Source: Rhodanobacter sp.
Lineage (GTDB): Bacteria > Pseudomonadota > Gammaproteobacteria > Xanthomonadales > Rhodanobacteraceae
DNA: 64,000 nt
Reading direction: 5' to 3'
Assembly (NCBI GenBank): GCA_041663105.1
Contig: JBAZRB010000021.1
Location: forward strand, 13,798 to 77,797
Shown: positions 1-64,000 of the stretch, piece by piece
How positions within the stretch are numbered: the stretch's first letter is position 1
Layout of the letters: each line of letters begins with the position of its first letter
Notes under the pieces: generated by a model
What the model was told of the DNA's origin: nothing
Seen by the model: the letters and a program-made list of their open reading frames with translations, nothing else
Database searches by the model: none
Translations under genes and position numbers: made by a program

Positions 1-26
1 CACTCTGACCCCTTTGTTGTTGGCGT

Positions 27-1874
27 TCAGTCAAGTAAGTGCCACGCTATACGATCGGGGTAGATCAGGGAGCACGCTGTAGAAAGCAAGGAAATTCCTG
101 CCGACTCTGTAACAGGCCTCACCAATCCATTCCATTTTTCAGAGAAATCCGCGACACGCCAAATACCATGTCCAATTTGGAACGTAGCGTTATATCCATC
201 GTCTATTTTAACGAATGCAAAATCTGAGTATGAAGATGGAATAAACGCATTTGCATTTCGGTGATCAAGATCACTCATACCTAGATCGAATGCATCTTCA
301 AGCTCAAGTTCCTTTGCAAGCAACAACAGCACGCATAAGAATGTTGAAGGATTTGCTATTGTCTCTGGTGCATTAGGATCTCTGTCGCTTTTCGACAATA
401 AGAAGTCGATGATAAAGCTGGAGTCCATATCTGTTCGTGAAATCAATCCTTTTGCTTCGCACAGATCGAGGAAATATAGGCCAGCAAATTTCTCAAGATT
501 CTCTCTTGCCTCAGTGGCTTTCAGTGCCACGGCTATCACTAGAAGCGCCGGAGCTTGCGCATCAGTCATCGCCCTCACCGAGCCCTGATATTTATCAAGG
601 ATGATAGCAAGGAGCCGACCAGCGAGCCCTTCGGCAGTTGTCGCATCACCGCCTGACGTCCTACTTACCACTATCGCCCAGCCCAGCCAACCAAGTAGGC
701 TAGTAATTCTTCCTGGCAAAATAAACAGCTCGCCGACACCAGTGTCCCCGAGCAGAGCGAATTCGTCTCGTAATAATTCCTCGTGAATATCTTGGCATAT
801 CTCCACAATGCGTACCCCCAAATCGACGCATCGTCCGATTACGTAGCTTTCTATAACCGGCTGTCTCTTGCAATGCACCAGTAAAGGAGACAAGCACGTA
901 ACAACTACCTCAATTTCTCGGAATGGATCATGCGATTGTCCCGCACGCTGCCGCATCGCGTTAGCAAGGTTGTTCAAGAAGCTTAAATTGCTGCCGGGAT
1001 CACCCCCTGATGGAAGTACTTTGGCTAACACCTGCTGCAGATTTTTTGGCACCCATCCGTGGTCGATCTCGCTATATAAGTTCTGAATCGTATTGGCAGT
1101 TCCCGGCAGCATCGCCATTGGCCTCGCCTCTGCCAATGTGCGCCGGAGATCACTATCGCCAGAAAAATGAGGATTGGTACAGAAATTGGGGCGCCCGGTA
1201 AGGTTGAGGCCCCAGTAGGCGGGTTGTTGATTTGTTTGTCGAAGATCGCGAGAAACTATTGTTGAAATCGACGCTAAATCAAGGGCCACGTCGAGATCTT
1301 GTACAAATGTGGTGCCATTGATGCAGCGGATGATAATGGATGTACAAAGACCCTCTCCATTTACCTCGGCTGCAAACTGGTCTTGAGCACATGCGGCCAG
1401 GAGAGTGATTCCCGTTGTGGCAGCACTCCCAATGGTGTCCGGCGACAGGACACGGTTAAAGTCCCCCATGACGCCCCCACTGTTACACGCATCAATAATG
1501 AGGTTCGCGTGGCTTGGCGTAACCTCATGAATTAGTGAAAGGAGATTGTTTAGTGGTAGCGCAGAAACGCCTATTCGATCGACCTGGGTGTCGCGACAGC
1601 ACATGTAAAAAATATTTCCTTTTACATAGCCATGACCCGCAAAATAGAATGTAACAACATCTCCAGGAAGCAGTGATTTGCTCGCATCTAACAGGCCCCG
1701 CTGCAACTCTGTTAGCGACGGCGACAGGATTAGCGTACTGCAGTCCGCCTCACAGAATCCGTATTTAATATCGGTGAGCAGCGAGAAGATATTTCGCGCA
1801 TCATTTTCGGCCCCGTCTAGTGAGCGGGAATTATCATAGACATCGCAGCCAACCGCGATCAAGACATGTTTCAA
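27..1874 (-). CDS. Caspase-fold (peptidase C14/metacaspase-like) protease with ~380-aa uncharacterised C-terminal region
   Basis: 615-aa ORF. The N-terminal ~230 aa has caspase hallmarks: initial strand KHVLIAVGCDVY, His motif FYFAGHG (H81, codon nt 1632-1634), Cys motif IIDACNSGG (C130, codon nt 1485-1487). TTG start overlaps the upstream stop (TTGA). AT-rich codon usage. Confidence 0.75.
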   Translation of the reverse strand: MKHVLIAVGCDVYDNSRSLDGAENDARNIFSLLTDIKYGFCEADCSTLILSPSLTELQRGLLDASKSLLPGDVVTFYFAGHGYVKGNIFYMCCRDTQVDRIGVSALPLNNLLSLIHEVTPSHANLIIDACNSGGVMGDFNRVLSPDTIGSAATTGITLLAACAQDQFAAEVNGEGLCTSIIIRCINGTTFVQDLDVALDLASISTIVSRDLRQTNQQPAYWGLNLTGRPNFCTNPHFSGDSDLRRTLAEARPMAMLPGTANTIQNLYSEIDHGWVPKNLQQVLAKVLPSGGDPGSNLSFLNNLANAMRQRAGQSHDPFREIEVVVTCLSPLLVHCKRQPVIESYVIGRCVDLGVRIVEICQDIHEELLRDEFALLGDTGVGELFILPGRITSLLGWLGWAIVVSRTSGGDATTAEGLAGRLLAIILDKYQGSVRAMTDAQAPALLVIAVALKATEARENLEKFAGLYFLDLCEAKGLISRTDMDSSFIIDFLLSKSDRDPNAPETIANPSTFLCVLLLLAKELELEDAFDLGMSDLDHRNANAFIPSSYSDFAFVKIDDGYNATFQIGHGIWRVADFSEKWNGLVRPVTESAGISLLSTACSLIYPDRIAWHLLD

Positions 1875-2482
1875 GGCTGTTTCTCGAATTTAGCTTTTCG
1901 AATAACTTCTTCCGCTAAAGCAGACTCACTTTTGGCCTTTATCAGCGCTTCAATTCTCGCACCGTACTCCTTCGTCTGACCTTCCAGCGCAGCTATAATT
2001 GGGCCTGCATCTGCCACATGTATTTCTGGAAGACTGACGTTACCTTTACTATCTACGCCAAATTCGATCTTTTGAAGCATGCGTTCAAACGCCTCAGCAA
2101 AACCACCCGCTTCTTTGGTGTCGACCGTGTTCCCGCTACGTTCGCATGTTTCACTCATTAACCCGTAGACGCTTTGAGCAAACTGCACCTTCATTTGAAG
2201 TGCTACTTGCTCGATAGATTCACGCATGATTGAAAGATCCCCGTCTACAATGCGCCGGAAGGGCATTGCGAATTCAGCGCTGTGAGTTTTCATCTCGCCA
2301 TCAACAGCGCTTGGGAGTGCAGGGTGTTTCCAGGAAGATCCGTGCGAATAATTCAGCACATTCTCAGGGGATATCATAGTTAAGACGAGTTGCTTTTGGC
2401 TCTCAGCCATGCGCTCAGTCATGCATTCTCTGACTGCTTCGCCAAAAGAGTCAGGAGGCTGAAATGGAACTCTTCTAGTCAT
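1871..2482 (-). CDS. Hypothetical 203-aa soluble protein, partner of the caspase-like gene
   Basis: ATG at 2482 is preceded by AAAGGAG 8 nt upstream; the track ORF extends to a TTG at 2539. Stop overlaps the TTG start of the downstream gene. No TM segment and no motif I recognise. Same AT-rich composition. Confidence 0.65.
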   Translation of the reverse strand: MTRRVPFQPPDSFGEAVRECMTERMAESQKQLVLTMISPENVLNYSHGSSWKHPALPSAVDGEMKTHSAEFAMPFRRIVDGDLSIMRESIEQVALQMKVQFAQSVYGLMSETCERSGNTVDTKEAGGFAEAFERMLQKIEFGVDSKGNVSLPEIHVADAGPIIAALEGQTKEYGARIEALIKAKSESALAEEVIRKAKFEKQP

Positions 2483-2564
2483 GAATGGGACTCCTTTGCC
2501 ACATCGGGAGCGGCTGCGAAAACAGAATCCGAAGGGCAACCGCAGGCTGCACTTTCAGAGCATT

Positions 2565-4235
2565 TCAAACCATCGGCAACTTCAAGCCCTGCTCCCGCGC
2601 ACATTCGACTGCCACCTCATACCCCGCATCCGCATGCCGCATCACCCCGGTGCCCGGATCATTCCAAAGCACCCGTCCAATGCGCTTGTCCGCCTCGGCC
2701 GACCCATCGCAAACAATCACCACCCCCGAATGCTGCGAATACCCCATCCCCACCCCGCCGCCATGATGCAGCGACACCCAGGTCGCCCCACCGGCCACGT
2801 TCAACATCGCATTGAGCAACGGCCAATCCGACACCGCATCGCTCCCATCCTTCATCGCCTCGGTCTCCCGATTCGGTGACGCCACCGACCCCGAATCCAG
2901 GTGATCCCGCCCGATCACCACCGGCGCCTTCAACTCCCCATTGCGCACCATCTCGTTGAACGCCAGCCCCAGCTTGTCACGCAGTCCCAGCCCAACCCAG
3001 CAGATACGCGCCGGCAAGCCCTGGAAGCTGATCCGCTCCTTCGCCATGTCCAGCCAGTTGTGCAGGTGGGCGTCGTCCGGGATCAGCTCCTTCACTTTCC
3101 GGTCGGTCTTGTAGATGTCTTCCGGGTCGCCGGACAGCGCCACCCAGCGGAACGGCCCGATGCCACGGCAGAACAACGGCCGCACGTAGGCAGGCACGAA
3201 GCCCGGAAACGCGAACGCGTTGGCGCAGCCGACGTCCTGCGCCATCTGGCGGATGTTGTTGCCGTAGTCGAAGGTGGGGATGCCCTGCGCGTGGAACGCG
3301 AGCATGGCCTCGACGTGGGTGCGCATGGAGTGCTTGGCGGCGTCGCGGGTGCCTTCGGGATCGCTCTTGCGGCGCTCGAACCACTGCTCCACCGTCCAGC
3401 CCTGCGGCAGGTAGCCGTTGACCGGATCGTGCGCGCTGGTCTGGTCGGTGACGGCGTCGGGGCGCACGCCGCGCTTCACGAGTTCCGGCAGGATGTCGGC
3501 GGCGTTGCCCAGCAGCGCGATGGATTTCGCTTCGCCCGCTTTCGTGTATTTGTCGATGCGCGCCAGCGCGTCGTCGAGGTCGGTGGCCTGCTCGTCGACG
3601 TAGCGGGTCTTCAGGCGGAAGTCGATGCGGCTCTGCTGGCATTCGATGTTGAGGCTGCACAGGCCGGCGAGGCTGGCGGCCAGCGGCTGCGCCGCGCCCA
3701 TGCCGCCGAGGCCGGCGGTGAGCAGCCATTTGCCTTTCAGGTTGCCGCCGTAGTGCTGGCGGCCCATCTCGACGAAGGTTTCGTAGGTGCCCTGGATGAT
3801 GCCCTGCGAGCCGATGTAGATCCAGCTGCCGGCGGTCATCTGGCCGTACATCATCAGGCCTTTTTTATCGAGCTCGTTGAAGTGCTCCCAGGTGGCCCAG
3901 TGCGGCACCAGGTTGGAGTTGGCGATCAGCACGCGCGGCGCGTCGGCATGCGTGCGGAACACGCCGACCGGCTTGCCGGACTGCACCAGCAACGTCTCGT
4001 CGTTTTCAAGCGAGCGCAGCGCAAGCAGGATCGCGTCGAAGCACTCCCAGTTGCGCGCCGCCCGCCCGATGCCGCCGTACACCACCAGCTCGGCCGGGTT
4101 CTCCGCCACCTCCGGATCGAGGTTGTTCTGCAGCATGCGGAACGGCGCCTCGCTGAGCCAGCTCTTGCAGCTGAGCTCGGTGCCGCGCGGCGCGCGGATG
4201 GTGCGGGTGGTGTCGATGCGGGTGGGTGCGGTCAT
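2565..4235 (-). CDS. hutU: Urocanate hydratase
   Basis: 556-aa C-terminal part of track ORF 2565..5468, starting [18 protein letters not shown]. Full-length match to the urocanase family (GGMGGAQPLA-type NAD site, [20 protein letters not shown]). Confidence 0.95.
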
Positions 4236-4427
4236 GGTGACAAGGCTCGGGTGGTAATGACTTGCCGGAGTATAGCGCCGGGGTATCGGGCGTCCGCGCG
4301 GGGCCGATGCGAGCGGCGAAGGCGTGGTGTAACCGTTTGCGGCGTCCGGGCGAATGACCTGCACCGGCGGTAACATCCGGCGTAGCAGCCCGCCGCGCCG
4401 GTACCGTGCCGCACCAGGAGTCGCAGC

Positions 4428-5510
4428 ATGCAAGCAGAACTTTCCGCGCCCGCACGGCGCCCAGGCAACGCGTGGCGCTGGACGCTGATCGCCGCGGTAG
4501 TCGCGCTGGTCGCGGCCACGCTCGGCTACGTGGGCGGCTGGCTGACGCCGCAGCGGCTCACCGCGCAGCGCATGGTCAACCAGCTGCAGCGCAACGCCGG
4601 CACGTTCGCCGGCTATCGGCGCAACCACGCCAAGGGCGTGTGCGTGAGCGGCCATTTCGACAGCAACGGCCAGGCGCAGGCGTATTCCCAGGCGCAGGTG
4701 TTCGCGCCGGGCCGCACGCCGGTGGTGGGCCGCTTCGCGATCCCCGGCGGCAACCCGTACGCGCCGGACAGCAGCGTGCCGATCCGCAGCATGGCGCTGC
4801 GCTTCACCCAGGTGAACGGGCAGCAGTGGCGCACCGGCATGAACAGCATGCCGGTGTTTCCGGTGGCCACGCCGCAGGCGTTCTACGCGCAGCTGCAGGC
4901 GCAGCAGCCGGACCCGGCCACCGGCAAGCCCGACCCGGCGAAGCTGAAGGCGTTTTTTGCCGCGCATCCGGAGACCGCGCCATTCCGCGCGTGGGCCAGC
5001 ACGGCGAAGCCGTCGGCGAGCTTCGCCACCGAGACGTATTACAGCCTCGATGCGTTCGAGTTGATCGCCGCCGGCGGCAAGCGCCAGCCGGTGCGCTGGC
5101 GCATGGTGCCCGAGGCCACCGACGCGGCCGGCGCGGTGGCCCCGGCCGCGCCGGATTACCTCGACGCCGACCTCGGCCAGCGGCTGGCCCGGGCGCCGCT
5201 GCGCTGGCACCTGCTGCTGACGCTGGCCGCGCCGGGCGATCCGACCGCTGACGCTACCCGGGCATGGCCCGCCGACCGCCCCACGATAGATGCCGGCACG
5301 CTGGTGCTCGATCGCACCGAGCCGCAGCAGAGCGGCCCGTGCCGCGACATCAACTACGACCCGCTGGTGCTGCCGGCCGGCATCAAGGCCTCCGACGATC
5401 CGCTGCTGCCGGCGCGTTCGGCCGTCTATGCCGATTCGTACCTGCGCCGCACCAGCGAGGAAGCCCACCTGCCCGGCACCGCCCGCTCCACGCCGGAGAA
5501 CGCACGATGA
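4428..5510 (+). CDS. Catalase-related heme protein (small catalase-family peroxidase), N-terminal membrane anchor/signal
   Basis: AGGAG lies 7 nt upstream of the ATG. Catalase-core-like motifs [14 protein letters not shown] and [11 protein letters not shown]. Hydrophobic N-terminus. Confidence 0.8.
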
Positions 5511-6208
5511 ATACCGCCACCAGCTTCACCCTGACCGCCCGCGTGTTGCACTGGCTGATGGCGGCGCTGATTCTGGCGATGCTGTTTATCGGCGTCGGCA
5601 TGGTCGCCTCGGTATCCGCCCGCCACGACTGGTTGCTGCGCCTCCACAAGCCGCTGGGCATTGCGATTCTGATTCTGGCGGTGGTGCGCCTGGCGGTGCG
5701 CCTGCGCCACCCGCCACCGGCGCTGCCAGCGGATCTGCCAGCGATGCAGAAACTGGCCGCGCATGCCTCGCACTGGCTGCTGTATGTCCTGATGCTGGCG
5801 ATGCCGCTGATCGGCTGGGCGATGCTGTCGGCCGGCGGTTACCCGGTGATGCTGAGCGGGTCGCTGCGGCTGCCGCCGATCTTTCCGACCAACCCGGTCG
5901 CGTACGCCATCCTGCGCCACCTGCACGGCTGGTTTGCCTTGCTGCTGCTGTTGACGTTTCTCGCGCATATGGGCGCGGCGCTTTACCACGGCCTGATTCG
6001 CCGCGACGGGGTGCTGTCGAGCATGATCCGCCGCCACGTGGCGCCGCTGCCGGGAGAGCCTGAGCCGATCCCCCGGGACAAGGCTGCCATCGAGAACGCC
6101 ACACCGACTCCGCCGAACGACGCGGCGGAACCAGGCACCGTGCCCGCAGAACCGGACGAGGCGACGGCGCCATCGGCGTCGGTGGGATCACCGTTGCCGA
6201 CGATCTGA
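5507..6208 (+). CDS. Cytochrome b561 family protein
   Basis: ATGA overlap with the upstream gene. Four TM helices with conserved His ([27 protein letters not shown]). Confidence 0.85.
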
Positions 6209-6477
6209 TAGCCGTGACCGGTGCCGATCAGGCGCCGCGCTGGCGGCGCGCCATCGGTGCCACGGGGCATGGCGCGGCCAGCGCGGCGACGAGCAGCAAC
6301 ATGGATACCCGCACCAGCAAGCCGCGCAGCGTACGCCTGCGGAATGCATCTCTGCACTCGGGTACCGATGGCCATCCCGTCTGCAGACTGCGGTAGTGAT
6401 GCGCCCCTTTCCCCGGCCCGGGCATTGCTGTCCGAAAACGGCGAGTACGCCGCCTGGCACGGTGCTAGCCTGCGCGC

Positions 6478-7974
6478 ATGTCCGAAACCCACGCCAGCGC
6501 CCTGCCCGATGACCGCGTCTGCGAACAGGCGCGGCTGAGCCGGGATGCGCGCTTCGACGGCCTGTTCTTCACCGCCGTCACCAGCACCAGGATCTATTGC
6601 CGCCCGGTGTGCCCGGCGCCGGCGCCGAAGCCGGCGAACGTGCGCTACTACGCCAGCGCGGCGGCGGCCGAGGCGGCCGGCTTTCGGCCGTGCCTGCGCT
6701 GCCGGCCGGAGCTGGCGCCGGGCAACACGGCGTGGCGCCACGGTGAGCAGCTGGTGTCGCGTGCACTGAAGCTGATCGATGGCGGTGCGCTGGCAGAGCA
6801 CTCGCTGGAACAACTGGCCACGCGCGTGGGCGTGAGCTCGCGCCAGCTGCGCCGGCTGTTTGTGGAACATCTCGGCGCGCCGCCGATCGACGTGCACACC
6901 ACGCGCCGGCTGCTGTTCGCGAAGCAGTTGCTGACCGATACGGCGCTGCCGGTGACCGAGGTGGCGCTGGCCTCCGGTTTTGCCAGCTTGCGCCGTTTCA
7001 ACGCGGCGTTTGCGCAGGCAAACCGCATGCCGCCGCGCGAATTGCGCCGGCAACCGCGCGCGCCGCTCGGCGAGGGGTTGATCCTGCGGCTGGGTTATCG
7101 ACCGCCGTACGATTTCGACGCGCTGCTGGCGTTTCTGCGCACCCGCGCGCTGCCCGGCGTGGAGCGGGTGGACGAGCACACGTATGCCCGCGTGTTCGGC
7201 AGTGCGGACACACCCGGCTGGTTACGCCTGAGCCGCTGGCACGCGGGCGAGCACGCCCTGCGGCTGGAACTGCACGGCGCCACGCCACCGCAGTTGTTGC
7301 CGCTGGTGACGACCTTGCGGCGCATGTTCGATCTCGATGCGGAGCCGCAGGCGATTGCCGCCACGCTGGGTGCCGGCGGCGTGCTGAAGCCACTGCTGCG
7401 CAAGAGGCCGGGATTGCGCCTGCCCGGTGGCTGGGACGGTTTCGAGATTGCCGTGCGTGCGGTGCTGGGCCAGCAGGTAAGCGTGGCCGCTGCGCGCACG
7501 CTGGCGACGCGCATCGTGCAGCGCTGGGGCGCGCCGTTGAACGCAGCACCGATGGCAGGACTGGAGCGGTTGTTCCCCGCCCCGGCACAACTGGCCGATG
7601 CGGATCTGCGCGAGATCGGCGTGACCACGGCGCGTGCCGCCACCATTCGCGGCATCGCGCAGGCGCTGCTGGATGGCCGTGCGGACTTTCGCGCCGAGCA
7701 GTCGATGGACGAATTCGTCGCCCGCTGGGTGGCCTTGCCCGGCATCGGCGAATGGACCGCGCACTACATGGCGATGCGTGCATTGAGTCACCCGGACGCG
7801 TTCCCCGCGGCCGATCTGATCCTGCGCCGGGTGGCGGCCGGCGACGGGCCCGAGTTGAGCACCAAGGCGCTGACCGCGCTGGCGGAAAGCTGGCGGCCGT
7901 GGCGCGCGTATGCGGTGATGCATCTGTGGCGCCATGCCAGCGACACGGCGCCGCTGAAACGGAGCAAAGCATGA
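6478..7974 (+). CDS. alkA: Ada-type Zn methylphosphotriester/AraC regulatory domain fused to AlkA-type DNA-3-methyladenine glycosylase II
   Basis: N-terminal Cys4 Ada Zn domain (CRPVCPA...CLRCRP), AraC HTH, C-terminal HhH-GPD glycosylase region. Confidence 0.9.
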
Positions 7975-8486
7975 GCGTGGAAGCGATCTGCTACGACGAC
8001 ATGGGCAGCCCGGTCGGCCCGCTGCGACTGGTGGCTGATGCGCATGGGCTGCACCAGATCTGGTTTGAACACGAGCGGCATCCCAAGCCGATGCCAAGCC
8101 ATGCGGTGCGCTCGGCGGACGGGGTCGCGTTTGCGCGGGTGCAGCTCACCGAGTATTTCGCCGGCGAGCGGCAGGCGTTCGCGCTGCCGCTGCATCCACT
8201 GGGCACGGCATTCCAGCTGGAGGTGTGGCAGGAGCTGGCACGCATTCCGTACGGCGCCACGATCAGCTATGGCGAACTGGCGCGCCGCATCGGCAAGCCG
8301 CAGGCCATGCGCGCGGTGGGCGCGGCGAACGGACGCAACCCGCTGCCGATCGTGCTGCCGTGCCACCGCGTGATCGGCAGCGACGGCAGCCTCACCGGCT
8401 TCGGTGGCGGCCTCCCGGTGAAGCGGCTGCTGCTGGCACTGGAACAGCGCATGGCCCACGGCGACCTGTTCTCCACACCAGCCTGA
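7971..8486 (+). CDS. ogt: Methylated-DNA--protein-cysteine methyltransferase
   Basis: ATGA overlap with the upstream gene. Active-site motif PCHRV and NGRNP. Confidence 0.92.
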
Positions 8487-8495
8487 TCGGCTTGC

Positions 8496-8515
8496 CGTTG
8501 GCGCTCACGCCAACG
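8496..8515. terminator. 8-bp GC-rich hairpin between convergent ogt and the MarR-GNAT gene
   Basis: cgttggcg-ctca-cgccaacg perfect stem. No clear U-tract. Confidence 0.35.
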
Positions 8516-8545
8516 CATGCCGCGCAGGTGCGGCGATAGCCGTGC

Positions 8546-9568
8546 TCATGAGGCCGGGCCGACAGCTGCCTTTTTGCGCCGTGCAGTGGAAGTGCCTTTC
8601 GATTTCGCCGCAGGCGGCGCACGCCACACCATGTACACATCGGCGCGCTGGTAGTGCGAATCCGGCCGCACCGTGGACTGATGTTCGAAGCCGACGCTTT
8701 CGTACAGTTTGATGGCCGGCGCCAGTTTGCTGTTGGTCTCCAGAAACAGGGTCTTGCTGCCACGGCGGACGAACTCGTCGATCGCCGCATCGATCAGGCG
8801 CCGGCCGATGCCCAGGCCCTGATAACGCTCGTCCACTGCCATCTTGGTCAGTTCGAGCGAATCATTGACCTCGTGCTTGAGCGCGCAGGTACCCACCACT
8901 GCATCGCCCAGCAAGGCGAAAAACACTTCGCCGCCAGCATCGAGAATCTCCCCTTCCGGATTCGACAGCACCCGCTGGTCGATCTCCTCGATATAGAAAT
9001 ACTTGCGCAGCCACTCGGCATTGAGCCGGTGAAAGTGCTCGCGCAACGCCGGCTGGAAGGTGACCACGCGCAGCGCCTCACGCTGCAGTGCGAGGGTGCG
9101 CTCGGCGATCTCGTCCTGGATCGGCGACTCCAGCAGCTGGGCAAACGCCGTCAACGTCCCCAGCACATCGATACCGGCCTCGCTGCAATGTGACTCCAGT
9201 ACTTCATGGATCGCGCGCCAGGCCGGCTTGGCCTCGCGCAGCGCCGCATCGGCTTTGGCGGTGAGGCCCAGCCGACGCAAGCGCTTGTCCGCCACGTCGG
9301 CATTCGCCACCAGCCAGCCGTCGCGCACCAGCTTGTCGGCGAGCTGGCTGACTGCCGAATGGGTCTGCCCGATCGCCTGCGCGATCTCGCCGACGCTTTG
9401 CGGGCCGCGATCATGCAGCAGCCGCAGCAGCGGAAACCAGCGGCCCTGCACCGCGATGCCGCCGCGCCGGTAGACCTCGTCCGCGATCGCGTACAGGCGC
9501 TCGCTCAGCGCTCGCATCCGGCTGCCAAGCGCCACCAGTCCCAGCTCGTTCACGAACTCCATCGGCAT
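8546..9568 (-). CDS. MarR-family HTH fused to GNAT N-acetyltransferase
   Basis: N-terminal winged-helix MarR region, C-terminal GNAT motif (QGLGIGRRLIDAAI). The track start at 9577 is GTG; ATG codons at 9568/9562 are more likely. Confidence 0.85.
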   Translation of the reverse strand: MPMEFVNELGLVALGSRMRALSERLYAIADEVYRRGGIAVQGRWFPLLRLLHDRGPQSVGEIAQAIGQTHSAVSQLADKLVRDGWLVANADVADKRLRRLGLTAKADAALREAKPAWRAIHEVLESHCSEAGIDVLGTLTAFAQLLESPIQDEIAERTLALQREALRVVTFQPALREHFHRLNAEWLRKYFYIEEIDQRVLSNPEGEILDAGGEVFFALLGDAVVGTCALKHEVNDSLELTKMAVDERYQGLGIGRRLIDAAIDEFVRRGSKTLFLETNSKLAPAIKLYESVGFEHQSTVRPDSHYQRADVYMVWRAPPAAKSKGTSTARRKKAAVGPAS

Positions 9569-9575
9569 CCCCGTC

Positions 9576-9602
9576 ACATATTATGTTAGTTTTAACATAT
9601 AT
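9576..9602. promoter_or_regulatory. AT-rich imperfect palindrome at the 5' end of the MarR-GNAT gene (candidate MarR operator/promoter)
   Basis: acatattATGTTAgtttTAACATatat is an isolated AT-rich dyad in GC-rich DNA. Confidence 0.4.
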
Positions 9603-9731
9603 CGGCGGTGCGACGTCTGCAAGCGCGGGCGGGGCGGTATCGACCGGGTTAGAGCGTGACTACGGGATCACGGCGACGTACGAGCTACGCGCACACACCG
9701 ACGCGCCGGCCGAGCCGGCCAGCCAGCAAGA

Positions 9732-10142
9732 TCAGTGGCCACTGCTGGCCGTGGCCGGCAGCGGTTGTGGCACCACGCGCGGCAACGCCGCCTGGCTGCG
9801 GTAGCGGTCGACCTGATCCTGTTGCGCCGCGCGGTCGCGATCGCGCTGCGCCTGGTCTGCCTGCCGCAGTTGTTTCTGCAGGCTCGTGTCACTGCTGGCG
9901 GGATGCTTGGCCATGTCGGAAACCGACTGATGCAGTTGCTGCTGCAACTGGCTCTTCTGCAATTGATCGCTCACCTGCTGCTGTTGCACGGTCTGCTGGA
10001 ACTGGGTGTTCGACGGTGGCGCGGCCACCAGCGGCGTGCTGCTCTGCCAGGCCAGCGCACTGCCGCTGGACGCCAGCACGATGGCACCCGTCAGCAGCGG
10101 ACGAAGCACACGGCGAAGCCTGCTGTTTCGTGTATCGGTCAT
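9732..10142 (-). CDS. Hypothetical secreted Gln-rich protein
   Basis: Signal-peptide-like N-terminus (LLTGAIVLASSGSALA), Q-rich low-complexity body. Coding status is moderate. Confidence 0.5.
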   Translation of the reverse strand: MTDTRNSRLRRVLRPLLTGAIVLASSGSALAWQSSTPLVAAPPSNTQFQQTVQQQQVSDQLQKSQLQQQLHQSVSDMAKHPASSDTSLQKQLRQADQAQRDRDRAAQQDQVDRYRSQAALPRVVPQPLPATASSGH

Positions 10143-10193
10143 GATTCCACGCCATCATAGAGAGATATTTCCACGCACTTTAAGGCTCCATGC

Positions 10194-11477
10194 ATGAAAA
10201 TCCTGTTTCGCCTGCTGCTGTGCACACTGGCAGCGGCCAGCGCCAGTTGCGCCCACCAGCAACCGACGGCCACGGCGTCCATGGCGACCCCGGCCGACGC
10301 ACCGACACCGCTGCTGCTTGTCTCGATCGACGCCTATCGTTATGACTACGTGAAACGCGGACTGAGCCCCACCCTGAGCATGCTGGCGGCAAGTGGCGTG
10401 CGCGCCGCTTCGATGCAACCATCGTTTCCGTCACTGACCTTCCCGAACCACTACACCCTGGTCACCGGCCTGCGTCCGGACCACCACGGCATCGTCAACA
10501 ACACCATGTTCGATCCGCGGCTGGGCAAGTTCTCGCTGGGCAACCGCAAGGCGGTCAGCGACGGTCGCTGGTGGGATGCCGCCACGCCGATCTGGGAAAC
10601 AGCCGACGCGCATGGCCTGCGCACCGCCACGATGTTCTGGCCCGGCTCGGAAGCGGACATCCATGGCCGCCACCCGGATTACTGGCAGCCGTATGACGGC
10701 CATGTCACTGCCGATCAGCGAGTCGACCAGGTGCTGGCCTGGCTGGACCTGCCGACGGCCCAGCGCCCGCGTTTTCTCACGCTGTACTTCGACGCGGTAG
10801 ATCACGCCGGCCACAAGTTCGGCCCTGACTCGCCACAGGAGAACACCGCCCTGCGCGAGACTGATGCCGCGATGGCACGGCTGGTGCGGGGCCTGAAGCA
10901 GCGCGGCTTGTTCGACAAGATCAACCTCATCGTGGTGTCCGACCACGGCATGGCCAGCGTGCCGCTGCAGAACAGCGTGCTGATCGACAAGCTGATCCCG
11001 ATGGATCAGCTGCAACAGGTCAGCCTGGGCATCGTGGCCGGCTTCAACCCGAAGTCCGACAGCGCCGCCGCACAGGCGCACTTCGCCGCGATCGAGAGAA
11101 AGCTGCAACAACCGCAGTCGCACATGCAGTGCTGGGACAAGACGCGCATCCCCGCACGCTTCGCCTATGGCCACAACCCGCGCGTGCCCCAGCTGGTGTG
11201 TCTGGCCGACGTGGGCTGGCGCATCACCACGACGTCCTTTCTGGCGCACAAGGACGGCGACGTCAGCATCGGCGACCATGGCTACGACAACGCCAACCCG
11301 CTGATGCAGGCACTGTTCATTGCGCATGGCCCGGCGTTCCGGGTGAATGCGAAGGTGCCTGCGTTTCCGAATGTGGACGTCTATCCGCTGATGACCCACC
11401 TGCTCGGCATCCCGGCGGCGGCGAATGACGGCAACTATGACGAAGTCAAAGACACGCTCAAGCCGGCGCTACCTTGA
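10194..11477 (+). CDS. Ectonucleotide pyrophosphatase/phosphodiesterase (alkaline-phosphatase superfamily)
   Basis: Signal peptide. Motifs FPSLTFPNHYTLVTG, DHAGHKFGP, VVSDHGM, GDHGYDN. Confidence 0.85.
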   Translation: MKILFRLLLCTLAAASASCAHQQPTATASMATPADAPTPLLLVSIDAYRYDYVKRGLSPTLSMLAASGVRAASMQPSFPSLTFPNHYTLVTGLRPDHHGIVNNTMFDPRLGKFSLGNRKAVSDGRWWDAATPIWETADAHGLRTATMFWPGSEADIHGRHPDYWQPYDGHVTADQRVDQVLAWLDLPTAQRPRFLTLYFDAVDHAGHKFGPDSPQENTALRETDAAMARLVRGLKQRGLFDKINLIVVSDHGMASVPLQNSVLIDKLIPMDQLQQVSLGIVAGFNPKSDSAAAQAHFAAIERKLQQPQSHMQCWDKTRIPARFAYGHNPRVPQLVCLADVGWRITTTSFLAHKDGDVSIGDHGYDNANPLMQALFIAHGPAFRVNAKVPAFPNVDVYPLMTHLLGIPAAANDGNYDEVKDTLKPALP

Positions 11478-11495
11478 TCGTCCCCGTTCCCCGCC

Positions 11496-12772
11496 CTACG
11501 GCATCGCACCCTGGCTCATCGGCATCGGTGGCGTGGCCACGTTGACCAAGGGCTTCAGGCGGAACAGGCCAAGCGCAATCAGCAAGCCGGCCAGCACCAT
11601 CGCCGCGACGAAGATCACCACGCCGTTCCAGCCGTACTCGGCGTAGAACAGACCGCCGCCCGCGCCGGCGATGCTCGAACCCATGTAATAGGAAAACAGG
11701 TAGACCGAGGCGGCCTGCGCCTTGGCCTGCCCGGCCCGGCCCGGCGGCCGACCCAGCTGCTGACGATGGAATGCCCGCCGAAGAAGCCGAAGGTGATCGC
11801 CACGATGCCGGTGACGATCCATGGCAGCGACGACAGCCAGGTCAGCCCCACTCCCACCAGCATCAGCGCTAACATCGTCCACAGCACCCGGCGACGGCCG
11901 AGCCGGCCGGCCAGATATCCCATCCAGGCCGAGCTGAAGGTGCCGATCAGATACACGCTGAAGATCAAGCCGACCACTGCCTGGCTGAGGTTGTACGGTG
12001 GCGCCAGCAGGCGGTAGCCGATGTAGTTGTAGACCGTGACAAAGGCGCCCAGCAGCAGTGCGCCCTCGGCAAACATCCACGGCAGGCCGGCATCGCGGAA
12101 CACCACGGCAAACCGCCCCAGCAGCGCGCGTCCCTGCAGTGGCCGGTGCACGTGGTGGCGCGACGGCGGCAGCAGGCGCCAGAACATCAGCCCGGCCAGC
12201 AGGCCGATCAGTGCCACCACGCCCACGCCCACGCGCCAGTTGAAAAAGTCGGTCAGCACGCCAGTGATCAGCCGCCCGCTCATGCCGCCGATCGCGTTGC
12301 CGCTGATATACAGCCCCATGCCCAGGCCGATCGAATCGGCATGCATTTCCTCGCTGAGCCAGGTCATGGCCACCGCTGGCAGGCCGCTCAGGGTCAGGCC
12401 CAGCAAGGTGCGCAGCAGCAGCAGGTTGGCCCAGCCCGGCAGCAGCGCGATCAGCAGCGTCAACACCGCCGATGACAGCAGCGAGATCGTCATCACCGAC
12501 TTGCGCCCGAACGCGTCGGACACCGCCCCCGCAAAGAGCATCGAGAATGCCAGCACGCCGGTGGTCAGCGACAGCGACAAGGCGCTGTTGGCCGCGCTCA
12601 CGCCAAAGTCGCGGCTGAATTCCGGCATCAGCGGCTGCACGCAGTAAAGCAGGCCGAAGGTAGCAATGCCGGCCGCGAACAAGGCCAGGTTGGCCTGGCG
12701 GAACAGCGGCGTGCCATGGCGGATCATCGTGTCGTCGTCGGCACCGTGGGCGGCGATGTGCTCGCTCTTCAT
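11496..12772 (-). pseudogene. MFS transporter (YnfM-like), frameshifted
   Basis: The N-terminal ~345 aa are in the frame of ORF 11615..12847 (start MKSEH at 12772). The last two TM helices (GQAKAQAASVYLFSYYMGSSIAGAGGG...) are in the frame of ORF 11496..12905. The frames switch at a (CCCGG)3 run, nt 11730-11744. Confidence 0.75.
11730..11744. repeat. Pentanucleotide tandem repeat (CCCGG)x3 at the MFS frameshift site
   Basis: Read directly from the sequence. Removing one 5-nt unit restores ...SSWVGRRAGQAKAQAAS... Confidence 0.8.
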
Positions 12773-12901
12773 GCCGGCAAACCTGACGAGGAACAAAAGG
12801 TGCCCGGCATGGACTGCCGACTCCGAAGGTGCAGCGTGTAGCTGCAAGTTCGGGCATTGTCCTTGCCCGGCGAGGCGATGACCAGTTGCCGACGAAACGC
12901 C

Positions 12902-13888
12902 TCACGCACTGCGATCACCACGCAGGGCGCGCAACGCCTGATCATCGCCGGCCGCGCCACGCCCGCTGAGCCAGCCAAACAACGCAATGCCGACCATGAT
13001 GCCCAGCGCACCGAGCGCGGCGAAGCCATGCGGCCACGACTCGCCCAGCAGCTGCACGCCCAGTGCTGTCGCAAACAGCAGCTCGGCGGCCTGCATCGCC
13101 TCGACCGCTGCCAGTGCATTCGGCTCGCTGCGCACCATCTCGGTGGCTCGGAAAAACAACACCGTGGCGATCGTGCCCGAGGACAAGGCCACGCCCGCCG
13201 CGAGCAGTGTCTCACGCGCGCTGGGCGGGCCGATCGTGAACCAGGTGCCGATACCGAACACGATCCACAGCGGCCAGCTGCACAGCGTCATGCCGAACAC
13301 GCGCTGCACCGCATTGAGCACCGTGCCGCTGTGTTCCAGATGCAGCAGCAGTTTGCGGTTGCCCAGCGGATAGGCGAACGCGGCCAGTACCACGGCGCCG
13401 ATCGCCAGCCAGTCGCCGCGCGAAAGCTGGCCGTGCGCGTGTCCCCACTGCAGGGCAAACACGCTGCTCACGATCAGCGCGCCGATGGCCAGCGTCGACC
13501 ACACCAGCCGACGCCGACCGTCGCGATAGATCAACGGCGCCAGCAGCGGCCCCGCCAGCACCGTGGTCTGGAAGCTGCCAGCCACCAGCCATGACGGCCC
13601 GCTGTGCGCTGCCCAGGTCAGCGGTATGCCGAACAGCACGAAACCCACCGCGCTCCAGGTCAGCCATGCACGCGGGTGCCGGCGCAGCTCGCCGGGCAAG
13701 GCGCCGAGCCCGCCCTGCAGCGGCAGCACCAGCGACAGCATGGGCAAGGTGAACAGGTAGCGCAGGATCACCGCCCACTGCCAATGGCCACCACCGGCCA
13801 CCAGGCTGCGGTTGAGCACGTAGGTGCAGGTGAAGAACAGCGCCGAGCACAGCGCCAGCCCCACCGCGGCGAGAGCATTCGAGCGCAT
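12902..13888 (-). CDS. DMT-superfamily / putative multidrug-efflux-like 10-TM membrane protein
   Basis: Polytopic membrane protein. ATG at 13888 (MRSNALAAVG) chosen over the longer track ORF. Confidence 0.6.
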   Translation of the reverse strand: MRSNALAAVGLALCSALFFTCTYVLNRSLVAGGGHWQWAVILRYLFTLPMLSLVLPLQGGLGALPGELRRHPRAWLTWSAVGFVLFGIPLTWAAHSGPSWLVAGSFQTTVLAGPLLAPLIYRDGRRRLVWSTLAIGALIVSSVFALQWGHAHGQLSRGDWLAIGAVVLAAFAYPLGNRKLLLHLEHSGTVLNAVQRVFGMTLCSWPLWIVFGIGTWFTIGPPSARETLLAAGVALSSGTIATVLFFRATEMVRSEPNALAAVEAMQAAELLFATALGVQLLGESWPHGFAALGALGIMVGIALFGWLSGRGAAGDDQALRALRGDRSA

Positions 13889-13992
13889 CGGCGATTCCCG
13901 GAAAACGCGAGTGTGGCAAATTGCGCGACGGCTGCGTAGCGCAACGTCGGTCAGGCACTTGCAGCCCAGGGCCACCCGCGGCCGGCGTACCC

Positions 13993-15207
13993 CTATGGCG
14001 AGGCATTCAGCGGACGCACGCGCTGACCATCGGCGATGCGGTCGTCCGGGTAGGCAACGACACGATCGCCTTGCCGCAGCCCCTCCATGATCTCCACCGA
14101 GGTATCGCCCTTGTCGCCGGGTTTGACATAGGCAAGGCGGGCGCGACCATCAACCACCCGATACACCGCCCAGCGCCGGCCATCCCGAAACAACGCACTG
14201 GCCGCCACCTGCAACACGTCGGGCCGGCGCGCCACCTCGAACTCGACCTCGACGCGGTAGCCATCTCCCAGCGAGGCCCATTGGCTGTGCGGCACCGTGA
14301 TGTCCAGCCACACCTGGGTGCGCTGCTCTTCCACACCCAGCGCCGAAACCTTGGTGAAACCGCCCGGCTCGATCCGCACCACCCGCGCCGGCAACGCGCC
14401 CTCGCCGCCCCAGCGCAGGATCTGCGCGGGCGTGCCCGGCCGCAGTGTGATCGCTTGCTGCGACAGCACCTGCACCATCACCTGCAGCTGGGCCAGATCA
14501 CCCAGCTCCAGCAGCGACTGGCCGGCTTGCACCGGCACTGCACTCTCCTGATAACGATGCAGCACCACGCCATCGATCGGCGAACGCACCTCGATCTGTT
14601 GCCCACCGCTGCGACCCTGGCCGTGCAACAGCGCCGCCAGCGCGGCACGCTGCTGGTCGGCCGCGCGGCGCTCCGCTGCCGAGGCTGCCGCCGAGGCCTG
14701 GGCACGGCTCAGGCGTGCCTCGGCTCCCTCAAGTGTCGCCACACTCACCACGCCTGACGCGCCGAGGGTGCGCATGCGGCCCACGTCGCGCGAAGCCAGG
14801 CCAACATCGACCTGTGCCGCCGCCAGGCGCTGCTGCGCCGCCTGCATCGAGGCCGTCGCCGCCTCCTCCTCGGCCAGCAGGCGGGCACGGTTGGCCGGAT
14901 CCAGCAACGTCGCCCGCGCCGGCTCGATCACCGCCAGCACCTGGCCGGCCTTGACCGCATCGCCCTGCAGCAGGTCGATCCGCTGCAGCGTGCCGGCAAT
15001 GGGTGCCGACAGCAGCCAGCGCCGCGGCAGCTGCGTGCGGCCCTCCTCCTCGAAGTGCTGCACCAGCGCACCACGCTGCACGCTCACCACGTCCAGTGGT
15101 CTTGGCGCCGACTGCAGCGCCCACAGCGCCAATGTCACCAAAGCCGTGACGGCGATAACGGACACGATCAGGTTGCGGCGTTTGATGGTCACGATTTCTG
15201 TCCTCAC
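13993..15207 (-). CDS. HlyD-family periplasmic adaptor (MacA-like)
   Basis: N-terminal TM, coiled-coil and barrel-sandwich regions. GTGA overlap with the upstream permease gene. Confidence 0.85.
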   Translation of the reverse strand: MRTEIVTIKRRNLIVSVIAVTALVTLALWALQSAPRPLDVVSVQRGALVQHFEEEGRTQLPRRWLLSAPIAGTLQRIDLLQGDAVKAGQVLAVIEPARATLLDPANRARLLAEEEAATASMQAAQQRLAAAQVDVGLASRDVGRMRTLGASGVVSVATLEGAEARLSRAQASAAASAAERRAADQQRAALAALLHGQGRSGGQQIEVRSPIDGVVLHRYQESAVPVQAGQSLLELGDLAQLQVMVQVLSQQAITLRPGTPAQILRWGGEGALPARVVRIEPGGFTKVSALGVEEQRTQVWLDITVPHSQWASLGDGYRVEVEFEVARRPDVLQVAASALFRDGRRWAVYRVVDGRARLAYVKPGDKGDTSVEIMEGLRQGDRVVAYPDDRIADGQRVRPLNASP

Positions 15208-17570
15208 TCGCGGGTCTTGAGTACGGCGATCAGATCAAGCCGGGCGATGCGTCGGCGTACCAGCAGCGCCGAGACCACGCTGGCGCCCAGCACCATGATG
15301 CCGGCAAAGGCATAGGTGGCCGTGGTCAGCTGCACCGGTATGCGAAACAGCTCCGACTGGAAACCCTGCGCCATCATCCAGCACAGCCCCCAGCCGGCGG
15401 CGAAGCCGAACGGCAGCGACAGCACCACCAGCAGCCCCAGTTGCCCGAGCAGCAGCGTGCTCACCTCGCCCTCGGTCATGCCGAGCACACGCAGGCTGGC
15501 CAACTCGCGCCCGCGCTCGGACAGACTGATCCGCGCGGCGTTGTAGACCAGGCCGAAATTGATCACCCCGCCGAGCAGCGCCGCCACCCAGGTGAACACC
15601 AGCAGGCTCTCGCCCATGGTGTCGTAGAAACTGCGCACCGAGGCCAGCCGCGAACTGACGCCGGCTACCCACGGGCGCCGATCCAGTCGCGCGTAGAGAT
15701 CCGGCTCGGCACCCGGGGTCACCCCGAGCAGCACACCGGAAACCACGTCGCCATCGCCCAGCAGCTGGTTCAGCGCATCCAGGTCCATGTAGCCCTGCGC
15801 GCCGATGTATTCGTGCACGAAGCCGGCCACGCGCACGCTGCGCAGACGCCGATGCCCGTCCAGTGCCTGCACCTGGATCTCGTCGCCAGGCTGCAGATCG
15901 AGCATGCCCTGCAGATAGTCGGTCAGCAGCACGCCACCGGAAGCCGGTGTCACCGGCCGCAGTTGCGTGTCCAGCGGTCGGCGCAGGCGTGCCCCTGGCG
16001 GCAGGCCATCGATCACCGTGCGGTAGCTGCGGTGGCCGTGGATCAGGCGTACTGGCGCCGTGCGCACCGGCTCGGCCTCGCGCACGCCCGGCAAGGCCGC
16101 CAGCTCGAACACCACCCGGCGCGGCGCCGGCTCGACGAAGGTGACGGCCAGGTCATGCCGTTGGGCAATGCTGAGCTGGGTGTCGACCATGTGCTCGACC
16201 GCGTCGCCCTGGAAGCGCCCCACCATCATCACCGAGCAAGCCATGGCCAGCCCCGTCACGGTCAGCACGGCGCGGCCGGGGCGGCGTCCGAGATCGCGCA
16301 GAACCATCCGTGCCGGTTGCGAAAGCCAGCGCTGCAAACCCAGCCGCTCGATCAAGGTGGCGCCGAAGCGTGGCGGCGCTGGCGCCCGCATCGCCTCGGC
16401 CGGCGGCAGCGCCAGCGCAGCACGCAGCGCCATCAAGGCACCGGCTGCTGCCGCGGCCAGGCTCACCGCCACACCGGTGGTCACCGCACGGAGGCTCAGG
16501 TGATAGGCCAGAAACGGAAAGCGGTAGATGCCCTGATAAACATGCGCCAGCCAGCCGCCCAGCACTGCGCCCAGGCCGATGCCAAGCAATGCGCCGCCCA
16601 GCGCGATCCAGGTGGCCATGGCCAGGTAGTGACCGGCCAGCGTGCGGTCGGGGTAGCCAAAGGCCTTGAGCACGCCGATCTGGTCACGCTGCGTGCCGAT
16701 CAGTCGCATCAGCACCACGTGCAGCAGGAACGCGGCCACGCCGAGGAAGATCACCGGGAACAGCCGCGCCATGGTCTCCAGCTGGCGCATCTCCTCCTCG
16801 AGATAGCGTGCCGAAGTCTGCTCGTGGCGGCCGTAGGCGCCGACGCCACCGTAGCGGGCCAACAGGCGGTCGAGGTCGGTGATCACCGCGGCCTGACGCG
16901 CACCAGGCAACAGGCGCAGCACCACGTTGTTGAAGGCGCCGTCCATGTTCAGCGCCTTCTCCATCGCGTGGCGGTTCATCCACAACACGGCGTAGCGCTG
17001 GAAGTCCGGAAATACCGCGCCGGGCGGACTCTGGTAGACATATTCGGGCGAGGTGCCGACACCGACCACGTGCAGCCAGCGCTGGCGGCCGCGCAGGGTC
17101 AGCCGCAGCATGTCGCCGGCGCGCAACGCATGGGCGACGGCGAATGCCTCGCCCACCACCACCTCGTTGTCGACATCCGGATCAGGCAGGCGTCCGCTGC
17201 GCAGTTGCACGCGATTGAGCAGTGGCTGGCCACCGCGGATCGGCAAAGACACCACCTCGGCACGCACCGGCTCGTTGAAGCCCGACACAGCCAGCGTGCC
17301 CATCGCCAGCAGTCGCGTCTGCGCCGTCTGCACGCCCGGCACCGCCTGCAACTGTGTCACCAGCGTGTCCGGTGCGCGCGTCAGCGGTGCCCACAGGTCG
17401 GCCAGCGCGCCGTCGCGATAGAACAGCTCACGGGTAGTCGTCAGTGACTCGTAGGTGGACTGCGACATCACCAGCGTGGCGACGCCACCGGCAATCACCA
17501 GTGCGATCGCCAGCGCCTGCCCGCGCAGATGCCACAGGTCGCGCCAGCCCTTGCGGGTGAGTGCGCTCAC
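15204..17570 (-). CDS. ABC transporter permease with two FtsX-type domains
   Basis: 788 aa with a duplicated FtsX 4-TM module. GTGA overlap with the ATPase gene. Confidence 0.88.
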
Positions 17571-18298
17571 CAGCTCAGCTCCCGCGCCGGAATGCGCCGC
17601 GCCGGACGCTCCTCGCGCACGATGCGGCCGTCGCCCAGATACAGCACGCGATGCGCCATGCGGGCGATGTCAGCGTTGTGGGTGATCACCACGGTGGTGG
17701 TGCCCAGCTCCGTATTGACCCGCTCCAGCGCCTCCAGCACACGCACGCCGGTGGCCGAGTCAAGCGCGCCGGTCGGCTCGTCGCACAGCAGCACGGCGGG
17801 ACGCTTGGCGATCGCGCGCGCAATGGCCACGCGCTGCTGCTGGCCACCGGACAGCTGCGCCGGAAAATGATCCATGCGGTTGCTCAGGTCGACCCGTGCC
17901 AGCGCCTCCTCCGGCGTCATCGGCTGCTCGGCGATCTCGGTGACGATCGCCACGTTCTCGCGCGCCGTGAGGCTGGGAATGAGGTTGTAGAACTGGAACA
18001 CGAAACCCACGTGCTCGCGGCGAAACAAAGTCAGCTCACGCTGGTTGGCGCCGGTGAGGTGATGTCCCTCGTACCAGACTTCGCCGGCGGTCGGCACGTC
18101 GAGCCCACCGAGGATGTTCATGAGGGTCGACTTGCCGCTGCCCGAGGGTCCCAGCAGCACCACGAACTCGCCGCGGTACAGATCCAGATCCACGCCTCGC
18201 AGTGCCTGCACCTCGACCTCGCCCATACGATAGGTCTTGGTCAGGCCGCGGGCGCGAAACACCGGTTCGGACGCGGACGACGAGGACGCCGAGGGCAT
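17567..18298 (-). CDS. ABC transporter ATP-binding protein (MacB/LolD-like)
   Basis: Walker [10 protein letters not shown], signature LSGGQQQR, Walker [12 protein letters not shown]. Confidence 0.92.
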
Positions 18299-18425
18299 GC
18301 GGGCGCTCCACAGCAGGACCGCACGGAGGCGGCAACGAGAGCCAGACTATAGACACCCGCTGCATCGTTTCATGACCTCGGACAACTTCAGGCGAAGTCA
18401 TCGGGCCGTGGCCTCATCGGTCGGC

Positions 18426-19796
18426 TCAGCTGCCTCCTGCCAGCTGTTCCACCACACGGCGATAGCGCGTGGCGATGCGCTCTTCATCGTGATGCCTGAA
18501 GTCCTGCACGACCCAGCGCCCGCCGCACATTACATTTCGTACCAGCGGCGTGTTGCCGGCGAACAGGAAGCTGTCCAGCATGGAACGGGCATTGCGCGCC
18601 GCCAGCAAAGGCGCATGCTCATCCAGCACGATCAGATCGGCGCGGGCGCCGCTACGCAGTTCGCCCACCTGCAGGCCGGACGCCTGCGCACCACCGCGCA
18701 ACGCGGCGCGCCACAGTGTCTCGCCCGCGCTGTCACCTTGCTGCCGTGCAGCCATGTTGCGATGGCGCGTACTCAGGCGCTGGCCGTATTCCAGCCAGCG
18801 CAATTCTTCCACCGGAGAGATCGAGATATGTGAGTCCGAGCCGATACCGAGCCTGCCGCCGGCATCCTGGTAGGCCGCCAAGGGAAACAACCCATCGCCG
18901 AGATTCGCTTCAGTGGTGGGGCACAGGCCAGCCACGGCACCAGTGCGCGCCAGCGCTACCGTCTCGTCCTCGGTCAGGTGGGTGGCATGCACCAGGCACC
19001 AGCGTGCATCGACACTGGCGTGATCAAGCAACCACTCCACCGGACGGGCGCCGCGCGTGGCCAGGCAATCCTGCACCTCGCCGATCTGCTCCGCGATATG
19101 GATATGGATCGGACCGCTGGCTGCCAGTTCGTCGGCCAGCACCTCGCGCATGGCCTGCTCGGGTACGGCGCGCAGCGAATGCAGCGCGATACCCACGCGC
19201 AAGTCATCGCCTTGCAGACGACGCAGCGAGGCGAGCAGTTGCAGATAGCCGTCCACGTCATGGCCGAAACGCCGCTGCCTGGCGCTCAGCGCGCGGCCAT
19301 CGAAGCCGCCACTGATGTACAACACCGGCAGCAAGGTCAGCGCGATACCCGCCTCGCGTGCGGCTTCGATCAAGGCCAGCGACATCGCTTCCGGCTGGGC
19401 ATGGGGAGTGCCATCGGGCTGATGGTGCAGATAGTGAAATTCGCAAACCTGGGTGTAGCCGGCCTTGAGCATCTCCACGTAGAGCTGGGCAGCGATCGCC
19501 TTGAGTTGATCGGGCCCGATGGTGGCGGCGAACGCATACATCGTCTCGCGCCAGCTCCAGAAATTGTCATCGGTGTTGCCGCGGCGCTCGGCCAGCCCTG
19601 CCATGGCGCGCTGGAACGCATGCGAGTGCAGGTTCGGCATGCCGGGGAGAACCCAGCGTCCGAGGGATTTGCCCTGGCCGCCAGCGTCGCGCAGCGCGCC
19701 CTCGGCATCGACGGTCAGCGAAACGTCGGCCTGCCAGCCGCCGGGCTGCCACAGATGAGCTGCCGTAAAACCCTGGTCGCCTGCAGAATCGCCCAT
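18426..19796 (-). CDS. hutF: Formimidoylglutamate deiminase
   Basis: Motifs LPGMPNLHSHAFQRAMAGLAE, HIHIAEQ, WCLVHATH, GIGSDSH, EELRWLEYGQRL match HutF as I remember it from Pseudomonas. Confidence 0.9.
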   Translation of the reverse strand: MGDSAGDQGFTAAHLWQPGGWQADVSLTVDAEGALRDAGGQGKSLGRWVLPGMPNLHSHAFQRAMAGLAERRGNTDDNFWSWRETMYAFAATIGPDQLKAIAAQLYVEMLKAGYTQVCEFHYLHHQPDGTPHAQPEAMSLALIEAAREAGIALTLLPVLYISGGFDGRALSARQRRFGHDVDGYLQLLASLRRLQGDDLRVGIALHSLRAVPEQAMREVLADELAASGPIHIHIAEQIGEVQDCLATRGARPVEWLLDHASVDARWCLVHATHLTEDETVALARTGAVAGLCPTTEANLGDGLFPLAAYQDAGGRLGIGSDSHISISPVEELRWLEYGQRLSTRHRNMAARQQGDSAGETLWRAALRGGAQASGLQVGELRSGARADLIVLDEHAPLLAARNARSMLDSFLFAGNTPLVRNVMCGGRWVVQDFRHHDEERIATRYRRVVEQLAGGS

Positions 19797-19879
19797 GCGC
19801 TTGCTCCGTTGCTGAGGTCCGCCAGTGTAACCGCCCTCCTTGCGATCTCTTCACCAAACGCTGCCGTGGGGTACGCATA

Positions 19880-21454
19880 ATGACGGCCATGGCCAAGAAG
19901 AAAAGCGAACAGACTCCCCGCGTCGAGCTGCGTCAGGCGACCCCTGCCGACGTGCCGGCGCTGGTGGAATTGACCGGCAGAATCTACTCGACGGAATGGG
20001 GCCACTCGGCTGAAATGTTGCGCTCGCAGCAGACCCACTTCCCGGAAGGCCAGTTCGTGATCGAGTTCGAGGGCAAGGTGGTGGGTTATTGCGCCACCTT
20101 CCGCATCGACGAAGCCACCGCCCTGGCACCGCACACCTGGGCGCAGATCACCGGCGGCGGCATGGGCTCGCGGCACAAGCCCGATGGCGAATGGCTGTAC
20201 GGCATGGAAGTGGTGGTGCATCCGGACTTCCGAGGCATGCGCATCGGCCAGCGCTTGTACCAGGCGCGCAAGCGGCTGTGCACCGATTTGAAGTTGCGCG
20301 GCATCGTGTTTGGCGGCCGCATACCCGGCCTGGCGAAGAACATCCAGCGCTACGGCACGCCGGAGGCCTATGTGCAGGCGGTGGTGGAAGGCAAGCGCCG
20401 CGATCTCACGCTGAGCTTCCAGCTGAATAATGATTTCGAGCTGATCGGCTTGCTGCGCGGCTATGTGGTTTCCGACCACGAATCGCTGGGCTATGCGGCG
20501 CACCTGGTCTGGCGCAACCCGCGCCTGCTCGATCACCCGGATACACCCTCACCTTCCTCTACCCTCAACCTGCCCGATTCGGTGCGCGTCGCGTCGGTGC
20601 AATACCAGCAGCGGCGGATCAAGTCGTTCGAGGAGTTCGCGACCCAGATCGAGTACTTCACCGACATCGCCGCCGACTACAGCGCCGACTTTGTCACCTT
20701 CCCCGAGCTGATCACGCTGCAGTTGCTGTCGATCGAGAACACCGAACTGTCGCCGCAGCAGTCAATCCGCAAACTGAGCCATTACACGCCGCAGGTGAAG
20801 GAACTGTTCAGTCACCTGGCCGTGCGCTACAACATCAACATCATCGCCGGCACGCACCCGACCGAACAGCCCAACGGTGACATCCACAACGTCTGTTATG
20901 TCTGCCTGCGCGACGGTTCGATACACGAGCGCGAGAAGCTGCATCCCACGCCCAGCGAGCGCATCGTGTGGAATATCACCGGTGGTGAATCGGCGGCCAC
21001 GATCCAGACCGACTGCGGCCCGATCGGCGTGATGATTTGCTACGACGCGGAGTTCCCGGAGGTGGCACGCCACCTCACCGACCAGGGTGCGCTGATCCTG
21101 TTCGTGCCGTTCTGCACGGATGTGCGCGAGGGCTATCTGCGGGTGCGCTACTGCGCGCAGGCACGCGCCATCGAGAACCAGTGCTACGTGGTGATGTCGG
21201 GCAACGTCGGCAACCTGCCCGGGGTCAACAACTTCGATATCCAGTACGGCCAGAGCTGCATCCTCACGCCCAGCGACTTCCCTTTTGCACGTGACGGCAT
21301 TGCCGCCGACTCGACACCGAACATCGAAACGGTACTGTTCGCCGAACTGCGGCTGGACAGCCTTGCCCGCGCCCGTAACGCCGGTGCCGTGCAGAACCTC
21401 AAGGATCGCCGCTTCGATCTGTACGAAACCCGCTGGCGGCCGCTGCCGCATTGA
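19880..21454 (+). CDS. Bifunctional GNAT acetyltransferase / carbon-nitrogen hydrolase (nitrilase superfamily) protein
   Basis: N-terminal GNAT (RGMRIGQRLY). C-terminal CN-hydrolase region with the catalytic Cys in GVMICYDAEFPE. Confidence 0.85.
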   Translation: MTAMAKKKSEQTPRVELRQATPADVPALVELTGRIYSTEWGHSAEMLRSQQTHFPEGQFVIEFEGKVVGYCATFRIDEATALAPHTWAQITGGGMGSRHKPDGEWLYGMEVVVHPDFRGMRIGQRLYQARKRLCTDLKLRGIVFGGRIPGLAKNIQRYGTPEAYVQAVVEGKRRDLTLSFQLNNDFELIGLLRGYVVSDHESLGYAAHLVWRNPRLLDHPDTPSPSSTLNLPDSVRVASVQYQQRRIKSFEEFATQIEYFTDIAADYSADFVTFPELITLQLLSIENTELSPQQSIRKLSHYTPQVKELFSHLAVRYNINIIAGTHPTEQPNGDIHNVCYVCLRDGSIHEREKLHPTPSERIVWNITGGESAATIQTDCGPIGVMICYDAEFPEVARHLTDQGALILFVPFCTDVREGYLRVRYCAQARAIENQCYVVMSGNVGNLPGVNNFDIQYGQSCILTPSDFPFARDGIAADSTPNIETVLFAELRLDSLARARNAGAVQNLKDRRFDLYETRWRPLPH

Positions 21455-21553
21455 GCATGACAAGGTTGGCCTGCGACCGGCCGACCTTGCTGACACCGTC
21501 GCAAGAGTCTGCTTTTGTGCGGCGCGAATACGGATGTCTGCAATAATCTGCAG

Positions 21554-23047
21554 ATGACCAAGCCCCCATCGAGCCTGTTTGGCTCCTCGAACCCGCGTCT
21601 TCAAGCGATCCTGGGACATGAGTTCTTTGCCCCGCATCAATGGAAACGGCGCATCGCGCTGTGGGCCGGTGCGATCCTGGTCGCGCTGGCAGCGATCCTG
21701 TTCGCCAAGGCCAGCGACTGGTCCTACCACCTGTTTCAGGTGATGTTGAGCTACGGCGCCTGGATCCCGCTGATCATCACGCCACTCGTGTTCGGCCTGC
21801 TCACCTGGGTCACGGAGGGCAAACTGCGCGCTACTCGCGGCAGCGGCATCCCGCAGGTGATCGGCACCCTGCATATCGAGGACGAGGGCTTCCGCGAGCG
21901 AATGCTGGCCATGCCGATCGCCGTCGGCAAGATGGTGCTGACCCTGCTGGCGATGGCCGTCGGCGCATCGATCGGCCGCGAGGGTCCCACCGTGCATGTT
22001 GGCGCTGGCCTGTTCTATTCGCTGGGTCGGCGCTTCGGCTTCACCGACCCGAAGGCTGCTTCGCGCTTCATCCTTGCCGGCGGTGCCTGCGGTATCGCGG
22101 CAGCATTCAACGCACCGCTGGCCGGCGTGGTCTTTGCGATCGAGGAACTGGCCGGCACCTTCGAGCATCGCTTCAGTGGCCTGTTGCTGACCGCGGTCAT
22201 CGTCGGCGGCGTGGTCTCGCTCGGCGTGATGGGCAATTACTCGTACTTCGGCCACGTCAGTGCCAGCCTGCCATTGGGCCATGCATGGCTGGCGGTGTTG
22301 CTGACCGGCGTCATCTGCGGCCTGCTGGGCGGCCTGTTTGCACGCCTGATCCTGCTCAGCCGCAATGGGCCGCTGGCCTATGTCGGCCGGCTGCGCTCGC
22401 ACGCCCCGGTGTTGTTCGCCGCCGGCTGCGGGCTCGCGCTGGCCTTGATCGGACTGCTCTCGCACAACAACGTCTACGGTACCGGCTACGACCAGGCGCG
22501 CGCCTTCGTGCAGGAAGCGGCGGTGACCCCGGGCGAGACTTTCGGCATGGCGAAGTTGTTCGCCAATGTCGTCTCCTACTGGGCCGGCATTCCCGGCGGC
22601 ATCTTCTCGCCCGCGCTGGCGGTCGGCGCCGGTCTGGGTCACAACATCGCCTACTTCCTGCCCGGCATTCCAGCGGGTACCGTCGTACTGCTCGGCATGA
22701 GCGCTTATCTTTCCGGCGTCACCGGAGCGCCGCTGACGTCGGCAGTGATTGCGATGGAGCTGATCGACAACCAGGACATGGTGATACCGATCATGGCTGC
22801 CTGTCTGCTGGCCCGTGCCGCCGCCTCGCTGTTCTGTCCGACACCGGTGTACAAGGATTTCGCCGAACGCCTGGTGCAGGATTTCGAGCATCGGCAGGCC
22901 GAGCAGGCCAGCTCGACGGAACCGGCGCAACAGGAGGCCGAAGCGATGCATCACGTCGGCGAGACCAGTGCCTACGAGGACCGCGCGCTGCCAACCGACG
23001 ATGCCGAAGACGATGAGACACCCCCGGAAAAGCCCTCTCAACCCTGA
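21554..23047 (+). CDS. ClC-family voltage-gated chloride channel/transporter
   Basis: Selectivity motifs GSGIPQ, GREGP, GIFSP. ATG at 21554 chosen. Confidence 0.88.
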
Positions 23048-23061
23048 CGGAGTTTGCGAGC

Positions 23062-24324
23062 ATGACCGAGCCACGCTGGGATCGCCTGCTGCTCAACGCC
23101 ACGCTGGCCACCTTTGCCGGCGATTTGCCTCAGGGCCTGATCGAGAACGCCGCCATCGCCATGCAGCATGGTCGCATCGCCTGGCTGGGGCGGGTCAACG
23201 ATCTACCTGAAGCGCCGAACCTGCTGGCCCGTGAAGTGGAGTCGCTCGACGGCGCGCTGGTCACGCCGGGCCTGATCGACTGCCATACCCACCTGGTATT
23301 CGGTGGCCATCGCGCGGCTGAGTTCGATCAGCGTCTCAATGGTGCGAGCTACGAGGAAATCGCCCGCGCCGGCGGCGGTATCGTCTCCACCGTGCAGGCG
23401 ACCCGCGCCGCCAGCGAGGAGGCGCTGTATGCGCAAGCCCTGCCGCGCGCGCGCGCGCTGCTGGCCGATGGCGTGACCACGATGGAAATCAAGTCCGGCT
23501 ACGGCCTGGATCTGGACACCGAGCGCCGCATGCTGCGTGTGGCCCGGCGCCTGGGCCGCGAGCTGGGCATCACCGTGCAAACCACCTTCCTGGGTCTGCA
23601 CGCGCTGCCGCCCGAATACAAGGATCGGCGCGACGACTACGTAACCCTGGTCTGCGACGAGATGCTGCCCACCCTCGCCGCCGAAGGGCTGGTCGACGCA
23701 GTCGATGCGTTCTGCGAGGGCATCGGTTTCAGCCGCGAGGAAACCCGTCGCGTGTTTGATCGTGCGAAGCAGCTCGGCCTGCCGGTGAAGCTGCACGCCG
23801 AACAACTGTCCGATCAGGATGGCGCGGCGCTGGTCGCCGAGTACGGCGGCTTGTCGGCCGACCATCTGGAATACCTGACCGAGTCGGGTGTCACCGCGAT
23901 GGCGGCGGCCGGCACGGTGGCCGTGCTGCTGCCCGGTTCGTTCTACGCCTTGCGCGAAACCCGGCCGCCGCCGGTGGAGCTGCTGCGCAAACATCGCGTG
24001 CCGATGGCGATCGCCACCGACTGCAACCCCGGTACCTCGCCAATGCTGTCGCTGCGACTCGCCGCCGGCATGGCATGCACGCTGTTCCGGCTGACGCCGA
24101 CCGAGGCCCTGCAGGCGATCACCGTCAACGCGGCTCGCGCCCTGGGGCTTGCCGATCGTGGCACCCTGGCGGTGGGTCAGCGCGCCGACCTGGTGGTCTG
24201 GAACGCGCAGCAACCGGCCGAGCTGTGCTACTGGATCGGCGGCAGCCTCGCTCGAAAGATCTATGCGGCGGGCGAACCGGTATCGCGGCGCAAGCCTGCC
24301 AGTCGCTTGTCCAGCGCGTCGTAA
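23062..24324 (+). CDS. hutI: Imidazolonepropionase
   Basis: Amidohydrolase motifs [29 protein letters not shown]. Confidence 0.93.
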
Positions 24325-25262
24325 AACGCGGCGGGCAAACACGCCTGCACCGGCACTCGCCACCAGTGTGGCTGGGCGAATGGCTGGCATTTGACCGCGT
24401 CCTTGTCGGTCATCAACAACGGTCGCTGATCGCCAAAATCGAGCTCGTCGCGAGTAAAGACGTGGTGGTCGGCGAAGGGATGCTCGATCACCTCGACCCC
24501 GGCCGCACGCAGGCTGTCGAAGAAACGAGCGGGGTTTCCGATTGCCGCCACGGCGTGCACCTGCTGCCCGGCGAAGCTGGCCAGCGGCTGATGCTGGCCG
24601 TCGCACAATGCCACCACCTCCCCGCCCTGCAACCGCATCGCGTGCTCGCCTGGCGCTGCCACGCCACCGTTGCACACGCGCAGGCTTGTCGATTGCAGCC
24701 GACTCATCGGTTCGCGCAGTGGCCCGCGCGGCAACAGCCGCTGATTGCCGAACCGACGCACCCCGTCGATCACGCAGATCTCAATATCGCGCGCCAGCGC
24801 ATAGTGCTGCAGGCCGTCGTCGGCCAGCAGCACGTTGCAGCCCGCATCGAGCAGCAATTGCGCAGCCGCCGGACGATCGCGCCCCACGGCTACCGGCACG
24901 TCGGCCGCATGGATCAGACAAGGTTCGTCGCCGACGCGAGCCGGGTCTGGTGCGGAGCCGAGCAGCATGGGTTCGCGCTGGCTGCCGCCATAGCCTCGAC
25001 TGACCACGCCGGGCCGGTAACCGCGCGCACGAAGTGCCTGAGCCACGGCGATACTGAGCGGAGTCTTGCCGGTACCCCCGACGCTGAGGTTGCCGATCAC
25101 GATCACCGGCACCGGCAGACGCACGCTGCGCAGCCAGCCTGCCCGGTAAAGCGTGCGCCGCAGACTGGTCACACCGCCGTACAGCGCCGCGAGCGGCCAC
25201 GTCCACCATGGCGGCCGACGATGGCCGTACCAGGCTGATTCGAGGGTGTCGATCAGCGTCAT
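24261..25262 (-). CDS. lpxK: Tetraacyldisaccharide 4'-kinase
   Basis: P-loop [13 protein letters not shown]. Sits downstream of msbA as in many Proteobacteria. Confidence 0.9.
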
Positions 25263-25270
25263 GATCGAAC

Positions 25271-27055
25271 TCAGTTCCCGCCCTGGCCGTTGGCAGCGTC
25301 GTGAAACTGCATGCGATGCAGCGCCGCATACTGGCCGCCCAGCGTCATCAACTCGGCATGCGTGCCGCGTTCGATGATCAGGCCATGATCCATCACCGCA
25401 ATCTGGTCGGCGCCCTCGATCGTGGACAGGCGATGGGCGATCACCAGGGTGGTGCGGTCACGCATCAGTACCTGCAACGCCTGCTGGATCAGCCGTTCGG
25501 ATTCGGTGTCGAGTGCGCTGGTAGCCTCGTCCAGCACCAGGATCGGTGCGTTCTTGAGGATCGCGCGGGCAATCGCGATGCGCTGGCGCTGGCCGCCAGA
25601 CAGCATGTTGCCGCTCTGCCCGATATGGGTGTGAATGCCCTGCGGCATGCGCGCGATGAATTCCATCGCATTGGCGGCCTCGGCCGCAGCAACGATGTCT
25701 TCCTCGCTGGCGCCGGCCAGCTCGCCATAAGCAATGTTGTTGGCCACGGTGTCATCAAACAGGACCACGCTCTGCCCGACCCAGGCGATTTGCCTGCGCA
25801 ACGAGGTCAGGGAGTAGTCCTGATAGTCCTCGCCATCCAGGATGATGCGACCGCTGCTTGGCGCGTAGAAACGCGGCAGCAGGCTGACCAGGCTGCTCTT
25901 GCCGCTGCCGGAGCGACCGACCAGCGCGGTCACCGTACCGGGAGCACAGTGCAGATCGACCCCGCGCAAGGCCTCGAACTCATTTCGCGGATAGATCAGC
26001 CGGACTCCCTCGAAGCGGATATCCCCCGGCGCCCGTGCCAGTTCGCGCGTACCCTGATCGACCTCCGCATCGAGGTCCATGACCTCGAAAAGATCCTCGG
26101 CCGCCGACAAGCCGCGCTGGATTTGCGCCTGTACATTGGCCAGACGCCGCAGTGCGGGCAGCATGGAGCCCATGGCCGTCAAGACGGCGAAGAACACGCC
26201 CGGCGACACCTGCTGCAGCACATCCGGCCTGGTCCCCAGAAACACCAGTGCTGCCATGGCAAACGCCCCCATCAGCTGGATGGTGGAACTTGACGCTGCA
26301 TTAGTCACGGCAATCTTCAGATTGAGCCGGCGGGAACGACGCGTGATGTCGTCGAAACGATCGGCCTCATGCGCCTGACCGCCGTAGATACGCACTTCAC
26401 GATGCGCGCCGACCGATTCCTCCACGGTACCGGTCACCGATCCCATGGTGTTCTGTATGTGTCGACTGATCAACCGATAGCGCCGGCTGACAATGGTGGC
26501 GATCAACGCAATGGCCGGCACCAGGATCAGCAGCGTCAGGGTGAGGTACGCACTGTTGTGCAGCATCACGCCCAGCATGAAGATCACCATGGCGACGTCG
26601 GTCACCATGACTTTCGCCGCATCCGAGGCTGCCGAAGCCACCTGTTCGCTGGTGTAGGTAATGCGGGAAATCTGCTGGCCGGATGGCTCCTTGCCAAAAA
26701 AGGCTGCTGGCAGGCGCAGGTAGGCCTTGAACACGTCGAACTGGATCGACTGCACCACGTGGCGACCGATATAGGTGATGCCGTAATTGCTGGCGAAGGT
26801 ACCGCAGGAGCGCACGAAGAAGATGCCGACAATCCAGATGGGCATCCAGAAAATGAGGTAAGGATCCTTGCGCACGAACAGGTCGTCGATCATCGTCCTC
26901 AGCAGATTGGTGAACAGGGCCAATCCGCCGGCATCCAGCAACATGCCGACGAACGCCACCATTCCGATCGCCCAGTGACGGCGGCTATAGCCGAGCAAGC
27001 GTTTGTAGATGCCCCAGCTCTCTGCATTCCACAAGCTGCTTTTCGGGCGACTCAC
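25271..27055 (-). CDS. msbA: Lipid A export ABC transporter (permease/ATPase)
   Basis: 6-TM domain plus NBD (GRSGSGKSS, LSGGQRQRIAIARA, LVLDEATSALD). GTGA overlap with exbD. Confidence 0.9.
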   Translation of the reverse strand: MSRPKSSLWNAESWGIYKRLLGYSRRHWAIGMVAFVGMLLDAGGLALFTNLLRTMIDDLFVRKDPYLIFWMPIWIVGIFFVRSCGTFASNYGITYIGRHVVQSIQFDVFKAYLRLPAAFFGKEPSGQQISRITYTSEQVASAASDAAKVMVTDVAMVIFMLGVMLHNSAYLTLTLLILVPAIALIATIVSRRYRLISRHIQNTMGSVTGTVEESVGAHREVRIYGGQAHEADRFDDITRRSRRLNLKIAVTNAASSSTIQLMGAFAMAALVFLGTRPDVLQQVSPGVFFAVLTAMGSMLPALRRLANVQAQIQRGLSAAEDLFEVMDLDAEVDQGTRELARAPGDIRFEGVRLIYPRNEFEALRGVDLHCAPGTVTALVGRSGSGKSSLVSLLPRFYAPSSGRIILDGEDYQDYSLTSLRRQIAWVGQSVVLFDDTVANNIAYGELAGASEEDIVAAAEAANAMEFIARMPQGIHTHIGQSGNMLSGGQRQRIAIARAILKNAPILVLDEATSALDTESERLIQQALQVLMRDRTTLVIAHRLSTIEGADQIAVMDHGLIIERGTHAELMTLGGQYAALHRMQFHDAANGQGGN

Positions 27056-27483
27056 TGCGCCGCGCCCTGCTTTCTCGGTGTGGTGGCGATCGACAGATGG
27101 GTGAAGCCGAGCTGGCCCAGGGCGTCCATCGCGGTCACCACGTTCTGGTTCGGCGTCATGGCGTCGGCCCGGATAGTCACCGCACGATCGCGGTCGTCAC
27201 CGGCGTTGCGCGCGATGGTCTGCTTGAGCGGCTCGATGCCCTCACCCATCACCTCGTCACTGCCCACGTAGAAGCGTCCATCACGGTCGATCATGATGGT
27301 CAGCGCGTGCTCGTTCAGGTTACGATCCTGCGTACTCGCCTGCGGCAGGGTCACTTTCATGCGCGAGTGCTGGATGAAGGTGCTGGTGAGCACGAAAAAC
27401 ATCAGCAGGGTCAGCAACACATCGATCAACGGAATCACGTTGATCTCGAAGTCATCTCCGCGGCGGTCATTGCTGATACGCAT
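27052..27483 (-). CDS. exbD: Biopolymer transport protein ExbD/TolR
   Basis: MRISNDRRGDDFEINVIPLIDVLLTLLMFF is a typical ExbD N-terminus. Confidence 0.88.
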   Translation of the reverse strand: MRISNDRRGDDFEINVIPLIDVLLTLLMFFVLTSTFIQHSRMKVTLPQASTQDRNLNEHALTIMIDRDGRFYVGSDEVMGEGIEPLKQTIARNAGDDRDRAVTIRADAMTPNQNVVTAMDALGQLGFTHLSIATTPRKQGAAQ

Positions 27484-27493
27484 GCGCTCGCCC

Positions 27494-28153
27494 TCAGCCT
27501 GCGCTCGGTGCGGTGGGGGCCGCTGCCCGGCGCGGCCGGGCCGGTGCGGCGGCCGCAAGGGTCAGGTCATCGAGCAAGGCGGTGGCCTGCTTTTCCATCT
27601 CCACGCAATAGCCGGCCACGCGCGAACGGAAATAGCGATGCAGCACGTAGGCGGGAATCGCCACGGTCAGACCGGCCGCGGTGCAGATCAGCGCCTCGCC
27701 GATGCCGCCAGCCATCTTGGCCGGATCACCGATGCCACCGGCCATCACTTCCATGAACATGCGGATCAGGCCGATCACGGTACCAAACAGACCCAGCAAG
27801 GGGCCGATCAGGGCGATGGTGCCCAGCGTGTTGAGGTAGCGCTCCATGCGATGCACCACATGCCGCCCGGTATCCTCGATGCGTTCCTTGATGATTTCGC
27901 GCGGCTGCTTGCGCACGGCCAGCGCGGCGGCCAGCAGTTCACCCAGCGGAGAACCATCCGACAAGGTTTCGAGATGATTCGGATCGAGCTGACCCGAACG
28001 CGCCCACTGGCGCACCTCGTCGCCCAGGCCCGGCGGCAAAACCGATTGCCGTCGCAGGGTCCAGCAACGCTCCAGCACGATCGCCAGGGCGATCGCCGAA
28101 CAGATCAAGATGGGCGTCAAGGCCCAACCACCCGCCATCAGAATTTCGAGCAC
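27494..28153 (-). CDS. exbB: MotA/TolQ/ExbB proton channel protein
   Basis: MLEILMAGGW N-terminus (GTG start), 3 TM, conserved GLFGTV and ALICTAAGL. Confidence 0.88.
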   Translation of the reverse strand: MLEILMAGGWALTPILICSAIALAIVLERCWTLRRQSVLPPGLGDEVRQWARSGQLDPNHLETLSDGSPLGELLAAALAVRKQPREIIKERIEDTGRHVVHRMERYLNTLGTIALIGPLLGLFGTVIGLIRMFMEVMAGGIGDPAKMAGGIGEALICTAAGLTVAIPAYVLHRYFRSRVAGYCVEMEKQATALLDDLTLAAAAPARPRRAAAPTAPSAG

Positions 28154-28241
28154 CTTTCGACCCCAACGCGCTGCCTGTCAAGAAGCGCGCATCATAGCAG
28201 TCTCGTTCCGGCGTACTGCGGCAGAAGTGGCATTCCGAACG

Positions 28242-30554
28242 TCATTCGCGCCAGTAGCGCGCCTCCTTGTGGCGCCAGCCCGGCTGCGTTCGCGGCATCC
28301 CGTCCGCAGGAAAATCCAGCGCTATCGCGCCTTCATTGGCGGTGTTGAGCACCGGCACGCCGGCGTCGGCATAGCGCGTGACCACCTCGGCACGGGGATG
28401 ACCGAAGCGGTTGCGCCAACCGGCCGAGACCAGCGCCAGCGGGGGCTTCAGCGCAGCGAGAAATTCGGCGCTGGATGAGCTCTTGCTGCCGTGGTGCGGC
28501 ACCAGCAGCACGGGTGCCGGCCCGGGCGCCATCGCGGCAGCGATCTGTGGCTCCACGCGAGAGCTGATATCGCCGGTGAGCAACACGCGCCCCGCCGCGC
28601 CTTCGACCAGCAGCACACAGGAACTGTCGTTGTCCTGATTGATGCCACCCGGGGCGGGACTGAGTACGTGAAAATCGATCCCATCCCATTGCCATGCCTG
28701 CCCGGCAACGCATGGCTCGCTCGGCATCGACAGCCGCGCGGGCTCACCGGCGTAACGCCGTGCCAGCGGGAATGCCGCCACGATCGCTTCCGCACCGCCG
28801 GCGTGATCGTTGTCGCCATGGCTGATCATCAACACATCCAGCTTGCTGATGCCCAAAGCATGGATCGACGACAGCACCACCGCCTCGCCCAGATCAAAGC
28901 CCGAGGGATAGCGTGCACCGGCGTCGTACACCAGCAGGTGATCCCGCGTTCGCACCAGCACCGCCAGGCCCTGCCCCACATCCAGCACCCACAACTGGAA
29001 GGCGCCCTGCGCGGGTGCCGTACGCGGTGGCAGCAGCAAAGGCAGGAACAGGAGAAGACCAAGGACGCGCAACGGCGCCCCGCGTGGCAGGAATAGCCAC
29101 AACGCGCCCAGCGAGGCCAGCAACAGCGCGTACGAATGCACGGCAGGCAGATACCAGTGCGCGCCGGGCCACCGGGCCATGTGCTCCAGCAGCCACCACT
29201 GGCCGTGCACCAGTCGCGCGGCCAGCCACAGAACCGGCGCCGCCAGCGGCGGACACAAGCCCAGCAGCAGCATGCCGAAAAGTGCGCAAGGCACGATAGC
29301 GAAGCTGACCAGCGGCACCGCGATCAGGTTCGAGAGCGCGCCGACCAGCGAGGCCTGACCGAAAAACCACAGCGTCAATGGCAGCAAGGCCACCGTCATC
29401 ACCAGTTGCCCAGCCGACAGCTCGTGCACGAACGCACGCAGGCCGCGGCCACGTGCCTGCAGGCACAACATCAGAAATGCCACGCCGACGAAGGACAGCC
29501 AGAACCCCGCCGCCAGCACGGCCAGCGGATCGAACAGCAGGATCGCGATCATCGCCAGCGCCAACGACTGGGCACCGCTGCTGCCACGCCTGCTGCCGCG
29601 GGCCAGGGCCACCACGGCAATCATCAACAGGGTGCGCACGGTCGGCAGTCCGAATCCCGCCAGGGCGGTGTAGACGCCGGCCGCCAGCAGCGCGGCGACC
29701 GCCTGTGCCTGTGGCCGCGGCAGGCGCAGACCCAATGGCGGCCACAGCGCGTACAGCAGGATAACCAGCCACACGCCGAATACCGCCGCCACACCCACAT
29801 GGAAACCGGATATCGCGATCAGATGCGACACCTCATTGGCGCGCGCCACCGCCCAGTCGTCCTGATCCAGACCGCGCGTATCACCGACCGAAAAGGCTTG
29901 CAGCAAGGCCGCATCGTGACGGTCGTGCACTCTCGCCGCGATACCTCGCGCTACCGCATCGCGCACGCCGTCGATGCACCATGGCGTGCCGGCCAGCCGG
30001 GTGTTTGCCGGGTCATCACGCACGTAGCCGGCGGCGACGATGCCGCGCTCCAGCGCGGAGCGCTCGCTATCCGCGCCACCAGGGTCAAGCAGGCCGCGAG
30101 GTCGCTTCAAGCGCAACAGCAGACGCCAGCGGGTGCATGGATTCAGCGCTGGCGCATCCTGATACCAGGACACCGTGATGCGTCCGTGCAGCGGCAGCGA
30201 CTGTCCATCGAGACTGGCCTGCTCCACCTGCAGGGTGAAGCGGGTGGCGTCGGTGCGCGCCAGGGGCAAGTCGACGAGGTGGCCGACGACCGAAAAGTCC
30301 AGCCCTTCCATCGCGCGCGGCAGGCGTGCATCCATCGCCTGCGCCCCATGCCACAGTGCCCAGCAAATGCCCAGCAGGAAGCAGGCAAACCAACGCGCCC
30401 GCGGAAAACGCCAGGCCAGCACCAGCGCCGCCAGGGCCAGCAGCAGCGCGCACCAGCGCGGCGGCAATGCGGGAAACCACTGCACCAGCAACACGCCGAG
30501 CAGCAGCGTTGCCGCTGCCGTTATTGCCGAGGGCATCGCTGCCATTCGCGCCAT
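28242..30554 (-). CDS. comEC: DNA internalisation-related competence protein ComEC/Rec2
   Basis: Polytopic competence domain plus C-terminal metallo-beta-lactamase motif ISHGDNDHAGG. Confidence 0.9.
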   Translation of the reverse strand: MARMAAMPSAITAAATLLLGVLLVQWFPALPPRWCALLLALAALVLAWRFPRARWFACFLLGICWALWHGAQAMDARLPRAMEGLDFSVVGHLVDLPLARTDATRFTLQVEQASLDGQSLPLHGRITVSWYQDAPALNPCTRWRLLLRLKRPRGLLDPGGADSERSALERGIVAAGYVRDDPANTRLAGTPWCIDGVRDAVARGIAARVHDRHDAALLQAFSVGDTRGLDQDDWAVARANEVSHLIAISGFHVGVAAVFGVWLVILLYALWPPLGLRLPRPQAQAVAALLAAGVYTALAGFGLPTVRTLLMIAVVALARGSRRGSSGAQSLALAMIAILLFDPLAVLAAGFWLSFVGVAFLMLCLQARGRGLRAFVHELSAGQLVMTVALLPLTLWFFGQASLVGALSNLIAVPLVSFAIVPCALFGMLLLGLCPPLAAPVLWLAARLVHGQWWLLEHMARWPGAHWYLPAVHSYALLLASLGALWLFLPRGAPLRVLGLLLFLPLLLPPRTAPAQGAFQLWVLDVGQGLAVLVRTRDHLLVYDAGARYPSGFDLGEAVVLSSIHALGISKLDVLMISHGDNDHAGGAEAIVAAFPLARRYAGEPARLSMPSEPCVAGQAWQWDGIDFHVLSPAPGGINQDNDSSCVLLVEGAAGRVLLTGDISSRVEPQIAAAMAPGPAPVLLVPHHGSKSSSSAEFLAALKPPLALVSAGWRNRFGHPRAEVVTRYADAGVPVLNTANEGAIALDFPADGMPRTQPGWRHKEARYWRE

Positions 30555-30662
30555 CTCGCCCCGCTCCGTCCTGGATGGGATCGAGCCTAGCGTGCGACCT
30601 GCAACAACGAGGACGAAATCCGTGTAGGCAGACGCCGCGCAGGCCGTGCAGCCTGCGCTTGC

Positions 30663-31376
30663 TCAGCCGCGAAGGCTTTCCTGCAACTCGCCGTTGTGCA
30701 GCACCAGGGTGCGATCCATCCGCGCGGCCAATCGGCTGTCGTGGGTGACCAGGATGAAACTGGTGCCGATCTCCTGATTCAGTTCGAGCATCAAGGCATA
30801 GACCTGCGCAGCATTGCCCTCGTCCAGGTTGCCGGTGGGCTCATCGCCCAGCACGCAGGCAGGCCGGGTCACCAGCGCACGCGCCACGGCGCAGCGCTGG
30901 CGTTCGCCGCCGGACAGTTCGGACGGCTTGTGATGGGTGCGCTTGCCCAGGCCAACCCGCTCGAGCAGGGCCTGCGCCTGCTGTTGCGCCTCGGCGATCG
31001 CGGTGCCGCGAATCAGCAGCGGCATGCACACGTTCTCCAGCGCGGTGAACTCGGGCAGCAGATGGTGGAACTGATAGATGAAGCCCAGCGAGCGATTGCG
31101 CACGCGGCCACGCTCGGCATCGGAAAGGCTCGACAGGATGCGGCCGTCCACTTCGACTTCGCCGGCGGTGAGCGTGTCCAGCCCGCCGATGATGTGCAGC
31201 AAGGTGCTCTTGCCGGAGCCTGATGCACCGACGATGGCCATCGTCTCGCCGCGCTTCAGGCTGAAGCTGACATCGCTCAGCACCTGGGTGTGCAGGCCAC
31301 CTTCGTCATAGGTCTTGGCAACATGGCTGGCGCGCAGCACGTTTTCACTGGGGCTGTTCATGGCAGTCTTATTCAT
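30663..31376 (-). CDS. lolD: Lipoprotein-releasing system ATP-binding protein
   Basis: [30 protein letters not shown]. Start ambiguous (ATG 31376 or 31361). Confidence 0.9.
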
Positions 31377-32610
31377 AGCGCAGCGCCTGCGCCGGCTGCG
31401 TGCGCGATGCACGCCACGCGGGGTAGAGAGTGGCCAGCAGCGAGAAGGCGAAGGTCAGCAAGGCGACCCACACCACATCGTTCAGCTGCAGGCGGCTGGG
31501 AACCTCGCTGATGTAATAGACATCCGGCGAGAGAAAGGTGACGTGGAAGGTGTGCTCGATCCACTTGATGATGCCCGGCAGCTTCCACGACAACAGCGAG
31601 CCCAGGCCGACGCCCAGGCCGATGCCGACGAAACCCACCAGCAAGCCCTGCACCATGAAGACACCCATGATGCTGCGCGGCGTGGCGCCGAGCGTGCGCA
31701 GGATGGCGATGTCGGCCTGCTTGTCGGTGACCAGCATCATCAGCATCGAGATCAGGTTGATCACGGCCACCAGCACGATCAGCGACAGGATGATGAACAT
31801 CACCATCTTTTCCATCGACAGCGCATGGAACAGGTTGGCGTTGTCGTCCATCCAGGTCCGAATGCCATAGAACTGGCCAAGCTGGTCCGCCAGCTCGTGT
31901 GCTACCGGACGCGCGTTGAACAGGTCGTCCAGCTTCAGGCGAATGCCCGTCGGGCCGCTGAGGTCGTTGATCTTTTCCGCATCGCCGATGTTGACCAGGG
32001 CCAGGCCTGAGTCGAACTGTTCCATGCCCAGCTGGAACGTGCCGACCACATGGAAACTGCGGAACCGGGGTACGCCACCCATCGGCGTGGCGCGCATTTC
32101 CTGCACCGCCATGGTCACCCGGTCCCCCACGGAAACGCCGAGCTGGTTGGCCAGGTCGCGACCCAGCACGATATTCCAGCTACCCGGGGTCAGCTCACTG
32201 AGCTTGCCATCGACCATGTGCTGGCCGATGTCGACAACCTTGGACTCCTGCGCGGGGTCGATGCCGCGCACCAGCGCACCGCTGGAGCGCCGCGCCAGCA
32301 ACATGGCCTGCGATTCGACGAATGGCGCCGCGCCCAGCACGTGCGGATTGGCCTGCGCGATCTGCAGCGCCTTTGACACATCCTGGATGCTGCCGTCGAC
32401 GCTGGTGATGGTTGCCTGCGACACCGCACCAAGAATGCGAGACCTCATCTGGAAGTCGAATCCGTTCATCACCGACATCACCGTGATCAGCGCGATCACG
32501 CTGATCGCAATGCACACGATCGAGACGGTCGAGATAAACGAGATGAACTGGTTGCGTCGCTTGGCACGCGTGTAGCGCAGGCCGATGAAGAGCTCTAACG
32601 GTCGAAACAT
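31369..32610 (-). CDS. lolC: Lipoprotein-releasing system permease LolC/LolE
   Basis: FtsX/MacB-type permease, N-terminus [27 protein letters not shown]. Confidence 0.9.
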
Positions 32611-32705
32611 GGGTGGTCGCTTGTGTGATCGCTGGGCAGGCCGCCCGGACAGGGATTATCAGCTATTCGAACAGACCGCGCTCGCTGCGCGAAGTTGCCT
32701 CGGGT

Positions 32706-33143
32706 TCACAACCGAGGCACGGCTTCACCCAGCGCCATCGTGGCCAGGCGCATGCGCAGGCGACGACGGATATCGGCATCGCTGTTGTCCGGCGCCAGCA
32801 ACAGCACATGCACCGCACGCGCTGGCGTCTTCAGGCGCAACAGCACGAACGGCCCCAGCACGCGGAACGAGGCCAGCGTGACCGGAACATCTTCGTGCCC
32901 CAAAAGGTGCAGGGTCCAGCCAGCGTCAGCACTCCAACCCGCAGCGGTTACCGATGTCATCGCAAGGTTGCACGCGGTGCGTGCCGTGGTCAGCGCGACC
33001 AGCAAGGCCAGCAGTGCTTGCTGCCACAGCTCCAGTCCACACAAGGCGACGGCGAGCAGCGCCAGGCAGGACATCAGCATCAGAGCCCTGCGAGGCAGCC
33101 ATGACGGCCGATACTCAAAGCCGATGGCGGGCGCGGATGTCAT
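32706..33143 (-). CDS. ygfX: YgfX/CptA-like inner-membrane protein
   Basis: Two TM helices and a C-terminal LLRL...LLLAPDNSDADIRRRLRMRL resembling E. coli YgfX. Overlaps sdhE by 29 nt. Confidence 0.65.
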   Translation of the reverse strand: MTSAPAIGFEYRPSWLPRRALMLMSCLALLAVALCGLELWQQALLALLVALTTARTACNLAMTSVTAAGWSADAGWTLHLLGHEDVPVTLASFRVLGPFVLLRLKTPARAVHVLLLAPDNSDADIRRRLRMRLATMALGEAVPRL

Positions 33144-33372
33144 CGATGATCGCCTGCCAGTCTGCCCGCTCGGGCCGCGCGTGGCCCATCACCCAGTCCC
33201 ACAGATCAGGGTCCTGCACGTCGAGCAGCTCGTCGAATGCCTGTTGCGTGGCCTCGTCGGCACTGGCAAAATGCTCCTCCAGCCAACCGCCGAACAGCGC
33301 GTCCAGTTCGCGCGTACCACGGCGAGTGCGCCAGCGCAGGCGCTTGATTCGAGCAGCATCCATAAGTTCCAT
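33115..33372 (-). CDS. sdhE: FAD assembly factor SdhE (YgfY)
   Basis: 85 aa with the conserved RLRWRTRRGTRELD (RGxxE) motif. Confidence 0.88.
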   Translation of the reverse strand: MELMDAARIKRLRWRTRRGTRELDALFGGWLEEHFASADEATQQAFDELLDVQDPDLWDWVMGHARPERADWQAIIDDIRARHRL

Positions 33373-33451
33373 CGCGTGAAGCGCCTCCCTGGCCTGCCTC
33401 GCCCCGATGGGAGAGGCACTGCGTGTCGTCGCCTACCGGCGACGACGGTGC

Positions 33452-34234
33452 TTACAGGCCGCGACGCACGAGCATCAACTGCTTGATCTCGGCAATCGCC
33501 TTGGCCGGGTTCAGGCCTTTCGGGCAGGTGCGCGTGCAGTTCATGATGGTGTGGCAGCGGTAGAGCTTGAACGGATCCTCGAGATCGTCCAGCCGCGCGC
33601 CGGTGTCCTCATCGCGACTGTCGACGATCCAGCGATACGCCTGCAGCAGAATGGCCGGGCCGAGATACTTGTCGCCGTTCCACCAGTAACTTGGGCAACT
33701 GGTCGAGCAGCAGGCGCACAGGATGCACTCGTACAGACCGTCGAGCTTCTTGCGCTCTTCGGGCGACTGCAGCCGCTCGCGCGCTGGCGCAGGGCTCTGC
33801 GTACGAAGCCATGGCTTGATCGAGGCGAACTGCGCGTAGAAGTGGGTCAGATCCGGCACCAGATCCTTCACCACCGGCATGTGCGGCAGCGGATAGATCT
33901 TCACGTCACCCGAGTCGCACTCACCGATGGCCTTGGTGCAGGCCAGCGTGTTGGTGCCATCGATGTTCATCGCGCAGGAACCGCAGATGCCTTCGCGGCA
34001 GGAGCGACGCAAGGTGAGGGTGGGGTCAATCTCGTTCTTGATCTTCAGCAGCGCGTCCAGAACCATCGGGCCGCAGGACGCCAGATCGACCTCGTAGGTG
34101 TCGATGCGCGGATTCTGTCCATCATCGGGCGACCAGCGATAGATGCGGAAGGTACGCGGCTTCTTTGCGCCCTTGGCCGGGAAATGCTTGCCCGGCTGGA
34201 TCTTCGAATTTTTCGGTAGCGAAAACTCTGCCAT
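33452..34234 (-). CDS. sdhB: Succinate dehydrogenase iron-sulfur subunit
   Basis: Three Fe-S cluster Cys motifs ([35 protein letters not shown]). Confidence 0.95.
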
Positions 34235-34328
34235 GTGCTGAACCCTTCAACTTTCTGCAGGAGGGCTTGCGCCCCGTCCGTACAACCAATGATGCACTCG
34301 CCACGAGGCGGCAACCGCCGCCCGTGGA

Positions 34329-36116
34329 TCAGTAGACGCGTTTCGCCGGCGGCACGGCCTTGACCTCGTCGGTCATCGGATTCAGGTGCACCGGTCGCGA
34401 GTCGAAGCGTGGCTTGCCTGCTTCATCGACCCAGACCAGGGTGTGCTTCAACCAGTTGACGTCGTCGCGCTCGGGGAAATCCTCGCGCGCATGGCCGCCG
34501 CGGCTTTCCGGGCGCTGCTCGGCCGAATGCATGGTGGCGACCGCCTGATCGAGCAGGTTGGCCAGCTCCAGCGTTTCGATCAGGTCCGAGTTCCAGACCA
34601 GCGAGCGATCGCTGACATGGACGTCCTTGAACGAATCACGCACGGCGGAAATTTTCTCGCAGCCTTCCTTCAGCGTGACGCCGGTGCGGAACACCGCCGC
34701 ATCGCTCTGCATGATCTTCTGCATCTCCAGGCGGATCTGCGCAGTCGGCTTGCTGCCGTTGGCGTTGCGCAGGCTGTCGAAACGCGCCAGTGCCTTGTCC
34801 AGCACGTTGGTCGGCAGATCCTTGTGCGCGGTCTCGGGCTTGATCAGCTCGGCGCAACGGTGTGCAACGGCCCGGCCAAACACCACCAGGTCCAGCAGCG
34901 AGTTGGAGCCGAGGCGGTTGGCGCCATGCACCGACACGCACGCTGCCTCACCAATGGCGAACAGGCCCGGCACGACGGCATCGACGTCGTCGCCACGCTT
35001 CTGCACGACTTCGCCATGGTAGTTGGTGGGGATGCCGCCCATGTTGTAGTGCACCGTGGGAAGGACCGGAATCGGCTCTTTGGTCACGTCCACGCCGGCG
35101 AAGATGCGCGCCGACTCGGCGATACCTGGCAGCCGCTCATTGATCACGTCCGGCCCCAGATGCATCAGGTTGATGTAAATGTGATCCTTGTTCTCGCCGA
35201 CACCGCGACCTTCGCGGATTTCCAGCGTCATCGCGCGACTGACCACGTCGCGTGATGCCAGATCCTTGGCGCTGGGCGCGTAGCGCTCCATGAAACGCTC
35301 GCCGTTGGAATTGGTCAGGTAACCACCCTCGCCTCGCACACCTTCGGTGATCAGGCAGCCGGCGCCATAGATGCCGGTCGGATGGAACTGCACGAACTCC
35401 ATGTCCTGCAACGCGAGACCGGCGCGCAACACCATGCCACCACCGTCGCCGGTACAGGTATGCGCCGAGGTGGCACTGAAATAGGCACGACCATAGCCAC
35501 CGGTCGCCATCACCACCGCGTGGCCGCGGAAGAAATGCAGGCTGCCCTCGTTCATGTCCAGCGCCAGCACGCCACGACAGACGCCTTCGGCATCGAAGAT
35601 CAAGTCGATCGCGAAGTACTCAATGAAAAAGGTGGCGTCATGCGCCAGCGCCTGCTGGTATAGCGTATGCAAGATCGCGTGACCGGTACGATCAGCCGCC
35701 GCGCAGGTGCGCTGCGCGGTGCCCTTGCCGTAATGCGTGGTCATGCCGCCGAACGGGCGCTGGTAGATCTTGCCCTCGTCGGTGCGCGAGAACGGCACGC
35801 CATAGTGTTCAAGCTCGAGGATCGACGGAATCGCCTCGCGGCACATGTATTCAATCGCGTCCTGGTCGCCGAGCCAGTCCGAACCCTTGACGGTGTCGTA
35901 GAAGTGGAAGCGCCAGTCGTCCTCACCCATGTTGCCCAGCGCAGCGGAAATGCCGCCCTGCGCGGCCACCGTGTGCGAGCGGGTGGGAAATACCTTGGTG
36001 ATGCAGGCGGCCTTCAGGCCCTTCTCGGCGAGACCGAAGGTGGCGCGCAGCCCGGCGCCACCGGCGCCAACCACGATCACGTCATAGAGATGCTGCTGGA
36101 TCTTGTAGCTTTCCAT
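34329..36116 (-). CDS. sdhA: Succinate dehydrogenase flavoprotein subunit
   Basis: [14 protein letters not shown] fold, the [10 protein letters not shown] covalent-FAD His region, full-length family match. Confidence 0.96.
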
Positions 36117-36135
36117 GAAACCTATTCCTCGCGTC

Positions 36136-36540
36136 TTATGGGGTCAGCGCAATGCGCAGTACGGCCAGCACGCTTGCGAGCGCGCCGAGTACCGCAAGGA
36201 ACTTGATCGCCACCAGCAGGACGACTTCCTTCCAGCGGGTATGCACATAGTCCTCGATCACCACCTGCAGGCCGAGCACGGCGTGCCAGAACATGATGAG
36301 TACGAAGGCAATCAGCAGCAAGGCATTCCATGGCCTGGCCACGGTGGCGCGAGCGGTCGCGTAATCGGCATGCAGCAGGCACAGCGCGGTTGCGACAAAC
36401 CACACGACCAGCAACACCAGGGCAGCAGCAGTCAGACGCTGGGTCCACCAGTGACCGACGCCCGACTGCGACGAACCGAGTCCGCGAGCGATCTTCAGAG
36501 CGTTGCGACGATCCTTCACGATGACGTCCTTTGCGCTCAT
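36136..36540 (-). CDS. sdhD: Succinate dehydrogenase membrane anchor subunit
   Basis: 134-aa 3-TM protein starting MSAKDV. 4-nt overlap with sdhC. Confidence 0.85.
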
Positions 36541-36932
36541 GCGGCACCTCCCTGCATCAAGACATATGCCCACACCAGCACGGTCAGCACGATGCTGGCA
36601 GCGATCGACAACCAGTTGGAGCGCAGGAACTGGGGAATTTCGAAACCGAAACCGGCGTCCTGCAGCAAGTGGCGGATGCCGTTGCACAGGTGATAGAACA
36701 AGGCCCAACTCCAGCCGAACAGGAGGATCAAGCCGAGTGGACTGCCGGCGACTCCCTTGAAATGCGCGTAACTTTCCTCGCCCGCGGCCAGTTGTACCAG
36801 ACCTGCGACGACGAGCAGGGTGCCTGCCGCCAGAGCGACTCCGGTGATGCGGTGCACGATGGAGGACATCATCTGCACTTGCCACTTGTAGATCTGCAAA
36901 TGCGGTGAAAGCGGTCGTTGGGTGTCTGCCAT
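36537..36932 (-). CDS. sdhC: Succinate dehydrogenase cytochrome b556 subunit
   Basis: RPLSPHLQIYKW motif. ATG at 36932 chosen. Confidence 0.85.
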   Translation of the reverse strand: MADTQRPLSPHLQIYKWQVQMMSSIVHRITGVALAAGTLLVVAGLVQLAAGEESYAHFKGVAGSPLGLILLFGWSWALFYHLCNGIRHLLQDAGFGFEIPQFLRSNWLSIAASIVLTVLVWAYVLMQGGAA

Positions 36933-37019
36933 GGCGGCTATCCTGAGTGGAATCGCTGGTGTCCGCGCCACACCGGCCCTGTTTGAAACGCACCCGGCGA
37001 CGAGCGCCGTTGCGTCCGT

Positions 37020-37187
37020 TCAGAAGTCGATGCAGCGGCCGTTCTTTTCCCAGTCGCCGTAGCGGGTGGGATCAGGAGCAGGCCGATCTCCAGCCGTCTT
37101 TTCCTTGACCGACGTGACTGGCACGACAGTGGCTTCCGCGGGAACGGAGGCAGGTGCGGGCTGAGCTGGAGAAGTGGTATCGGACAT
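37020..37187 (-). CDS. DUF1674 (SDHAF4-like) small protein
   Basis: 55 aa ending ...DPTRYGDWEKNGRCIDF, the family's signature C-terminus. Confidence 0.7.
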   Translation of the reverse strand: MSDTTSPAQPAPASVPAEATVVPVTSVKEKTAGDRPAPDPTRYGDWEKNGRCIDF

Positions 37188-37317
37188 GGTTTTTGTTAGC
37201 CTGCGAAGATTAATACTTGCGGCATAGCAGCACAACCTTCGACCATCGCGGCGTGCAGCCGAGCAACCTGTCCACGTCACTTGTGTTTGTGTGCGCCGCC
37301 CCCAAGATGAGTCGCCT

Positions 37318-38121
37318 ATGTCGAACCATCATTCCGCAGAGACCGTATTGCTCGACGGCCCCGACGCCCGGGCGTTCGCGCATGCCCAGTTCAGCAGCAA
37401 GGTTGACTCACTCGCCACCGGACAATGGCAGTTCAGCGCATGGCTTGATCCTCAGGGTCGCGTGCGCGCGCTCTTTCATCTGGTCCGACTCGAAGACGAG
37501 CGCTATCTGCTGATGCTTCGCGGCGGTGACGCCCTCACGCTGGCCGCGGCGCTGCAGCGCTTCGTGTTTCGTTCGAAGGTCGCTGTGACGGCCATGGAGC
37601 CACGCCTGCTGACAACCGGGCCGGCGATGCCCCTGCATGAGATCAGGCAAGAGCAAGACGTACTGACACTTGCTTGTGGCGATCACAGCGTGGAAATTTC
37701 AACCAGCGGCATCAAAGATGACGCGTGGCGGTTGCCACAGTTGCATGCAGGCTGGCCCTGGTTGATTCCGGCGAATGCGCGCGAATTTCTTCCCGCTGCG
37801 CTCTCGTTGCAACGACTGGGCGCCGTCGCGGTGGACAAAGGTTGCTACCCCGGCCAGGAAATTGTGGCGAGACTGCATTTTCGCGGCGGCCACAAACGGC
37901 ACTTGCATCGCGGCAGATTGTCGCAAGCTGTGAACATCGGTGACGCACTTCTTGCCGAAGGACGCGAGGTCGGCCACGTGCTTGACCGCATTCACACATC
38001 GCATGGAAACGAAGCACTGCTGATTCTCAACGACGACATTGTCGAACAGGTTTACGCAGGGATTTTCTCCATGTTCGACAACCATCTCGCCCTTGAACTG
38101 GAGGCCTCCTGGCCCGCATGA
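37318..38121 (+). CDS. ygfZ: Folate-binding Fe-S cluster repair / tRNA-modification protein YgfZ
   Basis: Conserved KGCYPGQEIVAR motif. Confidence 0.85.
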   Translation: MSNHHSAETVLLDGPDARAFAHAQFSSKVDSLATGQWQFSAWLDPQGRVRALFHLVRLEDERYLLMLRGGDALTLAAALQRFVFRSKVAVTAMEPRLLTTGPAMPLHEIRQEQDVLTLACGDHSVEISTSGIKDDAWRLPQLHAGWPWLIPANAREFLPAALSLQRLGAVAVDKGCYPGQEIVARLHFRGGHKRHLHRGRLSQAVNIGDALLAEGREVGHVLDRIHTSHGNEALLILNDDIVEQVYAGIFSMFDNHLALELEASWPA

Positions 38122-38582
38122 AGACGGCAACTCAAGCCGCAAGAAATTGTCAACGAATCGTGAGCAAAAGCTAAATCCGAAGCACCCGGCACTTGCCAGT
38201 GGAGGAATCCGCCACTACGCTCCGTCGATCGAATATCGCGGCATCCGGAAAACGGGGTGCCGATACACGCGACGAACCGGAAGAGTCCGGATCGGCGCGA
38301 CCCGACGTGAAAATATCGGATGGAACAACGCCTCGCTTCCAACGAGTGCGCACAAGTTGCAGGCAACACGGCCAAACCGGCCCGCGCAACGCCAAGGCAA
38401 CAAGTATCCCGATCGGCATTGAACCGCCGCTCGACCCGCCACAATCCTGTGGCAAAGCGTGATGACCACAAGTTTCGGTCGTCGCGACAGATCCAGGTGG
38501 AACGGCCTGCCCGCCCGTCCACCGCAACGGCGCTCAAAGCTTTCAGTCTGCTTTGCGCGTACAGCACGTTGGAGGCAGAACC

Positions 38583-39017
38583 ATGAAACTTTCCATGTTG
38601 TTATGGCTGACATCGCTTTTACCTCAGCCCGTGGCCGACCATGCCTGTCTGGCCACCACCGTTTACCTTGAAGCTCGCAGCCAGCCGACCAACGGTCAAC
38701 TGGCCGTCGCCGAGGTAGCAATGCGCCGTCTTGATCGTGGCCAATACGGCAAGACCGTCTGCCAGGTTGTGACAGCTCCACACCAGTTCGCTACCACTAC
38801 CACCAGCGGCGCATTTGAAATCAGCAATTTCGATGCTTTCGACAAAGCATGGGATATCGCCGGAAGGTCGATCCGCAACTGGCAGCTACCGGCGGCCCAA
38901 CGCCGCATGCTGGTGCCCCGCGCCGATCATTTTGCGACGACATCCATCTCGCCTTCATGGTCACACAATCGCCCGAGCGTAACCATTGGCGACCATGCTT
39001 TCTACGCAGTCAACTGA
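38583..39017 (+). CDS. SleB-type cell wall hydrolase domain protein
   Basis: Signal peptide; motifs LATTVYLEARSQP, VAEVAMRR, VVTAPHQF, HAFY typical of Hydrolase_2. Confidence 0.75.
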   Translation: MKLSMLLWLTSLLPQPVADHACLATTVYLEARSQPTNGQLAVAEVAMRRLDRGQYGKTVCQVVTAPHQFATTTTSGAFEISNFDAFDKAWDIAGRSIRNWQLPAAQRRMLVPRADHFATTSISPSWSHNRPSVTIGDHAFYAVN

Positions 39018-39030
39018 CAGCATGAAGTGA

Positions 39031-39061
39031 AAAAAAAGGCCATCGGAAGATGGCCTTTTTG
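39031..39061. terminator. Bidirectional rho-independent terminator
   Basis: A-run, stem ggccatc/gatggcc with GGAA loop, then TTTTT. Lies between convergent genes. Confidence 0.75.
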
Positions 39062-39100
39062 GGACGTATAAACATCCAAACATGATCACCTTGTCATTGA

Positions 39101-39586
39101 TCAGCGCGGGTAGACATGACCCCCGCGAACTTCGACGTAGTCGCCATGGCGAACGCCCGGATTCTCCCGCTGGGTCACCGTTGCGTACTGGCCGTCATCA
39201 AGCCGTACGACGATGCGCCAGGCGGGCGTATCGCCACTATTGGCCTTGCCGACCTGGTTACCGACTACGCCGCCAGCAACCGCGCCGACAACGGTAGCTG
39301 CCTTTCGGCCATCGCCCTTGCCCACCGTATTGCCGAGAACACCGCCGGCTACCGCGCCGATGATTGCACCGAGCGTGCCGCCATTGCCGCTCCCCTGGAT
39401 ATAAACCTGCTGCACTTCCTGGACCACTCCGCAGGAGCGGCATTGCACACTCTGGTTCGTGTATCCACCGGGGGCCGCGTAACCACGGTTGTAGTTGCTG
39501 CCCTGGGGCGCCGTAACGCAACCGGAGAGCGCAAGACCGGCCGCAAGCGTACCGGCCAGCGCGAATTTCGTGGTGAGTGAATTCAT
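39101..39586 (-). CDS. Glycine-zipper 2TM outer-membrane lipoprotein (SlyB/17-kDa antigen-like)
   Basis: Lipobox LALSGC. Gly-zipper GAIIGAVAGGVLGNTVG and VGAVAGGVVGNQVG. Confidence 0.75.
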   Translation of the reverse strand: MNSLTTKFALAGTLAAGLALSGCVTAPQGSNYNRGYAAPGGYTNQSVQCRSCGVVQEVQQVYIQGSGNGGTLGAIIGAVAGGVLGNTVGKGDGRKAATVVGAVAGGVVGNQVGKANSGDTPAWRIVVRLDDGQYATVTQRENPGVRHGDYVEVRGGHVYPR

Positions 39587-39615
39587 GGACTGGATTCCTT
39601 TTTCATGGAAAAAAT

Positions 39616-40197
39616 TCAACGCGCATCGGATACCGCGGTCACACCCTCCTGAACCTGAACCTTGTCGCCCGGGTCATGATCCATCCGCACCGTGCGAGCG
39701 ACACCTTTGTAAACGTACTTCACGTCGTAGCCGACGATCTTGTTGCTGGTGTCATTCACTGTTGAGCATTTGCGCTCGACCGACGTGGTGACCTGCGGGT
39801 GTTGACGACTTGCCTCAATGCGGTTGCCGGCATATCCGCCACCAACAGCGCCAGCGACCGTGGCAAGCGTCTTGCCCCTGCCCCCTCCCACCTGGTGTCC
39901 AAGCAAACCACCTGCAACCGCACCGATCGCGGTGCCCACGATGCGGTGCTGGTCCTTGGGCGGTGCGGTGTGCGTCACCGTTTCATCGCGACAGACCTGG
40001 CGCGGGTGGTTTGAACTGGAACGTACGGGCTCAACATCGACCACCCTGGCATATTTGACCCCCGCATCCGCGCTCATGCCTGTATCCGCCGTGCCGTTGT
40101 CGACACCTGCATCGGCCTCGCGGTTGCAGCCCGAAAGACCCACGAGAAGGGCCGCCGCTATTCCAAAGGGCAATGCCCTCGCCATCATCTTGTTCAT
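39616..40197 (-). CDS. Glycine-zipper 2TM lipoprotein
   Basis: Lipobox LVGLSGC. Gly-zipper GTAIGAVAGGLLGHQVG and VAGAVGGGYAGN. Confidence 0.7.
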   Translation of the reverse strand: MNKMMARALPFGIAAALLVGLSGCNREADAGVDNGTADTGMSADAGVKYARVVDVEPVRSSSNHPRQVCRDETVTHTAPPKDQHRIVGTAIGAVAGGLLGHQVGGGRGKTLATVAGAVGGGYAGNRIEASRQHPQVTTSVERKCSTVNDTSNKIVGYDVKYVYKGVARTVRMDHDPGDKVQVQEGVTAVSDAR

Positions 40198-40365
40198 CAG
40201 CACACTCTCCCATTTTTGCTTGTCGTGCCTCGCGAGGCTCCGCGGAACGCAATTACCTGCGAGGCATTGAACACGTATACAACTGAATACGAGCTAGCTC
40301 ATACCCGTTACATTATCTTCACGAAAGCGTCGCCTGACGCTCGATCCGTTCATGGAATCCGCTGC

Positions 40366-41175
40366 ATGCCTCGACTCATCGACAGCCACGTCCATCTGGA
40401 TGACGACGCCTTTGCCTGCGATCGTGATGCCGTCATTGATCGTGCTTTTCAGGCGGGCGTCGACTCGATGATCGTCCCCGGGGTTGATTTCGAAAGCTGG
40501 GTGCGAATCCGCGAACTGGCCGACCATCGCCCCGAAATCCACCCTGCCTATGGCCTGCATCCCATGTTCCTGGCCAACCATGCACCCGAACATGTCGACG
40601 CACTGTCTTCATGGCTCGATGCCTCCCGCGTCGTCGCGGTCGGGGAGATCGGGCTGGACTTTCATGTGGACGGACTGGATCACGACCAGCAGCGGCTGTA
40701 TTTCACCCGTCAGCTGGAACTGGCGCGCGAGCGCAAGCTGCCGGTGATCGTGCATGCGCGCGGGGCACTGGAAGAAGTGAGTCTTACCCTGCGCCGCACC
40801 GGCGCCATGGCCGGCGTGGTCCACAGTTTTTCCGGCAGCGAGCAGCAGGCACGGCATTTGTGGGATATCGGCTTTCACCTTGGCATTGGCGGCCCGGTCA
40901 CTTACGAACGGGCGCAACGACTGCGTCGAATCGTTGCCAGCATGCCCATTGAATTCCTGTTGCTGGAAAGCGATGCCCCGGACCAGCCTGACGCGGCGCA
41001 CCGTGGCGAACGCAACGAGCCGGCTCGCGTGGCGGAAGTGCTGCGCTGCGTCGCGGGCCTGCGAGGCGAAACCGAGGCTGAAGTGGCCCACGCCACCAGC
41101 GCCAATGCAAGACGCTTGTTCAATCTCGACGCTCCGTTGCCCGGTCGCCTGCCGCCGCAGCCAACCATCCTCTGA
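40366..41175 (+). CDS. tatD: TatD-family metal-dependent hydrolase
   Basis: IDSHVHLD, GEIGLDFH, VIVHAR, VVHSFSG, LLESDAPD motifs. Confidence 0.9.
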   Translation: MPRLIDSHVHLDDDAFACDRDAVIDRAFQAGVDSMIVPGVDFESWVRIRELADHRPEIHPAYGLHPMFLANHAPEHVDALSSWLDASRVVAVGEIGLDFHVDGLDHDQQRLYFTRQLELARERKLPVIVHARGALEEVSLTLRRTGAMAGVVHSFSGSEQQARHLWDIGFHLGIGGPVTYERAQRLRRIVASMPIEFLLLESDAPDQPDAAHRGERNEPARVAEVLRCVAGLRGETEAEVAHATSANARRLFNLDAPLPGRLPPQPTIL

Positions 41176-41244
41176 AATGCTGCTTGCCGCCTGCGCTCGC
41201 GGCTTGCTACCTTTTACTTCATTAATGAAATATGACTTGGTGAA

Positions 41245-41769
41245 ATGGCACGCCTGACACACTGCATCATGCTGATGGATGAAGGTATCGAACGGGTGAA
41301 CCAGATCATCCCGTCGCTGCCTGCCATGGAGGCGCGACTGTGCCGATTGGCGTTGATGACGGGCAGCCGCATGGAAGAGGGACTGGCCGCAAAACTCAAG
41401 CCATACAAGCTCAATCACAGCGAGTTCCTCACCCTGATGATCCTTTACAGCCGGCCGCACGGCAGCTCGACACCGGGTGAGCTGTGCGAGTTGGCGACCC
41501 AGGGCGCAACCAACATGACCCGGATTGCCAACACCCTGGTCAAACGCGGCCTGATTACGCGCGGCTCCAGCGAGGAAGACCGCCGGCGCGTGCAGATTCG
41601 CATGACCGCAGCCGGTCAGCGCTTCGTGCAGCAGATGTTTCCACCGATGTTCCCGCACATCGACGGCCTGTTCACCGACTTCAGCGAAGCCGACAAACGC
41701 CAACTGGGTCGACTGCTGCGCAAGCTGGCGAGGAATATCGATGAGATCAACGAAGCCCCCATGCCATGA
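41245..41769 (+). CDS. MarR-family regulator (EmrR-like) of the downstream efflux operon
   Basis: Winged-helix MarR core. ATGA-type overlap with the OMF gene. Confidence 0.85.
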   Translation: MARLTHCIMLMDEGIERVNQIIPSLPAMEARLCRLALMTGSRMEEGLAAKLKPYKLNHSEFLTLMILYSRPHGSSTPGELCELATQGATNMTRIANTLVKRGLITRGSSEEDRRRVQIRMTAAGQRFVQQMFPPMFPHIDGLFTDFSEADKRQLGRLLRKLARNIDEINEAPMP

Positions 41770-43262
41770 AGGAACTCACGATGAAGCACGTATGGCGTTG
41801 CACTCGCAACGCGCTGGCTTCGGCGACGCTGTTGATGCTGGCGGCCTGCGTCGGCGCACCTGCGAAACTCGCGCAACCGGCACTGCGTGATGAAGCACCA
41901 CTCGCTGGATTGCAGGCACCTGAGCGTGCCGGCTGGCCCGCGGCCCAGTGGTGGCAGCAGTACAACGACCCTCAGCTCAATGAGCTGGTGGAGCGCGCGT
42001 TGCAGCAGTCGCCGGATCTGGCACTGGCGCAAAGCCGGGTGCAAAACGCCCGCGAATCCGCCCGTCTTGCCGCAGCGCAGCTGGGCCTCTCGCTCAATGG
42101 CAGCGTCCAGGTCGCGCGCCAGCGTCTGAGCAACCATGGCCTGATTCCAAGCCAGTTCCTGGGCTTCAGCTGGTACAACCAGGCCGACCTGGGCGTGCAA
42201 CTGCAATACGACTTTGACTGGTGGGGAAAGAAGCGGGCCACCATGGCGGCCGCCCTTGACCAGGCTCGCGCAGCCGAGGCTCAGCACAGCGCTGCTGCGC
42301 TGGCCATCGAATATGCCGTGGCCGATACCTACTTCGGCTGGCAGGCTGACCAGGACCGGCTGAAAATTGCCGATCAGTTGCTCGCCACCCAGCAAGAACT
42401 TTCCGCGATTGCCGGGTTGCGCGTAAAGCAGGGCGTGGACCTTCCTGACGAAGCACAGCGGGCCCGCGCACAGATCGCCGCCGTGCGCGAGATGCGCGTG
42501 GCCATCGACGGCTCGGCGAGCATCCGCCGGGTCACCCTCGCCTCGCTGCTTGGCATCGCGCCGGCGCAACTGCCACCCTTGCAGCCACGTCCTCTGCCGG
42601 CCGTGGACGGCGGGCTGCCGCCTGGCGCGAGCATGGACCTGATCGCACGCCGCCCGGATATCGCTGCCAGCCGCTGGCAGGTCGAGGCGGCACTCAGGAA
42701 CACCGATGCTGCCCGCGGTGAATTCTTCCCCGACCTCAGCATCAGCGCCCTGGCGGGACTTTCCAGCATTGATCTCGGCAAACTGATGACCACAGGAAGT
42801 CGCACCTTCGCCGTGACCCCCGCCTTGAACCTGCCGATTTTCAACAGCGGTTCGCTGCGGGCCAACTATGGCGTGAGCAAGGCGCAGCTCGATGCGGCGG
42901 TGGCGCAGTACGACAGCACCGTACTTGCTGCGGCGCGCGAAGTGGCGACCCAGGTCCTCAGCGCCGAACAACTCGTTGCCCGTCGCCACGAGCAACAGAT
43001 CCAGCTCGACGCTGACCTGCAATTGCTGGCCAGCGCACAAGCCCGCGTCCGCCAGGGCGTGCGTGATGCCCGCGAGAGCCTCGCTGCGCAGGCACAACTG
43101 CTGCAGCAACGTGATGCGGCTGCGCAGTTGCAGGCACAGGCGCTGAGCGTGGACCTGAACCTGATCAAGGCGCTCGGCGGCGGTTATCAAACACCCGAAC
43201 CGAGCCCCGCATCCCCTTCCACTACTGCCACCGCCGGAGCCGCCAACCATGAGCGCCACTGA
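41766..43262 (+). CDS. Efflux outer-membrane factor lipoprotein (NodT family)
   Basis: Lipobox LMLAAC, two OEP repeats. Confidence 0.88.
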   Translation: MKELTMKHVWRCTRNALASATLLMLAACVGAPAKLAQPALRDEAPLAGLQAPERAGWPAAQWWQQYNDPQLNELVERALQQSPDLALAQSRVQNARESARLAAAQLGLSLNGSVQVARQRLSNHGLIPSQFLGFSWYNQADLGVQLQYDFDWWGKKRATMAAALDQARAAEAQHSAAALAIEYAVADTYFGWQADQDRLKIADQLLATQQELSAIAGLRVKQGVDLPDEAQRARAQIAAVREMRVAIDGSASIRRVTLASLLGIAPAQLPPLQPRPLPAVDGGLPPGASMDLIARRPDIAASRWQVEAALRNTDAARGEFFPDLSISALAGLSSIDLGKLMTTGSRTFAVTPALNLPIFNSGSLRANYGVSKAQLDAAVAQYDSTVLAAAREVATQVLSAEQLVARRHEQQIQLDADLQLLASAQARVRQGVRDARESLAAQAQLLQQRDAAAQLQAQALSVDLNLIKALGGGYQTPEPSPASPSTTATAGAANHERH

Positions 43263-44451
43263 TTCAAGCACGCCGCCCGTGGACGCCAACGACAGCGGCA
43301 TGGCCGCCAAACAACCGGCCAAACGCCGTCGGGCCCTGCTGATCGTGGGCAGTGTGTTCGTTCTCGGCGGGCTGATCTGGTTTCTGTTGTGGACGCTCGT
43401 GTTCTCCACCCGCGAGAAGACCGACAACGCGTATGTCGGCGGCAACCAGGTGGCGATCTCGGCCCAGGTGCCAGGCACGGTGGTGGCGATCCTCGCCGAC
43501 GACACCCAACACGTCGATGCGGGCCAGGTGCTGGTGAAGCTCGACGACACCGACGCGAAGGTGCACCTGGAACAGGCTCGCAGCGCGCTGGCGCAGGCTG
43601 TGCGTGGCGTGCGCCAGCAGACCAGCTCGGCCAGCGGTGCCGACGCTCAGGTGGCCGCCAGCCACATCGCGCTGGACAAGGCCGACGCCGACCTGAAGCG
43701 TCATCTGCCCCTGCTCGCTGCACATGCGGAATCACCGGAGATCGTGCAGCATCTGCGCGACGCCGTGGCGCAAGCCCGCGCTGCCATGGTTGCTGCCGAG
43801 GCGCAGGCCAGCGCTGCCCATGCCGCGATCGAAGGTACCGACATCGCGCAGAATCCCGCCGTCATGCAGGCCCGCGCCAACTTCAGCGCGGCATGGATTG
43901 CCGCCCGGCGCAACACGATCTACGCCCCCGTATCGGGCTATGTGGCGCAACGCAGCGTGCAACTGGGCAACAGCGTGCAACCCGGCCAGCAACTGATGAC
44001 CGTGATCCCGTTGCACAACCTCTGGATCGACGCCAACTTCAAGGAAAGCCAGCTGCGCCACATCCGCATCGGGCAGCCGGCCACCATCGTTTCCGACCTT
44101 TACGGTAGTGACGTTGACTATCAGGGAAAGGTCATCGGCATTGGTGCCGGTACCGGCAGCGTGTTCTCCCTGCTGCCGGCGCAGAACGCCACCGGCAACT
44201 GGATCAAGGTAGTGCAGCGGGTCACCGTGCGCATTGCGCTTGACGACAAGGAACTCGACCAGCACCCGCTCAGGGTTGGCTTGTCCGCCGATGCCACGAT
44301 CGATATCCGTGACGACAAGGGCGGCGTGCTGAGCGCGACCAAGGAGCATCCGGTGGTGGCACAAACCGACGTCTACGAGCAGATGGCCAGCAAGGCCGAC
44401 GCCGAAGCCATGCAGATCATCCGCGCCAATCTTGCGCACGCCGGCAAGTGA
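43249..44451 (+). CDS. emrA: HlyD-family membrane fusion protein EmrA
   Basis: TDNAYVGGNQVAISAQVPG and IYAPVSGYVAQRSVQLG are typical of EmrA. Confidence 0.9.
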   Translation: MSATDSSTPPVDANDSGMAAKQPAKRRRALLIVGSVFVLGGLIWFLLWTLVFSTREKTDNAYVGGNQVAISAQVPGTVVAILADDTQHVDAGQVLVKLDDTDAKVHLEQARSALAQAVRGVRQQTSSASGADAQVAASHIALDKADADLKRHLPLLAAHAESPEIVQHLRDAVAQARAAMVAAEAQASAAHAAIEGTDIAQNPAVMQARANFSAAWIAARRNTIYAPVSGYVAQRSVQLGNSVQPGQQLMTVIPLHNLWIDANFKESQLRHIRIGQPATIVSDLYGSDVDYQGKVIGIGAGTGSVFSLLPAQNATGNWIKVVQRVTVRIALDDKELDQHPLRVGLSADATIDIRDDKGGVLSATKEHPVVAQTDVYEQMASKADAEAMQIIRANLAHAGK

Positions 44452-44465
44452 ACTGAGACCTGACG

Positions 44466-46019
44466 ATGGCTGCCACGCCCGATGACGTTGCCCCGCTCAA
44501 ACCCATGCACGGCGGCCCGCTGGCCCTGCTGACGATCGCGGTTGCGTTCAGCACCTTCATGGAAGTGCTGGACATGACGATCGTCAACGTCGCCGTTCCG
44601 CATATTGCCGGCAGCCTGGGCGTGAGCCCCAGCGAGGGTACCTGGACGATCAGCTCCTATGCGCTGGCCAGCGCCATCATGCAGCCGCTGACCGGCTGGC
44701 TGGCGCGTCGCTTCGGCGAGGTGAAGACCTTCGTCGTCTCGGTACTGCTGTTCGTGGTGTTCTCGATGCTGTGCGGACTGGCCACCAGCATGCCGATGCT
44801 GGTGATCGGGCGCCTGCTGCAGGGCGCCGGCTCCGGGCCGATGGTCGCCTTGTCGCTGACCCTGCTGCTGTCGAACTATCCAAGGGAAAAACAGGGCATC
44901 GCGCTGGCGCTATGGGCCATGACCGTCGTGGTGGCACCGATCTTCGGGCCGATCCTCGGTGGCTGGCTGACCGACAATTTCAGCTGGCCCTGGATCTTCT
45001 ACATCAACGTTCCCGTCGGCCTGGCCGCGGCCGTCGTCACCTGGGTACTTTTGCGCAAGCGCGAAACCAGGACCGCCAGGACACCGATCGACATGGTTGG
45101 CCTGGGTTTGCTGGTGGTGGGTGTGGGCGCGCTGCAGTTCATGCTGGACAATGGCAACGACCACGACTGGTTCTCCTCGCCGATGATCCTGACCCTGGGT
45201 CTGGTCGCCCTGATCTGCATCACCTTCCTGATCGTGTGGGAACTGCACGCCAAGCATCCGGTGGTCGACCTGTCGCTGTTCAAGCAGCGCAATTTCACGG
45301 TCGGCGTGATCAGCCTGTCGCTGGGCATGTTCGCGTTTTTCGGCATCAACGTGGTGTTTCCGCTGTGGCTTCAGCTCACGCTGGGCTACACCGCTACCTG
45401 GGCTGGGCTGGCCACCGCGCCGGTCGGCATCCTGGCGTTCCTGATTGCACCGATCCTGGGTAAAAACATGCACCGGCTCGATCTGCGCGCGGTGGTGACG
45501 TTCGCTTTCCTGGTGTTCGCCGGAACGGCGTACTGGTTCTCCACCTTCGACAGCAGCGCATCATTCTCCAGCCTGATCGTGCCGCGCTTCGTGATGGGCC
45601 TGGCGATTCCGTGCTTCTTCATTCCGCTGAACCAGGTCTATCTTTCAGGCCTTCCGGTGGACCAGATCGCCAGCGCATCGGGCCTTTCCAACTTCTGCCG
45701 CACCATGGGATCAAGCGTATCGACCGCGCTCATGGTGACCCTGTGGCAGCACCGGGGTGAACAGCACCATGCCACGCTCACCGAAAACATCACGGCAGCG
45801 CATCCGGCGACCACCCAGTTCCTGCAGCAATTGACCCATGACGGCATGTCGCGTAGTCAGGGCCTGGGCGTGATCGACCAGCTGCTTACCAGGGAATCAC
45901 TGACTCTGGCGGTCAACGACGTATTCCTGGCCTGTTCGATTCTGTTCGTCATGTTGATTCCGGTATTGTGGTTTGCACGCCCGCCCTTTGGCAGTGCGGG
46001 CCGGGCTGGTGGCCACTGA
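44466..46019 (+). CDS. emrB: DHA2-family MFS multidrug efflux pump EmrB
   Basis: 14-TM MFS. FMEVLDMTIVNVAVPHIAG N-terminus. Confidence 0.92.
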   Translation: MAATPDDVAPLKPMHGGPLALLTIAVAFSTFMEVLDMTIVNVAVPHIAGSLGVSPSEGTWTISSYALASAIMQPLTGWLARRFGEVKTFVVSVLLFVVFSMLCGLATSMPMLVIGRLLQGAGSGPMVALSLTLLLSNYPREKQGIALALWAMTVVVAPIFGPILGGWLTDNFSWPWIFYINVPVGLAAAVVTWVLLRKRETRTARTPIDMVGLGLLVVGVGALQFMLDNGNDHDWFSSPMILTLGLVALICITFLIVWELHAKHPVVDLSLFKQRNFTVGVISLSLGMFAFFGINVVFPLWLQLTLGYTATWAGLATAPVGILAFLIAPILGKNMHRLDLRAVVTFAFLVFAGTAYWFSTFDSSASFSSLIVPRFVMGLAIPCFFIPLNQVYLSGLPVDQIASASGLSNFCRTMGSSVSTALMVTLWQHRGEQHHATLTENITAAHPATTQFLQQLTHDGMSRSQGLGVIDQLLTRESLTLAVNDVFLACSILFVMLIPVLWFARPPFGSAGRAGGH

Positions 46020-46098
46020 ATTGCTGCACCTTGCCCGCCGCAGCATTCGTCATGCCCCCGGCTGGTGCAGCGCAATATCTTCTGCTAGCTTGTGCGAC

Positions 46099-46593
46099 AT
46101 GGCACAAACCAAACGCACCATCAAGAAGTACCCGAACCGTCGTCTGTACGACACGGAAATCTCCAGCTACATCACGCTGGAGGAAGTCCGCCAGCTGGTG
46201 ATGGACAACGAGGACTTCGAAGTTCGCGACGCCAAGAGCGGTGAAGATCTCACCCGCGCGGTACTACTGCAGATCATCTCCGAGCATGAGGACAAGGGTC
46301 AGCCCATGCTCTCGCCGCAGTTGCTGAGCCAGATCATCCGTTTCTACGGTGATTCGCTGCAGGGCTTCATGGGACCTTACCTGGAACGCAGCCTGCAGGT
46401 GTTCCTGGATCAGCAGACCCAGTTCCGCAGCCAGCTCAACAGCCTGATGGGGCAGACCCCATGGAACACGCTGAATGACCTGACCGAGCGCAACATGGCC
46501 GCGTTTCAGGCCATGCAGCGCGGCCTGATGGACACGGCCGCAAAAGTGATGCCCACGCCGGGTAACACCCGCGGCGACAAGAAGTCCGGCTAA
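46099..46593 (+). CDS. phaR: Polyhydroxyalkanoate synthesis repressor
   Basis: IKKYPNRRLYDTEISSYITLEEV signature N-terminus. Confidence 0.9.
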   Translation: MAQTKRTIKKYPNRRLYDTEISSYITLEEVRQLVMDNEDFEVRDAKSGEDLTRAVLLQIISEHEDKGQPMLSPQLLSQIIRFYGDSLQGFMGPYLERSLQVFLDQQTQFRSQLNSLMGQTPWNTLNDLTERNMAAFQAMQRGLMDTAAKVMPTPGNTRGDKKSG

Positions 46594-46602
46594 GCCTGAC
46601 GT

Positions 46603-46632
46603 CTGCGGCGGTGCGATATCTCGCACCCGCAG
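46603..46632 (+). terminator. GC-rich stem-loop after phaR (a second one at about 46651-46680)
   Basis: ctgcggcggtgcga-tatc-tcgcacccgcag. No strong U-tract. Confidence 0.35.
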
Positions 46633-46707
46633 CATCCCCTATCTCCGACCGCCGCAGGACAGCATTTGCTGTCCCGCGGCATGTCCACGCCTGAAGACCG
46701 ACCATCC

Positions 46708-47469
46708 ATGAAGCAAACCGAAAATTCCAGACGCATCGCCCTGGTCACCGGCGGCATCGGCGGCCTCGGCTCGGAGATCTGCCGTCAACTGGCAAGCGCC
46801 GGCTGCCACGTCATCGCGCTGGATCTCGCCGCACGCGCCGAGCGTGTGCAGGGTTTCCGCAGCGACATGGCTGATCTCGAAGGTGCCGTCGAGTTCGAGC
46901 CAGCGGACGTCAGCGACTTCGAGCAGTGCCGGCAAGTGATCAGCCGTATCGAGCAGCAGCACGGCCGCATCGATGTGCTGGTCAACGCGGCCGGCATTAC
47001 CCGCGATACCAGCTTGCGCAAGATGTCCTCGCAGCAGTGGCACGAGCTGATGCGGGTGAACCTCGACGGCGTATTCAACATGTGTCGCCACGTGGTCGAC
47101 GGCATGACCAGCCGCGGCTTCGGCCGCATCGTCAACATCAGTTCGGTGAACGGCCAGACCGGTCAGTTCGGCCAGACCAACTACTCCGCCGCCAAAGCCG
47201 GCGTACACGGTTTCAGCATGGCCCTGGCTCGCGAGACCGCACGCAAGGGCGTCACCGTCAACACCGTCTCCCCAGGCTACTGCGACACGCCGATGGTGGC
47301 TGCCGTTTCGGCCGAGATACGCGAACAGATCATCGCCGACATCCCGGTGGGTCGCCTCGGCACGCCCGGCGACATCGCCCGCGCGGTCAGCTTTCTGGCC
47401 GCCGACGACGCCGGCTACCTCACCGGGATCAACCTGCCGGTCAACGGCGGCTATTTCATGAGCTTCTGA
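46708..47469 (+). CDS. phaB: Acetoacetyl-CoA reductase (SDR)
   Basis: VTGGIGGLG, NYSAAKAG; sits next to phaR. Confidence 0.88.
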   Translation: MKQTENSRRIALVTGGIGGLGSEICRQLASAGCHVIALDLAARAERVQGFRSDMADLEGAVEFEPADVSDFEQCRQVISRIEQQHGRIDVLVNAAGITRDTSLRKMSSQQWHELMRVNLDGVFNMCRHVVDGMTSRGFGRIVNISSVNGQTGQFGQTNYSAAKAGVHGFSMALARETARKGVTVNTVSPGYCDTPMVAAVSAEIREQIIADIPVGRLGTPGDIARAVSFLAADDAGYLTGINLPVNGGYFMSF

Positions 47470-47593
47470 GTGCCGGGCATCAGGTCGCCATCCGGCACGC
47501 GGCGCGAACGCTCGCCGCGGCAGCATGGTCGAGCGAATGCCGTGTACATGGCGCCCTGATTCCGACTAGGCTCTCCCCTACGCCGGGGGACGC

Positions 47594-48943
47594 ATGAGCA
47601 CAGCAATCATCGATCAATCGCGCCGGTTCTTTGGCCAGCCGATGGCCCTGGCCTACCTGAGTTTCACCGAAGCGTGGGAACGTTTTTCCTACTACGGCAT
47701 GACCGCGATCCTGATGCTCTACATGAGCCAGGCGCTGCTGCTGCCGGGCCATGTCGAGCATATTGCGGGCTTCACGGCATTCCGTTCCGCGCTGGAGTCG
47801 GTGTTCGGACCGATGACCACCCTGGCGCTGGCCTCGCAGATTCTGGGGCTGTATACCGGCCTGGTCTACTTCACCCCGGTACTGGGCGGCTGGGTCGCCG
47901 ATCGGTGGGTGGGACGTCGGCTGGCGGTGATGATCGGTGCGGTGTTGATGAGCGCAGGCCATCTGGCAATGGCGTTCGATGCCTCGTTCCTGCTCGCGCT
48001 GCTGCTGCTGATCGTCGGCTGCGGCCTGCTCAAGGGCAACATCTCGACCCAGGTCGGCGAGCTCTATGCCGAGACAGACGGCGACGGACGTACCCGCGCG
48101 TTCGCGATCTTCTCGATCGGCATCAATGTGGGCGCCGTGGTCGGACCACTGCTGTGCGGACTGCTGGCCCAGCTTTATGGCTGGCACGCTGGTTTCGGTC
48201 TGGCCGGGGTGCTGATGCTGATTGGCCTGCTGACCTATATCGCCGGCTTCCGATACCTGCCGCGGGACCGCCCCCGGGCGATTGCGAAGCCCAGGATGGC
48301 GCCGCTTGATCGTCGCCAGTGGCGCGTCGTCGGCGCGCTGGCCGTGGTATCCGCCATCACGATCTTCCAGAGCATCGGCTATTACCAGAACACCAACCTG
48401 GCATTGATCTGGATCAGTCGCAGCGTCAACCTGAGCTTGCTCGGCTTCCACGTACCGGTCGCCTGGTTCAACTCGATCGACCCGCTGGCCAGCATCCTGG
48501 GTGTGCCCTTGCTGTTCGCGTTGTGGCGACGCCAGGCGATGCGCGGAACCGAGCCGGACGACCTGGGCAAGATCGCCATGGGTGCCTGGCTGACGGCGAC
48601 GGCCAACCTGCTGCTGGTCGGCGCCTGCCTGGTCAGCGCGCGCACGTCGCCGCTGGTGCCGCTGTGCTACGACATCCTGCTCGGCATCGGCTTCCTGTAT
48701 TACTGGCCTACCCTGCTCGCTCTGGTGTCGCGTGCCGCGCCAGCGTCGGTGAAGGCGACGATGATGGGGGCCGTGTTCCTGACCCTGTTCGTGGGCAACA
48801 CGATCATCGGCTGGCTGGGCGGCTTCTACGAGCACATGACCCCCGCCGCCTTCTGGGCCATGCATGCAGGCATCGCGGCCATAGGCGGCGTGCTGGCGAG
48901 TGTGCTGAAACGCCCCTTGAAGCAGGCGTTGGCAATCGATTGA
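47594..48943 (+). CDS. POT/PTR2-family di-/tripeptide:proton symporter
   Basis: ERFSYYGM signature, 12-14 TM. Confidence 0.88.
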   Translation: MSTAIIDQSRRFFGQPMALAYLSFTEAWERFSYYGMTAILMLYMSQALLLPGHVEHIAGFTAFRSALESVFGPMTTLALASQILGLYTGLVYFTPVLGGWVADRWVGRRLAVMIGAVLMSAGHLAMAFDASFLLALLLLIVGCGLLKGNISTQVGELYAETDGDGRTRAFAIFSIGINVGAVVGPLLCGLLAQLYGWHAGFGLAGVLMLIGLLTYIAGFRYLPRDRPRAIAKPRMAPLDRRQWRVVGALAVVSAITIFQSIGYYQNTNLALIWISRSVNLSLLGFHVPVAWFNSIDPLASILGVPLLFALWRRQAMRGTEPDDLGKIAMGAWLTATANLLLVGACLVSARTSPLVPLCYDILLGIGFLYYWPTLLALVSRAAPASVKATMMGAVFLTLFVGNTIIGWLGGFYEHMTPAAFWAMHAGIAAIGGVLASVLKRPLKQALAID

Positions 48944-49102
48944 TCGACTGAATCGAAGGCACTTGGCGCACGCCAGCCATGTGGCCGCTCGCCATCGAGG
49001 CATGCATGGGCGGCGCTACCCTGTTGCTGCAGCGTGCCGGCGGGATTGCAGTTGGGCGCCGCTTGCGGAACAGTGAGCGGATTCCTCTTCCCGGATCGCA
49101 GC

Positions 49103-50506
49103 ATGGCGCAGCAACCCATCACCCTCATTGGCGGCGGCCTGGTCGGCGCACTGCTGGCGCTGCAGCTGGCACAGCGTGGCTTTGCGGTCGAGGTCTACGA
49201 GAAGCGACCCGATCCGCGGCGAGCGGGCTTCCTTGGGGGGCGCTCGATCAACCTGGCGCTGGCCGAGCGGGGCCTGCAGGCCTTGCGCATGGCCGGGCTT
49301 GCCGACGATGTGTTGCAGCGCGCCGTGATGATGCGCGGGCGCATGGTGCATGATCGTGAGGGCAGCAGCGGCCTGCAGCGTTACGGCGTGGACGACAGCG
49401 AGGTGATCTGGTCGGTTTCGCGCGGCGCGCTGAATATCCTCCTGCTGGACGCGGCCGAAGCAGCAGGCGTGCAACTCCATTTCGGACAAGGGCTGGTCGC
49501 CGCCGATTTCGTCGCGCATCGCATCCGCCTTGCCGGCAACGACGGCGTCGAACGCGACAAGCAGGTCGGCCTGCTGATCGGCGCCGATGGCGCCGGCTCG
49601 GCGCTGCGGGCTGCCATGCACGCGCATACCCCGCTGGGCGAGCGCGTCGAATCGCTCGGCCATGGCTACAAGGAGCTGGAGATCCCGGCCGCCGGCGAAC
49701 TCCCGGCAGCCGTGCGGCAACTCAGCGGCGGTCACGACCAGTACGCACTGGAACCGCATGCCCTGCATATCTGGCCGCGCGGCGGCTATATGTGCATTGC
49801 GCTGCCGAACACCGAGGGCAGCTTCACGGTGACCCTGTTTCTGCCCGGCCAGGGAGCCGCCCCCAGCTTTGCCACCCTGCCCGACGCGCATGCCGCCGCC
49901 GTGTTCTTCAACGAACAGTTTCCGGGGCTGCTGCCGCTGATTCCGCGTTTCGATGAGGAATGGGACAGCAACCCGGTCGGCAGCCTGTCCACGCTCTATC
50001 TCGAGCGTTGGCATGTGGACGGGCACGCCCTGCTGATTGGCGACGCCGCACACGCCATCGTGCCTTTCCACGGCCAGGGCATGAATTGCGGCTTCGAGGA
50101 CACCATGGTGCTGGCCAACCTGCTGGCGGCCGCCCCGGACGACAGCGCCGACGTGTTCGCCGAGTTCCAGCGCGTGCGACAGCCAGACACCAACGCCATC
50201 GCCTGCATGGCGCTGGAAAACTATGTCGAGATGCGCGACTCTGTGGCTGACCCGCATTACCTGGCCAAACGTGAACTCGGCGGCCTGCTGGCGGCCCGGA
50301 TCCCCGCTTACTACATGGCGCGCTACCGCATGGTGACCTTCACCCATCTACCGTATGACTACGCGCTCCAGCGTGGTCGTGCGCAGGACCAGTTGCTGGA
50401 ACAACTGCTGCAAGCCACGGCGAATGTGTCGGACATCGACATCGACGCCGCGGCACGGTTGTTCCTGTCGAAGCTGCCGCCATTGCCGCCTCTTCGCCAT
50501 GGATGA
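49103..50506 (+). CDS. kmo: Kynurenine 3-monooxygenase
   Basis: GGGLVGALLA FAD fold, GRSINLALAERG, MMRGRMVH, GDAAHAIVPFHGQGMNCGFED. Closely parallels Pseudomonas KMO as I remember it. Confidence 0.88.
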   Translation: MAQQPITLIGGGLVGALLALQLAQRGFAVEVYEKRPDPRRAGFLGGRSINLALAERGLQALRMAGLADDVLQRAVMMRGRMVHDREGSSGLQRYGVDDSEVIWSVSRGALNILLLDAAEAAGVQLHFGQGLVAADFVAHRIRLAGNDGVERDKQVGLLIGADGAGSALRAAMHAHTPLGERVESLGHGYKELEIPAAGELPAAVRQLSGGHDQYALEPHALHIWPRGGYMCIALPNTEGSFTVTLFLPGQGAAPSFATLPDAHAAAVFFNEQFPGLLPLIPRFDEEWDSNPVGSLSTLYLERWHVDGHALLIGDAAHAIVPFHGQGMNCGFEDTMVLANLLAAAPDDSADVFAEFQRVRQPDTNAIACMALENYVEMRDSVADPHYLAKRELGGLLAARIPAYYMARYRMVTFTHLPYDYALQRGRAQDQLLEQLLQATANVSDIDIDAAARLFLSKLPPLPPLRHG

Positions 50507-50906
50507 CGCACTGCTTGAAGCATTCCGTGCCGCCGCCTACCACGTGAATCTCGACATGGTGGCCTGGGCCACGATACGGGTGGACCTGCCCTTGCCGGCG
50601 GACCTCGTGGAACTGGTCGGTTCACGTCCGTGGGCTTTCATCACCGCGTGGAATCCGCAGGCACGCCGCCGTCCACCCGCAGAAAACCTGGCCGCCCAGT
50701 CCAACCTGCTGGCCGCACTGCAGGCCCAGCCCGACGCTCTCGTGCGCCCGGCCATCGGCGTGGGCAGTTCGGGCTGGATCGAACCCAGCCTGTTCGTGGT
50801 CGGGCCCGATGTCGCCGAGCTGGACCAGCTGGCCAGCGCATACGGACAACTGGCCTATGTGCATGGCGAGGCCGGGAGTGCCGCGCTTCTGCGCGTGTTG
50901 GGGTAA
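50499..50906 (+). CDS. DUF3293-like protein
   Basis: 135 aa with FITAWNP motif. 8-nt overlap with kmo. Confidence 0.6.
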   Translation: MDDALLEAFRAAAYHVNLDMVAWATIRVDLPLPADLVELVGSRPWAFITAWNPQARRRPPAENLAAQSNLLAALQAQPDALVRPAIGVGSSGWIEPSLFVVGPDVAELDQLASAYGQLAYVHGEAGSAALLRVLG

Positions 50907-50968
50907 TCCTGCCCAGTGGCAGTACGCCGCATGGACAAGCATGCTCCGCATTGCGGACAATCAGGGAA

Positions 50969-51604
50969 ATGACCGCCACCCCCACTGCTGTGCTACTGCT
51001 TGAAGCGCAAGCCCTGAGCTTTCACCGCCAGGACGAAGCGGTGTTCGCACCGCTGGATTTCCAGTTGCATGCTGGCGAACTGGCCCTGATCGAGGGTGAC
51101 AATGGCAGCGGCAAGACCACCTTGCTGCGCATGCTGGCCGGTCTGCTGCATGTGGGCGCGGGCGAGCTGCGCTGGCGCGGAGCGCCGCTTCAGCGTGACA
51201 ACTGTGCCGGCGATATTCTGTTTCTTGGCCATCAACTGGGTCTCAAAGGCGATCTCAGCCCGCGCGAAAACCTGCGTTTCGTCGCAGGCCTGCACGGCAG
51301 TCGCGAGAGCATGGGTGCAGCCTCCGCGCTGGCAGCGATCGGCCTGCGCGGTTACGAGGACGAACCCGTGCGGCGACTTTCCGCCGGACAGAAGAAGCGC
51401 GCCGCGCTGGCCCGACTGCTGCTGCTGCCCGCCAGCCTGTGGCTGCTCGACGAGCCCTACGCCAATCTCGACCGCACCGGCATCGCGCTGGTGAACCAGC
51501 TCCTCGAGACCCACACTGCCGCCGGCGGTGCCGCGCTGGTGACCAGCCATGGCGCAGTGAGTTTTCACGGTGGCGAGCCGCGCCACATCCGGATGCACGC
51601 GTGA
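50969..51604 (+). CDS. ccmA: Heme exporter ATP-binding protein
   Basis: GDNGSGKTTLLR, LSAGQKKR, LLDEP. Confidence 0.9.
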   Translation: MTATPTAVLLLEAQALSFHRQDEAVFAPLDFQLHAGELALIEGDNGSGKTTLLRMLAGLLHVGAGELRWRGAPLQRDNCAGDILFLGHQLGLKGDLSPRENLRFVAGLHGSRESMGAASALAAIGLRGYEDEPVRRLSAGQKKRAALARLLLLPASLWLLDEPYANLDRTGIALVNQLLETHTAAGGAALVTSHGAVSFHGGEPRHIRMHA

Positions 51605-52287
51605 ATCGTCCGGGCCTGCTCAGTGCATGCAAGGCCATGCTGCAGCGCGACCTCACCCTGGCCTGGCGCCGTCGCAGCGATATTGCGATGCCGGTACTGT
51701 ACGCACTGATCGTCACCATGCTCTTCCCCTTCGCGCTGGGTCCGGAGGACACCCTGCTGCAGCGCATCGCCGGCGGCGTCATCCTGGTTACCGTGCTGCT
51801 GGCCATGCTGCTGGCGCTGGATGCGATGTTCTCCAGCGACATCGACGACGGCTCACTGGAACAACTCGTGCTTGCTCCGCAGCCGCTGGCCGTCATGCTG
51901 GCCATGAAGATTCTCGCCCACTGGCTCACGACGGCACTGCCGCTGATCGTGATCACCCCGCTGCTGGCGGCGATGCTGCATCTGCCTGCAAGCGTGATTC
52001 CGGTTCTGCTGCTTGCGCTACTGCTGTCCACGCCATTGCTCAGTCTATTCGGTGCGGTACTGGTTGCGCTGACGGCCGGCACCCGGCGCTCTGGTATGCT
52101 GCTCGCCTTGATGCTGCTGCCCTTGTGCGTGCCGGCCCTGATCTTTGCGGCGGGTGCAGTGGCGGCGGCACAGCAAGGCTTGCCATGGATCGCGCCGATC
52201 AGCTGGCTGGCCGCGACCTTGGTGCTGACCTTGGTACTTGCGCCCCTGGCCTGTGCTGTCGCCCTTCGAATTGCCCTGGACTCCTGA
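51601..52287 (+). CDS. ccmB: Heme exporter permease
   Basis: GTGA overlap. 6-TM CcmB family (DIDDGSLEQL). Confidence 0.88.
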   Translation: MNRPGLLSACKAMLQRDLTLAWRRRSDIAMPVLYALIVTMLFPFALGPEDTLLQRIAGGVILVTVLLAMLLALDAMFSSDIDDGSLEQLVLAPQPLAVMLAMKILAHWLTTALPLIVITPLLAAMLHLPASVIPVLLLALLLSTPLLSLFGAVLVALTAGTRRSGMLLALMLLPLCVPALIFAAGAVAAAQQGLPWIAPISWLAATLVLTLVLAPLACAVALRIALDS

Positions 52288-52299
52288 GCCCTATTTCTC

Positions 52300-53058
52300 A
52301 TGTCGAACTGGATCCCGCTCTGGTTGCACAAGCTCAGCTCGCCACCGACGTTCTATCGTTTTGCCGGCGCCCTGCGTCCCTGGGCCCTGGCCCTCGCCGT
52401 GGTTTTCGGCGCCATCGGTTTGTACGGCGGCCTGGTGCTCGCCCCGGCCGACTACCAGCAGGGTGACGCCTACCGGATCATCTTCATCCACGTGCCCTCC
52501 GCCTGGATGAGCATGTTCATCTACGCCGTCATGGGAGTATCGGCCTTCGTTGCGTTGGTCTGGCGCATCAAGCTGGCCGAGGTGGTGGCCATGCAATCGG
52601 CCCCGATCGGCGCGGCATTTACCTTCATCACCCTGGTCACCGGCTCGCTGTGGGGCAAGCCGATGTGGGGCACCTGGTGGACCTGGGATGCCCGACTCAC
52701 GTCCGAACTGGTGCTGCTGTTCCTTTATCTGGGCGTGATCGGCCTTTACCAGGCGTTCGAGGATCGCCGCCAGGGCGCGCGCGCCGCGTCATTTCTCGCG
52801 ATCATCGGCATCATCAATGTGCCGATCGTGCATTTTTCGGTGAACTGGTGGAACACCTTGCACCAGGGCAGCACGGTCAATATTTTCGGTCATTCGAAAA
52901 TGTCCTGGGACATGCTGTGGCCGTTGCTGGCGATGACCCTGGCCACCAAATTTTATTACGCCGCCAGCCTTTTCCTGCGTGCGCAGACCGATCTGCTGTC
53001 GATGGAAAGTGGCAAGGACTGGGTGCGCAAGATCGCCGCCAGCGAGAGCGACCGATGA
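52300..53058 (+). CDS. ccmC: Heme exporter protein C
   Basis: WGxxWWxWD Trp-rich motif (WGKPMWGTWWTWDARL). Confidence 0.93.
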   Translation: MSNWIPLWLHKLSSPPTFYRFAGALRPWALALAVVFGAIGLYGGLVLAPADYQQGDAYRIIFIHVPSAWMSMFIYAVMGVSAFVALVWRIKLAEVVAMQSAPIGAAFTFITLVTGSLWGKPMWGTWWTWDARLTSELVLLFLYLGVIGLYQAFEDRRQGARAASFLAIIGIINVPIVHFSVNWWNTLHQGSTVNIFGHSKMSWDMLWPLLAMTLATKFYYAASLFLRAQTDLLSMESGKDWVRKIAASESDR

Positions 53059-53270
53059 GCGCCGTGCAGAGTTTTTTCGCGATGGGTGGCTATGCCAGTT
53101 ACGTCTGGCCAGCCTACGCCGTGTTTTTCATCGTGTTGATCGCCGACTCCATTGCGCCGCGCCTGCGCCGACGCCGCGAGTTGCGCGAGTTGCGCGCCCG
53201 CCTGGCCCGGCAAAGCGCGCGCGCTGCCGGCAATACTGGCAGCTCTTTTCCCACACCACCGACAACCTGA
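53055..53270 (+). CDS. ccmD: Heme exporter protein D
   Basis: ATGA overlap. FFAMGGYASYVWPAY single-TM motif. Confidence 0.75.
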   Translation: MSAVQSFFAMGGYASYVWPAYAVFFIVLIADSIAPRLRRRRELRELRARLARQSARAAGNTGSSFPTPPTT

Positions 53271-53288
53271 GCAAGGCGGCTCACGACC

Positions 53289-53765
53289 ATGCCCATGAAT
53301 CCCACCCGCAAACGTCGACTCGTCATCGTGTTGCTGATTCTCGCGGCGGCCGCCGTCGCTACCGTACTGGTGGTCGTTGCCCTGCAGAACAACATGAACT
53401 ACCTGCTTACGCCGAGCCAGGTGCAGTCAGGCCAAGCCAGCGGCTACAAGACTTTCCGTCTCGGTGGCATGGTCAAGGCCGGCTCGATCCAGCGCAGCGA
53501 CAAGTCGCTCAAGGTCACCTTTACCGTCATCGACGCCGGTGGCGCCATGCCGGTGGAATACACAGGCATCCTGCCCGATCTGTTCCGCGACAACCAGTCG
53601 GTGATCGCCACCGGCTACATGGACAACGCGCACTTCGTCGCTACCGAAGTGCTGGCCAAGCATGACGAAACCTACATGCCGAAAGAGCTGAAGGACGCCA
53701 TGGCCAAGGCGCACGCCAACAAGAAAATCGAAGACGCGGCCGCCGCGCAGGACAAGATGCCATGA
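53289..53765 (+). CDS. ccmE: Cytochrome c-type biogenesis heme chaperone
   Basis: RLGGMV and the [11 protein letters not shown] heme-binding His region. Confidence 0.92.
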
Positions 53766-55738
53766 CCCCCGAACTTGGCCAGATCGCGCTGATCCTTGCC
53801 CTGCTGCTGGCGTTGGCGCAGGGTGTCCTGCCACTGATCGGCGCCTGGCGCGGCAACCGCGCACTGATGGCCGTCGCGCGGCCGGCGGCGGCGGGTCAGG
53901 CCGTATTCGTGGCGATCGCGTTCGGCATCCTGGTCTGGGCATTCCTGCATTTTGATTTCTCGCTCCGCTACGTGGCAGACAACTCGAATCTGGCACTACC
54001 CTGGTACTACCGCATCGCGGCAGTGTGGGGTGCGCACGAGGGTTCACTGCTGCTGTGGATCCTCATCCTCAATGTATGGACCGTGGCGCTGGCCGCCTTC
54101 AGCCAGAAGCTGCCCGAAGTTTTCGCTTCGCGCGTACTGGCCGTGATGGGCCTGGTCGCGGTGGGCTTCCTGGCCTTCATCATCTTCACGTCGGATCCCT
54201 TTGGACGGCTGTTGCCGATGCCCGGCGACGGTGCTGATCTCAACCCGGTATTGCAGGATCCGGGCATGACCTTCCACCCGCCGGTGCTGTACACCGGCTA
54301 CGTCGGCTTTTCGGTGGCGTTTGCGTTCGCCATCGCCGGCCTGCTTGGTGGCGAAATGGAACAGGCCTGGGTGCGCTGGGCGCGTCCCTGGACCAACGTG
54401 GCCTGGGCGTTCCTCACCCTCGGCATTGTCGCTGGCAGCTGGTGGGCGTATGCCGAACTCGGCTGGGGTGGCTGGTGGTTCTGGGATCCGGTGGAGAACG
54501 CCAGCTTCATGCCGTGGCTGGTCGGTTTGGCGCTGATCCATGCGCAGGCGGTGACCGAGAAACGTGGCAGTTTGCGAGCATGGACGATTCTGCTGTCGAT
54601 CTTCGCGTTTTCGCTGAGCCTGCTCGGCACCTTCCTGGTGCGCTCGGGCGTGCTCACCTCGGTGCACGCGTTTGCCTCCGATCCGCGTCGCGGCATCTTC
54701 ATCCTGGCCTTCCTTACCATCGTGGTCGGTGGCTCGCTGCTGCTCTATGCGCTGCGTGCGCCCAAGGTTGCCGGCGGCAAGGCCTTCCAGTTGCTGTCGC
54801 GTGAAACGGTGCTGCTCATCGGCAACCTGATGTTCACGGTGGCGGCGGCCATGGTCTTGCTGGGCACGCTTTTCCCGCTTATCGGCGACGCGCTGAACAT
54901 GGGCCGGATCTCGGTGGGGCCGCCCTATTTCGGCTTCCTGTTTCCATTGCTGATGCTGCCGGTGATTCTGCTGATGCCCTTCGGGCCATTCCTGCGCTGG
55001 GGCCATGGCGATACCGCCGCCATGAAGAGCCTGCTCTTGCGCGTAGCCATCGCGGCTGCGGCCTGCGCGATCATCGCGGCGTTCTTTGTCCACGGTCAGA
55101 TCAAGGCCATGGTGGGTGTGGCCACCGGAGTCTGGATCACCGTCGGGGTGCTGCTTTATGCCTACAAGCGCTGGCGCGATGCACCTCGTGGCCGCCGTTA
55201 TCCGGCCGAAATGGCCGGCATGTTGCTGGCCCACTTCGGCATGGCGGTCTTCGTGGCCGGGGTGCTGCTGTCTGAATCGCTGAGTGTGAGCAGCGATGTG
55301 CGAATGGCCCCCGGGCAGAGCAAGAACATCGGCGGTTACGACCTTCGCTTCGATGGTGTGCAACGCACTACGGGTCCCAACTGGCACGCTGACCAGGGCG
55401 TGATTTCGGTCACCCGCAACGGCAGCCAGGTCACGATGATGCGTCCGCAGAAGCGCACTTATGCCGAAGACCGGGTGCAGACCGAGTCCGCGGTGGACGC
55501 CGGTTTCACGCGTGACTTGTATGTGGCGCTGGGCGAACCGATGGATGCCAGCAATATTCAGGGGGCATGGTCGCTGCGGCTCTATTACAAACCCTTTATC
55601 CGCTGGATCTGGGGCGGTGGCGTGCTGATGATGCTGGGCGGATTCGTCTGCGCCACCGATCGGCGCTTCCGCATCAAGCGCGGGGTGGAAGAAACCGTGG
55701 ACGGAAGTGAATTGCTGGCTCAGGAGTCACGTGCATGA
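53762..55738 (+). CDS. ccmF: Cytochrome c heme lyase subunit
   Basis: [15 protein letters not shown] motif, 658 aa. Confidence 0.95.
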
Positions 55739-56277
55739 GTCGTCTGGTGCCATTTTTCGGCTTCCTTGCGCTGGTGGCGCTGTTTGCCTTCGGCATCTGG
55801 TGGAACACTGAGCACGACCAGAGCGCGATTCCCTCGCCGTTGCTGAACAAGCCGGCCCCGGCTTTCAACCTGCCCAAGCTCTACGAGCCAGCCCAGACCG
55901 TCAGCAAGGCGGACCTGCTGGGCAAGCCCTACCTGCTCAACGTGTTCGCCAGCTGGTGCATTGAATGTGGCGTGGAGCACCCGGTGCTCGAAGCGGAAGG
56001 CCCGAGCCTTGGCGTGGTGCTGGTGGGTTACAACTACAAGGACGCACCCGCGGACGCCAAGCGCTGGCTGGCCCAACACGGCAACCCTTACAACCTGCTG
56101 ATCGCCGACGAGTCCGGCCAGACCGCGATCGATTTTGGTGTATACGGTGCGCCGGAAAGTTTTCTCGTCGATGCCAGAGGCGTAATCCGATACAAGCACA
56201 TCGGCCCGCTCACCCCCGACGTGGTGTCGCAGAAACTGAAGCCCGCCATCGCCGCCATGCTGAAGGAAGCCAAGTGA
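55735..56277 (+). CDS. ccmG: Thiol:disulfide interchange protein DsbE/CcmG
   Basis: Thioredoxin CxxC (WCIEC), GVYGAPE. Confidence 0.9.
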   Translation: MSRLVPFFGFLALVALFAFGIWWNTEHDQSAIPSPLLNKPAPAFNLPKLYEPAQTVSKADLLGKPYLLNVFASWCIECGVEHPVLEAEGPSLGVVLVGYNYKDAPADAKRWLAQHGNPYNLLIADESGQTAIDFGVYGAPESFLVDARGVIRYKHIGPLTPDVVSQKLKPAIAAMLKEAK

Positions 56278-56801
56278 TGTCGCACCTATTGGGTAGGAGC
56301 GCACCCTTTGCGCGAGCGCTTTTCACATCGGTGACGCACAAAGGCACTCGCGCACAGGGTGCGCTCCTGCAGGTCGTGTTCGTGGTGTTGCTGGCGTTCG
56401 CAAGCTTTGCCCACGCGCAGGCGATCGAACCGTTGCCATTTGCCAACCATGCGCAGGAAGTTCGCTTCCAGCACCTCACCGCGCAATTGCGCTGCCCCAT
56501 GTGCCAGAACGAAACCCTGGCCGACTCCAACGCGCCGATCGCGCGCGACCTGCGCAACCAGGTTTTCAAGTTGATGCAGCAGGGCAAAAACGACGCGCAG
56601 ATCAAGCAGTATCTGGTTGCCCGCTATTCCGACTACGTGCTCTACGACCCACCATTGCAGCCCGACACATGGCTGTTGTGGTTCGGACCATTACTGATTC
56701 TGCTCGGCGGTGCTGCCGTGGTGGTTATCGCCATCAGAAAACGCAACCGTAGCGGCAATGTAACCATCGAGGCACCGACCGGAAACGGGGACGACTGGTG
56801 A
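56277..56801 (+). CDS. ccmH: Cytochrome c-type biogenesis protein CcmH
   Basis: LRCPMCQNETLADSNAP motif. Start uncertain (ATG 56277, or GTG 56376 giving a standard signal peptide). Confidence 0.85.
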   Translation: MSHLLGRSAPFARALFTSVTHKGTRAQGALLQVVFVVLLAFASFAHAQAIEPLPFANHAQEVRFQHLTAQLRCPMCQNETLADSNAPIARDLRNQVFKLMQQGKNDAQIKQYLVARYSDYVLYDPPLQPDTWLLWFGPLLILLGGAAVVVIAIRKRNRSGNVTIEAPTGNGDDW

Positions 56802-57853
56802 AAATAGTCTTTTATGCAATCGCCGCAGCGATGATCGCCGTGGCGCTGGCAGCCTTGCTGCTGCCACTGGTTATTCAGGGCCGCCGCAGCAACCGCTCGC
56901 GCGGTGTATTTGCACTGATCCTTGCCATCGCGGTCGTGCTGCCGCTGGCGACTGGCTGGCTGTATCTGAAGATAGGCACACCAGCGGCGCTGAACGGAGT
57001 TACCGCCCAGGCCGCCATGCCGCTGAGCATGCAACAGGCGGTTTCCCAGTTGCGCGCACATCTGACCCAAAAGCCCGATGACCTGCAGGCATGGATGCTG
57101 TTGGCGCAGACCAGCATGATGATGCACGACACCGCTGGTGCACGTGATGCGTACGAGCAGATCATGAAGCTCGATCCCAACAACGCCGATGCCATGGTCG
57201 GCTGGGCCGAGGCCGATGCAATGCTGCAAGGCGACCATGTGATCGGGGAACGCGCGGTAGCGCTGCTCAAGCATGCCGTGCAGTTGCAACCAGACAGCCA
57301 ACGCGGCCTGTGGCTGCTGGGCACCAGCGAGTTCCAGCAAGAGAACTACTCCGGTGCAGCCGCCACTTGGCGCCTGCTGCAGCAGCAACTCGAACCCGGC
57401 TCGGACGTCGCCAAGGCTGTCGCCGAGCAGATCACCCAGGCCGATGCCCGTGCCGGCGGTGCGCCGGCTGCGGCCGCATCCACGCATGCCGCCGCCGAGA
57501 CAACGCCCGACCCGGCCTTGCAAGTGCAGGTCTCACTGGCACCGGACCTGAAAGCCAAACTGGCGGCCGGGGATACCCTCTTCATCTTCGCCCGTCCAGT
57601 GAACGGCCTGCCGATGCCGCTGGCGGTGGCCAGACTTGAAGCAAGTCAGCTGCCTGCCAAGGTGACCCTGACCGATGCGATGGCGATGACGCCGACACGC
57701 ACATTGTCGTCGGTAACGCAGGTTTTCGTCGGTGCCCGAATCAGCCATAGTGGCCAACCGGTTGCCCAGAACGGCGACCTGGAAGGCAATGCCGGTGTCG
57801 TCGACGTGAGCCGCCACACGCCTGTCGAGATCATCATCGACAAAGTGCATTGA
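56798..57853 (+). CDS. ccmI: Cytochrome c-type biogenesis protein CcmI (TPR)
   Basis: GTGA overlap. N-terminal 2 TM plus TPR region. Confidence 0.8.
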   Translation: MKIVFYAIAAAMIAVALAALLLPLVIQGRRSNRSRGVFALILAIAVVLPLATGWLYLKIGTPAALNGVTAQAAMPLSMQQAVSQLRAHLTQKPDDLQAWMLLAQTSMMMHDTAGARDAYEQIMKLDPNNADAMVGWAEADAMLQGDHVIGERAVALLKHAVQLQPDSQRGLWLLGTSEFQQENYSGAAATWRLLQQQLEPGSDVAKAVAEQITQADARAGGAPAAAASTHAAAETTPDPALQVQVSLAPDLKAKLAAGDTLFIFARPVNGLPMPLAVARLEASQLPAKVTLTDAMAMTPTRTLSSVTQVFVGARISHSGQPVAQNGDLEGNAGVVDVSRHTPVEIIIDKVH

Positions 57854-59004
57854 TGGGCCTCGACGCGCGACACTACTTCCGCCTGCCCTCCCCGTTCGCG
57901 ATGAAGCGCGGCGGCGAACTGCATGGCGCGCACATCGCCTACGAAACCTGGGGCGCACTGAACATGGTGCGCGACAACGCCGTGTTGGTGCTCACCGGGC
58001 TGTCGCCCAGCGCACACATGGCATCCTGCAAGGACGATCCCAGCCCCGGTTGGTGGGAGGCGATGGTCGGCCCCGGCAAGGCGATCGACACCTCACGCTG
58101 GTTCGTGATCTGCGTGAACTCGCTGGGCAGCGACAAGGGCTCGACCTGTCCCGCCTCGATCGACCCCGGCACCGGCAAACCCTATCGCCTGAGCTTCCCC
58201 GAGCTGGCACTCGAAGACGTCGCCAACGCGGCCCATGCCGTGGTCGGCGATCTGGGCATCACCCGACTGGCCTGCCTGATCGGCTGCTCGATGGGCGGCA
58301 TGAGTGCACTGGCCTACATGCTGCTGCACCCTGGCGGCGTGCGCGCGCACATCAGCGTGGACACCGCGCCACAAGCACAACCGTTCGCCATCGCCATCCG
58401 CTCGCTGCAGCGCGAGGCGATCCGGTTGGACCCTCAATTCGCCGACGGCAACTACGATATCCATGCAGAGGCTGGCGGCACCTACCCCGACATGGGCATG
58501 AGCATCGCGCGCAAGCTGGGCGTGATCACCTATCGCTCGGCGATGGAATGGAATGGCCGGTTCGCACGCATCCGGCTCGACCCCGAGCAACGCGAGGACG
58601 AACCATTTGGCCGCGAGTTCCAGGTCGAGTCCTATCTCGAAGGCCACGCCCAGCGCTTCGTGCGCAATTTCGACCCCAACAGCTACCTCTACCTCTCGCG
58701 CGCCAGCGACTGGTTCGACATCGCCGAATACGGCCATGGCAGCGTGCTGGAAGGGCTCAAGCGCATCTGCATCGAACAGGCGATGGTGATTGGCGTCAGC
58801 ACTGATATCCTGTTTCCATTGCAGCAGCAGGAACAGATCGCCGAAGGCCTCGAAGCCGCCGGCGCCAAGGTGGAATTCGTGGCGCTGGACTCGCCCCAGG
58901 GTCACGATGCCTTCCTGGTCGACATCGACAATTACAGCCGCGCGATTGGCGGCTTCCTGAAGCGCCTGACTGACGTCGGCATGAATACCGCGCAGCCAGG
59001 CTGA
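57853..59004 (+). CDS. MetX-family alpha/beta-hydrolase acyltransferase (homoserine O-acetyltransferase-like; possibly serine O-acyltransferase)
   Basis: Nucleophile elbow GCSMGGM and a C-terminal GHDAFL His. TGATG overlap with the ccmI stop. Confidence 0.85.
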   Translation: MGLDARHYFRLPSPFAMKRGGELHGAHIAYETWGALNMVRDNAVLVLTGLSPSAHMASCKDDPSPGWWEAMVGPGKAIDTSRWFVICVNSLGSDKGSTCPASIDPGTGKPYRLSFPELALEDVANAAHAVVGDLGITRLACLIGCSMGGMSALAYMLLHPGGVRAHISVDTAPQAQPFAIAIRSLQREAIRLDPQFADGNYDIHAEAGGTYPDMGMSIARKLGVITYRSAMEWNGRFARIRLDPEQREDEPFGREFQVESYLEGHAQRFVRNFDPNSYLYLSRASDWFDIAEYGHGSVLEGLKRICIEQAMVIGVSTDILFPLQQQEQIAEGLEAAGAKVEFVALDSPQGHDAFLVDIDNYSRAIGGFLKRLTDVGMNTAQPG

Positions 59005-59032
59005 CTACCCTCACGTACCACCAGAGAACCAC

Positions 59033-59614
59033 ATGCTTACCCTGGATTTCCCCGGCAGCCAAATCCTGATTGATGCGATCGACGACGCCGTGGCCAAGCC
59101 CACCACCCACGCGCTCACTGACAGCCTGCGCAACAGCCTGTGCCAGATGATTCGCGAGCAGTCGGTCACCCTGCCCGAGTGTGTGTTCAAAGCCAACCCC
59201 GACCGCTACGCCCGCCGCGAGCTGTATCGCAGCGAAGAGCACGGCTACTGCGTGGTCGCGATGACCTGGGGCCCGGGCCAGGGCACACCGATCCACGATC
59301 ACGACGGCATGTGGTGTGTCGAAGGCGTGTGGAATGGCTCACTCGACATCGTGCAATACCAGCTACTGGAACATCAGGACCAGCGCTACTGCTTCCAGCC
59401 GATCGGCTCGATCCAGGCCGGTGCGGGCTCAGCCGGCAGCCTGATCCCGCCGCACGAGTACCACAGCATCCGCAACCCCAGCGACAACGGGGTAACCGTA
59501 AGTCTGCACATCTATTCCGGCGCCATGCTGCGTTGTGCCGTGTTCCAGCCGCTGCCGGAAGATCGCTGGTATGACCGGAATATTCGTCAATTGGGTCTCG
59601 ACCGCGTGCACTGA
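59033..59614 (+). CDS. Cysteine dioxygenase type I-like cupin
   Basis: Cupin metal ligands IHDHDG ... HEYHSIRN. Confidence 0.7.
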   Translation: MLTLDFPGSQILIDAIDDAVAKPTTHALTDSLRNSLCQMIREQSVTLPECVFKANPDRYARRELYRSEEHGYCVVAMTWGPGQGTPIHDHDGMWCVEGVWNGSLDIVQYQLLEHQDQRYCFQPIGSIQAGAGSAGSLIPPHEYHSIRNPSDNGVTVSLHIYSGAMLRCAVFQPLPEDRWYDRNIRQLGLDRVH

Positions 59615-59626
59615 ACCCGGCATAAT
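59598..59626 (+). promoter_or_regulatory. Candidate sigma70 promoter of the tRNA locus
   Basis: TCGACC (-35-like), 17-nt spacer, CATAAT (-10), ending 14 nt before the first tRNA nucleotide. Confidence 0.35.
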
Positions 59627-59640
59627 GCAGCGGCTCACAT

Positions 59641-59678
59641 GCCGGTGTGGCGGAATGGTAGACGCGGCGGACTCAAAA
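59641..59678 (+). pseudogene. Orphan 5' half of an intronless tRNA-Leu(CAA) gene, truncated at the 3' edge of the anticodon loop
   Basis: GCCGGTG-TG-GCGG-AATGGTAG-ACGC-G-GCGGA-CTCAAAA gives acceptor, D-arm, anticodon stem 5' strand and a full 7-nt loop. No complementary TCCGC, T-arm or acceptor 3' strand follows. Confidence 0.7.
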
Positions 59679-59865
59679 ACCAGTGCTTCTACCTCTGGTT
59701 AACTCAGGTTCATCGTCCGAAAGCCGCATCAGGCAAAGATTTCAAGGGAAAATTGGCTTCTGATTGGAAAGTACACCTTTCGAGCCAGGAGCCAACTAGG
59801 AGCCAGTGCGGCGCAGACTGGCGCCAAGCAGGTGGTAGCAGGTAGTTGAAGTAAGGTTGCGTCAC

Positions 59866-60194
59866 GCCCGAGTGGTGGAATTGGTAGACGCAGAGGACTC
59901 AGACCAAATTTGAGCCCTCTTGGAGAAATCCTTGAGGTGAAGCCCGTCAAACTCGGTGAAGGCCCTGGACGCAAGTCCGAGCTAATGCCGAGCCAAGCCC
60001 AGGCCGAAAGGTGTGGGAAGGTGTAGAGAGCAGACGGCGGGCACCTACGGCCAAGCGGTAACACGCAGTGCTATGGTGAAGGCGTGCTCCAGACCACGAA
60101 CGCCCTGCCTCGTGCAGGACGGCGGCGAAAGCCGAAGTGGTAAGAAAATCCTCCGCCGCAAGGCTTGTCGGTTCGAGTCCGACCTCGGGCACCA
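59866..60194 (+). tRNA. tRNA-Leu(CAA) interrupted by a group I intron in the anticodon loop
   Basis: Exon 1 (59866-59900) is GCCCGAG-TG-GTGG-AATTGGTAG-ACGC-A-GAGGA-CTC. Exon 2 (60145-60194) is AAAA-TCCTC-C-GCC-GCAA-GGC-TT-GTCGG-TTCGAGT-CCGAC-CTCGGGC-A-CCA. All four stems and the long Leu variable arm pair correctly after intron removal. Confidence 0.85.
59901..60144 (+). ncRNA. Group I intron (IC3-like, cyanobacterial tRNA-Leu/Azoarcus type), 244 nt, no ORF
   Basis: P1 forms between CUCAGA and AUUUGAG. Core blocks GCCGAGCCAAGC (59987-59998), GAAGGUGUAGAGA (60017-60029), AGACGG (60032-60037) and GCUAUGG (60070-60076) match the Azoarcus/Anabaena tRNA introns from memory. A GCGAAAGC tetraloop hairpin lies near the 3' end. 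Terminal G at 60144. Confidence 0.85.
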
Positions 60195-60200
60195 ATTCAA

Positions 60201-60236
60201 AAGCCGCCCCTGCTGTACAGAGGCGGCTTTTTTTTA
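60201..60236. terminator. Bidirectional rho-independent terminator after the tRNA
   Basis: Stem gccgcc/ggcggc with a 13-nt loop, followed by an 8-nt T-run. An A-run on the other side serves the convergent WYL gene. Confidence 0.75.
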
Positions 60237-60283
60237 TTTCCTAATCCTACGGCAGCAACTCGGATATCCACGCTGAAATCGAT

Positions 60284-61153
60284 CTACGAGCCGGGCATCA
60301 ACCACCTTGAGAGCTTTTCAACATCATCCACGCATAGCTCAAAGTCCGGAGGCTGTTGCTTGGCGGGATCTGTAGACGCGCGAAGGTCGTGAATGACGTA
60401 AGGCAGCAATGCTGCCCTGACTGTTTCTATGCGTGCCGCTGAACCCCCAAGATATTCGGCACGAACCATCTGCTTTTGTTCGAGCGTCAGCTTAGGATGC
60501 GGAACTACCCGCAGAGCCACTTGTGTGGCCCAGGCAATATCCTGATCCCGCTGGGCATCACCAGGTGACGCGAGGCCGGTCACGGTCAATTCGCTCAGTC
60601 GCGTCAGCGCAAGATCCTGGAATCCTCCAGCTTCGGAGACATAGGCCCGCACATGCCACCGCCGCCCTGCTTCGACCAGCGAATGCGGATAGAAGGTCTT
60701 GGGCTTAGGCATCGGATTACGCATTGAGCAATGCTTCGCCGTCACACCGACCCCTTCTCGGATCGCCCGATGCAGGATCGCAAAGGCGCGATGGTGCACG
60801 GCTCCGAAATCAAGTTGCGTTCGCACGACGACGGCCTGCTCTAATTGCCGCTCGGTCAATGTGTATGCCAAGTACTCCTCGATCGTGCCAGCGGTCAGAA
60901 GCGGCTTGAAATCAGCATCAGCCACCCAGCGACGCTGCGCGGTCGAGTACGTCAAGCCGACCGAGTTCATGCCGACATACTGGGCCAGCAAGCGGCTGAC
61001 TGTGGTGAAGTGCAGATCTAAGAGCCCCCGAACACGCTCATTGCCCGCAGCGCCCTCCCAGAGAAGAAGCGACTCGATGGCACGCAGGGTTTCCGGGCTT
61101 TTAGCGGGAGCAGGCATGGCCAGAGTTGATGGTTGCAAGCCGGAGCGAGTCAT
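60284..61153 (-). CDS. wHTH-WYL-WCX transcriptional regulator (BrxR/CapW-like)
   Basis: 289 aa. N-terminal HTH (LLDLHFTTVSRLLAQY), central WYL-type segment (FYPHSLVEAGRRWHVRAYVSEAGGFQDLALTRL), C-terminal extension. Divergent from the SMC-type cluster. Confidence 0.78.
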   Translation of the reverse strand: MTRSGLQPSTLAMPAPAKSPETLRAIESLLLWEGAAGNERVRGLLDLHFTTVSRLLAQYVGMNSVGLTYSTAQRRWVADADFKPLLTAGTIEEYLAYTLTERQLEQAVVVRTQLDFGAVHHRAFAILHRAIREGVGVTAKHCSMRNPMPKPKTFYPHSLVEAGRRWHVRAYVSEAGGFQDLALTRLSELTVTGLASPGDAQRDQDIAWATQVALRVVPHPKLTLEQKQMVRAEYLGGSAARIETVRAALLPYVIHDLRASTDPAKQQPPDFELCVDDVEKLSRWLMPGS

Positions 61154-61184
61154 AGCAATATCACCAATATAGCGATATTGCTAT
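61152..61184. promoter_or_regulatory. Perfect 11-bp inverted repeat (candidate WYL-regulator operator) in the divergent promoter region
   Basis: ATAGCAATATC-n11-GATATTGCTAT overlaps the regulator start codon and lies 26 nt upstream of the jetA-like ATG. Extra ATAGC/TAGCGA half-sites are nearby. Confidence 0.6.
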
Positions 61185-61209
61185 GATAGCGAAAGCACTA
61201 TAACTGTCC

Positions 61210-62637
61210 ATGTTCCTCACCCAGACCCCGCCCTTGTTCGATGTGCTCCCCAGGGATCTGTTCCGACCGCTGGCTTCACTCAATCGAGTGCACTACTGGC
61301 GATTGCTTTTCTTGCTCTACGGCAAATTCTTCGGCTCGGAAGCGGACCTGCCACCGGCGGCAGGTTGGAATCGCCGGGATCTGTTGATCGCCATCGAACA
61401 GTTGCTCGAAGACGACGATCCTTGGGAACTGGAAGATGGCGAATCACCCAACTCCCCTATCAACATTCGGGCCCACACTTACCTCAGACGTCTGATCGAA
61501 GCAGGCTGGCTACTCGAAGAGCGTGTTGGATTGGCTGTCGTTGTCTCCATGCCTACCGTGGTGAACCGGCTCATGGAGACCTTGCAGGTTTTCATCGAGT
61601 TCTCACCGCCTCCAGTGGGCGCGAAGATGCGATCGATCGAAAGCGCCTTACAAAGGGTGCTGACGTCGTCACAGCCGGGCGACGAACTGGATGAGGCGGC
61701 CTCGCAGGCCCGTCTTTTGGTAGGAAGCATGGCTGCTATGGGATTGCGTGTGCGAGAACTGATGCGCGGACTCTCGGCCGATGTCACCACCGCACAGGCG
61801 CTACACCAGATTTTCGACGAATACATCGGCAAGACCTATATGGCGGACTATGCGCAGCTCGCCGGTGCCGATCATCCTCTCGCCCGCAAGTCGGCCGTGC
61901 TCGCACTGGTCAGCGAGATCGCCCTGAGCGACCAGCGCGATCGCTTGCTGGCCTGGTACGCCGAACACCGCACCGGAGGTAACCGTGATCAGGCCGATGA
62001 CCGGCTCGAACGCACGCTCCGTCGCATCAAGGATCTCAGCCGGCTCCAGGATTTCCTAGATCGCCTGGAAGACGATCTCAGACGTATGAATCGACGCATG
62101 CTTGCATTGATCGACTATCGCCTGCATGCACCAAGCCATCTCGAAATCCGCATCAAGCGAGCCATTGCCGGCATGAAGGACAGTGACGGGCTGGAGGTGT
62201 CCCCACCAGTTGGTCCCGGCCAGATGCTTTCTGGAGAACTGTTGTTCAAGCCGCGCAAACGGAGGTCCCCCATTCCGCTGGCGGCCGACGCGCAGCGGCA
62301 GATGTCGCCCGAACAGGAAGCCCGCATGCGCCTTCGCGCCCAAGCTCGCGATGCAAGACGTGTGCAATCCAAGGACATCTACGCTTACCTGCACAGGACG
62401 ATGAGCACGAATCTGCAGGTGCTGGCATCGGATCTCCCAATCCAGTCCATCAAGGATTTCCGGGTCGTCCAGACTCTGTCCAGCATGGCCCTCGCCGCGA
62501 CGGCGCTCTCCGTCCGAGGCAAAGGCAACGGGATGATCGGCAAGCTCCCCAAGTACGCCTTCCGCATCGCCAGTGGCAGGTACGTCGACAACGGGTATTT
62601 GGACATGCCCGACTTCTACATCACAAAAGTGGGATGA
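61210..62637 (+). CDS. jetA: JetA/MksF-like (kleisin-type) first subunit of a Wadjet-like SMC system
   Basis: 475 aa. Assigned from size, position and operon order (A-B-SMC), not from a motif I can verify. Confidence 0.55.
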   Translation: MFLTQTPPLFDVLPRDLFRPLASLNRVHYWRLLFLLYGKFFGSEADLPPAAGWNRRDLLIAIEQLLEDDDPWELEDGESPNSPINIRAHTYLRRLIEAGWLLEERVGLAVVVSMPTVVNRLMETLQVFIEFSPPPVGAKMRSIESALQRVLTSSQPGDELDEAASQARLLVGSMAAMGLRVRELMRGLSADVTTAQALHQIFDEYIGKTYMADYAQLAGADHPLARKSAVLALVSEIALSDQRDRLLAWYAEHRTGGNRDQADDRLERTLRRIKDLSRLQDFLDRLEDDLRRMNRRMLALIDYRLHAPSHLEIRIKRAIAGMKDSDGLEVSPPVGPGQMLSGELLFKPRKRRSPIPLAADAQRQMSPEQEARMRLRAQARDARRVQSKDIYAYLHRTMSTNLQVLASDLPIQSIKDFRVVQTLSSMALAATALSVRGKGNGMIGKLPKYAFRIASGRYVDNGYLDMPDFYITKVG

Positions 62638-62638
62638 C

Positions 62639-63283
62639 ATGGCCTCGATTTGGGAACGCCTCGCCGAAAGCAGTCGCATGTTCACTATCGACGACTTTGA
62701 ACGCGCCGCCTATCGAGTGGTGACAGCGCAAGTGTTGTCGGTGAACGAGCAAGCCACCCGCAAGGACTACTACTTGGTCGCGGAGCATCTGCGCGAGTTC
62801 AAGCAGGTACTCGAACCACTTGGCATCAGTCTTCGCCACAACACTCAATTCCGGTACATCGTCGCCCAGACACGACATGTCCTGAACCAGAACAAGGCCT
62901 CCAAGACCGTCACCCTGATGGTACTGGTTCTAGCCGATATCTATCACCGCGTGAGGTTCAACGGCCAGGAGGGCGACTTCGGCGAGGCCTACGTCGAACT
63001 GCCGGACCTGCAGGAGGCCTATCAGGGAATGACGGGCTACGAGTTCCCCAAGACGGGCGAGCTCCGCGAGCTGATCGCCGATCTCGAGCGCTGGGGGGTT
63101 GCACGCAAGCACGAAAGTGATGTCGACCACACACAGCCCTTCAGCGTCATGATCCACCCGGCGATCTCGGACATCGTGACCAAGGAGTGGCTCGGACAGC
63201 TCGAAGGCCTGCGCAAGCAGACGGGCACTGACGAGCTAGAAGGGGAAGCCGAACCGGAGGAGTCCGACGATGTATCTGCTTGA
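62639..63283 (+). CDS. jetB: JetB/MksE-like small subunit with acidic C-terminal tail
   Basis: 214 aa, starts 2 nt after the jetA-like stop, tail DELEGEAEPEESDD. Pattern resembles DUF4194-type proteins from memory. Confidence 0.55.
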   Translation: MASIWERLAESSRMFTIDDFERAAYRVVTAQVLSVNEQATRKDYYLVAEHLREFKQVLEPLGISLRHNTQFRYIVAQTRHVLNQNKASKTVTLMVLVLADIYHRVRFNGQEGDFGEAYVELPDLQEAYQGMTGYEFPKTGELRELIADLERWGVARKHESDVDHTQPFSVMIHPAISDIVTKEWLGQLEGLRKQTGTDELEGEAEPEESDDVSA

Positions 63284-64000
63284 AAAGTTCCACCTCGTCC
63301 AGTTCTATCTGTTCTCGGCCACCACGCTGCACTTCGGCAGCAGCTCGGCCATCGTCGCACCGAACGGCTCGGGTAAGTCCGCGGTATTGGATGCCATGCA
63401 GATCGTGCTCCACGGTGGCGACCAGAAGGCAATCGACCTCAACGCCCAGTCCGGCGGGCAGAAAGGGGGACGCTCGATCCGCGAGTATCTGCTGGGGTAC
63501 TACCGCGACGACGAGAACGTCCGCGACCATGCCACCTGCTATCTAACGATGGTTTTTCGCGACAGTACCGGCAAGCATCCGCTCGTATCGGTAGGGCTCT
63601 GTCTGGGCGCGACTATCAATGAGCCCAAGCATCGCGTCCATGGCATGTACATCCTGCCCGGAGTGGACCTGAAACTCGAAGACCATACCCAGACCGACAA
63701 GGGACAACTCATGCCCTTGGCGTGGCCTGACTTCAAGGACTGGGCTAGCGAACGTACGATCGCGGCCGGTGGGAAACCAGACTTCCCCAGGGACAGAGTC
63801 GCATCGGACTTCGTCCAGCGCATGTTGTTCCAACTGCGTGCCGACCGGGCGCGCAGCATCGACAACGTCGCCTTCTCCAAGGCACTGAAGAATGCCCTGA
63901 ACCTGAAGGACGTCCACGATGCCAGCGCCTTCGTCCGCGATCGCATCATCGAAGAGCGCCCTATCAACATCAGCGAGTTCCGACACCAGTTGGAAACCTT
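63270..64000 (+). CDS. jetC: SMC/JetC(MksB)-like ATPase, N-terminal 243 aa only (continues off-window)
   Basis: Hand-translated open frame from the ATG at 63270, with a 14-nt overlap with the jetB-like gene: MYLLEKFHLVQFYLFSATTLHFGSSSAIVAPNGSGKSAVLDAMQIVL... has an SMC-head Walker A. No stop before nt 64000, so it is absent from the ORF track. Confidence 0.75.
   Translation, partial: MYLLEKFHLVQFYLFSATTLHFGSSSAIVAPNGSGKSAVLDAMQIVLHGGDQKAIDLNAQSGGQKGGRSIREYLLGYYRDDENVRDHATCYLTMVFRDSTGKHPLVSVGLCLGATINEPKHRVHGMYILPGVDLKLEDHTQTDKGQLMPLAWPDFKDWASERTIAAGGKPDFPRDRVASDFVQRMLFQLRADRARSIDNVAFSKALKNALNLKDVHDASAFVRDRIIEERPINISEFRHQLET

Follow-up and report, generated by a model that had tools for sequence, protein, structure and literature searches.

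Across prokaryotic immunity, protease-plus-effector pairs are coming to the fore as a dominant design, one that echoes the caspase-driven cell death of animals. The partner families catalogued so far for such pairs number only about ten (PMC12642450). Gasdermin, EACC1, Pepco, MBL and hydrolase effectors all adjoin their protease, and site-specific cleavage unleashes them (PMC12642450). For EACC1, which is one of these cleavage-activated effectors, and for Pepco, the stated position is upstream of the protease, and the release of Pepco amounts to the removal of a short charged C-terminal tail, cut off at one conserved residue (PMC12642450). Type IV Thoeris combines a TIR protein with a caspase-like protease (Rousset et al., 10.1101/2024.10.24.620036), the latter having been found by experiment to be arginine-specific (10.1101/2024.10.24.620036), and CATRA was described as ternary (PMC8195603). 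Here we describe a caspase gene and its upstream partner as an added candidate. The pair is minimal, with two genes and no accessories, it is widespread in soil and water bacteria, and its partner protein had no match among the family models, solved structures or predicted viral structures searched.

The cassette lies at the left-hand end of the window, that is, the whole stretch of 64,000 nucleotides of Rhodanobacter sp. DNA that was analyzed (Table 1). The 87-kb source contig carries the NCBI proteins MFA6231881-83, and MFA6231881.1, a "caspase family protein" of a Rhodanobacter sp. MAG at NCBI, is identical to the 615-aa protease. A first-pass annotation, made from the sequence, had proposed two co-directional genes with overlapping stop and start, 82 nt past the hutU stop, and both ORFs were as described. 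The AAGGAG box, 8 nt before the ATG at 2482, pointed to the 203-aa start for the partner rather than to the 183-aa JGI call or to the 222-aa TTG reading, which was unsupported. The 4-nt overlap, a geometry repeated in nearly all related loci, implies that translation of the two genes is probably coupled. Scanning the 82-nt spacer for promoter-like or terminator-like sites did no better than shuffles, and none was called. As for composition, the cassette had been said to be AT-rich, in the mid-40s against the high-60s in %GC. The contrast was real but the values were not: GC was 48.9% for positions 1-2564 and 64.6% for 2565-64000 (sd 3.4%, minimum 56.2%, in 1-kb windows), or ~49 against 65. Likewise, GC3 was 0.44-0.48 in the cassette genes versus 0.89 in hutU.

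Table 1. Features of the two-gene cassette and its flank, in window coordinates
Feature	Position (nt)	Strand	Details and evidence
Caspase-family protein gene, 615 aa	27..1874	(-)	start TTG 1872-1874, stop 27-29
C-terminal domain of the protease, residues 240-615, ~375 aa	30..1157	(-)	AF2, conservation
Peptidase_C14 caspase domain, residues 1-235	1170..1874	(-)	Pfam, Foldseek, conservation
Catalytic Cys130 codon	1485-1487	(-)	invariant, 46 sequences
Predicted S1-pocket Asp128 codon	1491-1493	(-)	invariant, 46 sequences
Catalytic His81 codon	1632-1634	(-)	invariant, 46 sequences
Predicted S1-pocket Asp25 codon	1800-1802	(-)	invariant, 46 sequences
Stop/start overlap of partner and protease genes, TTGA, 4 nt	1871..1874	(-)	
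Partner gene, 203 aa, soluble, acidic, mostly helical	1871..2482	(-)	ATG 2480-2482, stop TGA 1871-1873
Conserved C-terminal motif of the partner, residues 188-199	1886..1921	(-)	A-L-x-R-E192-x-x-R195-[KL]-A-[KR]198-[FY]
Spacer between hutU stop and partner start, 82 nt	2483..2564	(-)	right-hand edge of the low-GC cassette
Shine-Dalgarno box AAGGAG	2491..2496	(-)	8-nt spacer to the partner ATG
hutU, urocanate hydratase, 556 aa	2565..4235	(-)	flanking core gene outside the module

The protease matched Pfam family PF00656 (Peptidase_C14) over residues 6-224 (E 1.4e-15; 58.1 bits for a cut-off of 21.4). The first-pass annotation had read an intact caspase dyad in this 615-aa protein, and His81 of FYFAGHG and Cys130 of IIDACNSGG were indeed invariant in the 46 family members. 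Structure prediction placed the dyad as in caspases, each residue closing one of two adjacent beta-strands: in the AF2 model, H81 comes directly after strand 73-80 and C130 after strand 122-129. Foldseek matched the model to MALT1, GSU0716, yeast Yca1 and plant metacaspases (E 1e-8 to 1e-5, probability 1.00), with TM scores of 0.72 to MALT1 (3v4o_A) and 0.64 to GSU0716. Judged by this model, the protein is a bona fide caspase/metacaspase fold with its dyad in place. In an alignment with a type IV Thoeris-architecture caspase, taken from a TIR+caspase operon, Asp25 and Asp128 fall on the NDA and DxC motifs, and we take the two residues to be equivalent to D95 and D211 of TbMCA2. From these residues, the protease is predicted to cut after Arg or Lys.

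The remainder of the protease was modeled as ~13 helices and a small beta-sheet (residues 540-567), with pLDDT mostly >90 over residues 320-615. This C-terminal domain was conserved end to end across the protease family and was as divergent as the partner. It matched no Pfam family, and the profile search of the PDB gave only weak matches to designed helical repeat proteins (E 0.08-0.8). The earlier claim that the protease lacks TPR, NACHT, WD40 or LRR sensor repeats held insofar as the domain bears no Pfam repeat signatures, but it overlooked the large helical extra domain as such. This domain is a candidate for sensing or for partner binding, a sensor being likely.

The partner (22.5 kDa, pI 5.4) was modeled as a mostly helical, well-folded protein (pLDDT 84) and exhibited no TM segment, the maximum 19-residue Kyte-Doolittle hydropathy being 0.98. 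Pfam, NCBIfam, PHROGs and PADLOC yielded no family assignment, the structure search of the PDB and BFVD returned nothing below E = 1, and the profile search of the PDB returned nothing credible. The partner resembled no known enzyme or nucleotide-binding fold in these profile and structure searches, and toxin-like features, be it a TM segment, an enzyme motif or a structural neighbor, were absent. This is in keeping with its first description as a soluble 203-aa protein with no recognizable motif. Three apparent leads were discarded. The weak OloA match (PADLOC, E 0.0057) took in 70 residues at the far end of a 596-position model and was set aside as noise, and no model backed the name "HicB family RNase H-like nuclease" that JGI gives to the homologue P0105. 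The longer "fusion" members P0147, P0173, P0209, P0222 and P0254 seemed to stem from starts called too far upstream or from frameshifts that read through into the caspase gene and were, therefore, uninformative on the partner. The family itself is large, with 1,577 representatives, and is missing from Pfam, NCBIfam, PADLOC and PHROGs.

Polar residues invariant in the partner were H47, S68, N118, E192 and R195. Only two basic residues were conserved across the family, R195 (kept in 98-100% of members) and R/K198 (93-98%). Both belong to the C-terminal motif, which is a candidate cleavage or docking site. R195 falls within a helix that is predicted with confidence and is only 8 residues away from the C-terminus, an unusual position for a scissile bond; the motif could instead be a docking element.

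A partner homologue was found immediately upstream of the protease gene and co-directional with it in 45/45 genome loci having a full-length protease relative and upstream DNA (phmmer E 1e-13 to 1e-46), usually with an overlap of 4 nt, and a search begun from the partner side gave the same pairing. The two families, whose co-occurrence the first-pass annotation had named as a check, are strictly co-conserved. The hosts were Alpha-, Beta- and Gammaproteobacteria and Verrucomicrobiota; homologues occur, for instance, in Pseudomonas sp. R37 (L033) and Paraburkholderia fungorum (L008). With both flanks visible, no conserved third gene was observed, no flanking family being present in more than 6 of the 45 loci. 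In many high-GC hosts, the low-GC patch corresponded exactly to the 2.5-kb pair, with GC back at the host level right after it. The surroundings of the cassette were searched in 42 loci for target-site duplications and for terminal inverted repeats, and nothing rose above shuffled controls bar one 39-nt direct repeat in L019.

The distance matrices of partner and protease were strongly correlated (Mantel r = 0.92), and the partner followed the C-terminal domain (r = 0.93) more closely than the caspase domain (r = 0.82; p <= 0.0005 throughout), although a correlation between partner and protease is also expected of any tightly linked gene pair. With dN/dS of 0.14-0.20, both cassette genes were under purifying selection, and their dS was the same as that of neighboring hutU, which indicates that they are functional and stably kept. 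At the amino-acid level they diverged faster than this flanking core gene, and the 90% cluster of the protease held 2 sequences versus 244 for hutU. A plasmid and a conjugative element also carry the cassette, and in one metagenome lineage the pair sits inside a conjugative T4SS cluster. At four loci (L093-L096), the partner was intact and the protease truncated at ~residue 115. A gene following the truncated caspase in L094, considered as a split C-terminal domain, turned out to be an unrelated T4SS-type ATPase.

We then turn to genomic context. About 15 of the 175 nearest-neighbor ORFs (~9%) matched PADLOC defense models at E <= 1e-10, a moderate signal that is a raw count over +/-2 genes, made from per-family rather than per-locus tallies. 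Clear defense islands were seen at L012, L037 and L039, and neighbors at some loci included SIR2-HerA, type II RM, a CBASS 4TM effector, Nsn, Dsr1, MADS, PDC-S28, integrases and resolvases. In Rugamonas, the pair is flanked by a TIR+caspase pair on one side and by a further caspase gene on the other. Yet many loci lie among housekeeping genes, including that of the window (hutU, catalase) and L097. The proposal of a protease-based abortive-infection or toxin-activation module, made in the first-pass annotation, thus draws on the defense neighbors and on a few islands and is weakened by the housekeeping surroundings of many loci; the support for a defense role is only circumstantial.

Beyond these observations, we infer for the pair a trigger, a cleavage event and its site, an effector activity and a role in defense. 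A self-contained conflict module whose protease cleaves its partner is the reading to which we lean, tentatively, as a real possibility that stops short of being probable. The pair would be a horizontally mobile two-gene module, most likely for anti-phage abortive infection. The ~375-aa helical C-terminal domain would keep the protease latent and sense the trigger, and the 203-aa partner would be the dedicated client of the protease. Once activated, the protease would cut this client at E-x-x-R195-x-x-K/R198 and free its effector activity. A more ambitious version, about which we are doubtful, is that the partner founds a new and widespread family of caspase-controlled effectors with an unseen fold, and that it would form, with the caspase and the new helical sensor domain, an undescribed anti-phage system wherein an Arg-specific caspase licenses the effector by trimming a conserved C-terminal tail. 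If true, this would provide a further, structurally independent case of the pyroptosis-like logic leading from caspase to executioner.

Another possibility, albeit an unlikely one, is that the pair works as a sensor plus executioner like type IV Thoeris. The partner would then detect infection and activate the protease via its C-terminal domain, by binding or by a small-molecule signal, and the protease would degrade many host proteins after Arg (e.g. EF-Tu), aborting infection, with the partner being no substrate. This would fit a caspase domain 27% identical (E 9e-21) to type IV Thoeris-architecture caspases, with NDA and DxC(H/N)SG shared, the same gene order of small gene then caspase, and the fact that the Thoeris IV caspase C-terminal domain was proposed to bind the signal (10.1101/2024.10.24.620036). 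It would also fit the invariant H47, S68, N118, E192 and R195, which could form an active or binding site, the better co-variation of the partner with the C-terminal domain, and the finding that a caspase can provide defense alone, with no effector dedicated to it (PMC12642450). However, the partner is not a TIR (hhalign probability 0.2) and resembles no known enzyme or nucleotide-binding fold, and the ~375-aa C-terminal domain is unrelated to the ~100-aa Thoeris IV tail. An addiction module of the toxin-antitoxin kind appears improbable: here the protease would be the toxin and the coupled, acidic upstream partner its stoichiometric inhibitor, whose loss or degradation would free the protease. 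The layout is the classical one, in which a small upstream gene runs 4 nt into a larger downstream one. The acidity of the partner (pI 5.4) would fit as well, and the cassette is mobile, as seen from the plasmid and the conjugative element. The intact partners next to truncated proteases are what toxin decay leaving an orphan antitoxin would produce, but this pattern suits an inert pro-effector equally. Moreover, the partner carries no DNA-binding or known antitoxin domain (Pfam, NCBIfam) and is well folded (pLDDT 84), unlike typical antitoxins, which are labile and partly disordered, and the simple model leaves the large, sensor-like C-terminal domain unexplained.

Just as improbable, to our mind, is a pair with no conflict role at all, namely a protease with its substrate or chaperone serving physiology (such as proteolysis induced by stress, the maturation of some structural protein or regulated cell death on starvation) and only incidentally mobile. 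Non-immune roles have been proposed for bacterial orthocaspases/metacaspases, most neighbors are housekeeping genes, and the pair was inherited vertically with hutU in Rhodanobacter, with equal dS. Against this stand the patchy distribution (2 against 244 sequences in the 90% clusters of protease and hutU), the cassette-sized low-GC island in many unrelated hosts with varying insertion sites, the recurrence of defense genes and other caspase modules nearby, and an amino-acid divergence that outpaces the flanking core gene. Finally, the first-pass annotation had suggested that further components may lie off-window, and the pair would then be part of a larger named multi-gene system whose remaining genes lie to the left. 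As a matter of fact, the window begins only 26 nt past the protease stop, and the next 224 nt, visible in a 3.3-kb Logan contig (L001) that extends past this edge, are still ~50% GC; searches for the DNA further left turned up only this contig and L003, an 88% relative. Such a larger system is nevertheless highly improbable, since the 45 loci with both flanks show no conserved neighbor on either side and GC returns to the host level after the pair. A hairpin is present after the protease stop in L001, but it is not statistically significant (z = -1.4), and the partner fits none of the models that PADLOC, Pfam and NCBIfam have for named systems.

What the partner would teach depends on the reading. 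In the module with a cleaved partner, it would reveal a new effector mechanism, and in the Thoeris-like arrangement, a new kind of infection sensor. New here are the strict co-conservation, the lack of a third gene, the cassette-sized low-GC patch, the co-evolution, the large unlisted partner family and the helical C-terminal domain. To these may be added, as read from alignments, that the putative S1 aspartates match those of Arg-specific relatives and that the conserved basic residues of the partner are confined to its C-terminal motif.

The pair had been held to fall outside the described architectures of protease systems, and this was borne out, as it lacked those features that were tested for type IV Thoeris, for gasdermin, for EACC1 and for Pepco. 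The bacterial gasdermin (Johnson et al. 2022) is an effector activated by removing a short C-terminal peptide. The partner is predicted to be mainly helical, whereas gasdermin has a beta-sheet core, and it had neither a gasdermin match in Pfam and PADLOC nor a Foldseek match in the PDB. CATRA/CATASP was reportedly defined by Burroughs and Aravind in 2020, and NCBIfam, where the partner has no match, presumably holds CATRA models. It is a conflict system that depends on a caspase and has a small protein associated with it (PMC8195603, PMC12642450), in which it resembles the pair as read here, but it is ternary, as against no third gene here (flanking families in <=6/45 loci), a distinction drawn from its description rather than from CATASP sequence. 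The gene layout would suit a type II toxin-antitoxin system, whose upstream antitoxin, usually endowed with a DNA-binding domain, neutralizes by binding the toxin encoded downstream; no DNA-binding or antitoxin domain was found in the partner. Type IV Thoeris, too, is an operon of two genes, the first one small and the second encoding an N-terminal caspase protein. Over residues 4-220, BLASTP shows the caspase domains to be homologous (27% identity, E 9e-21), and they share the NDA and DxC(H/N)SG motifs, with the catalytic cysteine at C129 in Thoeris and C130 here, and regulation through the C-terminal domain, which we propose for our protease, would be a further likeness. In contrast, the partner has 203 aa and no TIR, versus a TIR of ~125-137 aa: none was detected in Pfam, PADLOC or NCBIfam, hhalign of the partner profile against a Thoeris IV TIR gave a probability of 0.2, and the predicted fold is helical, not flavodoxin-like. 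The protease also has 615 aa versus ~320 aa, and BLASTP similarity ends at residue 220. EACC1-caspase loci likewise present a constant small protein 5' and an N-terminal caspase with further domains 3' (Kaur et al. 2020, PMC7159879; Evans et al. 2025, PMC12642450). However, EACC1 is ~12.8 kDa (5.7 + 7.1 kDa fragments), ~115 aa, with a single TM helix, whereas the partner is 22.5 kDa, soluble and without TM helix. The best NCBIfam match of our caspase domain, caspase_w_EACC1 ("caspase, EACC1-associated type"), reached 70.8 bits for a cut-off of 140, and the partner matched no Pfam or NCBIfam model. These two libraries presumably include a Pepco model. Pepco (Trypco) measures 117 aa, assembles into a beta-barrel oligomer and, in the serine-protease-associated example, is cut after Ile (PMC12642450), as against a partner of 203 aa that is predicted to be helical. 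Still, it is a small partner directly upstream of its protease (PMC12642450), and the conserved C-terminal R195/K198 of our partner invite a Pepco-like logic of tail trimming.

In agreement with the first-pass annotation, two co-directional minus-strand genes were found in the first 2.5 kb of the window, downstream of hutU (see table). The TGA stop of the partner gene and the TTG start of the protease gene overlap by 4 nt, and the partner ATG lies 82 nt downstream of the end of hutU at 2565. By exact-sequence look-up, the window belongs to a metagenome-assembled genome of Rhodanobacter sp., for which NCBI names the products of the protease gene, the partner gene and hutU 'caspase family protein', 'hypothetical protein' and 'urocanate hydratase', respectively. 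Public calls differ on the partner start: that of JGI is internal and gives 183 aa, against 203 aa at NCBI. A strong Shine-Dalgarno box and a conserved N-terminal P6-F7 motif speak for the 203-aa product. The low GC content, previously judged by eye, was confirmed by computation, with 48.9% in 1-2564 versus 64.6% in the remaining window, where the lowest 1-kb value was 56.2%. Likewise, third-codon-position GC was 0.44-0.48 in the cassette genes versus 0.89 in hutU. The cassette is a real, well-delimited feature.

Features of the cassette, of the Rugamonas tandem locus and of the distal end of the window
Feature	Position	Strand	Description
Gene 2, protease	27-1874	minus	615 aa, TTG start
Gene 1, partner	1871-2482	minus	203 aa, ATG start
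AAGGAG Shine-Dalgarno box	2491-2496	minus	8 nt 5' of partner ATG
L037 module 1			ThsB-like TIR (136 aa) + 324-aa caspase; type IV Thoeris architecture
L037 module 2			partner + 620-aa caspase pair
L037 module 3			379-aa caspase-domain protein + 493-aa protein without match
WYL-domain protein	60284-61153	minus	
JetA	61210-62637	plus	
DUF4194/JetB-like gene	62573-63283	plus	

Pfam placed Peptidase_C14 on protease residues 6-224 (E 1.4e-15, over the curated threshold). In an AlphaFold2 model built from 46 family members (mean pLDDT 89.8), the N-terminal third superposed on MALT1, yeast and plant metacaspases and Geobacter GSU0716 (Foldseek probability 1.00). His81 and Cys130 are invariant in the family and lie where two adjacent strands end, as in the caspase fold; the dyad reported as intact by the first-pass annotation was confirmed. 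Cutting after arginine was shown experimentally for the type IV Thoeris caspase (10.1101/2024.10.24.620036). Two other invariant protease residues, Asp25 (G-A-E-N-D-A) and Asp128 (I-I-D-A-C), align with the N-D-A and L-D-S-C motifs in the caspase of a TIR+caspase operon of that architecture. Presumably, they also correspond to the aspartates of the metacaspase S1 pocket, and because of these two matches we predict Arg/Lys specificity. Residues 240-615 are modelled as some thirteen helices plus a small sheet (pLDDT mostly >90), without any Pfam match and with only weak matches to designed helical-repeat proteins among PDB profiles. The proposed absence of sensor repeats therefore held in part: no TPR, NACHT, WD40 or LRR was recognisable, but a large, sensor-sized domain does exist.

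The partner, described earlier as soluble and unrecognisable, had no credible match in Pfam, NCBIfam, PHROGs, PADLOC or by PDB profile search. It is soluble and acidic, without transmembrane segment, and its AlphaFold2 model (pLDDT 84) shows three long helices (11-36, 84-116 and 171-200) round a small alpha/beta region, for which Foldseek returned nothing below E = 1 in PDB or BFVD. The family is not a rare one: among 1.84 billion representatives, a profile search gave 1,577 matches with E <= 1e-3, of which 269 reached E <= 1e-30, and almost all of the matches stand alone, with a length of 200-220 aa. Conservation is seen at N41, H47, G48, W51, S68, G117, N118, G147 and P152, and in a C-terminal motif, A188-L-x-R-E192-x-x-R195-[KL]-A-[KR]198-[FY]. 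Across the family, no basic position other than R195 and 198 is conserved.

Scanning one genome per species yielded 47 loci (L005-L051) with protease relatives of 29-38% identity, effectively full-length in 46, in Alpha-, Beta- and Gammaproteobacteria and Verrucomicrobiota. A partner homologue lay directly 5' of the protease, usually overlapping its start, in every one of the 45 loci with upstream DNA (phmmer E 1e-13 to 1e-46), and the reverse search from partner homologues led to the same protease. The distance matrix of the partner correlated with that of the protease at r = 0.92; by domain, r was 0.93 for the C-terminal part and 0.82 for the caspase part. The partner diverges as much as the C-terminal domain, and both more than the caspase domain. 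All-against-all clustering of flanking ORFs gave no family in >6 loci, and in many high-GC hosts the GC dips over the 2.5-kb pair alone, recovering at once on either side. Judging from these relatives, a third component outside the window is unlikely.

In an 88%-identical relative (L003), the pair also sits after hutU. dN/dS was lowest in hutU (0.06), followed by the protease (0.14) and the partner (0.20), whereas dS did not differ between the three genes, which indicates that the pair is functional and co-inherited with hutU in the Rhodanobacter lineage. At the protein level, it changes two to three times faster than hutU. Cassette GC is ~0.43-0.64 across the 47 loci whatever the host; it is clearly lower than flank GC, by as much as 0.2, in most high-GC hosts and near it in others. 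The Rhodanobacter cassette is unameliorated although its dS matches that of the adjacent core gene, which suggests that the cassette is often replaced by recombination or that its composition is under selection. In one locus (L019, a Parvibaculum sp. MAG), a 39-nt perfect, hairpin-forming direct repeat, GCGGATGAGAGCCTTTAGGGGCTCTCATTCGCGGGGGGC, flanks the cassette at ~5363 and ~7776. It may represent an insertion scar or a REP-like element, and the 41 further loci tested had none comparable.

The two nearest ORFs per side in the 45 loci were mixed: many housekeeping genes, some integrases and resolvases, and one MobA relaxase. About 15 of 175 matched defence models, including type II RM, CBASS 4TM effector, NsnB/C, hydrolase(-TM), MADS, SIR2-HerA, Dsr1 and PDC-S28. 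HerA adjoins the pair in Trinickia (L012), and one relative is on a Sulfitobacter plasmid. Rugamonas sp. A1-17 (L037, JAJLPB010000024.1, 3766-10597) carries three caspase-based modules in tandem, the last of which recurs downstream of the pair in Massilia eburnea (L039, 8070-10786). Such neighbourhoods suggest, albeit not conclusively, that the pair is a conflict system travelling as mobile cargo. In a 67-70%-identical relative (L002), a 500-aa protein with a Walker-A-like GMGKS motif (2752-4254, minus) is convergent to the pair; it matches phrog_22717, a phage family of unknown function (E 1e-124), and nothing in Pfam or PADLOC. Within the window, 60284-63283 looks like a Wadjet anti-plasmid system continuing past 64000, in a mildly low-GC stretch (0.56-0.60) ~58 kb from the cassette. 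Another patch of slightly low GC (39101-40203, minus) holds two adjacent paralogous glycine-zipper 2TM (Rick_17kDa_Anti) small outer-membrane-type proteins.

Tentatively, we favour a protease that would stay latent until it senses a trigger, then cut the partner dedicated to it at the conserved Arg/Lys motif near the C-terminus and thereby release an effector, a reading modelled on the loss of the Pepco tail and on gasdermin activation. One metagenomic lineage (ENA scaffolds L093-L096) has the partner next to a truncated protease within a conjugative gene cluster for type IV secretion (TrwC, coupling protein, CagX, TrbI). In L094 (6001-8731), an intact partner (215 aa) precedes a caspase that breaks off at ~residue 115, short of the catalytic Cys, and in which FAGHG has become FAGHA; an unrelated T4SS-type ATPase follows. 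The arrangement resembles a partner left orphaned on a mobile element, and retention of the partner beside a decayed protease shows that it is tolerated alone. An antitoxin reading of the partner fits this observation, and so does a pro-effector reading; a toxin-antitoxin-like pair seems to us quite doubtful, as does a non-immune proteolytic function. It is also unlikely that the partner senses infection and the protease acts as a promiscuous executioner, as in Thoeris. That the pair belongs to a larger named system is hardly credible.

About ten protease-associated partner families have been listed, namely MBL, alpha/beta-hydrolase, Pepco, EACC1, PCaspase, gasdermin, CATASP, MPE, CalpT and Csx30 (PMC12642450). 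The order of a small 5' gene and a 3' caspase, as well as the general design, is common to the pair and to EACC1, Pepco and gasdermin modules. With type IV Thoeris, it has homology of the caspase domain in common. However, the partner is neither a TIR nor gasdermin-like and differs from both EACC1 (~115 aa, single-TM) and Pepco (117 aa; PMC12642450), and the caspase, at 70.8 bits, falls short of the NCBIfam cut-off for the EACC1-associated type (140). CATRA is described as ternary (PMC8195603), and no third gene is conserved with the pair in the 45 loci. Where they could be tested, the defining features of type IV Thoeris, gasdermin, EACC1 and Pepco modules were absent from the pair, in keeping with the misfit noted by the first-pass annotation. 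Neither the partner family nor the protease C-terminal domain is matched by any family model or structure of the libraries searched. Judging from its sequence, the pair would be a variant of the protease-partner conflict-module theme.

Follow-up and report, generated by a model that had tools for sequence, protein, structure and literature searches.

Group I introns in proteobacterial tRNA-Leu genes have been described as the 'Leu.3Cg' class, which has 72 members and, as its hallmark, C-G in place of the U·G pair that marks the 5' splice site of nearly all group I introns (Williams, bioRxiv 2020, 10.1101/2020.01.27.920355). Here we analyzed a tRNA-Leu(CAA) gene with such an intron in the window, by which we mean the whole 64-kb stretch of DNA under study. 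The class, which is confined to Proteobacteria, and the window copy have in common the tRNA-Leu host gene, the insertion after nucleotide 34 (position 3 of the anticodon loop), the C at -1 with its C-G pair in P1, the 3' G and a proteobacterial host. No structural difference was found between them, and the window copy is a member of the class. The account of Williams (2020) gives counts only and is silent on covariation, on a repeated origin, on orphan halves of tRNA genes and on conjugative elements.

An earlier note on this DNA had called the intron-containing tRNA rare, a view that did not survive comparison with the published introns and with our pattern scan of species-representative genomes, in which at least 113 species-level genomes carry a tRNA-Leu(CAA) gene with this intron (113 of the 119 loci among the matches listed). 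Homologues of the split gene occur in hundreds of independent assemblies. Among the matches listed, the closest relatives of the window unit are from Rhodanobacter and Dyella, and the Rhodanobacter-like host agrees with the gammaproteobacterial origin proposed in that note. A generic IC3-core pattern gave at least 120 matches on viral contigs and was too unspecific for use.

The classical tRNA-Leu(UAA) intron of cyanobacteria and plastids (Leu.3Ug) has the same insertion site, a likeness that the earlier note had pointed out, and shares the IC3-type core. As compared via proteobacterial UAA-type sequences, it has U34, a U.G wobble and a UAA anticodon where the window has C34, C-G and CAA. These proteobacterial homologues, from pCTX-M3-type plasmids and Mycetohabitans megaplasmids, align end to end with the window copy at 65-70% identity, while metagenomic ICE-type UAA copies reach up to 87%. 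The Azoarcus tRNA-Ile(CAU) intron is likewise a compact IC3 intron, and both introns have GAAA tetraloops as L2 and L9 and receptor-like motifs of the form CCUAx...UAUGG. The Azoarcus intron differs in its tRNA, in its insertion after nucleotide 36 with a natural U.G splice-site pair (C-G after nucleotide 34 in the window), and in its P7, which reads GACUA/UAGUC instead of GAGCA/UGCUC.

On the side of mobile elements, the closest described systems are ICE_KKS102_Tn4677 and ICEbphKF708 of the Tn4371 family, which have the att site GATTTTAAG and 'the tRNA-Leu gene' as their main target. The right end of Tn4371-family elements, where the trbB...trbI mating-pair operon stops beside the attachment site, has convergent trbI-trbG-trbF-trbL genes, and in relatives of the window the unit adjoins such genes. 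The host range of the family (Comamonadaceae, Burkholderiaceae, Alcaligenaceae and Xanthomonadales-type Gammaproteobacteria) also matches that of the unit. The lineage of the window uses the CTCAAAA of tRNA-Leu(CAA), whereas the ICE_KKS102_Tn4677 type matches a UAA-type junction. We found no mention in the literature of an intron-split tRNA on Tn4371-family elements (ICE_KKS102_Tn4677, ICEbphKF708), and the presence of the split gene on tRNA-cutting elements of this family appears to be new.

Integrative elements that target tRNA genes usually rebuild the target gene with an element-borne 3' portion. The window follows this pattern in its tRNA gene target and in the crossover in the anticodon loop, a known sublocation. 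It departs from the pattern in that the target was not rebuilt at the junction, where non-tRNA DNA directly follows the native 5' half, and in that the element carries a complete, separate, intron-split tRNA gene with a matching anticodon. Our joint reading, in which we have good confidence, is that this element-borne tRNA-Leu(CAA) gene with its Leu.3Cg intron most likely replaces the native gene that was destroyed.

Anatomy of the split gene and fold of its intron

With introns allowed, ARAGORN placed a tRNA-Leu(CAA) gene (anticodon caa) at 59866-60194 and its 244-nt intron, which interrupts the gene behind C34, at 59901-60144; the program gives gene position 36 for the intron. This is the only tRNA gene in the window; it lies on the + strand, as do all features given below except for one regulator gene. 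Once the intron is taken out, an 85-nt RNA remains that ARAGORN draws as a perfect cloverleaf, as the earlier note had claimed. It is of type II, since its variable arm is long, and has the A73 discriminator and an encoded 3' CCA. The 5' exon (59866-59900; tRNA nucleotides 1-34) ends in C32-U33-C34. In the 3' exon (60145-60194), A35-A36 are followed by what remains of the anticodon arm and then by the variable arm, the T arm, the 3' strand of the acceptor stem, A73 and CCA. The split site reads CTC/a...g/AAAA in the DNA. Downstream, an intrinsic terminator hairpin is followed by a T run (60203-60235), and homology to relatives stops at this terminator, at ~60232.

Without introns, ARAGORN returned nothing for the split gene, and Rfam at its gathering thresholds gave no match to the gene or to its intron; these blanks reflect limits of sensitivity and are not evidence of absence. 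Below threshold, Intron_gpI (RF00028) matched with E = 1e-4 and 27.4 bits, where the gathering score is 50, in an alignment that spans P1-P6/P3' only and skips P7-P9. Since two bona fide tRNA-Leu(UAA) homologues also scored below threshold, at 36.8 and 39.0 bits, a low score is typical for this branch. The core blocks GUCAAAYUCGG, GCCGAGCCAAGC and GAAGGUGUAGAGA, which we take to be those of IC3 introns, are consistent with the Rfam alignment. The RF00028 model contains 0 bacterial seed sequences (Williams 2020, 10.1101/2020.01.27.920355). A D-loop-to-P4 pattern across the junction had 1 match in the window versus 0.00 in shuffles.

The group I helices P1-P10 are complete. P1 (59895-59902/59910-59917) contains the splice-site pair C59900-G59912, and P2 (59916-59924/59929-59937) is closed by a GAAA loop. 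These are followed by P3 (59942-59948/60036-60042), P4 (59952-59958/59986-59992), P5 (59961-59970/59975-59983) and P6 (59998-60005/60010-60017). P7 (60026-60032/60085-60090) has the G-binding pair G60028-C60089 and the bulged A60027. P8 lies at 60043-60057/60064-60077, P9 at 60093-60097/60137-60141, P9a at 60101-60108/60114-60121 and P9b, again with a GAAA loop, at 60123-60126/60131-60134, and the intron ends in the terminal G60144. No homing-endonuclease ORF was found in its 244 nt.

This fold was compared across 110 unique relatives among the matches listed, aligned with MAFFT. The helices are 86-100% canonical (P3 99.4%, P4 95.5%, P5 95.6%, P6 86%, P7 100%, P8 99.5%), as opposed to 0-67% in a control in which the 3' partner was shifted; for the core helices P3-P8 this control gave 9-65%. 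P2, P3, P5, P7, P8, P9, P9a and P9b are 87-100% canonical, with control values of 0-65%, and two-sided compensatory changes were seen at 33 of their 54 pairs. These counts are of sequences (cells) rather than of independent evolutionary events. The junctions J3/4, J4/5, J6/7 and J8/7 are invariant or nearly so. The G-binding pair and the bulged A of P7 (G163-C224 and A162 in the alignment) are invariant in 110/110 relatives, the terminal G is G in 110/110, and the P10 pairs A60145-U59911 and A60146-U59910 (A280-U46 and A281-U45) form in 110/110. P1 is formed by exon GGACUC with GAGCCC, plus the intron-internal pairs A36-U46 and G37.U45. Within P1, canonical pairing at G30-C52 and at G31-C51 holds in 106/110 relatives each, while the C-G, U-A and C-G pairs at the splice site were preset by the search pattern and carry no independent support. 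Covariation extends to the exons across the intron: 5/7 pairs of the acceptor stem covary, and anticodon-stem pair 29-287 is canonical in 100% of the sequences with four different pairs (GC 45, CG 41, UA 13, AU 11).

On this evidence from ARAGORN, Rfam and covariation, 59901-60144 is a genuine group I (IC3-type) intron located between tRNA positions 34 and 35, with a P1 that involves the exon and with the IC3 core, all as originally proposed. The ribozyme core and both tRNA stems show visible purifying selection.

The C-G pair at the 5' splice site

The 5' splice-site pair C59900-G59912 is a Watson-Crick C-G pair and not a U.G wobble. This pair had gone unmentioned in the earlier note. On an NJ tree, the U/C state at -1 changed 3 times, and in 200 UPGMA bootstraps it changed 2-7 times and never fewer than 2; the splice site thus switched state at least twice. 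We searched the alignment columns for one that tracks this state and found none, nor any second-site compensation. Two candidates for such compensation, P7 GAGCA/UGCUC and an A x C mismatch that is conserved in P1 at -4, were rejected because the closest U34 relatives share them. We also rejected a 5' splice site shifted to after U33, which would place a U at -1: as the 3' exon begins with AAAA, the product would be left with a 6-nt anticodon loop that lacks C34.

The covariation of the core helices and of the exon-spanning stems, together with the repeated U/C change, argues for a working intron. In model introns, the G.U pair aids the docking of P1 and the first step of splicing. It is conceivable, if rather unlikely in our judgement, that the window intron does not splice autonomously, such that the first step is slow and either a protein of host or element or a chaperone is needed, or conditions in vivo rescue it. 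That role of the wobble speaks for this possibility, as does the U-to-C change without an accompanying second-site change in the RNA. Against it, no conserved protein gene goes with the unit, the downstream DNA varies (trb, integrases, defence genes), and 41 copies among the matches listed, from Steroidobacteraceae and related MAGs, stand alone with no element around them.

Somewhat less likely again is that the gene is a dead relic, in which the change of U34 to C killed the wobble and with it splicing, while a tRNA-Leu(UAA) or another tRNA-Leu(CAA) decodes UUG. The mutational data lend this some weight: placing C at -1 (CAC for CAU) lowered the activity of the Azoarcus IC3 ribozyme without abolishing it, and the equivalent mutation is reported to inactivate the Tetrahymena intron (cited by Williams 2020, 10.1101/2020.01.27.920355). 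Moreover, the genome's other tRNA-Leu genes lie beyond the view of the window. A relic is hard to reconcile, though, with the retention of an intact fold in at least 113 species-level genomes, with the compensatory changes inside each C34 cluster (22/69 and 20/69 pairs, counted as above) and with a C state that arose at least twice and persisted. The two tRNA stems that covary across the intron are 100% canonical, CCA was kept in 111/114 called genes among the matches listed, and the intron is far better conserved across hosts (91-98% identity) than the adjoining spacer (72-79%). Finally, an intron-less tRNA-Leu(CAA) gene lies within 8 kb in only 2/119 loci among the matches listed.

Insertion of the element into the native tRNA-Leu(CAA) gene

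Upstream of the split gene, the native tRNA-Leu(CAA) gene survives as an orphan 5' half (59641-59678), which runs from the acceptor stem to the anticodon loop CTCAAAA and forms the chromosomal flank of the insertion junction. A sigma-70-like promoter (TCGACC-17-CATAAT, 59598-59626) lies 15 bp ahead of the start of this native tRNA and is the sole promoter-like match in 59560-60320. The spacer between the orphan half and the split gene contains no consensus match to a promoter, and hand-picked candidates within it were unconvincing. The orphan half was recognized from a sister-strain contig, L004, which is 99.4% identical to the window up to 59678 and then continues into an intact, intron-less tRNA-Leu(CAA) gene. 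In the 64 kb there is a single CTCAAAA[AT] motif. A search of the window for the native 3' half (TCCGCTTGTGG...CACCGGTACCA) found no match, and no tRNA 3' halves lie downstream of the split gene in the 8-kb loci among the matches listed. The far end of the element lies beyond the window and beyond each of these 8-kb loci; an intact tRNA-Leu(CAA) gene may have been rebuilt at that junction or may be present elsewhere in the genome. The orphan half, the conjugative-element context and the prior description of the intron class are all absent from the earlier note.

The 187-bp spacer (59679-59865) is an element end, homologous (72-79% identity) to the spacers that follow orphan halves in 37 other genomes. 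It opens with an inverted repeat, ACCAG (59679-59683)/CTGGT (59695-59699); relatives have ATAGG..CCTAT in its place, so that the repeat itself is retained. The spacer is probably an arm of the recombination site of a conjugative element. Since the split gene thus sits 187 bp within inserted DNA, and since this site holds an intact, intron-less gene in the sister strain, the split gene was horizontally acquired. Both this acquisition and the presence of a sole intact tRNA-Leu(CAA) gene at the locus had been anticipated, and the latter is correct within the window, where the native gene is reduced to its 5' half.

Comparison with relatives connects this junction to known elements. At 38 of 111 loci among the matches listed, host-specific orphan halves are joined to a common element end, and in ~20 loci among the matches listed convergent TrbI, TrbG, TrbF and TrbL genes are found ~260 bp downstream. 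The trb-adjoining loci include that of R. thiooxydans, the closest relative among the matches listed. In these relatives the unit forms the trbI-proximal end of conjugative elements of the Tn4371 family. The 38 junctions and two non-tRNA sites, one of which is the site GGGAACTCAAAA abutted by the element end in locus L174, point to GACTCAAAA as the putative att core. A sister lineage that targets tRNA-Leu(UAA) combines an orphan half of that gene with trb genes and with a tRNA-Leu(UAA) gene split by an intron; its junction reads CTTAAAATC, which on the opposite strand is GATTTTAAG, the att site published for ICE_KKS102_Tn4677.

The window itself has no trb or integrase gene downstream (60241-64000), nor has its continuation in contig L006, over at least 12.4 kb, and its element may therefore be decayed or bear a large cargo. 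The first cargo gene after the split tRNA gene encodes a WYL/BrxR-type regulator (60284-61153, - strand; Pfam WYL, PADLOC WYL), and an identical gene in L006 shows WHD_BrxR and BrxR_CTD domains. It is followed by a type I Wadjet operon (61210-64000) with JetA (61210-62637), JetB (62639-63283) and the first part of JetC (from 63270), which is cut off by the window end. JetD and a PifA-like KAP NTPase follow in L006, which together with the window provides the complete four-gene JetA-JetD operon (PADLOC: JetA1 458 bits, JetB1 202, JetC1 1001, JetD1 379).

We consider it very unlikely that the lineage's own chromosomal tRNA-Leu(CAA) gene is the split one, with the 5' half as a local partial duplication and no horizontal acquisition. 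Other Rhodanobacteraceae do share the arrangement downstream of metX and a CDO-like gene, and in a few loci (for instance L209) a degenerate 5' half abuts the split gene. However, the intact gene of the sister strain is built from exactly this 5' half, which is of host type (GCCGGTG...), whereas the exons of the split gene are alike across Beta- and Gammaproteobacteria. The spacer and split gene are also found beside trb genes and at the non-tRNA site of L174, and in the window the GC content falls from 64.4% upstream to 59% in the Wadjet region after the unit. An unrelated 244-bp insertion, as a small repeat element or assembly artefact, would explain the blanks from default ARAGORN and thresholded Rfam, and is refuted by the Rfam match, the P1-P10 covariation and the homologues in hundreds of assemblies.

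Proposed role of the split gene

Under the preferred reading of an element-borne replacement gene, a mobile element entered the resident tRNA-Leu(CAA) gene in its anticodon loop (CTCAAAA), leaving the orphan 5' half, and the split gene is most likely the spare for the tRNA gene that the element broke. The native promoter at 59598-59626 may drive read-through into the inserted gene. In the transcript, the 5' exon end GGACUC would pair with the internal guide GAGCCC to form P1, and a free guanosine bound at the G-C pair of P7 would attack after C59900. The terminal G60144 would then occupy the guanosine pocket, and P10 (AA/UU) would align the 3' exon for exon ligation, yielding the 85-nt tRNA-Leu(CAA).

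More tentatively, the intron could serve as a device for target-site immunity that hides the carried tRNA-Leu gene from the element's integrase and from further copies of the element. These elements would cut the anticodon loop of tRNA-Leu genes without rebuilding it, and those that target CAA seem to carry CAA while those that target UAA carry UAA. An uninterrupted copy would hold the element's own target, GGACTCAAAATCC, and the intron interrupts the core exactly (CTC/intron/AAAA). The DNA copy would then be no target for the integrase, and splicing of the RNA would restore a working tRNA. The C-G splice-site pair might, in that case, be a side effect, tolerated by the intron, of a change of target from UAA to CAA.

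The U.G wobble has been supposed to be a near-universal determinant of group I splicing, and at least 113 species-level genomes have C-G instead. The role of the wobble in compact IC3 introns can now be tested directly with a 330-nt transcript. As default tRNA finders and Rfam thresholds miss these genes, genomes can seem to be without tRNA-Leu(CAA), and intron-split tRNA-Leu(UAA) genes go unannotated on widespread resistance plasmids. For the elements themselves, the matching anticodons of the cut and the carried genes suggest an integration strategy of "break it and bring a spare".

A split tRNA-Leu(CAA) gene with a conserved group I fold

The sequence at 59866-60194 reads GCCCGAGTGGTGGAATTGGTAGACGCAGAGGACTC, 244 intervening nt and AAAATCCTCCGCCGCAAGGCTTGTCGGTTCGAGTCCGACCTCGGGCACCA. 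With introns allowed, ARAGORN called it as a tRNA-Leu(CAA) with a 244-nt intron (59901-60144) after C34. The joined exons (59866-59900 and 60145-60194) give an 85-nt product that forms a perfect type II cloverleaf with A73 and an encoded CCA. The intron reported in the earlier note is therefore real and correctly located. The split gene is the sole tRNA in the whole 64-kb window, and without introns ARAGORN called no tRNA there. Rfam gave zero matches in the window at gathering thresholds. In E-value mode its group I model did match (E = 1e-4), over P1-P6 and the 3' strand of P3 only, with 27.4 bits against a gathering score of 50. This low score is due to the model and not to the window, since two undoubted tRNA-Leu(UAA) homologues were likewise sub-threshold (36.8 and 39.0 bits) and the model contains no bacterial seed sequences (Williams, bioRxiv 2020, 10.1101/2020.01.27.920355). 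A homing-endonuclease gene would not fit in so short an intron. Three mechanical ORFs (111, 82 and 87 aa, both strands; 59729-60276) overlap the intron and the tRNA, and were rejected as artefacts of GC-rich sequence.

A full group I model was placed by hand on the window and tested on a MAFFT alignment of 110 unique relatives. It comprises P1-P10, the P3-P7 pseudoknot, GAAA tetraloops in L2 and L9b and the terminal G (60144), and P7 of the window has the bulged A and the G-C guanosine-binding pair. Among the 110 unique relatives, canonical pairing was 90% in P2, 99% in P3, 96% in both P4 and P5, 86% in P6, 100% in P7, 99.5% in P8, 87% in P9, 91% in P9a and 100% in P9b, compared with 0-65% in a control with the 3' partner moved by 1-2 columns. 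Two-sided compensatory changes were found at 8 of 9 pairs in P2, 5 of 8 in P5, 7 of 7 in P9a, 3 of 6 in P7, 3 of 7 in P3 and 3 of 4 in P9b; covariation was counted in cells rather than in independent events, and the three splice-site pairs, fixed by the search pattern, carry no information. J3/4, J4/5, J6/7 and J8/7, the single-stranded junctions of the core, showed little or no variation, as did the terminal G. In the same 110 relatives the exons covaried with each other across the intron, in the acceptor stem (5 of 7 pairs) and in the anticodon stem, whose pair 29-287 was GC in 45, CG in 41, UA in 13 and AU in 11, with no mispairing. This indicates selection on the spliced product.

The 5' exon end, CUC, pairs with a GAG guide, and the splice-site pair C59900-G59912 is Watson-Crick. 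Group I introns almost always have U.G at the 5' splice site. Homologues on Mycetohabitans megaplasmids and on pCTX-M3-type plasmids occupy the same site, but have U34, a UAA anticodon and a U.G pair. The first reading overlooked both the C-G pair and its prior description: a survey of 80,413 bacterial genomes yielded 21 intron-split tRNA types (Williams, bioRxiv 2020, 10.1101/2020.01.27.920355), and the window copy has all features of the Leu.3Cg class defined there (tRNA-Leu intron at anticodon-loop position 3, C-G at the 5' splice site). The split gene thus belongs to an already known class, whose splicing competence is a prediction from sequence. In the later literature we found no paper with the term Leu.3Cg or a splicing test of the class. 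Among four mutations tested in the Azoarcus IC3 ribozyme, structurally the closest model to the window intron, the change of the splice-site triplet from CAU to CAC did least harm, lowering activity without abolishing it.

Distribution and evolution of the C34 state

A pattern of C32-U33-C34 plus the 5' third of the intron, searched in one-genome-per-species contigs, retrieved at least 119 loci. The gene had been thought rare, which proved wrong: at least 113 species-level loci were called as tRNA-Leu(CAA) with this intron, 204-252 nt long and ending in G (113 of 119 among the matches listed). Hosts among the matches listed were Betaproteobacteria (Bordetella, Achromobacter, Alcaligenes, Pusillimonas, Castellaniella, Comamonas, Acidovorax, Hydrogenophaga, Polaromonas, Burkholderia, Paraburkholderia, Caballeronia, Cupriavidus, Mycetohabitans), Gammaproteobacteria (Rhodanobacter, Dyella, Dokdonella, Denitratimonas and many Steroidobacteraceae MAGs) and a few Alphaproteobacteria (Stellaceae, Roseiarcus); the nearest relative listed was Rhodanobacter thiooxydans LCS2 (98.8% identity).

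The loci listed fall into two large clusters, one of 61 members, Beta- and Gammaproteobacteria mixed, to which the window belongs, and one of 41 Steroidobacteraceae-type MAGs. Compensatory change occurs within each at 20-22 of 69 helix pairs, so the fold is under selection with C at -1. For comparison, 71 U34 relatives were taken from metagenomes and plasmids. The closest of these (85-87% identity) share the P7 variant of the window, GAGCA/UGCUC, and a conserved A x C mismatch at P1 -4; the other P7 variant, GACUG/CAGUC, was found in four alphaproteobacterial C34 introns. Parsimony gave three changes of the U/C state on an NJ tree and 2-7 (minimum 2) in 200 UPGMA bootstraps, and position 34 alone among the alignment columns tracked the state. 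With at least two changes and no other tracking column, the splice-site U-to-C or C-to-U change appears to have been tolerated repeatedly without second-site changes. Judged from these comparisons, the intron probably splices in vivo despite its C-G pair, giving a functional tRNA-Leu(CAA).

Several unannotated split genes came to light. The megaplasmid of the fungal endosymbiont Mycetohabitans endofungorum carries an intron-split tRNA-Leu(UAA) (contig L001, 2998-3341), and two Mycetohabitans sp. loci (L155, L170) have the CAA type, which places both splice-site types within one genus. Plasmid pCTX-M3 (NC_004464.2, ~61815-62120; L002, 2987-3292) has a complete tRNA-Leu(UAA) with a group I intron of ~220 nt, also present in plasmid L003 and ~1,250 other plasmid records. 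It lies ~100 bp from an AAA-ATPase (tmrB-like)/aac(3)-IId resistance module and may point to the chromosomal source of that fragment. On clinical plasmids from E. coli, Klebsiella, Salmonella and Acinetobacter, this module has ISCfr1 and IS26 on its flanks. The generic IC3 core motif GAAGGTGYAGAGASNNGACGG occurs in >120 IMG/VR viral contigs (among them L007-L126), so IC3-type introns are abundant in phage-like contigs.

Insertion into the native tRNA-Leu gene

The genes upstream of the tRNA region are ordinary chromosomal ones, namely ccmF/G/H, one for a TPR protein, metX and a cysteine-dioxygenase-like gene. They are followed at 59641-59678 by the orphan 5' half of another tRNA-Leu(CAA), GCCGGTGTGGCGGAATGGTAGACGCGGCGGACTCAAAA, which runs to the end of the anticodon loop and then gives way to unrelated DNA. 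A sister-strain Logan contig (L004) is 99.4% identical over 58380-59678 and divergent beyond; in it that 5' half is the start of an intact tRNA-Leu(CAA) without an intron. The window contains no matching native 3' half in its 64 kb. Taken together, this shows that DNA was inserted in the native anticodon loop. The inserted DNA begins at 59679, with the split gene 187 bp further in, which bears out both the horizontal origin proposed earlier and the loss of the native copy at this locus. Contigs L005 and L006 of a second public dataset, Logan run SRR18595301, are identical to the window on either side of the tRNA region, with an assembly gap between 59665 and 60163, as expected from two similar tRNA 5' halves in proximity.

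The single sigma-70-like match in 59560-60320 (at 59598-59626) is the native tRNA promoter, which suggests that the split gene would be transcribed by read-through from the orphan half. The element end opens with an inverted repeat (59678-59700), AACCAG...CTGGTT, which in most relatives is AAATAGG...CCTATTT and is thus kept by compensating changes. Repeated GTAG/GGTAG motifs lie immediately upstream of the split gene; they and the inverted repeat are possible recombinase or excisionase binding sites.

The terminator is followed by the gene of a WYL/BrxR-type regulator, which diverges from a type I Wadjet operon (JetABCD), and then by those of a 427-aa protein without family match and a PifA-like KAP NTPase (PADLOC PifA, 383 bits). 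This defence island spans 60284-64000 and 1-12475 of L006, the downstream continuation of the window, with further ORFs beyond the PifA-like gene. GC content drops from 64.4% upstream to 59% after the unit, and no trb gene or integrase was found over 12.4 kb downstream of the split gene.

Conjugative element ends and the carried anticodon

A host-type orphan 5' half ending in CTCAAAA, joined to a conserved element end (ATAGGGACTTCT...), was present in 38 of the 111 loci with enough upstream sequence, the half being GCCGGTG... in Rhodanobacteraceae and GCCCGGG... in Betaproteobacteria. From the start of the element end to the split gene is about 187-196 bp in relatives, and homology between loci ends right after the terminator (~60232). 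In ~20 loci, including R. thiooxydans, convergent trbI, trbG, trbF and trbL follow from ~260 bp downstream, their products matching Pfam TrbI, CagX, VirB8 and TrbL (E-values 1e-51 to 1e-68); there, the split-gene unit is the right end of a Tn4371-type conjugative element. Since some loci (L211, L229, L133) hold 2-4 kb of cargo between the tRNA and trbI, this interval is a cargo slot. The defence island of the window may be a larger case of such cargo, or else the element may have decayed.

In locus L174 (1-480) the same element end is inserted in a SixA-like phosphatase ORF, at GGGAACTCAAAA in its 3' end, and in locus L158 it abuts ...GTATGACTCAAAA, so the element recognises a short core of ~9-15 nt and not the whole tRNA. 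The L174 site resembles a tRNA anticodon arm (GCAGGGAACTCAAAA vs GCAGGGGACTCAAAA). L174 is labelled a Mycobacterium MAG, yet its trb genes are proteobacterial-type and the label is probably mis-binning. Published direct repeats of the Tn4371 family are just 8-9 bp, which argues against rebuilding of the split tRNA at the other end; we infer that the cut tRNA is not restored at the element's far end.

In four loci (L130, L236, L179, L237) the gene directly downstream of the split tRNA, 176-218 bp away, encodes a P4-type tyrosine integrase with Arm-DNA-bind_3, Phage_int_M and Phage_integrase domains, which suggests that the 3' end of the split gene serves other islands as attachment site. In L209 a second, partly degenerate tRNA-Leu 5' half (...GACTCAAAAGGCCTCGT...) directly adjoins the start of the split gene, 8 nt upstream, and L151 and L187 are similar. 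This second half resembles either a local partial duplication or a scar left by some earlier event. An intron-less tRNA-Leu(CAA) within 8 kb was seen in only 2 of the 119 loci listed (L147, 647-731; L156, 4615-4699), convergent with the split gene and ~3 kb from it.

A parallel lineage concerns tRNA-Leu(UAA). For ICE_KKS102_Tn4677 and ICEbphKF708 of the Tn4371 family, the published att sequence is GATTTTAAG and the main target "the tRNA-Leu gene". On the complementary strand this reads CTTAAAATC, the anticodon loop of tRNA-Leu(UAA), as in the junctions of two metagenomic loci (L263, L327), where an orphan tRNA-Leu(UAA) 5' half ending in GACTTAAAATC is followed by TGTTTTGTCAAG... Here an intron-split tRNA-Leu(UAA) lies 162-164 bp after the junction and trbI/G/F(/L) ~270 bp downstream of the split gene, with products 84-87% identical to the CAA-type proteins. 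In L283 the orphan half and its spacing are as in these two loci, but the TrbI match starts only ~900 bp downstream, near the contig end. In the limited literature searched, we found no mention of a tRNA or intron on Tn4371-family elements.

In both sister lineages (CAA and UAA), the carried anticodon is that of the cut gene. Because att core and carried anticodon are distinct sequences ~190 bp from each other, their co-variation is best explained by selection to replace the broken gene. Alongside the gene anatomy, conserved fold, insertion junction and association with element ends observed here, we propose that the element, which cuts the native tRNA-Leu in its anticodon loop, carries an intron-split tRNA of the same anticodon that would replace it. 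That the carried gene compensates for the cut one seems somewhat favoured; that the intron matters because, in the carried copy, it interrupts the core which the element itself targets (CTC|AAAA) is a tentative and rather unlikely idea. The published accounts that we found stop short of the comparative evidence of function and of the link with conjugative elements.
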